Source of the DNA: Octopus vulgaris | Lineage: Eukaryota | NCBI GenBank assembly: GCA_951406725.2 | Contig: OX597830.1 | Coordinates: forward strand, 15,128,001 to 15,192,000 | Direction: 5' to 3' | DNA length: 64,000 nt | Shown: positions 1 through 64,000 of the stretch, one piece after another | Position numbering within the stretch: the stretch's first letter is position 1 | Layout: each line of letters opens with the position of its first letter | The notes under the pieces: generated by a model | Seen by the model: the letters and a program-made list of their open reading frames with translations, nothing else | Database searches by the model: none | Told to the model about the DNA's origin: nothing | Translations under genes and position numbers: made by a program

Positions 1-39
1 GCAGCCTTGTCCTCGGTAAGATTTTATTTTTATTTATAA

Positions 40-410
40 CAAGCAGTATTGCCCGGCGTTGCTCGGGTTTGTAAGGGAAATAACTATATAAGCATTTTTA
101 GAGAGTTATAGCCAAAAAATAGCAAAAAAATGCATTAAAAATGGAAAAAAATGATGGTAAATTTTTTTTTAAATCGTTGACTCATCGTAGACATTTTTAA
201 AGAGTTACTTCCCTTATATTATAGCGAAAAAATTGCATTAAAATGGAAGAAAATTATGGTAATTTTCTTTTTTAAATACCCAGAAGGGCTCGATATGGAT
301 CACGACTATAAGATACCCGGTTTTGGTTAAACTGCACCGCAAAATGTGGGAGTAGTTAGGAATCTAAATCGTAGGAGACAGACACACAACCTTACTTTTA
401 TATATAAAGA
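40..410 (-). mobile_element. Non-autonomous Helitron-like element (~370 bp)
   Basis: On the minus strand it starts A|TCTTTATATATAAAAG (410). It ends with the subterminal hairpin CCCGAGCAACGCCGGG (67-52), then CTTG|T, one change from CTAG. It is inserted between A and T with no TSD. Confidence 0.75.
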
Positions 411-1007
411 TTTCTGCGACTTTCTATTCCTTTTCTTTCTCTCTACAATCCGCTTTATTTTCTGTTTCCCCCTCCCTCTTTGCTGTCCCCAGTCTATCTT
501 TCTTTCACCCTTTCTTCTACCTTTCGTTCCTTCTCCCTTTTCCTTACCCCCTTCGTTTCTTTCCCGCATCCTCTCTCTTGTCTCTTCTGCCTGCTTATTC
601 CCACGTGACTACAGACCACTTTTTCTCACCTCTGTCTTTTCTGGACGCGACGCATACATAACTGGATGTCATTCTTCTCGCCTCCCGGCATTTTCTTTCT
701 CTCTTTTTTTCACTTCCACTATTTTCTTCTCTTGTATTTATCCTATATCCTTTCAAAACTTCTCCCAGGCGTTACCCATTGCAAGGCGTCTTGGCATAAC
801 GGCCTTTAATGTTTGTCTTCGCCGATTGTTTATTCTGTACGTCCACCCTGGGGTTGTTTGTTCGTTCGAAACTCTAACTCTCCAGAAATTTTATAGTTTT
901 AAAATTTCCGGATGCTACTGTTTAATGATGTTTTCCTATATTGTCGCTGAAAGCTCGAATTAGGGAATAATTAACAGTCGACAACTGAGGAGGGGTTACA
1001 CCTCTTG
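411..1007 (+). mobile_element. Unclassified repeat abutting (TA)n, possibly a Penelope-type pLTR remnant
   Basis: Pyrimidine-rich body that ends directly in the (TA)n tract at 1008. TTGTCG-CTGAAA...TC-GACAA (941-984) resembles a deleted hammerhead. Confidence 0.3.
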
Positions 1008-1070
<63 letters not shown>

Positions 1071-1078
1071 ATATATAG

Positions 1079-1114
<36 letters not shown>

Positions 1115-1124
1115 TCTTTTCTTT

Positions 1125-1336
1125 TTTCTTTCTGTCATTTGACTGCAGCCATGCTGGAACACCGTGTGTAGTCGAGCGAATCGACCTCAGGACTTATTCT
1201 TAGTAAGCCAAGCACTTATTCTATCGGTTTCCTCTTGCCGGACCGCTACGATTTGGGGACGCAAACACATCAACACCGGTTTTCAAGCGATGTTGGGGGA
1301 CAAACACACACACACAAACACACACACATACATACA

Positions 1337-1382
<46 letters not shown>

Positions 1383-1387
1383 TATAT

Positions 1388-1436
<49 letters not shown>

Positions 1437-1553
1437 CGACGAGTTTTTTCAGTCTATAGTAGAAGACACTTACCCAAGGTGCCACGCAGTGGGACTGTAT
1501 TCCGAACCGTGAGCTTGGTAAGCAAGCTAACTACCACACAGCCACACCTGCAC
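1125..1553 (-). mobile_element. tRNA-derived CORE-like SINE, family A, with internal (TA)/(CA) microsatellite
   Basis: Matches the full copies at 7431 and 63575. It has the head GTGGCTGTGTGGTA, a CORE-like CCTTGGGTAAGTGTCTT and the tail CATGGCTGCAGTCAAATGAC. Confidence 0.85.
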
Positions 1554-1555
1554 CC

Positions 1556-1603
<48 letters not shown>

Positions 1604-1734
1604 AATTTTTCAATGTCCGTTTAACTTTAAACACAATTTGTCATAGCACTAATTCATTAATCCATTTTAATCAGTTATTGGACTGTGTTGTCTTAAATGA
1701 TTTAAGATGTTCCATATGAATCAAATGTCTCTCT

Positions 1735-1759
1735 ATGTGTATACATATATGTATGTATG

Positions 1760-1795
<36 letters not shown>

Positions 1796-2041
1796 AGTGT
1801 GTGGACATTCATATATTTGCATATATATGTGCTTGTATGTGTGTGTGTTTGTGTGTAAATACATGAGTTCATACATATATGTGTACATGTAAATGTATGT
1901 ATGTAAATATACGCATGCATATGTATGCATACATGTAGGTGTGCATGTGTGTACATGTGTGTATGTGTGTATTCATATATGAACACACACACACACACAT
2001 ATATATATATGTATATGTAAGTACATATGCATATATGTATG

Positions 2042-2083
<42 letters not shown>

Positions 2084-2113
2084 TATGTATATGTATATGT
2101 ATATATATATGTG

Positions 2114-2201
<88 letters not shown>

Positions 2202-2369
2202 GACACACATCAAGTACTGTCATCCGCATTAGTTTTTTTGCCGTAAGTAATATGGAATAAGATATCTAATGTTCTTTTTGAAACCTTTTAACACTTCCAT
2301 GGTTATTTTAAAGGTTTCATAAAAAGAAACATATATATATAAAGCGCGAGAGCATACACACACACACAA

Positions 2370-2428
<59 letters not shown>

Positions 2429-2972
2429 TACATTCACATAGAGACCTTCAGAAGACACGAATGTGCACATACGCACGTCACACGCATATATGGACGCGTA
2501 CACATATTTACAGATATATTTTGTTGGTGTTTGAGAGATATGTGTGGTTAAGCGTAAGTTCACTTTTTAAAGAAACTCTAACAATAACATGAACCAGGAA
2601 AACATAAAACTGCCAGATTACATCAATGTCTAAAAAAAAAACAAACAAATCTAAGATACGGATTAAGTAAATATTAAAAACTATAGATTATATATGCATA
2701 TATACATCTGAACGTTACACTTCCCATGAATGTTTTCAGACTCTATTATCGATACACACACAGACATACATGTGTATATATATATATATATATATATGCA
2801 CACACACATAAATATATATATATGTGTGTGTGTGTAATTATTTATATGTATGTATATATATATATACATACATGTATATATATAAACATTTTTATAAATA
2901 TATATATATGTATATATAAATATGATTATAGATATACACACATGTGTGTATGTGTGTGTTCATATACTTATA

Positions 2973-3016
<44 letters not shown>

Positions 3017-3033
3017 TATATACATACATATAT

Positions 3034-3129
<96 letters not shown>

Positions 3130-3130
3130 G

Positions 3131-3191
<61 letters not shown>

Positions 3192-3192
3192 G
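1735..3192. repeat. Compound (TA)n/(CA)n/(TG)n microsatellite field
   Basis: Directly visible. It is the source of many spurious YI/HT/CV ORFs. Confidence 0.95.
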
Positions 3193-3669
3193 TAACTACT
3201 GAACGAAAGAAAGAGTTAGAAAGTTTGGTCAGTGCTTGTACGCGCGGCTTAAAGTAGTTTAAGAGGGCGTTGTTTTGGTTTTGAAGAAATTTTTTCGTAG
3301 CTGTGAAAGTATACTCCGGTTTTTATGTAAGTTATCCACAACAGACTGGTGTCTTATCCGGGAATGTCAAGATGTAATCATCTGGTTTAACATATGGCTT
3401 AAGTGTATCGTTTGTACCTTCATGTTTTCTTTTATCGCTTACCTGTTTCGCTAACTGGACTGCGGCCATGCTTAGGCATCGCCTTAAAGGGCTTTAGTCA
3501 ATTAAATTGCCCCCAGTGCTTATTTAGAAAACAAATAAGTCTGACGCTTATTTTATCGGTCTCTTTGGTCGAGCCGCCAAATCTCGTGTGTAAACAAACC
3601 AGCACCGGTTATCAAGTGGAGGGAGCCAGACAAAAACACGCAGACACACAAACACGTGTATGTGTGTGT

Positions 3670-3744
<75 letters not shown>

Positions 3745-3849
3745 ACAAACATGACAGAAGTAAATAGACACCATTATAATCATTAAAAGTTATTTAAATC
3801 TGAAATTATATATTCAAATTATTTATTAATTGTTATAATGTGAATATTT

Positions 3850-4859
3850 AATATTTAGTTGATATTCCCTTTCCATCTTTCAATGCAAGGACCCTATTAG
3901 GCATGTTACAGGTCAGATGACGAATATTCTCTTGCGGGAGTTTCATGCAATAATCTCAAAAGATCTGGCTCTGAAGATGCTTTCTTGTTCTTTTTATGAT
4001 GTGTCCTGCCCCTTATTTCCTAGAAGTGTTCAACAAGGTTCATATCTGGTGGCTGGCTTGGCCATAGAAGCTTTTTAATCCCATTTTCATCCAACAAAAC
4101 TTGGGTCATTTTAGCCATGTGACAAGGATCCCCATCTTCCATAAATAAAGAGTCTTCTTTAATCATTTCGCCACTGGAGAACATTGGAAGGATTCCTTTC
4201 TGCAGTATGGACACATATTTATCTGAGTTCAGGTTTCCATCACACTCCACCAACTCTGATCAACCATTGCTCCAAATTGTTCTCCAGGCCATCACAGAAT
4301 AGCTACCATGTTTCATTGTTAATCACAATCTTTTCACATCAAATTCTTGATCACAGAGTTTGCAGACCCACACTCGGCCACTGTCAGGAAATACAGCAAA
4401 TCTGGACTCATCAGAGAATCTGACAGTGTTCCAAAATGCTAGTGGCCTCTCCACCATCTCACGGGCCCAATCTTTTATTCACTTGATGTTGGCTGGTCGA
4501 AGAAGTGGCTTCCTTTTTGCTGCTCTGCCATAGTAGCCAAGTTTGTAGAGATGCCTGGCAGCTGTTCTGAGACTGACATCAACTTGTTTTGCTATTTCAG
4601 AAGTCTTGCAACAAAGATTATTCTCCACACTTCTCTTAACAAATGGAAGGTTCTTGCCAGAGGGCCCTGATTGATCTGGACGAGGTGATGTGAACTCCTT
4701 CCCTTCCCTGGTGAATGGCACGACCACTCTATTAACCATAGTAAGCGAGATCCTAAGGTTTTCTGAGATCTTACACTGACTATGTCCACCTTCAGATTGA
4801 CCCACAATACGGCCTCTTTGAAATTCAGACAGTTCCAAGGAGGCTTTTGTACATGACAT
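3850..4859 (-). pseudogene. Tc1 DD34E transposase pseudogene
   Basis: HTH N-terminus ([12 protein letters not shown]...[10 protein letters not shown]), FWNTVRFSDESRF, FMEDGDPCH and WPSQPPDMNLVE, with 34 residues between D and E. It contains stops and frameshifts. Confidence 0.9.
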
Positions 4860-4870
4860 GATTAAACAGT

Positions 4871-5135
4871 GTGGAGGCGCGTGGCTTAGTGGTTAGGGTG
4901 TCAGCACCGTGATCGTAAGATTATGGTTTCGATTCCTGGATCGGGTGATGCGTTGTGTTCTTGAGCAAAACACTTCATTTCACGTTGCTCCAGTCCACTC
5001 AGCTGGCAAAAATGAGTAACGCTGCGATGGACTGGCGTTCCGTCCAGCTGGGGAGAACTCATGCGCCATAGAAACCTGGAAACCGGACCCATGAGCCTGG
5101 CTAGGTTTGGAAAGGGCGCATAAAAAAATAAAAAC
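4871..5135 (+). mobile_element. tRNA-derived SINE, family C
   Basis: A box TGGCTTAGTGG, B box GGTTTCGATTCC, A-rich tail, and 11-bp TSD GATTAAACAGT (4860-4870 / 5136-5146). Confidence 0.9.
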
Positions 5136-5267
5136 GATTAAACAGTCACATATAAAAGCTGAAATATAAAAATGTCTATTACTAAAAAAATATAAACCTT
5201 TAGAAGTTAGAATAAACATAAAACGATGTTTTATGGGGTGTCTATTCACTTCTATCGTGTCTGTGTA

Positions 5268-5311
<44 letters not shown>

Positions 5312-6079
5312 GGATAAAATCTTTATAAGAATTTATCAAGTAGTCAGCGTAAAAAAACCTCATGAGAGAAAAAAGCCACCAATTTTTTCACTTAAATATA
5401 TTTATTTATATTAAATAGAGGGCATTACTACACATAAATGACACACGCTAGGAGGGACTCTTAAAGTCAAAACTACTAAAATAAATAAACACATCGTACC
5501 GAACGCAAACCTCTCACCAAACATCCATACTTGCGCTTAAATCCTGAAATATTGCAAGAACATTGTTGTCATTATCGTTAAAAAAGGCATTTCTATATTA
5601 GCAATAATTATCAAAAGCCTTACAAAATAAAAGTAAAAACTATAGTCGCTTGGCAAATCTTGCAAGTAAAAGAACCAGTCATAATCGAAGCTATAGAATT
5701 ATAACTTTAGTTACGGTGGGATTATGGTTGACCCATTCAACCAAAAGATGATCGCAGCAACATCACAACCATCCTTAATTTAATTGTGAATGTTTCACAA
5801 CAGCGCTCATGTTCAGAGTTACAAACACCAAACGAACTCATGGGGTGCTTAAAATCAATTATTCGGCGTATCTTTTATCTTTTATTCGTCTTACTGTTTC
5901 AGTCATTAGCCTGCGGCCATGCTGGGGCACTGCCTCGAAGGGTTTAGTCGAACAAATCCTGGCAATGTTTTCTCCCGCACCGCTAAGTTACTTGGGATGT
6001 AAACAAACCAACATCGGTTGTCAAACAATGTTGGGAAACAAGCATAATGACACGCATATATACATGTTTATATATACAA

Positions 6080-6445
6080 GCCATAAGCAACCCAGGCGGG
6101 AAGGTGGTCTTGATAAGCCACAAAAATTGCAAAACATCGATGTCCATCACTCCAAATGGAGCCCGTCCACGGCTCTAAGGTGTTTTAACACCGGCGACCT
6201 GAGAGTTATGCATTCTGCTACGCCATTGCAGCCACCGGAAAATTCACAAGCCATATACACTCCGTGTGAGCAGTCATCTAAAAGTTTTTTGTGCATCTTG
6301 ATGTTGACATAAGTTCCTTGCGTTTCCTGATGAGAAAGCGGCATAATATACTCCTTATTCCTTCGCAATTAGGAATATGCAACCTTCGAAACATATGTCG
6401 AAAATAAAGGAATTTTGTTAATTCGTCGTTCAACTCCATTCTTTC

Positions 6446-6446
<1 letters not shown>
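6080..6446 (+). mobile_element. Penelope-type pLTR fragment carrying a hammerhead, ending at (TA)n
   Basis: The 3' ~190 bp match both arms of the 27.1-27.5 kb palindrome. It is followed by (TA)n. Confidence 0.7.
6323..6403 (+). ncRNA. Type I hammerhead ribozyme motif (C3-G8 core, GUC site)
   Basis: TTTC-CTGATGA-GAAAGC...ACCTTC-GAAAC-ATAT-GTC-GAAA. Stem III is the palindrome ACATATGT. Stem II has mismatches. Confidence 0.7.
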
Positions 6447-6478
<32 letters not shown>

Positions 6479-6589
6479 TAATCAGCAAGTTAGTCCAAAT
6501 AATGATGCTTCACCAAATGACTTACTAATTAGTAAGGGGTCTACTGATACTCATCAGTCAGGGAAAATATATTTACAACTCGAAGTTCC

Positions 6590-6715
6590 TCAACGGTTCC
6601 ATGTCTCAAAGCCTTATTTCTCCAATACTGACAACGGACGATAAAGCGATACTGGACAAAGTGAAGAGAGTTCTGAAACGATGGCCAGATTGCTTCAATG
6701 GCCACATGAGACAAA
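6590..6715 (+). pseudogene. RTE-clade LINE ORF fragment
   Basis: SPILTTDDKAILDKVKRVLKRWPDCFN resembles the RTE EN-RT linker (PLLS.DG..LITDK..IL.RW.EHF). Confidence 0.55.
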
Positions 6716-6723
6716 ACGAGGGA

Positions 6724-6779
<56 letters not shown>

Positions 6780-7139
6780 AATCTTTTGATGTTCAGTCGA
6801 CACATGACATGAACGAAAATCAGACTAGAAGAATTAACGACTGGATTTTTCTTCTTTTTTCTTCTTTTCTTTTCTTTCTTTCTTTTTTTTTGTGAAATCA
6901 AACTCAGCATTAAGTATTTATACGAAATGGTGGCAATGTTATAAAACATTTCCTTTGTAAAAGTACACAAATTTTATTCGTGCTAACATGTATAGCTAAA
7001 ACTCATTCTGAGAATGAATAAGCCTACTAAATTTTTGCAGTAATAACCACAATATGATAAACATGATAAAAAAGCGAGTCTACCAGATAGAGCTTCTATG
7101 GATTGGAAACCTGAACATCGAACTGCACCAGTGATACTA

Positions 7140-7350
7140 TTGGTTCTAAATTTTGCCACATGGCCAGCAATTTCGGGCGAGTGGGGTAAGTCGAATACAT
7201 CGACCTGAGTTGCTCAACTGGTACTTAATTTATCGATTCCAAAAGGATGAAAGACAAAGCCGACCTCGGTAAAATTTGAACTGAGACGGACGGAATGCCG
7301 CTAAGTATTTTGCCCGGTGTAGTAACGCTTCTACCAGCTCGCCGCACTCA
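7140..7350 (-). mobile_element. SINE family B (variant tail), diverged
   Basis: Shares the GGCGAGCTGGTAGAA head and the GAGGTCGGCTTTGTCTTTCATCCTTT central domain. Confidence 0.8.
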
Positions 7351-7430
7351 CCAGTGACGATATTAGTATTATTACAGTATCACTACTGATCGGTAGAATC
7401 TAGGTGGGATCAAATTACATTTTAAAGAGA

Positions 7431-7604
7431 TTACTCTTTTACTCTTTTACTTGTTTCAGTCATTTGACTGCGGCCATGCTGGAGCACCGCCTTTAGTCGA
7501 GAAAATCGACCCCGGGACTTATTCTATCGGTCTCTTTTTGCCGAACCGCTAAGTGACGGGGACGTAAACACACCAGCATCGGTTGTCAAGCAATGCTAGG
7601 GGTA

Positions 7605-7640
<36 letters not shown>

Positions 7641-7829
7641 AATATATATATATACATATATATATACGACAGGCTTCTTTCTGTTTCCGTCTACCAAATC
7701 CACTCACAAGGCATTGGTCGGCCCGAGGCTATAGCAGAAGACACTTGCCCAAGATGCCACGCAGTGGGACTGAACCCGGAACTATGTGGTTGGTTAGCAA
7801 GCTACTTACCACACAACCACTCCTGCGCC
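7431..7829 (-). mobile_element. SINE family A, near full length
   Basis: tRNA-like head (GGCGCAGGAGTGG...GGTTCAGTCCC), CORE-like domain, internal microsatellite and (GAGTAAAA)n tail. Confidence 0.92.
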
Positions 7830-8696
7830 ATATTGTTTGTATGAAAGAAAAACTACATCAGCAAATGTTGTGCATTTCTCTTTTACTAAACTTGGATTGC
7901 TTTCGAATTCGCGTAGAAGGGAAAAAACCCTTAAAATCGATATGGAGAAAATTATGACAGTTATACGCTAGACCCTAACATTTGTATGAACAGAGCAAGT
8001 TCACTGTTTATTGGAACCATCGCAGGGGTTTCAGATCTGAATGCTCTCCCATTGTCATTTCAGTCAATACAAAATAATGTAGGATAACTTTCTTTATTGG
8101 TCACACAGGGCTGGACACAGAGGGGACAATTACAAATGTAGAGCTTTTCTTTTCGGAGGTGGAAAAGGAAAAAGAAGAAATAATGGAAACAGATGTAAAA
8201 TTTCGATCAAAAGGGATCGGAAGAAAAAAAGCGATCAAAAGGGATCGTGTATCACAGAAAGAAAAAACAATTTTTTTCAAAGTAACAAACAAGATTAGGT
8301 TCATCCGTGGAAAGAAAAGCCTACAGAAAAGACCACGGTAACCTCAGGCAGGGAGGAAATAAACACATGAGAGCAAAGTGCTCTCTCTTTTATGATTTAC
8401 GATCATGCTCAAAACAAATAAAGCACCTATACCATTACTACATGGAAATGAAACTATGTGATCTAATGTGTGAGTGTGTGTGTGTATGTAAGTAAGTATG
8501 TATGTAGGTAGGTAGGTTTGTATAAAAATTTAAGACCAGTTCACATACACTTATGTGACATTTGAACACGTGCAAAGGATTTTCACTGCAGTTTGATTCG
8601 GAAAAAAGCATTCTAGCTTAAGACAGAAAAGTGTTAAAACACTATAGTTAGCTCAAAGCGGCATCTACTTACAAATGCATATGTAACGTCAAACAG

Positions 8697-8968
<272 letters not shown>

Positions 8969-9986
8969 ACGTACATGCATACATTCATATATATCCATAC
9001 CTACCTACATACATACATGTTGGTATCTATGTATATGCATATATATATGTGTGTGTGTGTGGTGTGTGGAGTGTATAAAATGTACGTATAGATGCATAAC
9101 GCGCATATACGTGCATAATCACGTGCAGGTTCACGTTAGTACCTGTGCGTGTACCCGTATGTGTGTTCGTTGTACAGGTGCGTAAGTACTGTTTCCCAAC
9201 AACGGTCTCTTCCATGTGTAATCTGTTTAAACCGACAAACAATTGCAAACTCTGATATACAGGGATAGGTTCGACTTCCTTTCATACACGGCAACGCACA
9301 GAGACCAACAGTTTCCTTAAAATCATTAAAGTTAGCCTTCCTTTATATTTAATATAAATCCATTACTTCATACTTAACTGCCACGAAGTTTCTGCCGTAC
9401 TTATTCAAATAAATATCCTCAAAATAAGTCTCTTTGACATTTCTAGTCCCTAGTTCCTACCTAAACCTAAACGAGAGCAAACCAAACTAGAACAACTCTG
9501 CTTATGTCACTCAAAGCTTGGCATTATGTCCGACCACTCCTCTCTTGCACGAATCTATGATATAATCCACTTTGACAAACAGTTGCAATGTCATGGCACC
9601 AGCAGCCATCTTGTATCTCTGCCTTGCTTCAAAGTGTAGTTCATCGATTTAAGGAACTAATAGTTGCCAGTACACAGTTACCGACTACTCAATCTTTGGA
9701 ATGTAACGAAAAATTTACTACCGTTCTACCAACAAGACTAGCTTAGTTTGTCTTTCCTTTCCAAACCAGATTTCTTTTCATAGATAAAATGGACTTTCTT
9801 TGGCGGCGGTCATTTTGTCCAGCTTTCTAGCCAGAAACACATATACAACATATACAGCAGCAGGCTTCGCTATTCATTTGTCTTGTCATATATTCTATTA
9901 TTTTTGGTCGGTGTAAGTTGACTGAGGTCAACCAAATCGGAGTGATGATACGGAGAACTGCGAGAAAACATATTCACAGATAACAC

Positions 9987-10059
<73 letters not shown>

Positions 10060-10449
10060 CACAACACAACACGACACAACACACACATTTTGTAATTTAA
10101 TCTTTCGTTGTCCTACATTTACACCACGTCAGTGCGACATTCTAGAGAACGTATTATATCGGAATACTGATCCCCCTTTACACACATTATCTGTCGATTG
10201 TATAGATAGCTATATATATATATACACACACATCTGTGTGTGTATGTGTCTGTCTGTCCATGTGTCTGTCTGTCTGTGTGTGTCAGCTTTACTCTGTTAA
10301 TCAAATCCTATAGAGTTTCTAATATCGTAATGTGATTTGGGTTTGAACTATGGTCAATATCTATATGAAAAGAAAAGATGTGTATTAGAGTAAATGGGTA
10401 AGAATCTCTATATGTGCACACAGATACATATATGTATAATGTTATTATC

Positions 10450-10522
<73 letters not shown>

Positions 10523-10809
10523 TAATAATAATAATAATAATGTAATGTCTTACTGGACGTCTCTAACTATAGCGAAAGCTATCCAGTATCGATTCTCCAA
10601 TGAGTTATAAAAGGTATTCCATTTACCCTCAACATTACCGTTCTAATTTTTCCACTGATTTCCAGCCATTCGAGCGAGTGCAGTCAATAATATCGACCTC
10701 AACACCTGACTGATACGTATTTCATCGATCTTGAAAGAAGTAAATAAAAAAAAAAGACAACCTACCTGATGGGATTTGAGCTCAGAATATGAATATGAAA
10801 GAACGTTGC

Positions 10810-11015
10810 CCTTGTGGGTAGTAAAGAAATAGGTATTTCGTCTGCCGTTACGTTCTGAGTTCAAATTCCGCCGAGGTTGACTTTGCCTTTCATCCTTTTG
10901 GAGTCGATTAAATAAGTACCAGTTACGCACTGGGTTGATATAATCGACTTAATCCGTTTGTCTGTCCTTCTTTGTCCCCTCTGTGTGTAGCCCCTTGTGG
11001 GCAGTAAAGAAATAA
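10810..11015 (+). mobile_element. SINE family B, concatemer fragment
   Basis: Tail-junction-body arrangement (AAAGAAATA|GGTATTTCG), ending in GTAAAGAAATA. Confidence 0.85.
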
Positions 11016-11086
11016 TATTATTTGGAAGAAATGCACCCTTAGCACTTTCACTAAATCATATATCGTTCATTATATAAACTGACACT

Positions 11087-11383
11087 CTGTCTGTTTCGAC
11101 GACGAGGGTTCCAGCCTGCTCATGGGATTAACGTGTAAATGGCTGAGCACTCCACTTACACGGGAAACCTTAGCGTAGTTTACAGGGTGTATTCAGCGTA
11201 ATACAGGATGTGACAAGGCTAGCCCTTTGAAATACAGGTACAACTTACTTTTGCCAGCTGAGTGAACTGGAGCAACGTGAAATAAAGTGTCTTGTTCAAG
11301 AACACAAGGTGCCGTCAGGAATCGAACTCATGACCTTACGATCGTAAGCCAAATACACTAACCGCCATACCACGCGCCTTCGC
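11087..11383 (-). mobile_element. SINE family C (long-tail variant)
   Basis: Head GAAGGCGCGTGG. The tail CCTGTATTTCAAAGGGCTAGCCTTGTCACA is shared with 40085 and 49498. Confidence 0.8.
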
Positions 11384-11576
11384 ATGTTCATTAGATAAAG
11401 AACAAGCAGAAATAGCACAGCCCTTGATTTACAGAAATTTGTCTTAAAATCTCTTCGAAATTCAGTTTGCTGTTCATCTTTCCAGATTAGATTAATTAAA
11501 TCGTCAGTTGTATACTTGTACTTAGAAATGACAAATAAAAATTAAATGACACTGATAATTGAGAGGCATTATGTGT

Positions 11577-11823
11577 TTCCTTCTGGAGCCATGCCAGGCT
11601 CATAAGGGCCGGTTTCCCGGCTTCAGTGGCGTATATATTCCCCCACCTGGACGAGGCGCCGATCCGTCGCAGGATTACTCATTTTTGCCAGCTGGGTGAA
11701 ATGGAGCAACGTGGAATGAAGTGTTTTGCTCAAGAACACAACGCGTCACTCGGTCCAGGAATGGAAACCACAATCTTACGATCATGAGTCTAACACCCTA
11801 ACCACTTAGCCACGCGCCTCCAC
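11577..11823 (-). mobile_element. SINE family C
   Basis: Homologous to 4871-5135. The tail GAAACCGGCCCTTATGAGCC is shared with family D. Confidence 0.85.
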
Positions 11824-11886
11824 ATTAAGTTTGCATAGTTGAGATAAAATCAATCTCACATGCATCACTGGACTATATGATATACT

Positions 11887-12298
11887 TATTTCTTTACTAC
11901 CCACAAGGGGCTAAACACAGAGAGGACAAACAGGACAGACAAACGGATTAAGTCGATTATATCGACCTCAGTGCGTAACTGGTACATATTTTAATCGGCC
12001 CCGAAAGGATGAAAGGCAAAGTCGACCTAGGCGGAATTTGAACTCAGAACGTAACGGCAGACGAAATACATATTTCTTTACTACCTACAAGGGGTTAAAC
12101 ACAGAGAGGACAAACAAGGACAGACAAACAGATTAAGTCGATTATATCGACCCCAGTGCGTAACTGGTACTTAATTTGTCGACCCCGAAAGGATGAAAGG
12201 CAAAGTCAACCTCGGTGGAATTTGAACTCAGAACGTAACGGCAGACGAAATACGGCTACGCATTTCGCCCGGAGCGCTAACGTTTCTGCCAGCTCGCC
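11887..12298 (-). mobile_element. SINE family B dimer
   Basis: Head plus two ~184-bp bodies. TSD ATGATATACT (11877-11886 / 12299-12308). The central GTCGACTTTGCCTTTCATCCTTTCGGGGTCGA resembles the Meta-SINE domain. Confidence 0.9.
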
Positions 12299-12495
12299 AT
12301 GATATACTGCCGTTCGACGGACATTTGCAAATATATATTCGCAACGTTAGCAATGAAACCTCAGAGTTCGCAATATAGGGATACCCAGAGGGCTTCTTTA
12401 TCATCATCGACATATTCATAAACAAGCAATGAGTCAGTTAGCTAACGACAAAGATTCTGGGTGATCGTTTGAATGTATACATGCATGTGCGCATT

Positions 12496-12535
<40 letters not shown>

Positions 12536-12614
12536 ACCACCACCACCACCACCACCACCACCACAATCACACACAGATATACCTTATATAACATAACTTA
12601 TATAACTTATATCT

Positions 12615-12835
12615 TTCATTTCTTTCACTTATTAGACTGTGGCCATGCTGGAGCATCGCATTGAAGGATTTCAGTTGAACAAATCGAACCCAGTACCTTT
12701 TCCCTACAAAACCTGTTACTTATTCTAACGGTCTCATTTGCCGAACCGCTACGTTACGTGGACGTAATCACACCAGCACTGGTTGTCCATCGGTGATAGG
12801 GGTTCAAACACATACTCACATACATATACACACAC

Positions 12836-12850
<15 letters not shown>
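12615..12850 (-). mobile_element. SINE family A, 3' half
   Basis: Homologous to the tail half of 7431-7829. Confidence 0.75.
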
Positions 12851-12916
<66 letters not shown>

Positions 12917-13227
12917 TATACATGTGTGGGGGTGTATCTGTGTGCGTTTGTGCGTGTATGTGTGTCTCTTTGTGTGTGTGCTTGTGTGTTTGTGTGTGTA
13001 TGTGTGCGTGTATTTGTGTGTTTGGGTGTGTGAGAGAGAGTGTACAAAAAGCTGCAGAAGCTATATTGATACCGAAAGACAGCAGTGATTATCTGCCGCT
13101 AGCGATAGCTATGATGTGCGCTTAGGCACCAAAAACATCTTATGAGGATATTTCTCTCTTGAAAGTTATCACAGTGTTTGTGAGTTCTCACTCAACTTCG
13201 AATTTTAAGTGTTAAATATCTTACTAT

Positions 13228-13628
13228 ACTTTTTTTACTCTTACTTGTTTCAGTCATTTGACTGCGGCCATGCTGGAGCACCGCCTTTAGTCGAGCAAAT
13301 CGACACCGGGACTTATTCTTTGTAAGCCCAGTACTTATTCTATCGGTCCCTTTTTGCTGAACCGCTAAGTGACGGGGACGTAAACACACCAGCATCGGTT
13401 GTCAAGCAATGCTAGGGGGACAAACACAGACACACAAACACACACATATATATATACATATATACGACAGGCTTCTTTCAGTTTCCGTCTACCAAATCCA
13501 CTCACAAGGCATTGGTCGGCCCGAGGCTATAGTAGAAGACATATGCCCAAGATGCCACGCAGTGGGACTGAACCCGGAACCATGTAGTTGGTTAGCAAGC
13601 TACTTACCACACAGCCACTCCTGGACCT
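13228..13628 (-). mobile_element. SINE family A, full length
   Basis: Near-identical to the copies at 7431 and 63575. Confidence 0.92.
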
Positions 13629-13644
13629 ATATATATATGGAGAG

Positions 13645-13970
13645 AACGACAAGCAGCTGCGTCGAGGCCAACATCCTGAAACATCGTCTGTGATGGTTAA
13701 GCCACGTAGCAAGAATGAAAGAAACCGGGCTGCCTCCTCAAATTTTATGTGATGATGAACTTTCCACAGGAAGATGTCGCCGTGGGCGTCACCTCCGTCG
13801 ATACAAAGACCATCTGAAGCAACACCTAAAACTGACTGGAATCGATCCCAAAACCTGGGACATTGAGGCTCATGATAGGACAGGCCCGGCTGGCACCATT
13901 TCATCTCCAGTGTGACAGATTATTTTGAAGCTGAACGGAACAGGAAAGAAGAAGAGGAACGACAAGCAAG
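13645..13970 (+). pseudogene. RTE-clade LINE C-terminal fragment
   Basis: VEANILKHRL*WLSHVARMKETGLPPQILCDDELSTGRCRRGRHLRRYKDHLKQHLKLTGIDPKTWDIEAHDR matches the RTE/BovB C-terminus. Confidence 0.8.
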
Positions 13971-13975
13971 AAAAT

Positions 13976-14274
13976 ATTCCTTCTCGAGCCACGACTGGCT
14001 CATAAGGGCCGGTTTCCCGGTTTCCTTGGCGTATAGGTTCCCCACCTGGACGGGACGCCGGTCCGTCGCAGGTGAATTGCAAGATGCAGGAGGAAAGAGT
14101 GAGAGAAAGTTGTGGCGAAAGAGTCAGCAGAGGTTCGCCATTACCTTCTGCCGGAGCCGCGTGGATCTTGGGTGTTTTCGCTCATAAACACACACATCAC
14201 CCGGTCTGAGATTCGAACCCGCGATCCCACGACCGCGAATCCGCTGCTCTAATCACTAGGCCATGTGCCTCCAC
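13976..14274 (-). mobile_element. tRNA-derived SINE, family D
   Basis: Head GGAGGCACATGGCCTAGTG and B box GGTTCGAATC. Matches 47400 and 61477. Confidence 0.9.
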
Positions 14275-14442
14275 TAGCCAGAAAATGTAGGCTGTAACAA
14301 CCAAAGTCTCCACCACGGATCCCTTGTGAACTTTGCAACAGACGCTTCCATGCAAGTCATCAGAGGCATAAACACGGACAGAGGGGAAGAAGCAGTCAAA
14401 AGCCAAACAAACTATCAGACACACGATAAAATGACAACGATA

Positions 14443-14478
<36 letters not shown>

Positions 14479-15093
14479 CTCATATATAGATATATATATA
14501 GATAGATAGATATATATACACACTCACACAAATGCATATGTATGTATGTTTATCCATGTGTATGCGTATATGTAGACATATGTGCTTATGTTTGTGGTTA
14601 TGTTTAGTGCAGTTGTGACTCCTCAATATTGTTCTATAATTAATCCCTCTAAAGGGAAGACAGCTCTAGACTTTGTTGCCTTCAACTGAACCCATTCACG
14701 ACAAAAGCTTAGCAGATAAATCCGGATTTGAAATCCCTAAGACAGTACTGAATTTTTTAAAGCATTTCGTTAATTCCTGTTAGTATTTACATTCTCTTCG
14801 AATTATCTAGCCTTGTCGTGTGGGAGAACTTGATGCTTTTGCAACAATGTGGTACTGATATATATACTATTCTACTTATGAAGCTTCAACGTGCTCACTA
14901 AATGAGCTAGAAATAGAACAAAACAAACTTCCTGAAATATCTATTTCCATGAAATGGCCTATTGCCATGAAAAGTGAAGGCGGAGGAGTGGCTGTGTGGT
15001 AAGTATAGCTTGCTTACGAACCACATGGTTCCGGGTTTATTCCCACTTAAACGTGGGTGTTGTGTCAGAACAAACTATACTGTGGTAGTTAGT

Positions 15094-15511
15094 AAGGCGG
15101 TGAGCTGGCAGAAACGGTAGCACGACGGGCGAAATGCTTAGCTGTATTTCGTCTGTCGTAATGTTCTGAGATCAAATTCCGCCGAGGTCGACTTTGCCTT
15201 TCATCTTTTCGGGGTTGATAAATAAAATACCAGTTTCGCACTGGGGTCGATGTAATCGACTTAATCCCTTTGTCTGTCCTTGTTTGTCCCCTCTATGTTT
15301 AGCCCCTTGTGGGTAGTAAAGAAATAGGTATTTCGTCTGTCGTAATGTTCTGAGATCAAATTCCGCCGAGGTCGACTTTGCCTTTCATCTTTTCGGGGTT
15401 GATAAATAAAATACCAGTTACGCACTGGGGTCGATGTAATCGACTTAATCCCTTTGTCTGTCCTTGTTTGTCCCCTCTATGTTTAGCCCCCTTGTGGGCA
15501 GTAAAGAAATA
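15094..15511 (+). mobile_element. SINE family B dimer
   Basis: Two 184-bp bodies. 16-bp TSD TATACTGTG(G/C)TAGTTA (15076-15091 / 15512-15527). Confidence 0.92.
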
Positions 15512-15777
15512 TATACTGTGCTAGTTACTATGAGAGAATCTTTCATATTGGTTTAGTGCATTTGCACCAAAAACCAATATGAGAGTTTCTCTCGTGGCAT
15601 CTTATGCAGTATAACTTATTCTAACAGAACACTCACGTTTAAGTGAGGATAAATGTTACATTTCGATACTAATACTACCTCAGTCACTAATAAATATTAT
15701 TTCATTCTGGTTACAGGAACACTGGCTCACGCACGCGCGCACACAAACATTCATTTTTGTTACCCATGCGTTGCTGT

Positions 15778-15817
15778 TACATACAAACATACATACATAC
15801 ATACATACATACATACA

Positions 15818-15851
<34 letters not shown>

Positions 15852-15985
15852 CTTATATACATGCATATATACATACATGCATGCATGCATGCATACATAC
15901 ATACATACATACATATATACTTATATACATGCATGCATATATACATACATGCATGCATGCATGCATACATACATACATACATACA

Positions 15986-16019
<34 letters not shown>

Positions 16020-16226
16020 CTTATATACATGCATGCATATATACATACATGCATGCATGCATGCATACATACACACACACATACATACATACATACATAC
16101 ATACATACATACATACACACATACATACATACACACATACATACATACATACATACATACATACATACATACATACATACATACATACATACATACATAC
16201 ATACATACATACATACATACATACAT
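15778..16226. repeat. (TACA)n microsatellite with a higher-order variant block repeated three times
   Basis: An ATATATACTTATATACATGCAT... block recurs near 15845, 15913 and 16013. Confidence 0.9.
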
Positions 16227-16237
16227 GCGTATACATA

Positions 16238-16704
16238 CAAGCCAGTTGTCCCGAAATTAAGGCAAAGTAGGTATAGATTCTTTATTTACTGACGTAGGTC
16301 GCTCAAATTGTTCATTCGAACGTCCTATGTTGTTTGAGTAATTCTTTTTCTGTTGTAACTCTTCTTCCACTTCTTCATCACAGGCAAACAATGGGATCCA
16401 AACAGAAACTATGTGGTATTAACCGAATTTAGCGCACTCCAGCCTCTCTGTGTTCAGGCCAATGAAGGACAATTTTTGAAAACTACGATATAAGACAAAC
16501 GTGGTTACAGAGGCCCTGAAGAAAGAGGTACAACAGTGCACATCTAAATATTTTAAGGAATCTTGAATTGGGTTCACCGATGGTGCAAATGAATTGCTTG
16601 GGGTGAAAGGATTCTTTGTACAGACAAAGGATTGCTCAACCAACAGGTGCAATTTGAATCATCTGTATGACTTCCCCTTACTTTGCTTTCAAGATCAACT
16701 TTGT
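16238..16704 (+). mobile_element. Internally deleted mariner-like transposon
   Basis: *PNLAHSSLSVFRPMKD resembles YSPDLAPSDFHLF.PMK, followed by an HRWCK motif. Degenerate TIRs TACAAG...GCAAAGTA at both ends. Confidence 0.6.
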
Positions 16705-16709
16705 ATGTA

Positions 16710-16791
<82 letters not shown>

Positions 16792-17244
16792 AGTAATGGG
16801 TCACTGATAAAGTTTGATTAAATTTGAAGTCAGTGCTTGGTATAACCCCATCTCATTTCTCGTAGGGAAGGAACCTGTTTCCCGAGTAAATTTACATTAA
16901 ATTACCTTTCGAGGTGACTAAGTATTCTGTAGACAAGTGCACCCTAACTGTCACATATCACAGAGTTTTACATTTGAATTGCAGCTACAGACCAATCAGT
17001 GGGATTCGGCACAGTTTCCATCGAAGCAAATTCACTCACAAGGTTTCGATTGATCTGAGGATGAGGTAAACACAATGCCACGCAATGTGATTGAAATTGA
17101 AACCTCCTGTATCCGAATCGAACTTCTCAGCCATATCTGCGTCCATGCACAGATAGATAAACAGACAGACGGACAGATGGATGGACGGACGGACGGACGG
17201 ACGGACGGACGGACGGACGGACGGACGGACGGACGGAGAGCCAA

Positions 17245-17665
17245 GTTAGAATTTTTTCTTTTCTACGTGTTGAGTAGCCCATCCTGCTCAAAAGGTCCCT
17301 GAATGAGGGTTGTTTAAGGATGACGGACGAAACACTGTTTCCAGTGGTGAATTATTGAAACCCCAAAGAATGTCGACACATGGCTATGGTGCACACCAAC
17401 ATGTCTTGCTCATGTTCGGAGGTGCACATATTGTCAGCCACTAAATGACATGCTCACCTGGATAAGGTCAAGTAACTGACGAGCAAACCTGTGGTATTGA
17501 ACAGAACATTCGCTGTAGCCCATCTTTCACACCAAGACAAAACATGGACATGATAACACTTACAATCAGTTAAGATCAGAAGCTATGAGAGCTACTGTCA
17601 GGTACAGCATCAGTGCAATCATCACCATCATCATCATCATTATTATTATTGAGTGAGAGAGCAGT
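17245..17665 (-). mobile_element. Diverged copy of the (TAA)n-associated element seen at 58.8 kb
   Basis: Reverse-complement homology to 58790-59170. The terminal motif TGAGTGAGAGAGCAG is embedded in (ATT)n at ~17650. Confidence 0.75.
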
Positions 17666-17667
17666 TA

Positions 17668-17730
<63 letters not shown>

Positions 17731-19899
17731 GTTAGAAATTGGACGTATTCAACATATTTCGTTCGATAAAAGTAATAACGTGATTCCCCTTTCTTTCTTC
17801 CGTGAATTAAAAGATATGTGTTCAGTTCGTTGTTTGATTGCATTTTGTTTTGAATAATGCATGAAGAAGTTGTAGCTGGGAAGAATATTTTTATCACTAT
17901 TTCTAAAGGTTGCCTGCTTTTTGTTGTGTTTAAATGGTTATTTAATTCATTATGAATTGTCCATGTCTTTCGATTGAAAAAATACCGACTGTAGCTATGT
18001 GAGTGCGCTTAGATGCAATCAAATTAAAAGAGCAGATAAGAACTAGATGGTAATCTATTAAAATTCCATACTTTTTGAATCCCGTAATTGATAAAAAGAA
18101 ATTTCGCGGGGAATCTAGTAATTAATTAAAACATTTATTTATCTTAGTTTAATCTGAAAACGGTAAATTTATTAAAGAAAATCGGGATAAAATAAAAGAT
18201 ATGAAATAATGATTAAATCCAAGAAGCGATGCTATATAACTGTAGTGTGCTTCATTGTATAACCACATGTGACTACTAATATAAACAATAATTCATACTA
18301 ATATAAAAACTTTTCCATTGATATCAATATTAGTATGAAATGGTGTAGGCACGAGTAACACAAAGTTTACACTTTGTCTTTAATATAGCAAATGATAACA
18401 TAGATCTTATATTAACCAATACTTTTCTACGCAGCCAATATTAAAATGGCTGTATCTACAGAGAAATGACAAACATCTGATAGTAAGTATTATAGGATTA
18501 TAGAGTTGATGTTATACAGTAAGATTCGGAGTTACTATGACAATGGTTGGCAAGAACTAGTTTCAAAATGTTGATATGAATACAGGGTTGAGGATCGGTA
18601 CGAATTAAGGGATTTGAAAGAACTGAGAAATGTCGGGAATCTCATGAAAGAGATTTCTTTAAAAATTTAAATTGAAACATGGCTTCTGTGCTCAGTGGTG
18701 TAGGATTCTTTTAGTGTAGAAGTTTTTATTAATCTCTCACATGTGTTGTACTCGCCTTGACATGGACAAGAGGATTTAATATTTCATTTCGGAATGAAAA
18801 ATCCCTAATTCTAATACTGACTGTCAAAGAATCTATAATGAGATAAACAGAAATAATTACTAAAAACCAATTAACATGGAAAATAAGGGGAAAAAAAACT
18901 TCATGAAATAACCCTTAACGTGTAAATAGGATTACATATTCATCAGTTAAATTCAGTGAAATGTTTGTACTTTGCTACAAGTTGCGTTCAACTGGTCATC
19001 GCCAAAAGTAAGAAAGAAGTGACATGTAATTATCTAAATCCTGCAAAATTAGTAATATGATGAGGGTTGATTGGATATAAATAAAAACTTGAAGATCATC
19101 ATGGAAATTATTTACAGTTTGCCAAATGTAATCCAGAACCCTCTTCATGAAAAGAAATTCTTCCAAATCTCGTCCCGCATTTGATAAATGAACTTCCAGC
19201 CTTTCACAGCCTGAAGAACCATCTACATTTTCAGTAAAATTTACCTCTGGCGATTTTCACTACGGAAGAACAAACGCGTAAAAATCTACTTAGAAAATTG
19301 CATACGAGATTTTTCTTCGGTGGAAAACCCAACCATAAGACAATTCCTTCTTTTAATAAATGTCTTAAACTACATATTCTATGTCTTTATTTTTTGCAGG
19401 AAACAAACTAGTGGAAATTTTTCTTTTTGCGAAATGGATGACTTGGAATAAAAGGACAATATTAGTCACATGTATTTAACAAAAATAATAATAATAAATA
19501 AATATATAGATTGTTTCCTTTAACAGAAATGATGACGTACTTTCTTACTGGCAAGAATTCAAATAAATAACAATTAGCTGCAACTACTGAATTTTAAAAA
19601 ATTAAATTCAAAATCAACATTGCAAATATAAAATTTTTTTAATAAATAATATAAAAATATACAAAAAAGGATTCTTAAAAGAATAGAAAAAAATCATCTC
19701 AAAAGCAGTGTTTCCTCCGAAGAAAAATCAAATTCAAAATTAGCTTTAATATAAAAATATTAAAGAAAATCTTTTCTCCCTCAGGAAATAATGCGCTGAA
19801 ATTCATCGCGGCCCTCATTATTTTCTTTTTTACAAAATAATAAAACTAACATTCCTCGACTTTTAAATAGAAATTTATTACAAATAGAAGTAATACCTT

Positions 19900-21680
19900 T
19901 GATGAGTGTGATGCGTTTGTTTATTTTTGCAAAACAAATAAAAGTTTAGCTTAATATTTGCTAATGCTGGTCTCAAGGCAATTTCAGTTTTCGTAACACT
20001 GGAGCGAATTTTAGTTCTTATTTCACTCAACACCAAAAATGCTGATTCAGACAAGTATATTGTGACAAAAGGTGGAAGGGTTTCAACTAGTAGTTTGGAC
20101 AATATTGGTACTTCAGGATAGCATTTAAGGTTTTTCCACAGAAAAGTTAATTACTAGGATATTCTGTATATTCTTCCCGAGCTTTAATGGCTGATGTTTC
20201 ATGCACACTATTTCAACGTTTCTAATTTATTATTGTCTGTTTTGCATTACCATGAAGACTTGAATTTCATATTTAAGTAGAAAAATATTAACGTTCTTTC
20301 CTTGTTGAGACACATTAAGTTCATTATTATATTTTTTTATCATCCCACAGTAGCGTAATGTCCATAACTAGTTCTTTGTAAAAAAAAGGAAAAAAAGTGT
20401 GCCCGCTCTAAATTTTGTCCCAAGAATATCATGACATGACTTCATTTTTCAGTTCTAACCATTTTAAAATTCGTCCAATTGAGAGCCATTACACTTTTGT
20501 TCTGAATAAAGTTTGCTGAAATTCGATTCCATTTTATTATAGATTTGCGTGGAGGTAGCTTCTGAGTGTACGATTTTTAATAAGTTAATAATCTAAATTA
20601 CACCTTCTAATGCTTTATTCAGCACTGAAAAAATTTCTTAAGCACTAACGCAACTCTGTGATTTATGCAGTGAATGACAATAACAGGATTTTTGCTGATG
20701 GATTTGACTTTAATTTGAAATCTAATTTTCCTTCTCGTCATAGCTGTCGCGCCATCAGTACATACTCCATTGCAGTTATTCCATTCAATGTCTACTTAGT
20801 TTTGAATAATAATTTCATCTGTTGCACGTCCATCTAACGATCAACAGCACAAGTCTGCATGGCGTTATACTCGTAACAATATAAAACATCCCAATAACTG
20901 TGCTGAGATAATAATGTCAGTTATTTCATCGGGCCGAATTTGAAATTTAGAGCTTTTTTTTTTTAACTATTCTTATAAGTTGCTCAGATTCGTCATCATT
21001 AATTTCTGAAATACGACTACTAACAGTATAATTTCGACAAAAGAACTTTCCTTAATTCATTTGCTGTTTGTTTTTCTATGAATAATTTCTGTCATTTCTG
21101 CTGCAACACAAATTCTTAACCGGTGTTGTATGGTTATTAGCACCTGTAATTAAATAAGCAGTTTCAGAAAATTCCTTTAGAATTTCACTCTGTCTATAAA
21201 GTGAACAGGATTCTCATGAGATTGCTTTTATTTACTGAAAGATTCCGATAACCTTTAAAAGAATCTACATCTATATTTCAATAGGAAAAATATCTTGAAT
21301 TAAAGTTTTTTTTTCGATTTTATAGGTTTTATACCTCGAGTTGTTAAACGATAGTTTGTTTCTTTACTACCCACAAGGGGCTAAACATAGAGGGGACAAA
21401 CAAGGACAGACAAACGAATTAATTCGATTACATCGACCCCAGTACGTAACTGGTACTTAATTTATCGACCCCGAAAGGATGAAAGGCAAAGTCGACCTCG
21501 GCGGAATTTGAACTCAGAACGTTACGACTGACGAAATACCACAAAGCATTTCGCCCGGCGTGCAAACGATTCTGCCAGCTCGCCACCTTTTTTGTTAAAC
21601 GATAGTTACGAATTAAGTGCACATGCAATTCTCCATTATTTTTAAAGGTAAAGTAAATATTCATATTGCAAATTATACTT
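19900..21680 (-). pseudogene. hAT (Buster/Charlie-type) transposase pseudogene
   Basis: Motifs RPDEITD, CTDGATAM and HCINHR, and the C-terminal LPPFVTIYLSESAFLVLSEIRTKIRS...KQTHHTH. Interrupted by a SINE. Confidence 0.75.
21357..21591 (-). mobile_element. SINE family B monomer
   Basis: Full head and tail. 16-bp TSD TTGTTAAACGATAGTT (21341-21356 / 21592-21607). Confidence 0.92.
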
Positions 21681-21816
21681 CCTACTTTTGGTCCGCAATT
21701 ACTTCATTCTCAGAAAGCTACCTACGAATTCACAGTACTCCTTGAAGTGTATGACACGTCAGTTATGCTATCGGCATTGTTTTATCCAGTTTTATACTGC
21801 TATAAATTCAATTACT

Positions 21817-22278
21817 CGATCTTTTCGGTTTGAACGACAGTTTTTTCAAGCGGTGTCATATGAAATTGTCACCCATAATTATGACCCTAGTATCGATCTA
21901 TTGCATTTCAATCTGTTTTAAGGTTAGGGCTAGGGTTAGTTAGGGTTAAGGTTAGGGTTAGTTAGGGTTAGGGTTAGGGGTGGGGAAAGGATATTTTTTT
22001 TTCTTCACAAATGTAAATAAACCCAATCTGTTTCTTAAACGAGGGACATATTCATACGGCACAGAATGTTTGTTTTACCTCAATGGACGTCATTGATTGG
22101 TTGAAATTCCAGAAATTGAAGAAAAAAAACAACAAATATCTTACAAACTATAGAATTTTCTCAACAAAGCCAAGCGAAAAAGATGTTTGATAAACACATT
22201 CTACCAGAATACGAAGTTTAAAATTTTTTAGTTAGCTAGAAATTATTTTAAAAACTGCCGTTCAAACCGAAAAGATCC
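21817..22278. mobile_element. MITE with ~28-bp TIR, 8-bp TSD and internal TTAGGG repeats (Merlin-like)
   Basis: TIR GGATCTTTTCGGTTTGAACGGCAGTTTT, TSD CAATTACT, TTAGGG run at 21921-21985. Confidence 0.9.
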
Positions 22279-23479
22279 CAATTACTTGTTGATAGGAAAA
22301 TATACAGTCTATCACGTAATTATTAAACGAAATTTTCTCTAACAACCTTTGAGCAAGCCGCAATGAAGATCTCACTCAACAAAAGTACTGATTGCGAATT
22401 ATCACTGTTAGAAACTATCAGTTTAATTTCGTAGGGTTAGTAAAATGATTATAATATTTACTCGATTTTTCGAAAGGAGCGCTTTTATTAACAATTTTAT
22501 TGCTACAAGTCGTATTTATAACAAGATATGTTGCAATTAGTTTGTATATGCAGCGATATGGTTTCATACAACTTTCATGAATAACTATCGTGCTTATTTA
22601 CTTTTTCTAGTTTCCTATTTTCACAGAGCATAATGCGTGAATAAAACTTCACCCCCCCCAGTTATTATAGCTAATAATCAGTAGATATTACGTTATCAAT
22701 TCATTATGATACAAAGCAATTCATTTATAATAATTCCATAAAATATTTTATACAAAATAATTTTTTGACACTAAAAATTTTCAATAGTAATTACTTATCA
22801 ATTTATGAATAATGTATTTTAATCTAATTTAAATCTTTTTTAATTTAATTTAATTTCAAAACAACCGGGTCTGTTCACTCCTATCGCGAAAAATTACGAT
22901 AACGAATGTATAATGCTAACGAGCCTTCCTATCTCGTTTCACTAAATTTTACACAGAAGAGCTTCATGTCGCGTCTTTATAATATTTTAGTTGACAGAAA
23001 TCCCTCTAAGCAGCTTCATGTGTTATACTTATCTACAATTTCATCTGAGTTCATGATGCAAGAACTTAAAATTGAATTGCAAATTAAAATATGTTGCACT
23101 AGGAATCCAGTGGAATGAAGGCTAGAATATTGTAGTAGTATAGTAAAAAATGGAAAATTGTACTTTCCATTATCAGAGATCGTCTGGATGGAGTGAGTCG
23201 CGGTGGCTGTTTCGCAATGACGTGGCATTAAAATTGAATTTGGAAACATTGTGTTAATATGACGAAATTTTAGTGCATGGTTATCATAAGATTTTTAAGT
23301 TGTAATAACCATGTTTTAAGTATACAAATGTAGTTTGCTTGTTTGTATGTTTTTGTTTTGTTTCGTTTTTTGGGGTAGGCGGGGAGGGTCCTTTTATCTT
23401 TTGTCGGAAAAATGCAGATGTCTGTAAATAAGCATCATAAAGCTAGAATCTAAAATATAAAGACATTTTTTTAACTGTG

Positions 23480-23572
23480 TTATCGCGACACCCCTGAATT
23501 CTTACTGGGACACCCTTGAACAATTACGCGAACATTAGGAGAGTTCTGATGAGCCAGTTTGGAAAAACCCTG
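23480..23572. mobile_element. hAT (Charlie-type) terminal fragment
   Basis: Ends CAGTTTGGAAAAACCCTG (reverse complement CAGGGTTTTTCCAAAC), with GACACCC subterminal repeats. Confidence 0.45.
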
Positions 23573-23991
23573 ATGTAAACCATGATTGAAATTTTGAAAA
23601 ATAGATATTTTCTAACATCAGAACAAAGTCTGGAAATTTGGCCGAGGGATTAGTGGAATTCAGTACCTGATTGATATTTTTTTTTGCCAACTTTGGAAAT
23701 ATGTTGGCCTCGGACAGTTTTGAATTCAGAACTGGGAATTTCCCCGAACTCCTTCCTTTGACTAAACCATTTAAAAAAATATGATTTAGTCTTGGAAAAC
23801 GTTTCTTCTTTATGGATCTTGCAACCTTATGAAATAGCATTTTACCAAATTTGTTGTTTTAAAAAAAAGGATATATAAATATCCGTTATATGTTAAACGT
23901 ATACACAATGTAAATTTAATATTAAATGAGATAGATGCTTAGAGCATTGTGTTACGTATAAAATATATACAAACTTACACTGTATAACCTT

Positions 23992-24036
<45 letters not shown>

Positions 24037-24068
24037 GTATATATATATATATGTATATGTATATGCAT

Positions 24069-24130
<62 letters not shown>

Positions 24131-24173
24131 CGGAATGGTCATATTGCCAGTTTATAAAATCTTGCACAACAAA

Positions 24174-24229
<56 letters not shown>

Positions 24230-24246
24230 CATAATATAGTATAACA

Positions 24247-24483
24247 CAGAATATAAGATTATGCTACATGTTAAATATATTCAGATTACTAGATTACAAG
24301 ATTGTGTTTATATATTAAATATATATACAGGCTGAAAGATATATACATATATACATATATACATATATACATATATACATATATACAGACGCAGAATATA
24401 AGATTATACTACATGTTAAATATATTCAGATTATTAGATTACAAGATTGTGTTTATATATTAAATATATACAGACTGAAAGAT
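24247..24483. repeat. Direct duplication of a ~95-bp AT-rich unit
   Basis: CAGAATATAAGATTAT...CTGAAAGAT at 24247 and 24392. Confidence 0.8.
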
Positions 24484-24699
24484 TGTGCCACATATTATAC
24501 AGAACATAAAATATGTACAGAATATAAGTTTAGATTACATATTAAAGAAATAATACAAAATTATGTCGCTTGTTGCAGACATATAGAATACGGAATGGTG
24601 ACAATGTCTTCAATGGCATCATAACTTCAACCACCAAGTGATCACCCAGCATCACATCACCTGCCATGCAAATTATGTTAAAGAACATTTTCCCAGTTC

Positions 24700-25150
24700 T
24701 GTATCTATTCTTCTCAAGCTGTTTTTATTCCATTTTACGAGTATTGATCTTACCTAACATCATGATCGGTGTATAAAGCTCAAATTTATGGTCATAACTT
24801 TCCGAGTTATCAATTACTTCGTTTTAGGATTTCTCCACTATACCTTAACACAGATATGACAAGAGTCTTATTTATCTATTTAACTCAAATTACCTTTGTT
24901 TACGTTCTTCAAACACAGAACTGTTGTGACTTACGTCATACTTCTGCTAAAGGTTATCTGCCACATAGAACGATATCCTTTGTTTAGTTATTCTCTTGTG
25001 AAAAGAGACGAGGTGTTTAACCTTTACCGTTCATCAATGCCAGGGATCCCCTTGTAGTGTATTTTACTGCAGCCTATCTTTATCCCTTCTCCTGGTTATT
25101 ACAAGTTATGACTGGTCAGTATTGTTTACAATTTCTTGCCATACTTTATG
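24700..25150 (-). pseudogene. Highly decayed Dong/R4-like RT remnant
   Basis: INKTLVISVLRYSGEIL and ALYTDHDV resemble AIN..AVSVLRYS.GI and ALHP.SDV. Many stops. Confidence 0.4.
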
Positions 25151-25767
25151 CAGCCATTTAGAATTTCTGTGATATTTGAGTAGCACCGAGTCTTGTGCTA
25201 GTAATGTTTGCCTTCTACCCAATTACGTACCACAGTTCTATTGTTACAATTTCCGCTCATCTTTTGGTAAAACTGGTTTTGTTTTCTCTAGCGAATTCTA
25301 TTCTGACTACTTTGCTTAATTCTTATTATTGCTAGTCTTTTGTTATTGTTGTTGATATAAGGGCCGGTGAATGAAAGAATTCTTTCTATATTGTATCCTT
25401 AATAGTATTGGTCCATCATTATTGTTATCTTGATGTAGGGATGATGCTAGTGGTGTCGAAGGTAGTGGTGATGGTGACGGCGATGGTTATGGGGTGAGGA
25501 TAAAGATGATAAGGGCAGTGATGGTAGAGAGATAAGTAGAGGTAGTAGATGAGATGCTGTTCAGCATCGTAATGGTATCGTTGTCATGGTTGTCAATATA
25601 ACAAATTTCTGCGTTGGTAAAACGAAACGATCCATGTGTCAATATTTATAGAAACCCTTTCAACTTTCAACTATTTGGTGAGGAATGTCTGCACAGTAGA
25701 TAGTAACAGGTTCCTAGAAATCCACTGGCTTGGTTTCAAAACCAATATTTCACAGAGCCTTATACCT

Positions 25768-25992
25768 ATTTCGTTACTATCCACAAGGGGCTAAACACAG
25801 ACAGGTCAAACAAGGACAGACAAACGGATTAAGTTGATTATATCGACCCCAGTGCGTAACTGGTACTTAATTTATCGACCCCGAAAGGATGAAAGGCAAA
25901 GTCGACCTCGGCGGAATTTGAACTCAGAACGTAACGGCAGACGAAATAAGCATTTCGCCCGGCGTGCTAACGATTCTGCCAGCTCGCCGCCT
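25768..25992 (-). mobile_element. SINE family B monomer
   Basis: Homologous to 21357-21591. Confidence 0.9.
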
Positions 25993-26460
25993 TACTGTCT
26001 TATACCGCTGCTTTGTCGTCTGCTCCTCAGAACACGTATAATATGAGCAAAGATGTCTGCACATTTGTTCCAGTGTTTTCTCACTACATTGCACTTGTCG
26101 CACGTAAACTGGATGTTTTTTCTTTTAATCGACGCGGCTTCCATTTTCGATCAAAACTGTGACAAATGTAAACCACGTTGCGCTGTCTCGTAGAATTACG
26201 AAACAAATCCTGAGATCGATTTTTCAAAAAGTAAACCTACCCAGTACAAAATACGTCTCCACATGCACTTGTTTGATGTGTGCTTTCACCGACTTGTCTA
26301 ACTCACATATTTATCATGGAGATTAATGTATGAACTTTAAATAGCCTAAATTTAGTAAAGTACTGGTTGTGTATTTTGTGGTATTATGCCTGAAACTGGG
26401 TCGGCCGGAATGTCTTGCTTTTATTACAGACATGCCTTAAATCATATGTATGTATGTATA

Positions 26461-26532
<72 letters not shown>

Positions 26533-26556
26533 TAGATAGATAAATACATAGAGAGA

Positions 26557-26587
<31 letters not shown>

Positions 26588-26810
26588 GCTTAGACACACA
26601 CATTCACACACGCACAAACACGCACACACACATAATATTTTAAAAGGTTAGTTAAAGAAATCTACCCCAGCACTTTTTGTAAGGCCTGATACTTATTCTA
26701 TCGGTCTCTTTTGCCTAACTGCTTAAGTACAAGCGCGTAAACAAACCAATAAATACCGGGTACCAAGCGGTCGCGGGGGACAACCAGAAACAGCAAATAC
26801 GCATGCACAC

Positions 26811-26881
<71 letters not shown>

Positions 26882-26903
26882 TGTATATATATATATATAT
26901 GTT

Positions 26904-26941
<38 letters not shown>

Positions 26942-27173
26942 AATATATATATATATTATATATATATAATTGAGTAGTTGAATGAATTATCTTATTATGG
27001 ATAATTCGGTTAACCGATACCTGGGTAGCAAATTCACGTCAGAAAAAGACGGTTGAAGTTACATGCCTAGGGCAGAGATCACGTGCTATCGTGTGGAAAT
27101 TGTGTGTTTTTTTTAATACAAATAAATGAAAGAATGGTGTTGAACGACGAATTAACAAAATTCCTTTATTTTA

Positions 27174-27256
27174 TTTTCGACATATGTTTCGAAGGCTGCA
27201 TATTCCTAATTTCGATGGAATAAGGGGTGCATTATGCCGCCTTCTCATCAGGAAAA
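27174..27256 (-). ncRNA. Type I hammerhead ribozyme, intact canonical core
   Basis: UUUUC-CUGAUGA-GAAGGCGGCAUA...UAUGCAGCCUUC-GAAAC-AUAU-GUC-GAAAA. Stem I is 5 bp, stem II ~11 bp, and stem III is palindromic. Confidence 0.85.
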
Positions 27257-27360
27257 GTAAGGAACTTATGTCAGCATCAAGATGCACAAAAATTTTTAGA
27301 TGCCTGCCCACACGGAGCCATAGCGATAATGTGCATCTTGATGCTGACATAGTTCCTTAC

Positions 27361-27443
27361 TTTTCCTGATGAGAAGGCGGCATGATGCACCCCTTATTCC
27401 TTCGAAATTAGGAATATGCAGCCTTCGAAACATATGCCGAAAA
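27361..27443 (+). ncRNA. Type I hammerhead ribozyme, cleavage triplet mutated to GCC
   Basis: Same fold as the minus-arm copy, but reads GAAACATATGCC (U16.1 changed to C). Confidence 0.7.
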
Positions 27444-27491
27444 TAAAATAAAGGAATTTTGTTAATTCATCGTTCAACTCCATTCTAATTC

Positions 27492-27579
<88 letters not shown>

Positions 27580-27788
27580 TATATTATATTATATTATATT
27601 ATATTATATTATATTATATTATATTATATAAATATATTATATAAATATAGTGAAGTTGATAAAAACGGGCTTGAGATATATAATTCTACGGATCACATAA
27701 TACAGATTCTAAAATAAAATAAAATATGTAAAGGCATTTGCAACTCTTCTCTTGAAAAGTAATCGGACTCGCGGGTCACGGTCACACG

Positions 27789-27848
27789 TATTACTTATGA
27801 ATATGGCCAATATGTAAGTTATAGCTATCTTGAAACAGCTGTCGAATT
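27789..27848 (+). ncRNA. Degenerate hammerhead motif (separate family)
   Basis: CTTATGA (G5>T)-ATATGGC...GCTATCTT-GAAAC-AGCT-GTC-GAATT. Stem III is the palindrome ACAGCTGT. Confidence 0.45.
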
Positions 27849-28479
27849 GAGACTTTGTTTCCTCACTTTATAATCTGTATTTTACGTTCCGCGTAAATAT
27901 ACGCCTGAAGCCTAATTGTGTTTAGATATCTTAGTATCTCCATAACACCGCGATAAGGATTGCTTTTGATGCTGTGGCGTTTGCTCTGAATGAAGACGCT
28001 GGAACTTAAGTTCATATCCATTTGAGCACTCGTATATGGTACCCATACTGAACTTTTTTTTTTTCACCCCACTCACGCAGTTTGTCTTTTGGTGCCGCCA
28101 TTTATATCTTTCATTATTCGAAACTACACTGAATTTTTAATTTCATAGATTTATATCTCATACTTTGGTTGTGATTATTTGGTGTGTTTAAAATTTGTTT
28201 GCTTAGCTGTTGCTTTTCATGAAGATTACAAATTTCCAATTTATTGTCAATAAACCTTTCAGCTTCTTTCTGAAATCGGAAGCCCATAGTGGAAGATGTT
28301 CCATTTATAGAGGTCTAATCAGAAACTTTCCCATGGATTTTCTCGTTTGACTGAAGCATATTGAATCACAAAAAAATTACAGTGAAACGGGGTAATTAAG
28401 CTTTCCTATGTTAATTCACTTTGGTACGCTAGAGCTTTCCTTTTCTAATTTGGGGCTGGAATGAAAAACAAGGCTTCCC

Positions 28480-28680
28480 TCTTCCGAGCGTACGGCCAGT
28501 GTAGGATTCTGCTCGTCTCATAGCTGGAACACTGCGGATCTTTCAAAACTGATTTGCGCACCAAGACATTGTCAATAAAGTGACAATTTTTAGAACTTGG
28601 ATGCATCCAGGTTGTTTTTGTATTTACTTTTTGCTGGCAGAAAATGCTTGCTAACACAAGTCTATATTCAATGCAAAAAG
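28480..28680 (-). pseudogene. RTE-clade LINE endonuclease fragment
   Basis: KTTWMHPSSKNCHFIDNVLVR resembles KTTWMHPRSKHWHLIDYVIVR. Confidence 0.75.
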
Positions 28681-28709
28681 TAAGGTGTGGGACACTAACC
28701 ATATGTACG

Positions 28710-31123
<2,414 letters not shown>

Positions 31124-31127
31124 ACTT

Positions 31128-31204
<77 letters not shown>

Positions 31205-31414
31205 AATAATAAATCTCTGAACGAGATATAAACAGTAACCGCTCGACAACGTAAGGGGTATTAGCCATCTGAATGTGGCTAGCCACTGGGGGGGGGGTTA
31301 CTGATGCTTTTAGCCCCAGGCGATCAACGTCACCAGAAGGACTTTAGACACTATCTCAGTGCCCTTGTGTTATTTGCAAAGGGAGGTCATCCTCTCTCGA
31401 AGACCCGAGTACTA

Positions 31415-31459
31415 CATACGGACTATAGTTTCAAGGTAATTGCCTCTCGTCAACGCATG
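31415..31459 (-). ncRNA. Minimal type I hammerhead, unit 1 (U3·G8 core)
   Basis: CAUGCG-UUGACGA-GAGG-caauua-CCUU-GAAAC-UAUA-GUC-CGUAUG. Confidence 0.8.
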
Positions 31460-31762
31460 GTAAGCACCGGTCTTCGATGAAGGAGTCCCCTTGCAAATAA
31501 TATATAATGTTTTTCACAGTAACCACTGTCACTGATGTAGAAAAACTGTCTGAAAACAATAATAAATCTCTGAACGAGATATAAACAGTAACCGCTCGAC
31601 AACGTAAGGGGTATTAGCCATCTGAATGTGGCTAGCCACTGGGGGGGGTTACTGATGCTTTTAGCCCAGGCGATCAACGTCACCAGAAGGACTTTAGACA
31701 CTATCTCAGTGCCCTTGTGTTATTTGCAAAGGGAGGTCATCCTCTCGAAGACCCGAGTACTA

Positions 31763-31807
31763 CATACGGACTATAGTTTCAAGGTAATTGCCTCTCGTCA
31801 ACGCATG
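31763..31807 (-). ncRNA. Minimal type I hammerhead, unit 2
   Basis: Identical to unit 1. Confidence 0.8.
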
Positions 31808-32138
31808 GTAAGCACCGGTCTTCGATGAAGGAGTCCCCTTGCAAATAATATATAATGTTTTTCACAGTAACCACTGTCACTGATGTAGAAAAACTGTCTG
31901 AAAACAATAATAAATCTCTGAACGAGATATAAACAGTAACCGCTCGACAACGTAAGGGGTATTAGCCATCTGAATGTGGCTAGCCATCTGAATGTGGCTA
32001 GCCACTGGGGGGGGGGGGGTGTTACTGATGCTTTTAGCCCCAGGCGATCAACGTCACCAGAAGGACTTTAGACACTATCTCAGTGCCCTTGTGTTATTTG
32101 CAAAAGGAGGTCACCCTCCCTCGAAGACCCGAGTACTA

Positions 32139-32181
32139 CATACGGACTATAGTTTCAAGGTAATTGCCTCTCGTCAACGCA
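32139..32181 (-). ncRNA. Minimal type I hammerhead, unit 3 (stem I clipped by the inversion junction)
   Basis: Identical core. Only UGCG of the 5' stem I strand remains. Confidence 0.7.
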
Positions 32182-32449
32182 CCCCCCCCCCAGTGGCTAG
32201 CCACATTCAGATGGCTAATACCCCTTACGTTGTAATACCCCTATAGTCCGTATGTAGCACTCGGGACTTCGAGGGAGGATGACCTCCCTTTGCAAATAAC
32301 ACAAGGGCACTGAGATAGTGTCTAAAGTCCTTCTGGTGACGTTGATCGCCTGGGGCTAAAAGCATCAGTAACACCCCCCCCCCCAGTGGCTAGTCACATT
32401 CAGATGTCTAATACCCCTTACGTTATATATATATATATATGTATATATA

Positions 32450-32800
32450 TAACGGGAAGGTTTACGAAAATAAACAAAAGACGAAGGCAGGTGGAGTACA
32501 AACAAACAAATATATTAGTATGACGCTCAGGAATAGAAATAGAACAAGTCTTTTACGTTTCGAGCCTACGCTCTTCGACAGAAAGATACACAGAAAAGAA
32601 ACAAGGAGAGAAACAAGGAGAGAAAGAAATGTGTGTAGGAGCTAACGGTCTATCATGGCGTTCTGACTTCAGGCAGAAGTCAGAGGTCAGAGGTCAGAGG
32701 TCAGAGGTCAGAGGTTAGAGGTCAGAGGTCAGACGTTAGACGCTAGAGGGATAGTAGGGGAGATAACAGGGTCAAGTGACTTCCAAAACGAAGCTGGCCC
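32450..32800 (-). mobile_element. Penelope-type pLTR fragment between (TA)n tracts, containing (GTCAGAG)n
   Basis: HHR-like motif followed by a T-rich tail running into (TA)n. Heptamer repeat at ~32679-32745. Confidence 0.55.
32549..32586 (-). ncRNA. Ultra-minimal hammerhead-like motif (A6>U variant)
   Basis: UCUUU-CUGUCGA-A-GAGC-guag-GCUC-GAAAC-GUA-AAAGA. Stems I and II are perfect and stem III is the ACGU palindrome. Confidence 0.6.
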
Positions 32801-32829
32801 CAACACGAAGGTGCGTGTGTGTATAATAT

Positions 32830-32925
<96 letters not shown>

Positions 32926-33354
32926 CTGATGGCGATACTCTTATTAAGGGGGCGGGGCCTCTCAGCCACCGTTCACTTGATTAGACAGACGAAAGTCGGA
33001 ACAACAGTCCGTTTCCTGGAACGATAGAGAGAACAGCGCCTACATTTCATTGTAAGATGAACATCAAATGTACGGAAGCATTCTAAGCCAACATACACTT
33101 TTTCTCTATTGATGATGAGCATATTAAATGTGTGTGTGTGAGTGTGCGCGCGCACCCGGAGAAGGTGGGGAGAGATGGGGGAGAGTATAATCATCTTGCG
33201 TACTTTGTTTTTGCAGTAATTAACTCACTTGCCTCCATTAGGCGGTCAATTTAGACAGAGAACGAATCGAGACTAATACAGCGGTCATTTTCTAATTAGG
33301 TTTTTAATAGGGCTTTCATTAAATATATTAATATCAAGTCACCAGTTGTTAAAT

Positions 33355-33716
33355 TGGTTTCAAATTTTTGTACAAAGCCAGCAATTTTGGGGGAGGGGCT
33401 GTTGTGTCCATTACATCACCCCACTGCTCAACTGGTATTTATTTTATCGACCCCGAAAGGATGAAAGGCAACTTCGACCTCGGGGCTGAATTCGAACTCA
33501 GAGCGTAAAAACGAACGTAATACCGGTTTCTTTACTACCCACAAGGGGCTAAACACAGAGAGGACAAACAAGGACAGACAGACGGATTAAGTCGATTATA
33601 TCTACCCCAGTGCGTAACTGGTATTTAATTTATCGACCTCGGCGGAATTTGAACTCAGAACGTAACGACAGACGAAATACGGCTACGCATTTCGCCCGGT
33701 TCTGCCAGCTCACCGC
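33355..33716 (-). mobile_element. SINE family B, composite of two bodies
   Basis: Homologous to the other family-B copies. Confidence 0.8.
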
Positions 33717-33777
33717 TTGTCACCAGAGATGATATTGTCTTCAAATTTTGGCACAAGTCCAGCCACATCGAGTGGAG

Positions 33778-33930
33778 GCTCTACCATGAGTCTGTAAATG
33801 CGTGATAGTCCTCTAGTGTTACTTCTTGTAAAACTGCTTTAAGATTTTATGAGTGAGTGATTGGCGGGTGAATGTGTCGTAGTGTGTAGTCTATCTTATT
33901 TTTTTATTTATTTTTTATTCCTGTTTTTTC
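33778..33930 (+). mobile_element. 3' UTR fragment of the Tx1/L1 LINE
   Basis: Matches 30399-30545 and the reverse complement of 59390-59530. Confidence 0.75.
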
Positions 33931-34980
33931 TCCCTCGATTACATTGACCCCAATACTGAAGTGGTGCTTATTTTATCGATCCGGAAGGGATGAAAGGTAA
34001 AGTCGACCTTGTTAGGGATTTGAACTCAGAACGCAGAGACGGACGAAGTGCCGCTAAGCATTTTGCTCAGCCTACTAACGATTCTGCCAGCTCACAACCT
34101 TACCACCTCTAGTTATATTGACGTCTACACGGACATAATGTCATAGGGATATCATCAGTCTCTGCTGGAATGGCGATGGAAACCTTTTCATCAAATTTAA
34201 ATTCAAATTTTTGTAACTAGTCTTTCCACGTAACTTTTTTTGCTCCCCTGAATTGAGTTTTTTTGTAATTCTTTCCGAACAATCGTCCTACTATTGATTT
34301 TCTCAATTATTGATATTTTTTCCCCGATTTTGCCACGTCTGCGATACTTTCTGTTGTTTCTATCTGTTCTTTTACTTGTTTCAGTCATCGGACTACGGCC
34401 ATGCTGGGACACCGCCTCGAGAAGGGTTTTGTCGAACAAATCGATGGCAGTTGTAATTCATGTATGGTACTCGTCCTATCGGTCGGTCCCTTTCGGCGGA
34501 GCGCTAATTTACGGGAAGGTAACGAAACCGACACCGGTTGTGAAGCGGTACTGGGGGCACAAACACAAACAAACAAACACACGTGTGGGGGGGTTGAGGT
34601 GGGAGGTGGGGGTGTTCGCCTAAAATCCTTCAGAGCATCGGCAGCAATCCGATGACTCAAACAATTAGAAGAAAAGGCCGAGATACCGAGTGTCGCATAC
34701 GTTGCCAAATCGGGAAAATATCAATTATTTAGTAAATGTGGATATCTATATAACAATAGGTGAGTTAGTGTTGATGTGTATGTAATGAAAGCATCATTAA
34801 AAACCTAATTAGGAAATGACTGTTGTATGAGGCTCGATTAGTTCTCTGTCTAAATTGACAAACTAAGTTAATTATTGTAAAAACAAAGTATATAAGATAA
34901 TTATATTCTCTCTCTTTCTTTTGCCCCTCTATATATCAATATCAATATCAATATATATATATATATATATATAGATATTC

Positions 34981-35449
34981 TTTTATTCTTTTATTCTTTT
35001 CAGTCATTCGAGTGCGGCCATGCTGGAGCACCGCCATTAGTCGAGCAAATCGATCCCAGGACCTATCCTTTGTAAGCCTAGTACTTATTCTATCGGTTTC
35101 TCTTGCCGAACCGCTAAGTAAACACACCAGCGTCGGTTGTCAAACGATGTTGGGGGGACAAACACAGACACACAAACATATACATACATATATATATACA
35201 CGACTGTCTTCGTTCAGTTTCCGTCCACCAAATCCACTCACAAGGGTTTGGTCGGCCCGAGGGTGTGGTAGAAGACGCTTGTCAAAAAGTGCAGCGCAGT
35301 GGGACTGAACCCGGAAGTATGTGGTTGAGAACCAAGCTCCTAACCACACAGCCAGGGTTCCGCATGTGTGTGTATATATATATATATATATAAACATACT
35401 AACACCGGTTGTCAAGCGGTAGTTGGGGGTAGGACAAACACTGACACAA

Positions 35450-35535
<86 letters not shown>

Positions 35536-35687
35536 GCACGCACACAAACACATACATACGATGGACATTTTTCAGATTCCGTCTACCAAATCCCGAGGCT
35601 ATAGTAGAAGACACTAGCCCAAGATGCCACGCAGTGGGACTGAACCCTGGACCACGTGGTTGGGAAGCAAGCATCTTACCACACAGC
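34981..35687 (-). mobile_element. Two adjacent SINE family A copies
   Basis: 34981-35364 and 35395-35687 match family A. Confidence 0.8.
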
Positions 35688-36379
35688 AACCATCTTAATT
35701 GTTTAAAATCTTCAGTTCATTGATTTAAGATTTTTAGGGCCGCTTCTCACTACTTTATATTTTATTTCCTTTTTATTTCGACCGGGCCTTTTTCTCTTTT
35801 TTTTTTTTCGGCGGGATCGGAAACTCCCATTACAATCGGCTGGTTTACGCCTGTTCTATTGCTAGTTGCTTTCCATCTTGTTGGAAGTTTGTGCTTCAAT
35901 GCAAGGACGCTTAAAAACCAAATTGAAAATAATTAAGTAATGAGGAGAAAACGAATAAGTGTTAATCATTAATTAATATACTAATACACACAATGACAAC
36001 ACAATAATATGCACTAATAATACACTAATGATACACAAAAATGCACTAATATACGCTAATATACGCTAATAGTACATCGGTATACACTGGGTCACGTAGA
36101 AAATGAGAATAGTTTAGAAAAAAAAACATCGTAGAGACGCCATCTGTATTAAAAGACGATGCCTTGTGTTCACATATATATCTGCTCCACTTGAAGAAAA
36201 AATAAAAGAAGAATTACTTTTTGGTTATTGAGGCGGGGTATTGGGATGGGGTATTGAGATGGGGGTCAGGGATATTAGTTTGAAACACATGAGTAGAATT
36301 ATGGGAGGGAGTACTTATATTTTATCGTCAGGGTAACACTTGATTTGCATGGGGTTTCTTAGGATGAACCCCCCACACA

Positions 36380-36542
36380 CATGCATATACATACGTGCAC
36401 CAAGATAGATATATATACATACATACACACGTACATACATAAATATATACACACACACATACATATACATACATACATACATACACACACACATACATAC
36501 ATACATATACACACATAGATACATACATACATACATACACAC

Positions 36543-36573
<31 letters not shown>

Positions 36574-36845
36574 TACATACAAACACACACACATACATAC
36601 ATACACACACATACATACATACATACATACACACACATACATACACACACATACAGACATACATACATACACACACATACAGACATACATACATACACAC
36701 ACATACATACATACATACATACATACACACACAAATATACACACACACATACATACATACATACATACGTACATACACACATATACATACATATATACAT
36801 ACATACATACATACATACACACACACACATAGATACATACATACT
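36380..36845. repeat. (TACA)/(CA) microsatellite
   Basis: Directly visible. Confidence 0.95.
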
Positions 36846-37004
36846 TTTGAATGTATCCATATGTAGTTATTTCATGCTATTTCGTCTATTCTTTGTTTAT
36901 TTCTTATTTGTTGTTTTTCAATTATATTTCACATAAAACTGTCCAACGTCTTATAATTTGTCCATTTAATGTCACCATCTGTTGCCCTTGTGGCATTAAA
37001 AGAA

Positions 37005-37058
37005 ATCATCATCATCATCATCATCATTACCACCATCAACATCATCATCCCCATCATC

Positions 37059-37154
<96 letters not shown>

Positions 37155-37413
37155 TATTATTATTATTATCGCAATCATTATCCTTATAGTCATCATCATC
37201 ATCATCATCATCATCCTCTTTATGAATACTTTGATCAAAACTTCATACATTATTTCCTTACAACAATTTTTTTTTATTTTATTTTCTGTTTTCTTCTTGT
37301 TTCTTTTTTTCTTTCTTTCCTTTTCGCTTCTTTTTCAAATTATGGCAAATAATTAAAATTTTGCTTTACTGAATTTGCTCAAGAAATACAATACTGATCA
37401 GGAGGAAAAAAAT

Positions 37414-37474
<61 letters not shown>

Positions 37475-37582
37475 ATGTTAATGGTGGTAATAGTAGCGGT
37501 GGTGTTGTTATTGTTGTCGCTCTCACATCAACAGCTGCAACAGAAACAAAGGTGATGATGATGATGATGATGATGATGATCA

Positions 37583-37645
<63 letters not shown>

Positions 37646-38143
37646 CAACAACAACAATAATAATAATAATAAAGCAATTTAATTTTTTCTTGAAGCTTCG
37701 ACACATGTTGCTGGAAGAAAGATCTCAAAGAAAAATGTTTTTTAAAAAAAATGTTACAACTAACAGCAACAATCATAAACAACAATAACAACGACAACAA
37801 CAACAACAACAACAACAACAGCAACAATAATAAAAGCAACAAGACAACTAAGCAACAACAACAACAACAACAACAAAGTGGTAGGAAGAGTAACATCAAA
37901 AACAGCAGTAGTGGAAGCAGCAACTACAAGAGAAAAAAAGAAAGAAAAAGTGAAAGAAAGAAAGAAAGAAAGAAAGAAAAAAAAAAGAAAGAAAGAAGAA
38001 AGAAAGAATGAAAGGAAGAAAGAAAGAAAGAAATCAGCAACACCACCACTAATAACAACAACAACAACAGCAACAGAAGTATCACCAATGACAATAGCAA
38101 ACAAGATAAATAACAACAACAACAAAAGCTACAACAATAGTGT

Positions 38144-38176
<33 letters not shown>

Positions 38177-38484
38177 AAGTCTAGAGAGTAAAGAGCATGG
38201 AAAAAAAAAAGAAAAAAGAAAGAAAACAACCAAAATACAACGGAGTTAGAAGAGATATAAAAAACAAAAAAAACCAAGCTGAGTACAAAAAGCGTTAGTG
38301 TCAGAGAATATTGATTAATAAATATGATAATTAATTTACATTTTCTTTGAATAAGAATTTTACGAGTCTGGAAACGGTTTTTCATTTTTACTATATATAT
38401 TGTATTTTGTTGATTCCTTTCATTTTTGTATTTTTGCTTATTCATATTTTCCTTTCATTATTAACAGCTTATTATTATCATTAC

Positions 38485-38547
<63 letters not shown>

Positions 38548-38565
38548 TATTATTATTATTATCAT
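37005..38565. repeat. Mosaic of trinucleotide repeats (CAT, TAT, GTA, GAT, AAT, AAC, CAG) and (GAAA)n
   Basis: Directly visible. Confidence 0.95.
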
Positions 38566-40084
38566 TGTAGCACCTTCGATCGTTGAAGAGAATTACAGCT
38601 CTCGTTTCGTTTAAGAAGACTGACCTTTAAGTATCTTCGCCTCTCCTTCTCTCGCTTCCATTCTTTCTTAATTTCTTTCTTCCTCTGCTTTCTTATCTAT
38701 CTTGCTGATTTAACTATTAATTGTAATTTTCTTCCTATCTCTCCATTTATCTAACTACTTCTCATTATTTTCACTATAGGCTACAAGTTACTACATATAT
38801 ATAAAAAACATTATTGAAATTCTCAATGAAATTCTATTAAATACTGATTATATAGAACGCCTAAATATTACGTTAAAATAATGCAATTGTAAGTCATACT
38901 GCTTGAGAAACTAGAGGTAATTTGCAAACACGTTTTTGTAGCTCGAGAACAATCTGCGTTTGTAAGAACTGCATCAAAGAAGAGTAAACACACGCGCGCA
39001 TGTATGCATGTATGCATATATGTACGCATGTGTATATTAAATTATATAGTCATTTCTTGATAATACGTTGCGCCTCAGTACTTCATAATCAGCAGTGCAG
39101 GGCAATCATCAGAAGACTAATGACTCAATCAAAATGGGTTTGAAAATACGGTAAAAGATTTCACTTATTGCATACACTGCTGGCCATAAGTTATTTTTCA
39201 CGAGGTATTTAAAAACAAAAGATGCAAAGGTTTATAAAGTATGGCTAAGCTGAGGGTATTTAACATAAACTATTATGTGCTAGGTGAAATACTGGTAGAG
39301 GTAGACTGTATAAAAAGCAGAGACTGCAGAAATCAGGAATGTCCCATAGTTGGTTAAAATCGAGGAGAGTTGTAATGAAAGTGTGATTTCTCCCAGTGAA
39401 ACAATGCGTGTTGACACATTCACTCAAGTCGTAGTATAGTCAATCAGAAGATACTTATCGAAACGACGGTATTTAGTGAGGATTTCGGATCTGACATTAA
39501 AATAGTCTGCGAGACTCTTTCCATCGATGCATAGCTGCAATATTTGTACTAGTTTATATGATTTTCCATGTCAAGAGGATTTTCTTGATATTGAATACTC
39601 TTCGAAATACACGACATATTTGGAGAATTTTTTGTCGTTTTTTTTTGTTTGTTTTGCATTTCTCGTTTATATATTTCTGGAGGGAAACGCCTTGTTGAGT
39701 TACGGTTGTTTAAATTTACTTTCCACATCATTTACATAATGTTTGTGCACGATGCTTACTTTTGGCTTCGTGCTAGTAACGTTTAATTCCTATCACATGA
39801 ACGCTGTTTGTCTGATTAAGAAGGGCATGTATTTGTATGTCTTTATACGTAGCGCACTCTCTTTACATTAGTTGGTTTCCTTGTAGTTATGTTTTTCATT
39901 TTGGTTTTACAGTTTAAGGTTATTTGTATTGAATTATTTTCTGCATCGGATGTAAACTTATGTATTGTAATCATTCTTCCTGGTGTGTCTACCCATTCGA
40001 TTCAGTTCATTTTCATTTACAGAAGAAAAGTTGCACAGCATTTTAATCACGGTATTACTCAGGTATTTATCTCTTTTTATATAT

Positions 40085-40392
40085 GAAGGCGCATGACTTA
40101 GTGGTTAGGGTATTCAGCTCATGGTGGTATGGTTGTGTGTTCGATTCCCGGTGGCGTGTTCTGTCCTTGAGCAAGACACTCTATTTCTTACTGTTCCTGT
40201 TCACACAGCTGTTCACACAAAATGAGTAGTACCTGTATTTCAAAGGGCCAGCCTTGTCATATTCTGATTTTCACTGAATCTCCCTGAGAACTACGTTAAG
40301 GGTATGAATGTCTGTGGAGTTCTCAGCCACTTACACATTAATCTCACAACCAGGCTGTTCCAATGATCGGATGAATTGGAACATTGTCGGAG
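40085..40392 (+). mobile_element. SINE family C (long-tail variant)
   Basis: Head GAAGGCGCATGACTTAGTGG and B box GTTCGATTCCC. Tail as in 11087. Confidence 0.8.
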
Positions 40393-40519
40393 TACCAGTA
40401 GCAAAAAGAAATCCCCTTTTAATGCCATTTCCTTCTATTTAGTTTTCTTTTCATTTCTGCCCTTCCCCAATTCTTACATTTTTCTCTTACATTTTAATCT
40501 ACCTCCTCTACAACATACC

Positions 40520-40970
40520 TGTAGCGCCCTCTCAGTTAATTAAATAAAAAAATAAAAAAGGGATGTAGCTTTGGTGACCTTTCCGTAGAATGTTCTGGAA
40601 CATTCCATGAATTTCCGGATGACGTGGAAGTGAGGGACTTCCCCTCTACGTATTATAAATTAAAAAAACGAAAGTTAATCTTCCCCTTCTATGCATTTGA
40701 GCTTTGGATGAGAAGCATTGAGCGTATGTAGATCGTTCTTACAACCGTCCTCTGGTTATAAGATGTATCATTTATATTTCAAGGTATTCTTATACACTAT
40801 GTCGCATAAACAACATTGAGAAACTATTATCTCTTGCAGCACACCACCATGAATAAAACCATTATTTTATTCCTGTTTAAGGATTTTCTTCGTGTTGTTT
40901 TGTTCTGCTGAACGTTGAGGAGTTTTCACCTAGAAGATGAATATGTTATAGCGATCCTGTCAAAGCTAAA
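40520..40970 (+). mobile_element. Possible LTR
   Basis: Starts TGTAGC and ends GCTAAA (expected GCTACA), with a TATA-like TATAAA then AATAAA in LTR order. No TSD found. Confidence 0.35.
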
Positions 40971-41469
40971 TTAGTGGTTGGCATGCCAGAGGTGTCTACT
41001 GGAGAAGACAACCCAATGTCTAATTCACTAAATACTCAAATATTAATATCCCCAATACTCTGGCCCATGTAGAGGGAGATGTCCAGTTGACTCAGTTGAC
41101 AAGGATTAGTTAGAAAAAAAAACCCTTTCATATTTTTTATTTGTTATTACAAATTGAGGAATAGGGCCTGGAAAGGGTTGGTGTCATTTATCTCCGTTGT
41201 ACTACTAACTATCATATGATTTCTCTGGTTACCGCCTCACATGTGGCCCTGGACCTATTAACAACTCTGCACTGGCTTTCTCATTTTCCTTCAGCCGGTG
41301 TTAGCTTGTTTACATCTCCGTAACTTATCGGAATAGGAACCAGGCCGGAGTCGATTTGTTCGACTAAACATTTTAAGGTAGTGCTCCAGCGTGGTCCCTG
41401 TCTAATGACTGAAACAAAAGACAAAAGACACATCACAGAGTGAGGGACAAGCTTTAATAAATGTATTGG

Positions 41470-41685
41470 TAATCGTTAGCACGCCGGGCGAAATGCGTTG
41501 CCGTATTTCGTCTGTCGTTACGTTGTGAGTTCAAATTCCGCCGAGGTCGACTTTGCCTTTCATCCTTTCGGGGTCGATAAATTAAGTACCAGTTACGCAC
41601 TGGGGTCGATGTAATCGACTTAATCCCTTTTGTCTTTCCTTGTTTGTCCCCTCTATGTTTAGCCCCCTGTGGGTAGTAAAGAAAT
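41470..41685 (+). mobile_element. SINE family B monomer
   Basis: Homologous to family B, with tail GTAAAGAAATA. Confidence 0.88.
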
Positions 41686-42211
41686 ATATATATAAATACA
41701 AGCTAATTTCGTTGTTGGCGGGCGCCTATTCTTTTTTAAATCAGAGTGGGCCACGGGACAAAACGTTTGAGAAACTCTGATCTATATATTCGGGGTAAAC
41801 GTAAAAATATGCCAAATCTAGGATATGAATGGGGAATATATTTTCCTTTCCATTGATGTTATGCTTATTAAAATATATGTGTGACTCCTTGCCTTTTTAT
41901 CAAGTTAATGAAGCATAAATGAAGTGAATAACCAAACATTAATATCCCTATACATTTATAAACAGATTGTGGCAGCTTAATAATAATTTTTTCGAACCAA
42001 CGAGGGACTCTATAACATATTCGCTCATTTTGCTAGCTATTGTAACCATAACTCCCTCAAATCCCATTCTCGTATCCTTAAAACGAGCTCATATGATAAT
42101 TCACGATTTCTGCAAAGAAAACGACGTGGTGGCTACGGATTGAATGCCTTTTCAACATAGGTATTTTCGAAAAGTACCGACTTGGAGCTAAGCAACAACA
42201 TAGCAACATCG

Positions 42212-42258
<47 letters not shown>

Positions 42259-42734
42259 TTCATCACCATCATCATCATCAACAACAACCTGATTATGGCA
42301 ATCAGGTCTTAAAACTAGAAAGGTCTTTTGAGTTGAATGCCTTTCACTTTGGCAGAGTTTCGTATAAGATTGCCTGAAAGCTTGAATTTGCTGTCATTTC
42401 CCTTAAATATTTATTCTGTTTCGAACAGTTTAGTTCAGGCGAATATAATTTCTCATCTGAGACATTTAGTGAAGCGATGTTAATGAGAACGTCCAATTAA
42501 CCACAGGTGAATCGTTGACAAATGACAGATATATGCCAAATCGAAGTGAAGTACTCTGTAGTTATTACCTTCTTAACGCTCATACTACACAAAGTAAATG
42601 GATCTCTGCCGATTTCGACGATGCATATTCCGTAGTTACATCGATCAAACTATCTTCCCATTGAATTAATGTAACTGGTGCCGCATTTGACAGATGCCCG
42701 TAAGGTAATTCTCAAATAAACTCAACATGAAACA

Positions 42735-43235
42735 ATTTGCCACAAGGCCAGTCCTTAGGGTTACTGTTTTTGTACAGTTCCCTCAACCCAATTTCAAAGA
42801 GCAAGGGAATCTGGATCTTGGCGAAAGAGTTGTGTATTAGAGTCGCCCTAATAAAGCTGGCCTTGAATGAGAACTTTCGCCACCACTCATACAAGAGGCG
42901 CTCGGGATAAATTCCGACTGCCAAGGCCAAGAAGAACCGCTCGAGAAAGGCAAAGAAGCTCCTGAACAATTTTAAGCATCCTGTAGAGCCGTTGAAGACC
43001 TGCCAAGACCGGTTGCACATCACCCAAAAGAAGAGGTGGCTTTTTCTATCTTTTACTCATTTCAGTTATTTAACTGCAGCCATGCTGGAGCACCGCCTTG
43101 AAGCGCTTTAGTCGAGCAAATCGACCGAGGACATATTTAAGCCAGGTACTTATTCTATCGGTCTCTCATTGCCAAACCACTAATGTTATAGTGATGTTAA
43201 CGCACCAATAACGGTTGCCAAGAAGTGCCCCGACC

Positions 43236-43331
<96 letters not shown>

Positions 43332-43880
43332 GACATGCTTCATTCAGTTTCTGTCTACCAAATCCACTCACAAGGCTGTGTTTGACCTGATGCTATAGTA
43401 GTAGACACTTGCCCAAGGTGACATGCACTAGGACAGATACTGGAATCATGTGGTGGTTAACAAACTTCTTACCACACAGCCACGCCTGCGCCTACAATCT
43501 ATGTGATGTCCCGCATATAATGAATACCACGTTCCCCTAATCTGTGACGGTCTTTGAGCGTGTCTCTGGTGAGGATGACGTCATGCCGCCCCACATTTTT
43601 GATCGGAGCCCAAGGCTCAATTCAGATGGTTACATAGCTGGAGATTGTGGTCAAACCCTGGCTGGAGAGGGTTGCTTCTGAAGGCCACATGTTTGACAGC
43701 AGTAATTGGCACCTTGTCATACCTCCAGAAAGAATCTGAAGTGCTTGTCAGAGAATTTCTATCACTTTACCAGCCCCAATTTTTGAGCTTCCTAATTCCC
43801 TCAATTCCAATCCCATTGATTACCAAAAGTGAGGCACGGTTGAGAAAGACACCGACCGTTCTATCTGCAACACCAAGGCA
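42735..43880 (+). pseudogene. maT/DD37D-like Tc1-mariner transposase remnant split by a SINE
   Basis: LAKELCIRVALIKLALNENFRHHSYKRR...RKAKKLLNNFKHP, then VMPPHIF...VVKPWLERVA...LAPCHTSRK...PNSLNSNPIDY (a D-type third residue). Confidence 0.75.
43041..43493 (-). mobile_element. SINE family A, full length
   Basis: Head AGGCGCAGGCGTGGCTGTGTGG and internal (TA)n. Confidence 0.88.
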
Positions 43881-44593
43881 CTTTATTTTACGTTGCTCCA
43901 GTTCAAGCAAAGCAAAGAAAAATAAATAGAATATTTTTTTTTTAATTTCGTAGTCTGTCCCCGACTAACTCGATTATCCATAATTTTATTAGGAGGGAGA
44001 AATTCAGTAACACCCACACCTAAAACTGAATCCACTCGAAGTTCACCTAAATATATAATACAAACGTGGCATGGGAAAATATATGACAAATGATTTACTA
44101 TTTGTCATCTTGCGGCAAGTGAACTATTTTGGGTATTCTCACACCAATCGCATTAACCTGTAACATAATTAACCTGTAACATTTCTCTGACTAATTATAA
44201 CCATAATATGGCATACGATGTGTCATAATAATCTGGTGGTTTAAACCTCACCCAATACTGACCTTACATTGTATACAGCACATAGTAAATTAAACATTTC
44301 ACACTCGATGTACTAGTAATGGCATCATGTGAAAGCAGCGAACGTTATATATCTTTCTCGTTACATTACTACCTGGATAAATAGTTGTAGCGGGAGCCGG
44401 AAATTTTAAATGCAGCGCGTACCGAGACATCTGTGTGTGTATGACGATAACCCCCCCCCCACACACACACACACACACTTCCGATTTTAGTGTCACTGCG
44501 TGACACATTGGGCGAGTGTCTTCTACTATAACCACGAGGCCACCAAAGCCTTTCTGAGTGGATTTGGTAGACAGAAACTGAAAGAAGCCCGTC

Positions 44594-45194
<601 letters not shown>

Positions 45195-45206
45195 GATATA
45201 TATATG

Positions 45207-45255
<49 letters not shown>

Positions 45256-45308
45256 GTACATACGTGCGTGTGAGTGTGAGTCTGTATGTGTGCGTGTGTA
45301 TGGTGTGT

Positions 45309-45351
<43 letters not shown>

Positions 45352-45353
45352 TG

Positions 45354-45545
45354 TGAAGGCGCATGGCTCAGTGGTCAGAGCGTCGTGTTTACGACCGTGA
45401 GGTTGTGAGTTTGAATCTCGGACCGGGCTGTACGTTGTGTTCTTGAGCAAGACACTTTATTTCACATTGCTCCAGTTCACTCATCTGAAGAAATGAGTTG
45501 CGACGTCACTGATGCCAAGCTGTATCGGCCCCTTTGCCTTTCCCT
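45354..45545 (+). mobile_element. SINE family C, third tail variant
   Basis: GAAGGCGCATGGCTCAGTGG head and TGTTCTTGAGCAAGACACTT core. Confidence 0.8.
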
Positions 45546-45720
45546 TTATATACTCAACAAATGCAGCAGTTACTCTATGAAGGAATTCTTAATTTGCATA
45601 CATTAAGTGTTTAACACTATAAATACCAGTGGCCTCTCAACGGGGATCTTAGTCCACATAGTATCAAGGTATGATATAATATATATGTGTGTATATATAT
45701 GTGTGGGGGGTGCAGTACGG

Positions 45721-45776
45721 AATTCTGTCAGTGAACAGGTCGCGGTCTCAAAGCAACGAAAATATTTTGACAAATT
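45721..45776 (+). ncRNA. Minimal hammerhead-like motif with swapped G3-C8 core
   Basis: AAUUcUGUCA-GUGAACA-G-GUCGC-ggucucaaa-GCAAC-GAAA-AUAU-UU-UGACAAAUU. Stem III is the AAUAUU palindrome. Confidence 0.6.
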
Positions 45777-45907
45777 AAATTTAAATGTTGAAGTGAATCT
45801 AACGGTTTTTGTGTATTTCTTAAATGGCTTACAAACACCTTCCACGCTGCAATTGTTTATATATATACAGCTCATAAGCTGAAACTGGAAAAATCAAAAA
45901 TCAAAAT

Positions 45908-45950
<43 letters not shown>

Positions 45951-47310
45951 TATATTAGAAGAAATGGGGTACTCAGAAATCTGGATGGTTTTATATTTAC
46001 AGATATTTATTAGTATATTACATGTTTTTATAAATCATATATCATATTATAGCGCTTTCGTCCATTCTAGTGGAGTTGTAAAATTGAACTTTTGCAGGAA
46101 TTTTGTCTCTTTTTAATTCCTGCAAAAGTTCAATGTCTATGTTCAACTCTATGTTGGGTTTCTAATGATTTCAACCTAGAAATACTGAATTCACAGTGAT
46201 AAATGAACCCGAGGCCAAAATAGCAAACTTATGTTGCCTCTTTAAATAATCTCTTGAACTGGTCGTCCCTCAAATTTACAAAACTCAGTACGTAGAAGGG
46301 AAGGGTTTGGAGTGTAAAGTAGAAACTGGAAAGACAGCACCTCCTTATTCTCTAAATAAGGCTGTATGTTTGAGTGAATTTTACCATCTATTTTCTGTAA
46401 GGTTTCGAAGGATACAAAATTCCAGAAATGTTCATAACAAGTCCCGAATTGTTGAACCTGTTGAAACAGTGTAGGCCGCTTACTTTCTTGTACAAAGACT
46501 TCGGTCTTTGGCCACATATTTGGTTGGTTAATTAAGAATGGGGTTTCGGGTTCAATTCTTCTGTGAAACACGTTAGGTAGACGATTTTTATAGCTTCGGT
46601 TTGAAAAAATGTCATATAAATGAAAACTGGAAGACGGAAACTGCATGGAAGCCTGTTAGAAGAATCGTTCTCACTCTTGGGTAATTTGGTTGAAAATCAC
46701 CGCCTGTTACTGAATATACGTTTCTTGTACTCGGGTCAGGTTTTCAGTCCGAGGATAAATTCCTTCATCCCTCTAATCATGCCGACTCCGAGAAGACTCA
46801 TAGCCATCGTCCCTCCATCCTTCTCCGGTTAATTTAAGTGAGAGAAAACAGGAAAAAAAAATCAGTGGAAAAGACTTTGTAAAAGTATTTGTAATAGATG
46901 ACTCACAGAAAGAGAAATAGCTTCTTGTCAAATTCTGTCGAATCAATAGATGCGTAGCGTTTATTCATAAAGTATTGTTATAGTTATTAGTCACAAACTA
47001 TTGAGACAGAATATCAACCACTGTAAGACGGAGAGACGTTTTGACTTGACCAAGCAAATATAGCAGCCATATTTCCTGTAAATCCGATCTTAGAAAAAGA
47101 AGAAACTGCATAATGTAGTCCCATATATGAAATGCGCTACAAAAACAAGTCACGGCTGGAACGCATATTAGTATAAGTTTGCTGGATGTATGCATATATA
47201 TATAAAAATATGTGTGTGTGTGTTACCAAAATAATAGCGCCAAGCAGTGTTTAGGCATAAGAAAAGTTTAGGTTAGTTAAAATATGTTTGACATAATTCA
47301 ACTGATGTGT

Positions 47311-47353
<43 letters not shown>

Positions 47354-47399
47354 TGTGTGTGTATAAGCATAAAAAACACAACGTGTAATACAATGTTGT

Positions 47400-47707
47400 T
47401 GTTTGTTCCTTCTCGAGCCACGCCTGGCTCATAGGACAGGTTTCCCGATTTCCTTGGCGTATAAGTTCCCCACCTGGACGGGACGCCGGTCCGTTGCAGG
47501 TGAGGTGAGCTGCAAGATGCAGGAAGAAAGCGTGAGAGAAAGTTGTGGCGAAAGAGTCAGCAGAAGTTCGCCATTACCTTCTGCCGGAGCCGCGTGGAGA
47601 TTAGATGTTTCGCTCACAAACACACACACCACCCGGTCTGAGATTCGAACCCCGCGATCCCTCGACCGCGAGTCCGCTGCTCTAACCACTAGGCCATGTG
47701 CCTCCAC
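47400..47707 (-). mobile_element. SINE family D
   Basis: Full length, with imperfect TSD GTAAT(A/G)CAATGT. Confidence 0.9.
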
Positions 47708-48139
47708 GTAATGCAATGTAGTTCACAGTTTTATGTGTCCATTGAATTTTTTTGTGTTTTTATTGATTGTCTGAATACGTTTTGTAATTTGATTGTTTTG
47801 TGCCTTCGTGGTGGGAGGTGATTTCCTCTTGTCGAGTTTTTGTAGTTAGTTAAAGTACGTGTTATGTTTTCTTTTATGATCTCTTTTTAATGACATGTTC
47901 ACTCCTTCTGTAACCGAAGAGTATTTTTTCGTCCTTGTAACATATGAAAGTTATGGTTTGTGCAGTTTTGCAGGGTGCTGCAACTGATATTACAGAAGCA
48001 GTGAATTTGTTCTTCTAATTTTCTGCGAAGTTTTTTTTATTAATCTTTACACGTAGGATTATTTTATTTAATGCGATTTTAATGGACAAATAAAGCTTGT
48101 GTACGAAGCGATTTCACTGCTCATATTCTATATCTATTG

Positions 48140-49083
48140 AAGGTTGTGAGCTGACAGAATCGTTAGCCACGCCGGACGGAATGCTTAGTGGTATTTCGTC
48201 TACCGTTACGTTCTGAGTTCAAATTCCGCCGAGGTCGACTTTGCCTTTCATCCTTTCGGGGTTGATAAATTGAGTACCAGTTACGCACTGGGGTCGATGT
48301 AATCGACTTAATCCGTCTGTCTGTCCTTGTTTGTCCCCTCTGTGTTTAGCCCCTTGTGAGTAGTAAAGAAATAGGTATTTCGTCTGCCGCTACGTTCTGA
48401 GTTCAAATTCCACCGAGGTCGACTTTGCCTTTCAACCTTTCTGGGTCGATTAAATAAGTACCAGTTACGCACTGGGGTCGATGTAATCGACTTAATCCAT
48501 TTGTCTGTCCTCGTTTGTCCTCTCTGTGTTTAGCCCCTTGTGGGCAGTAAAGAAATAGGTATTTCGTCTGCCGTTACGTTCTGAGTTCAAGTTCCACCGA
48601 GGTCGACTTTGCCTTTCATCCTTTCAGGGTCGATTAAATAAGTACCAGTTACGCACTGGGGTCGATGTAATCGATTTAATCCATTTGTCTGTCCTCGTTT
48701 GTCCTCTCTGTGTTTAGCCCCTTGTGGGTAGTAAAGAAATAGGTATTTTGTCCGCTGCTACGTTCTGAGTTCAAATTCCACCGAGGTCGACTTTGCCTTT
48801 CATCCTTTCGGGGTCAGTAAATTAAGTACCAGTTACGCACTGGAGTCGATGTAATCGACTTAATCCGTTTGTCTGTCCTTGTTTGTCCTCTCTGTGTTTA
48901 GCCCCTTATAGGTAGTAAAGAAATAGGTATTTCGTCTGTTTTTACGTTCTGAGTTCAAATTCCGCCGAGGTCGACTTTCATTCTTTTGGAGTGGATGAAA
49001 TAAGTAGCAGCTGGGTACTGGAGTTGATGTAATTGACTTTTCCCCTCCCCCGAAATTGCTGGCCTTGTATCAAAATTTGAAAC
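48140..49083 (+). mobile_element. SINE family B concatemer (head + four 184-bp bodies + variant fifth)
   Basis: GGTATTT unit starts at 48190, 48374, 48558, 48742 and 48926. Confidence 0.93.
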
Positions 49084-49099
49084 CGACATTTTATAGCTA

Positions 49100-49320
49100 T
49101 GGAAGGTGACGAGATGGCAGAATCGTTGGCACACCAGACAAAATACTTGCCGGCATTCCGTTCGTCTTTACGTTCTGAGTTCAAATTCCACCGAGGTCGA
49201 CTTTGCCTTTCATCCTTTCGAAGTCGTTAAAATAAGTACCAGCTGCGTATTGGGAGTCGATGTAATCAACTTACGTCCCTCTGCGAACTTTACTGACCCT
49301 ATTTACAAAATTTGAAATCA
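49100..49320 (+). mobile_element. SINE family B (variant tail)
   Basis: Homologous to family B. Confidence 0.8.
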
Positions 49321-49497
49321 ATATTTTATATGTATGGAAACACTCACTACCACTGTGCAAGTACAAGCCATTTAGTGTGTGTTGTGTACTGAGACGCTAT
49401 ATGTACTGTTACTTTATTACTACATTTATATCTAAGCATGAGTTGTAGTCTGGATTTATCGGAGAGATATGTTAGATTGTATACGTAATGGTGAACT

Positions 49498-49881
49498 GTG
49501 GAGGCGCAATGGCCCAGTGGTTAGGGCAGCGGACTCGCGGTCATAGGATCGCGGTTTCGATTCCCAGACCGGGCGTTGTGAGTGTTTATTGAGCGAAAAC
49601 ACCTAAAGCTCCACGAGGCTCCGGCAGGGGATGGTGGTGATCCCTGCTGTACTCTTTCACCACAACTTTCTCTCACTCTTACTTCCTGTTTCTGTTGTAC
49701 CTGTATTTCAAGGGGCCGGCCTTGTCACTCTCTGTGTCACGCTGAATATCCCCGAGAACTACGTTAAGGGTGCACGTGACTGTGGAGTGCTCAGCCACTT
49801 ACACGTTAATTTCACGAGCAGGCTGCTCCGTTGATTCGGATCAACCGGAACCCTCGTCGTCGTAACCGACGGAGTGCTTCC
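49498..49881 (+). mobile_element. Chimeric SINE (family D head, family C long tail)
   Basis: 11-bp TSD AATGGTGAACT (49487-49497 / 49882-49892) encloses both parts. Confidence 0.88.
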
Positions 49882-50221
49882 AATGGTGAACTACTTTTAT
49901 GAGTCATATTGTTAATTTGTCACCTCTTTCGTTTGTAGCAGTCTCAAGGAACAGGGCATAGCACATCAATAGCATGTTGTGTGCTTAAAATTGCAAGTAA
50001 CTTCGTTTTCTATGTTATCCACGAGGAGGACTCCGTGGTTGCGAGCCCTAGCAGAGAACACAACGGCTCCCCACTCCAGCTGAGTGTATAGCTTGCTTTG
50101 TGGACAACGGATGTAAACCTTAGTTGTTCAAGGCAACAGAAACTTAGTGTAATGGTCTTTATTGTATGGAATGTGTACACGTTATTTAAGCTTGTTCACA
50201 TTTTTTATTTACAGCTGCATT

Positions 50222-50627
50222 GGATCTTTTCGGTTTGAACGGCAGTTTTTAACATAGTTTCTAGGTAACTAAAATATTTTAAACTTCGAATACTGGTAGA
50301 ATGTGTTTATAAAACATCTTTTTCTCTTAACTTTATTGAGAAAATTCTATAGTTTGTAAGATATTTGATGTTTTTTTCTTCAATTTCTGCAATTTCAGCC
50401 AATCAAATACGTCTATTGAGGTAAAAAAAACATTCTGTGCCGTATGATGATGTCCCTCGTTTAAAAATCAGATTGGCTTTATTTACATTTGTGAAGAAAA
50501 AAAGATACCTTTCACCCTAACCCTAAAACAGATTGAAATGCAATAGATCGATACTAGGGTCATAATTATGGGTGACAAGTTCATATGACACCGCTAGAAA
50601 AAACTGCCGTTCAAACCGAAAAGATCC
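50222..50627. mobile_element. Merlin-like MITE copy 2
   Basis: Same TIR, TSD GCTGCATT, short CCCTAA repeat. Confidence 0.92.
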
Positions 50628-50879
50628 GCTGCATTAGTAAAAGGTCCTTCGATATTTGTGATGTAGTTGTTTTGCAGCTTCATCGGTTTCCCATAGAATT
50701 TCTATGAACATATCCAATGATTCTATGCCACATTTCTCTGGTATATATTTCTTTACGAGACTGTTAAGCGATTCTAAGTTTCAGTGTGTTGCTTTGGAAG
50801 ATTACGGACCGAAGAGGGCTATTTTCATTTGTACATTTTAAAAACATCGAAGAAGCAGGCAGGGACAAACTTTCTGATG

Positions 50880-51100
50880 AGCTGTAAATGGAACGCACAT
50901 TATTTGAGCGTTAGCAACAGCAATTAATTTAATTAGTTTGAATTTTAGTTTTGCAGTATTATCTTTCCAAATTTTGATGAATTTCCTGTTATCGGAAAGG
51001 AAATTATATACTTTTTTAATATACTCATCTTTATCCATAATAACAAATAGGTTGCTCTTATCACTTTCGCAAATAATAATATTTTTCCTTATATACATTA
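50880..51100 (-). pseudogene. Penelope-like RT N-terminal fragment
   Basis: NIIICESDKSNLFVIMDKDEYIKKVYNFLSDNRKFIKIWKDNTAKLK resembles the PLE DKG/DKS motif region. Confidence 0.7.
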
Positions 51101-51679
51101 ATTATATATTCTGGTGGGCCCACTCCCGATTCTCGCTTTTAGTTTTGTTGTTGCTGTTGCTGGATATCCGGATTATTTGCAAGAAATCTTTTAAAAAGTA
51201 TTGAAATAAACACTAATTTTTGTGGAAAAATGTCAAATTCATTATCGAAAATATGCTGAAAATAAATTACATATTTAAAAGTCTTTATTTTTCTTTGCTT
51301 TTTTTATGCTAAAGTCTTCTTGCCACCAAAATGTACTTATACCACACTAAATATGCGAAATATGCGTCTATGATCTCAAATTGTAGTGCAGATTACTCAA
51401 GAAAATACAATTTTGATTTTATTTAGCATTGCAATATCATGTGATCTAACGCTTCCCCCTGATAGTGCAACACACGGAGTTGCTCATGAGTAAATAATTC
51501 GGGCTTGAAATCTAACAATTTAACCATTTATGGAGTCTGTAGCTTGTTGACAGCCATTGCAAAGATGTCATACTTAAAGTTGACGACGATAGAATGAAAA
51601 TGAGAATGACTCATTACTTGGTATCAACTTAATTGTGAAGACACTGGCAGTCTATAATAACGATCGTTTTTTGAGATCA

Positions 51680-52275
51680 TCGGTTTCAAATTTTGGCACA
51701 AGGCCAGGAAATTCGGGAGAGGGGTAAGTCGTTACATCGACCCCGTTGTTCAACTGGTACTTATGTCACTGACCCCCAAAGGATGGAAGACACAGTCGGC
51801 CTTGGGAGAATTTGAACTCAGAACGTAAAGACGGAAGAAATGCTGCTCAGCATTTCGTCTGGTGTGTGCTAACGTTTCTTATTTCTTTATTGCCCACAAG
51901 GGGCTAAACATAGAGGGGACAAACAAGGACAGACAAAGGGATTAAGTTGATTACATCGACCCGAGTGCGTAACTGGTACTTAATTTATCGACCCCGAAAG
52001 GATGAAAGGCAAAATCGACCTCGGTGGAATTTGAACTCAGAACGTAGCAGCAGACGAACTACCTATTTCTTTACTGCCCACAAGGGGCTACACACAGAGA
52101 GGACAAACAAGGACAGACAAACGGATTAAGTCGATTATATCGACCTCAGTGTATAACTGGTACTTATTTAATCGAACCCGAAAGGACGAAAGGCAAAGTC
52201 AACCTCGGCGGAATTTGAACTCAGAACGTAGCGGCAGACGAAATACCGCTAGGCAGTTCACCCGGCGCGCTAACG
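51680..52275 (-). mobile_element. SINE family B cluster (dimer plus variant copy)
   Basis: Homologous to family B, with an internal junction near 52060. Confidence 0.85.
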
Positions 52276-52529
52276 TGTCTGCCAGCTCGCCGCCTTACTT
52301 TTGGCCAATCATTACGACGTATATTGTTGACCCACGGTAAGAATGTAACAGTGATTATACCATTTTGTACACTTAGATTCCGCAAAACTATGGCGATGTA
52401 TCCAATTTTTAAGAAGGGCTTGTAGGGTAGCAAACCTTTTACTATAAAATTATTTAGAAATTCTAGTGGAGACAAAAAGAGAATTGTATTCATCATTGGA
52501 TTGTCATTATTATCATTAGGGCGGCAGAG

Positions 52530-52925
52530 GGTGGTGAGCTGGCAGAATCGTTACCGCAGCGAGCAAAATGCTAACCGGCATTTCGTCCGTCGTTATTGTC
52601 TAAGTTCAAATTCCACCGAGGTCGACTTTGTCATTCAGCCTTTCAGGATCGATAAAATAAATACCAGCAGAATACTAGGGTCGTTGTAATCGACTTATCT
52701 CCTACCCGAAATTGCTGGCTTTGTGCCAAAATTTGAAACTATTATAAAGGCGGCGAGCTGGCAGAATCGATAGCACGCCGGGTAAAATGCTTAGCGACAT
52801 TTCGTCCGTCCTTACGTTCTAAGTTCAAATTCCGCCGTGGTCAACGTTAACCTTTCATCCTTTCCGGGTCGATGTAATCGACTAGCACTTTCTCAAATAT
52901 TTTAGGCCTTGTGCCTACAGTAGAA
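52530..52925 (+). mobile_element. Two SINE family B copies (variant tail)
   Basis: Heads GGTGAGCTGGCAGAA at ~52533 and GGCGGCGAGCTGGCAGAA at ~52749. Confidence 0.82.
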
Positions 52926-53144
52926 ATGATTATTATTATTAGAAGTAGTAGTAGTAGTAGTAGTAGTAGCAGTATAATAGTAGTTACAATACTTTACATA
53001 TTAAGTAAAAATGCGTGGCCTAGTGGTTATGGAATTGGGTTTGTCCATCGTCAGGCAGTAAGTTTGATATGTCGGGCCGGCTGCGAGTTATGAGTTTGAT
53101 CACTCCTAGTCATCGCACGTTGCTCCCATCCCGTCACTAAAAAC

Positions 53145-55767
53145 CAGGCACGTGCCGTCAGTAATTACTCAGGGTAGGCAGTTGGTGACCTTTATGTAAT
53201 AAACTATCATCAAAAGATTTGTGAGTGCATAAAAGGATAAAAATATCTAAAATGTTTACTTCCTTATTATATTACCCTATTTGTACATGGAATCCATTCT
53301 TCCCTCTTTCTTGGTAGCATAAATATCAGTCACTTTTTCATAGGAATTAAAAGTAGGGTCTTGCTTCATTTTGTTAAGGCTTTCTTTTCCAATGGGTATT
53401 AAAGCAAGTAAAGAAAGTCTTTGATTTGTCATTCTGTTCCTAGTGTATGTCTTAATTCTTTTCAAAGCAGAAAATGACCCCTCCACAGAAACAATTGCAG
53501 CAGGAACTGTCAAGATTAATTGCACCAACTTCACAGCTTCGAGGAACGTTTGGGTCAGTTTATTTTCAAATATAAATTCAAGCAAAGTTCTAACAAGTTT
53601 ATCTCGAAACACTTAAGCATTGTAAATTCCAGCTCAATCCGCTTTCAGTCTTACGATGTCGAAAAAGTTTCCACAGTTCTTTTCTAAACTTTCAAATGCA
53701 TCCTTACCAACTTGGCAAGCAAGATCTTGAAATTTATTTTAAGGAACTAATGAAATAAACTTTAAGTTTTGGGAATCAGAAAATCTTGTTTTCATGTTCT
53801 TCAGTATGTCATCCAAAATTTCACCAAATATCTCCATTCTTTCTTCTTTAACTGAATCTTTCGTTAAGTTATTTTCTCTGCAACATTCTTCAAACTTTAC
53901 ATACAAATCCTCGAAAATTTTAATTGTCCTTTGATTCTTTCAATGCAGTGTGAAATATCTATCGTTTTGGTTTGTAAGACATTATAAAAAAGGGTCAGTT
54001 TTAATGAAAATTTCATTATAAACCGTCGGAAAAACGTATGTTGAGTCTTTTGTTAGTCACTCATAAAACCCATTGTTTCTCACTAAAGTATCTGGATCCC
54101 ACAAAATAGGATTTATTGTTCATACTGTTGAAGAGTTTGCAAAGGTCACAATAGTATTGTAAAATAGTCTAGATTAGTTTTGAATTCGACCTCCATCTCG
54201 TTGGTTCTGCCTTTGGAATGTGTTTCCTCACTGTCTCAAGTTGAGTTCGTTTTGTAGTGTGATGGAAAAAATTAGGTAAGTGCCCCACTGTTCTCAAAAA
54301 AGCTTGTGTATTCAGGTATGAATTTTGCTGACTAAGAACATGATTTAACTTGTGAGCATAGCAGTGAGTAAATAAAGTCGCTGGTGCCTTTTCTCATACT
54401 TTAACTTGAACGCCACTTAAATTGGCTGCCATCACTAATGCCCCATTGTACATCTACGTTACAAGTTTCTCAAAACAGTCGTATTGATCCAAATTATTAA
54501 ATATACACTCTGTTACACCGCCAAAGTTCTGTCCTTAAGAATGTCAAATCCTATAAAGACTTCTTTGATATCAGAGTCCAACGCGTGCCTCAATACTATA
54601 GATCAGGGCTGTACATGAAATATCTGTCGTTTCATCCGCTTCTATGATAAAAAAAAAAAACGAGGCTTGTGTGACTTCTTCTTTAATATTATTATCTACG
54701 ATCGTGCATACTGTTTCTATCAAATCATTTTGTATCTTAGAAAGGCCAGATAAAACTGATGAATTCTGTAAATGTTGTGCCGATTGGTCATCAAATTTTG
54801 CTGTATAGTTCAGTAACTCAACATAGTTACTGCGATTTAACGATGATTTCTGTTCATTATCTCCGCGAAAAGCAAGTTCCTGTTTAATCAAGAAACAAGT
54901 AGCAGAAATCAATTTTCTTTTTTTAATACATCTCTATTCTCTTTAACCTTTTTACTGTGAACTTCAATGCTGACAGACTTCGATTTGTCTAAAAGCAAGT
55001 CGATTCGTGTAGATCCAAATATTTTCAATGATATTAGGCTTTCATAATATGCTGCCGATCGTTCATGTTTACTTAAAGCATAGGGCAAATTATTTAAATC
55101 ACAATATCCTTCTTTTCCTACACACTTTCACTAGATACAGAAAATAGCAAACATGGGAAACAAAAGAGCCCTTTAATTGTAGTACAGCCGCACAACCACT
55201 CTTTCTTGCTTTACCAAGCAGTTTGAAATGTTCTAATAATTTTTGTCCCTTTCTGTTGTTTTAGGTCCTTAAGTTCTGGTGTTGGTCTACCATTTTTTAC
55301 AGTTTGTCTCTTTTCTTCATAAGACAGTTTTGAAAATGTCTTAAGATAGTCACTATCCATTGCTGAAAAGGAGGGAAAATGAAAATAAAATGGAAATGAG
55401 CTAAAACTGAAAGTAAAACACACAAAGAATAAGCGAAACAGTCGCGTCATTGAGATGGAGGCAGATTTACTTCCGCCTTCATAACACTATAGAAAACGGT
55501 GTTGTAGGAGTGTACACGGCATGTATACTACAGTAGTACCAAGCGTAGCTTAAATACTGAGATTGAAAGGCAAGGGAGAATAATGCCTGCCTAATCTACA
55601 AACAAAATAAATAAAATATTTTGTATTTTATGTATAGTAATCAGAGTAACCTTCATAATTTTATTGAATTAGGCACATATTTTGCCATAAAAGGAAACTG
55701 TTGCTATCGATCTATTTTATTCAAGATAAGCACTGCCTACCTTGCCTACCTAGACGGCACGTCCCTG
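53145..55767 (-). mobile_element. Full-length hAT transposon (2.6 kb), decayed
   Basis: 15-bp TIR CAGG(C/G)ACGTGCCGTC and 8-bp TSD CTAAAA(A)C / CTAAAATC with one mismatch. Inserted in an older SINE-like sequence. Confidence 0.92.
53277..55360 (-). pseudogene. hAT transposase pseudogene (ZMYM1/Tip100-like)
   Basis: GRPTPEL...RTFQTAW, LAFRGDNE...NRSNYVELL, ADETTDIS, THCYAHKLN, PTRWRSNS and the hATC motif LTVPAAIVSVEGSFSALKRIKTYTRNRMTNQRL. Many frameshifts. Confidence 0.9.
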
Positions 55768-56417
55768 CTAAAATCGAACACCAACGACAGCTAAGGGCTG
55801 ACCCTACTGCACAGATTAGCGTCTCCTCCGGGAGTGAGGGAATTTTTGTAACCCCTGTCGCCTGAATACATCGGTAATCCAGTTATATTCAGACTACATG
55901 TGTAGGACTCGAAACTGGGATTTTGTCTTCATTATGCACGACGCCGTTATCTGTTATTGGATAACGCGAAAATTACTATAATGTTGGTGTGCCTACAAAT
56001 GAACCAGCGATGTACAAAAACATTGGATAATCTAGTTATATATAAAGATATATATTAATGATTCATATAAGTGTGTGTGTGTGTGTGGTCCATGAGAAGA
56101 AGGTCAAAGTTCCCTGTAACATCGCTAGGAAGAGTAAAGTTGTGAATTGACTAAAGGTGTTAATCGGACGTACAATCGAAACGGGAAAAATGTATTAAAG
56201 GCCGATGTTAAAAAAATCAAAAAAACATAAATAAAATGATGGCAGAAAAAATAAAACAGTGCAGTAAATTAACCTGGTTTGTAGCAAATATAAAAATGCT
56301 CCATTAAAAGTTGGACAATTCTGACGAAGATACTGTTTCAATGAAGTAAATACAAAAAAAAATTGGCTAGTTTTATTAGCGAACATCGCAAACTTGGAAA
56401 ATTGAGTGACAATCATC

Positions 56418-56866
56418 GGATCTTTTCGGTTTGAACGGCAGTTTTTTTCTAGCGGTATCATATGAAATTGTCACACATAATTATGACCCTAGAATCGATC
56501 TATTGCATTTCAATCTCTTTTAGGATTAGGGTTAGTTATGGTTAGTTAGGTTAGGGTTAGAGTTAGGGATGGGGGGAAGGGTATCTTTTTTTCTTCACAA
56601 ATATAAATAAACCCAATCTGTTTCTTAAACGAGGGACATATTCATACGGCACATAATGTTTTTACCTCAATGGACGTCAGTGATTGGTTGGAATTGCAGA
56701 AATTGAAGAAAATAAACAACAAATCTCTTACAAACTATAGAATTTTGTCAATAAAGCCAAGAAAAAAAGATGTTTTATAAATACATTCTACCAGTATATT
56801 AAGTTTTAAAATTTTTTAGTTACCTAGAAATTATGTTATAAACTGCCGTTCAAACCGAAAAGATCC
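56418..56866. mobile_element. Merlin-like MITE copy 3
   Basis: Same TIR, TSD CAATCATC, TTAGGG-like run at 56520-56580. Confidence 0.92.
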
Positions 56867-57210
56867 CAATCATCAACTACAATGATTAAAAATCCTAGAA
56901 AAGTACGTACGTTTTATCTGTCAATGATGGATTTTGTGATTTTTTTTGACAGTGTCTTAAACACAACTGAAAAGGACAGAGCCAAACACTCGTACTCTTG
57001 CCCCCAATAACCAAAAGAAACCTTGAAGGAAACGTGATATAAATAAGGGTGGAAGTAGAATATATGTTAAAACTGACAACCCTGACTCTTTCACGTTATA
57101 CATTAGCAATGTCTAATATAGCAAACTGGCTGAACTTGAGATTATAACGCTTTCTATTAAGGTAAGATCTACTTCATACAGATTGTATGTAACTGAAACT
57201 AAATATATAT

Positions 57211-57459
57211 GGATCTTTTCGGTTTGAACGGCAGTTTTTTAAAATAATTTCCACGTAACTAAACACTTTTAAAATTTCGTATACTGGTAGAATGTGTTTA
57301 TAAAACATCTTTTTCTCTTGGCTTTATTAAGAAAATTCTATAGTTTGTAAGATATTTGTTGTTTTTTTCTTCAACAATTTCATATGACACCGCATAATTA
57401 TGGGTGACAATTTCATATGACACCGCTAGAAAAAACTGCCGTTCAAACCGAAAAGATCC
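57211..57459. mobile_element. Merlin-like MITE copy 4, internally deleted
   Basis: Both TIRs intact. The TTAGGG part is missing and there is a small internal duplication. Confidence 0.88.
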
Positions 57460-58177
57460 AATATATTTTGTTGGCTTAAATAATTTCATTTTCCTGACAT
57501 TGATTTTCGAAGGCAGACTTTTTAGTCCAGTTTAGTTCGCTGTTTATCATTTACCCACGGAATATATTCTTAAGGTCAACTTTTAGTTATTCATGAACAC
57601 TTCTAGGTTTCATCACTTATTTAGTTCTCAACCAAATTGAATGCAGTTTTCTTTTAAGCAATGCTGGTATAATCTTCAGCTGCACTTTGAGATCAGATAA
57701 TTGAAAACTGATTCATTAAAAAAAAAAGTTACGACAAAATATGTGAGGTCAAAAATGTGAAAGTAAAGCGAAAAATTGAGTTTGCATCAAAATATCTATT
57801 ATTCTAAAAGAAAAAGATAGATTAATTGAATTTAAAAGAATTTGCTCACTGGGAAGAATCTTTTGGTAAAAACCGCTTTAAAAAGTATTAGCTAGGAAAA
57901 AGTTGTGTGGCTTCAAGTGACGTAAAAAAGTAACGCCAAAAATCGACTTTATTTCAGAATATCTCAGCTAATATTGAAGAAAACTATACAATAGTTGTGT
58001 TCAAATGAAACAATTCTATGAGATGAATCTTATGGTTAAAAAGCTCGTCAAAAAATACTAGCTACAATAAGTGTGGTGCGGCTTTAAGTGACAGAAAAAT
58101 GTTCGTTTTAACAAATTAACACATGTTTGTCATGTTAAGATATTTGCCGTTATAAAAGACGACATCTGATGCCATAT

Positions 58178-58249
58178 ATCGCTTAGCTTAATAGTATATC
58201 ACGATTAGCTGGAGCTTAAGAGGTAAGGGTTCGATCCTCTGTGGTGATG
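58178..58249 (+). pseudogene. tRNA-like pseudogene or SINE head
   Basis: TAGCTTAATAG A-box-like motif, T-arm AAGGGTTCGATCCTCT and partial acceptor pairing ATCGC/GTGAT. The anticodon cannot be assigned. Confidence 0.35.
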
Positions 58250-58464
58250 TGCTAACCATAATTTTTCGGTTTGTTCAAGGTATTGTGAAAACCTGGACTT
58301 CTAAGGGTATGGTGAAAACCTTGTCAAATAATTTTAGATACGAAAACTATTGGTTGCCTTTCAGTGACAAATAAAAAAGAGACGATAATCTTTTTTTTAA
58401 TTAACATTTTTTTATTTCCAGCTTTCCCTGTTATAATGTAAGACAATACAGCCAGTCAACCATG

Positions 58465-60207
<1,743 letters not shown>

Positions 60208-60786
60208 CTAAAACAATCAAGCATAAAAATATAATTTTTTGCGATTTCAAATTAATTTTTTTTATTTCGCTTGTGTATAAAAATCATGTACTTATTAAAA
60301 ATATTTTAAAATAAAAAAAATTCACTCATTAAAAGGACTATTATTTACTATTTTTTAATTTGTATATAATATTATTTTATAATATAAATTGTTTAAAAAT
60401 ATATTTATTTGTCACAGACATGCTGCTATTAATCCTTAGTAGCTTTTATGTGCAAGCAAATTTCTAAGTTTGAATAAAACCTGTATTTAAACAATATTTT
60501 CAATAGTATCATTTTTTCAATTGTAAATATAATAATTATAATAATAGAAGCATTGCATAAAGTCGTCTAGAATGAAAAATGCGGGCGCAGAATCCTGGAA
60601 AATTCTGGCAAAGTACAGAACAAGCAGTAATTAAGCCTGGAAAATATTGCTGCTGAAGTTAAAGTTTGCTAAATAAATTTATGAAACTGTTCATGAAATA
60701 GCGTGTGCACTGTTTTGTTCCGCATATTTTTTGGCTTTTGATTGCAATTTTTTAAAAAAAGTTTTAATTAATATTACTTAAAGTAT

Positions 60787-60925
60787 ACTAGCCATCTCAA
60801 TATGGCTAACCACTAAAGGTGGGTGTTACTGTAGCTTTTTAGCCCCACGAGATCATCATATCCAGTTGGCTTTAGGCACACTTTCTGTGCCCTTGGAGAT
60901 CATCTCGTTCAGAGATTTATTATTG
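60787..60925. mobile_element. Diverged relative of the 31-kb retrozyme-like unit, with an inverted terminal piece
   Basis: TAGCCATCTCAATATGGCTAACCACT...TTTTAGCCCCA...GTGCCCTTG aligns to 31262-31368. ATCTCGTTCAGAGATTTATTATTG is the reverse complement of 31204-31227. Confidence 0.7.
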
Positions 60926-61476
60926 CTAAATTAATATTTTTTATTTAAAAATTTCTTTGTATAAAGCTAAAACATTTCTGACTTATTTTTATTATTAAAT
61001 CACATTTTAATTATTTTCTTAACAAAACTCATACCAAAATTTTAACTCACAGATACTGCGTTATAAAATTAAATTCATACAGAATATATATAATTCAAAA
61101 CAGTAAAATATAGAAAAAAAATTAAGAAACGAAGAATTGATTTCTTCAAAGTTTGCATTATGTGATAACAAAATATTTTCTATTTACACTTAGAAAAGTA
61201 TTTAAAAAGAAAGGAAAACTAATAAACAAATTACGAACAAAATTTAGAACTGCTTAGTTTTTTTTTTTAATACTTAGGGTTTGTAATTGTCAATTTTGCT
61301 TAAATTGTTATCATGTGACTTTTCAAATATATGAATATGTCATATCAAAGTTTTAATGCGTAAACTAGTAGGCAATTAGACTTTTCACTAAAATTGAAAA
61401 TAAATAGCTTCTTGAGTATTTTAATTTAAACTTTTAAGTACAAATGAAAATATAAAAGGGCATTTATTACTACTTT

Positions 61477-61780
61477 GTGAAGGCACATGGCCTGGTGGTT
61501 AGAGCAGCAGACTCGCGGTCGAGGGATCGCGGGTTCGAATCTCAGACCGGGCGATGTGTGTGTTTATGAGCGAAGCACTTAAGCTGCACGCGGCTCCGAC
61601 AGAAGGTAATGGTGAACTTCTGCTGACTCTTTCGGCACAACTTTCTCTCACTCTTTCTTCCTGCATCTTGCAGCTCACCTGCGACGGACCGGCGTACCGT
61701 CCAGGTGGGGAACCTATACACCAAGGAAACCAGGAAACCGGCCCTTATGAGCCAGGTGTGGCTCGAGAAGGAACAAACAA
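61477..61780 (+). mobile_element. SINE family D
   Basis: Full head to the GGAACAAACAA tail, with TATTACTA flanks. Confidence 0.9.
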
Positions 61781-62001
61781 TATTACTATTTTAGTTTCTA
61801 GATTCTAACTTCAGCAGCAACATTTCAAGTTTTTCATTTTTTGTCCATGCTTAATTACTGCTTTTTCTGTACTTTCCCAGGTTCAATACTTAAGAATAGT
61901 CTAGGATTCTGCGTCCGCGTTTTTCATTCTAGTTACATGATAGGTTGAAGCGAATTCACTTGCTTGTGAAATGCTGAGCCATTGTAGGAAAGGGTAAATT
62001 A

Positions 62002-62251
62002 CATATTCTGTTGTGTCTGGGGACTCTTTTAATGCCTTATTATTTAACACACTCACCGGTAAAATTCCCACTTATTTCTTATTTTTATTTTCTAAACTTT
62101 TCGTTGCATGTTGCGACCTTTTCAATAGTCTTGACTCTTTTATTTTATTTTAGAAAATAAAAATAAGAAATAAGTGGAAATTTTACCGGTGAGTGTGTTA
62201 AATGATAAGGCACTCAAAGAGAATGACTCTCCCCAGACACAACAGAATATG
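62002..62251. mobile_element. Inverted pLTR-like pair (~95-bp arms)
   Basis: 62002-62096 is the reverse complement of 62148-62251. Confidence 0.8.
62092..62128 (-). ncRNA. Minimal hammerhead-like motif with U3-A8 core
   Basis: CUA-UUGAAAA-G-GUCGC-aacau-GCAAC-GAAA-AG-UU-UAG. Stem II is the same as in the 45.7-kb motif. Stems I and III are weak. Confidence 0.5.
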
Positions 62252-62584
62252 CTTCAACACACGAACTCATATAAAGAATCTTGCAAACCAATTCCAAAAA
62301 CGAAATGTAAATTACATACATATGCAGCATGTGCACGCATGTACATGCAAACTCATGCACATACACACACACACATACATACACCCGCGTGTGTGTACAT
62401 CACCTATAGCCACAAACGTGAAACCTCAACATTGCCACACACAACAATGGTTGAAACATGTAAGAATATGTATGTGAGCGTGTGTGTGTTTGTGCGCACG
62501 CGCGCGTGTGTGTGTGGGAGTTTATATGTGTATATATGTCTATGTGTGTGTGTATTTGACAGCGATGCATATACGTAGTTATAA

Positions 62585-62977
62585 ATGTATGCCTATGTGT
62601 ATGTACGTATTTATGTATGTGTTCATGTTTGTATGTATGTATGTATGTATGTATGCATGTATGTATGTGTGAATGTATGCATGCATGTATGTATGTATGT
62701 GTGTATGTATGTATGTGTGTGTGCATGCATGTATGTATGTATGTATGTAGGTATGTATGTATGTAGGTATGTATGTATGTATGTATGTATGTATGTATGT
62801 ATGTATGTATGTATGTATGTATGTATGTATGTATGTATGTATGTATGTATGTATGTATGTATGTATGTATGTATGTATGTATGTATGTGTGTATGTATGT
62901 ATGCATGCATGTATGCATGTATGTATGTATGTATGTATGCATGTATGTATGTATGTATGTATGCATGCATGTATGTA
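62585..62977. repeat. (TATG)n microsatellite
   Basis: Directly visible. Confidence 0.95.
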
Positions 62978-63414
62978 TTATCAATAGGCAGAGAAAGGGG
63001 GGCAGAAATGAATGATAATCATGCCTAGTCATTACGCATATTTCCTACGCACGTACGAAACTCACACACCCACACATACACACACATACATAACATACCC
63101 ATACACACACACACACACATGCACACACACACACACACAGACACACACATAACACAACACAAACGTGCACAAACACCCCGCAAACACGTAGACTGCGAAG
63201 TGAGGTTTTTGAAGTCGATCTTAATAATCAAGCAATTATATGCCAACGCCATCTTTAGACGTTATCAAACAGATTTCCAATGATAGGGTTTCACTGTTTT
63301 TACTTCATAAACCTGCCAAACTGCAGCACATCCTCTTTATGTCAGTAAGCAACTATTGGTGTCGACTAAAATATTTAGAATTAATGATGTTTAACTCATT
63401 AATTGATAGCTGCA

Positions 63415-63445
<31 letters not shown>

Positions 63446-63574
63446 ATACTGATGCTGCTGCGGCTGCCGCTGTTGTTGTTTTCTTTAAAAGTCTAATGCA
63501 AAAATAGATCCTCCGTCACTTTCGACGATTTCTATTCCAGTTTTGCAGTCAGTCAGTCAGTGAAATTATTGATC

Positions 63575-63991
63575 TCTTTACCTCTTTTACTCTTTTACTT
63601 GTTTCAGTCATTTGACTGCGGCCATGCTGGAGCACCGCCTTTAATCGAGCAACTCGACCCCGGGACTTATTCTTTTTGTAAGCCCAGTACTTATTCTATC
63701 GGTCTCTTTTGCGGAACCGCTAAGTGACGGGGACGTAAACACACCAGCATCGGTTGTCAAGCAATGCTAGGGGGACAAACACAGACACACAAACACACAC
63801 ACGCATATATATATATACATACACACATATATACGACGGGCTTCTTTCAGTTTCCGTCTACCAAATCCACTCACAAGGCATTGGTTGGCCCGAGGCTATA
63901 GCAGAAAACACTTGCCCAAGGTGCCACGCAGTGGGACTGAACCCGCAACCATGTGGTTGGTAAACAAGCTACTTACCACACAGCCACTCCT
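63575..63991 (-). mobile_element. SINE family A, near full length
   Basis: Near-identical to 13228-13628. Confidence 0.92.
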
Positions 63992-64000
63992 CAAGAAGCA

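Follow-up and report, generated by a model that had tools for sequence, protein, structure and literature searches.

A hammerhead-like motif with a swapped core pair

The window (the whole 64-kb stretch of DNA analysed here) is AT-rich, holds many microsatellites and dispersed repeats, and has the look of cephalopod DNA. One of these repeats, a unit of about 147 nt flanked by TA-rich sequence, contains a motif that resembles the minimal hammerhead ribozymes of Penelope-like elements (PLEs). The features are listed below, with hammerhead numbering for the motif.

45672-45710, no strand: 5' TA/TG microsatellite, lying outside the unit as context of the insertion
45711-45857, +: repeat unit body, about 147 nt; taken to be a PLE pseudo-LTR in solo form
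45724-45730, +: 5' arm of stem I in the majority form (7 bp; 5 bp here, 45726-45730), for which pair probabilities were computed
45726-45730 (UGUCA) with 45768-45772 (UGACA), +: stem I of this copy, 5 bp
45731-45737, +: core GUGAACA (G3 U4 G5 A6 A7 C8 A9), with the 3-8 pair swapped
45738, +: extra nucleotide G between A9 and 10.1, a PLE hallmark according to PMC4209133
45739-45757, +: stem II, GUCGC (45739-45743) with GCAAC (45753-45757), 9-nt loop
45758-45761, +: GAAA (G12 A13 A14 A15.1)
45758-45766, +: G12 A13 A14 A15.1 and the self-complementary AAUAUU (45761-45766), which would give stem III between two copies
45767-45768, +: U17 and predicted cleavage bond (cut after 45767; triplet UUU)
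45768-45774, +: 3' arm of stem I; 45770 A>G is common in DNA copies
45775-45857, +: 3' segment; many copies run past 45858 into a shared extension of at least 30 nt
45858-45867, +: (TA)5 end, taken as the microsatellite target

Read directly from the sequence, positions 45726-45772 (+) contain all the features of a minimal type I PLE hammerhead except that G3-C8 stands in place of C3-G8. The first-pass annotation had described this motif, and every element that it named was found where it had been placed, as was the tail of about 90 nt with a TA end: the first TATATATA begins at 45858, 90 nt beyond the predicted cut. Watson-Crick pairing of positions 3 and 8 is possible, and U4, G5, A6, A9, G12, A13, A14, the A15.1-U16.1 pair and H17 are all present, together with the palindromic stem III region (AAUAUU, 45761-45766) and the stem II closing pair G10.1-C11.1 (G45739-C45757). 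Stem II of this copy has one mismatch (C45741-A45755). The literal core C3-U-G-A-N-G8-A is not matched, because position 3 is G and position 8 is C, and Rfam searches of 12-kb and 251-nt stretches gave no hammerhead match. When both strands were scanned with a strict descriptor that allowed any Watson-Crick 3-8 pair, this was the single match in the window. The 64-kb window contained no second copy of the motif-bearing unit, and the locus is a monomer.

As a control for chance matches, we scanned 1,500 dinucleotide-shuffled (locally shuffled) windows with a descriptor that was drawn up after the motif had been seen; it required a stem I of at least 5 bp, at least four of five stem II pairs, a 3-8 pair of any Watson-Crick kind, and any palindrome. 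This gave 15 matches, two of which had a G-C core. Matches with a palindrome of at least 6 nt occurred in none of the 1,500 windows, and stems as good as those of the family (7 bp and 5/5) in one. The folding energy of the stretch was ordinary (z of +0.44, -0.94 and -0.55) and gave no support for the motif.

Abundance and majority form of the repeat

Copies were sought in 24 listed runs and mapped in four of them, onto 45560-45900, at 82% likeness and a 4% share. The mapped runs were DNA from organisms A, C and D and RNA from organism D; organisms B and E were left out, and an insect-metagenome run (share 0.10) was excluded from use. The stretch was detected in 20 of the 24 runs, which came from 12 studies with five organism labels and one metagenome (small share). 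Matching contigs numbered 11,554 of 35.8 million in organism A DNA, 14,731 of 40.6 million in organism C DNA and 4,223 of 25.3 million in organism D DNA, and 1,407 of 12.9 million reads matched in organism D RNA; these totals take in some records from flanking repeats. Such counts, with thousands of contigs per run, bear out the earlier view of this sequence as a multi-copy repeat. Inside 45716-45859, summed depth peaked at 4.3, 4.9 and 0.84 million, and individual listed contigs had depths of 10-67. We ruled out summed depth as a copy number, because overlapping contigs add together; the copy number can therefore be placed only in the thousands to tens of thousands.

The majority letters of the family give better stems than this copy does. 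At position 45755, G makes up 92.0, 91.6 and 97.4% of DNA depth and is the letter in 564 of 672 RNA reads. The majority form therefore has a perfect 5-bp stem II, and the mismatch seen here reflects a G-to-A substitution in a CpG. Position 45725 (C>T) is U in 99% of depth, which makes the majority stem I a plain 7 bp and the bulge private to this copy. The bulged AAUU/AAUU extension of stem I and the single stem II mismatch that had been annotated are thus real in this copy, but the family lacks the first and carries the second only as a minority letter. By contrast, the core swap is a property of the family. No place with G>C or G>T at 4% or more was found in the three DNA runs; G3 is therefore the family state, and a C3 or U3 form makes up less than 4%. 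The consensus accordingly keeps both the stem I and stem II pairing and the GUGANCA core of the original description.

Variation elsewhere was limited in kind. The sole C>G place in run X7 is 45636, and among the rows displayed for runs X1 and X5 one of three C>G places is visible. Each of the three DNA runs has four A>G places, all outside the core and 45758-45766. Variant rows displayed were 40 of 109, and G>A and C>T rows are among the others, so minor decay of core G and C letters is possible. Two variants are common within the motif: one at 45749 in loop II (23% in organisms A and C), the other an A>G change at 45770 that accounts for 26-29% of DNA depth and turns a stem I U-A pair into U-G. 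Both are compatible with the structure, but a score of two out of two lacks significance (about 0.16 by a rough count). Stem variation among the displayed rows consisted of one U-A to U-G change, one loop change and CpG-type decay, and no compensatory double change was found among the 40 displayed of 109 variant rows.

Predicted folding also differed between this copy and the majority form. Stem II of the hammerhead is absent from the fold predicted for this copy (pair probability at most 0.03). With the majority letters, stems I and II become the predicted fold (-14.5 versus -9.3 kcal/mol), with pair probabilities of 0.61-1.0 for the stems overall and 0.99-1.0 for stem II. In the same model a G3-U17 wobble would lengthen stem I with a probability of 0.67-0.82, and we predict that this pairing is a more specific handicap than the UUU triplet. 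A double-hammerhead dimer was 2.0 kcal/mol higher than two monomers for the majority form and 6.8 kcal/mol higher for this copy, using an energy model that leaves out tertiary contacts.

Unit borders, ends and junctions

Across 45716-45859, summed contig depth climbs from 0-400 to 0.5-4.9 million. Upstream, the loose ends of DNA contigs follow the window back to about 45711, after which agreement drops (0.48-0.52 over 30 letters), and we read this position as a preferred 5' edge. Two types of 3' end were observed. TA loose ends lie behind 45867 in 93, 87 and 39 contigs, and a shared extension starts at 45858 in 119, 109 and 67 contigs and in 351 RNA reads, with an agreement of 0.9; this extension is at least 30 nt long, loose ends being displayed to 30 letters. 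Both flanks are pieces of other repeats. On the 5' side (45560-45672) the depth is about 100-fold below that of the unit; the 3' side (45868-45911) is deeply covered in organisms A and C but has no depth in organism D.

Eight of the 15 displayed joints switch strand, from 45726-45736 to 45769-45780 (the stem I arms), in one to three contigs each. The same junction would result if the sequence folded back at stem I or if an inverted partner began near the cut. Run X1 also shows two joints of high depth. One leads from 45779 to 45726, with 6 letters in between and a depth of 3,227; the other leads from 45844 to 45728, with 11 letters in between and a depth of 1,588. If they are same-strand (the sense is not displayed), they may represent tandem periods of 60 and 128 nt that are largely hammerhead. 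At this locus itself, neither a tandem nor an inverted partner was seen.

No reverse transcriptase (RT) or GIY-YIG frame was recognised by eye among the 109 stop-to-stop frames of at least 90 aa in the 64-kb window, and no longer copy of the unit turned up when contigs from viruses, metagenomes and genomes were scanned. A 19-letter match (21/22 letters) in a GC-rich phage contig was rejected as chance, its flanks being unlike. PLE membership therefore rests on layout. It is in this respect that the pseudo-LTR reading of the first-pass annotation stands, through the (TA)n end, the optional extension, the 5' edge, the strand-switch junctions and the cut-to-end distance. Within the 3' segment, an ATG at 45824-45857 (+) opens MAYKHLPRCNC, which runs to the TA end. 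In this frame neither of the variants at 45832 and 45838 alters the peptide, and the ATG would be a weak candidate for the start codon of the element.

Other hammerhead-like repeats in the window

Two further repeats on the reverse strand resemble hammerheads.

32453-32581, -: TA-ended repeat carrying a hammerhead-like motif whose core, CUGUCGA (A6U), is at 32581
31201-32424, -: head-to-tail hammerhead-like repeats of 353 bp, cores at 31453 and 31801, 98.6% and 90.7% alike

The A6U motif has an extra A, a 4-bp stem II, GAAA, the palindrome ACGU, A17 and a 5-bp stem I. Its repeat is single in the window and runs for 102 nt from the predicted cut to TA. We considered it as a homologue of the 45711-45857 unit and rejected this, since the alignment was unconvincing outside the motif. 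The 353-bp units have the core UUGACGA (a U3-G8 wobble), an 8-nt palindrome and a GUC triplet; the array includes inverted pieces and TA ends and reads as a retrozyme or PLE tandem layout. An older partial relative of this repeat lies at 60786-60925. None of the three hammerhead-like repeats in the window has the standard core.

RNA reads

In the one RNA run mapped (organism D), reads were split evenly between strands, and 78% of them continue into unlike sequence. RNA ends did not pile up anywhere in this run, including at the predicted cut (45767/45768). A rise of about 17% in RNA depth near the cut was rejected as a cleavage signal, because 54 clipped reads from a variant copy fall at the same place. 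The RNA pattern fits passive transcription of dispersed copies and holds no sign of cleavage. We also observed that the RNA run (X23) had more transition places than the DNA run with the same organism label (X7, a different individual): 15 versus 4 for A>G, 27 versus 5 for T>C, 20 versus 7 for C>T and 11 versus 6 for G>A, with A>G at 45801 reaching 19% in X23 and 2% in X7. The excess of A>G and T>C may be due to A-to-I editing of transcripts from both strands, or simply to older expressed copies.

Comparison with known hammerheads and elements

We compared the motif with the published alignment of PLE motifs (Cervera and de la Pena, Fig. S3; PMC4209133), in which we counted 56 rows. Of these, 53 have C3-G8, two have U3-A8, one has U3-G8 and none has G3-C8. 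The extra nucleotide is H in the consensus of that paper and G in 1/56 rows. U17 occurs in 24/56 motifs, and one of them, an oyster PLE row, has UUU, so the earlier concern about UUU as a weak triplet was overstated. This table thus contains precedents for every other feature, leaving the 3-8 pair as the sole departure without one there. Like the minimal hammerheads of the same paper, the motif is of type I with no loop-loop elements seen, has an extra nucleotide and G10.1-C11.1, and is flanked by U-rich and AU-rich sequence in mostly solo copies in large numbers; its 6-nt palindromic stem III is as in the Drosophila virilis row. The likeness is one of sequence, and the motif is unlike them in its G3-C8 pair.

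The layout is similar to that of PAc, a Poseidon element of the anole (PMC11167929), in which the cut is at +26, the RT start is at +111-118 and two internal RT starts enclose the tail. The distance from cut to end is 90 nt here and, by subtraction, 85-92 nt for PAc, as a single comparison; the TA-ended A6U repeat of the window, with 102 nt, comes close to it as well. Both also have an AT-rich target and no RNA-seq ends at the cut, and the optional extension seen here may correspond to the optional tail of PAc. According to the same paper, the PAc hammerhead cuts in vitro despite uncut templates and absent RNA ends, hammerhead cleavage is dispensable for insertion in vitro, and an engineered C3G/G8C change partly rescues PLE hammerhead cleavage, for which protein is required. 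Partial restoration of cleavage by C3G/G8C is likewise given in PMC8495972. PAc differs in that its natural pair is C3-G8 and its hammerhead overlaps the start of a known ORF, whereas in the present repeat most natural copies carry the swap and no RT or GIY-YIG frame was recognised by eye in the window. PLEs more widely are described as preferring (TA)n, as occurring in partial tandems and in inverted orientation, and as carrying an optional tail of 30-40 bp, and the role of their hammerheads is called unclear (PMC8557442).

Non-LTR retrozymes (PMC7229834; bioRxiv 10.64898/2026.07.22.740005) are likewise short, non-coding, hammerhead-bearing, high-copy and PLE-related. In those papers they form tandem arrays, their hammerheads are mostly canonical and they have circular RNAs; the locus here, by contrast, is monomeric and its motif minimal, and tandem forms are no more than hinted at. 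Natural U3-A8 variants (PMC3088659) also show a compensatory 3-8 change, which is of the transition type there and consists of two transversions here. An inactive C3-G17 state has been described (PMC3884650), of which a G3-U17 pair would be the mirror. The G3-C8 variant in that paper fares worse with C17, so that U17 may be the milder choice for a G3-C8 core. Literature searches for G3-C8 hammerheads and for cephalopod PLE hammerheads turned up only engineered G3-C8 mutants and natural U3-A8; subscription papers were mostly outside the coverage of both.

Origin and predicted activity

On balance, we favour the reading that this locus is a decayed copy of an abundant repeat of about 147 nt, likely a solo pseudo-LTR of a PLE, and that its G3-C8 hammerhead is weak and dependent on dimer formation or protein, as predicted from the features above. 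By analogy with known PLEs, the RT/GIY-YIG protein of the element would nick (TA)n DNA and start copying inside the RNA. As in the anole PLE, copying could start about 90 nt past the hammerhead or further along, giving the extension, and would run off at the RNA 5' end near 45711 to leave a 147-nt solo unit with the whole motif. Because solo units keep the whole motif, the template would have been uncut. Cutting would need the AAUAUU palindromes of two copies as stem III, for example in tandem or inverted arrays. The swapped pair would keep the Watson-Crick geometry of the 3-8 pair, and for this reason we propose partial activity. Cleavage after U45767 is therefore predicted to be weak at best, with paired copies or the protein of the element. 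This copy is probably inactive, since its stem II is disrupted and it lacks a neighbouring partner.

Consistent with a PLE origin and a functional motif, an optional 3' extension occurs beside TA-ended copies, comparable to the PLE 'tail' (PMC8557442, PMC11167929), and all core letters other than 3 and 8 are standard. Several observations argue against this reading. If positions 3 and 8 varied freely, a Watson-Crick pair would be expected one time in four, and we found no compensatory double change, no pile-up of RNA ends, an unfavourable dimer and a G3-U17 wobble.

The main rival explanation, which we judge rather unlikely, accepts the same PLE origin but holds that the motif no longer cuts, being a dead relic or a protein-binding fold in which G3-C8 is incidental. 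That copies retain 56 nt upstream of the cut site is consistent with this, as are the absence of RNA ends at the site, the G3-U17 trap and the unfavourable dimer. Insertion in vitro does not need cleavage (PMC11167929), and Naiad PLEs spread without hammerheads (PMC8557442). The presence in the same window of two TA-ended repeats with A6U and U3-G8 cores also fits relaxed catalysis. However, the majority form preserves both stems, the palindrome, G10.1-C11.1 and every core letter outside the 3-8 pair, and U17 sidesteps a G3-C17 pair, which would trap the core (compare PMC3884650). The anole hammerhead, too, is reported to have uncut templates and to lack RNA ends at the site, and it does cut in vitro (PMC11167929).

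It is improbable, in our view, that the repeat is a very small non-LTR retrozyme, in which head-to-tail units would be cut, circularised and copied and the locus would be a dispersed monomer. The X1 joints would give 60- and 128-nt tandem periods if same-strand, the window contains a 353-bp tandem hammerhead-like array, and retrozymes have been described as PLE derivatives (PMC7229834; bioRxiv 10.64898/2026.07.22.740005). But the strand sense of these joints is not displayed and the joints themselves were displayed for one run only, and no back-joint was found among the joints displayed for the RNA run (15 repeat joints excluded). Moreover, dispersed copies begin about 56 nt before the cut and not at it, and the motif is minimal, whereas retrozymes have the canonical loop-loop type.

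Finally, a chance look-alike in an unrelated short repeat family is highly improbable: although the descriptor was post hoc, covariation and an Rfam match were lacking, folding z values were unremarkable and a genome has many repeat families, a 6-nt palindrome was found in 0/1,500 shuffled windows and family-grade stems in one, the 7-bp stem I and perfect stem II, which the first-pass annotation had not used, emerged from independent data, and the position of the motif relative to the TA end agrees with the PLE layout.

Implications

A stronger version of the favoured PLE reading is that a natural self-cleaving G3-C8 hammerhead has been fixed in at least three related species, possibly in 60-nt hammerhead-only arrays, and is kept by selection. 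We regard this version as possible but doubtful. Each single step from C3-G8 to G3-C8 abolishes cleavage. With both single intermediates dead, a family fixed for the double change amounts to a natural test of selection on the core. Descriptors based on CUGANGA, and Rfam, overlook whole high-copy families of this kind. If an active and selected G3-C8 family does exist, a double transversion hitherto made only in the laboratory would occur naturally in thousands of copies, and catalysis by Penelope hammerheads would matter in vivo even though it is dispensable for insertion in vitro.
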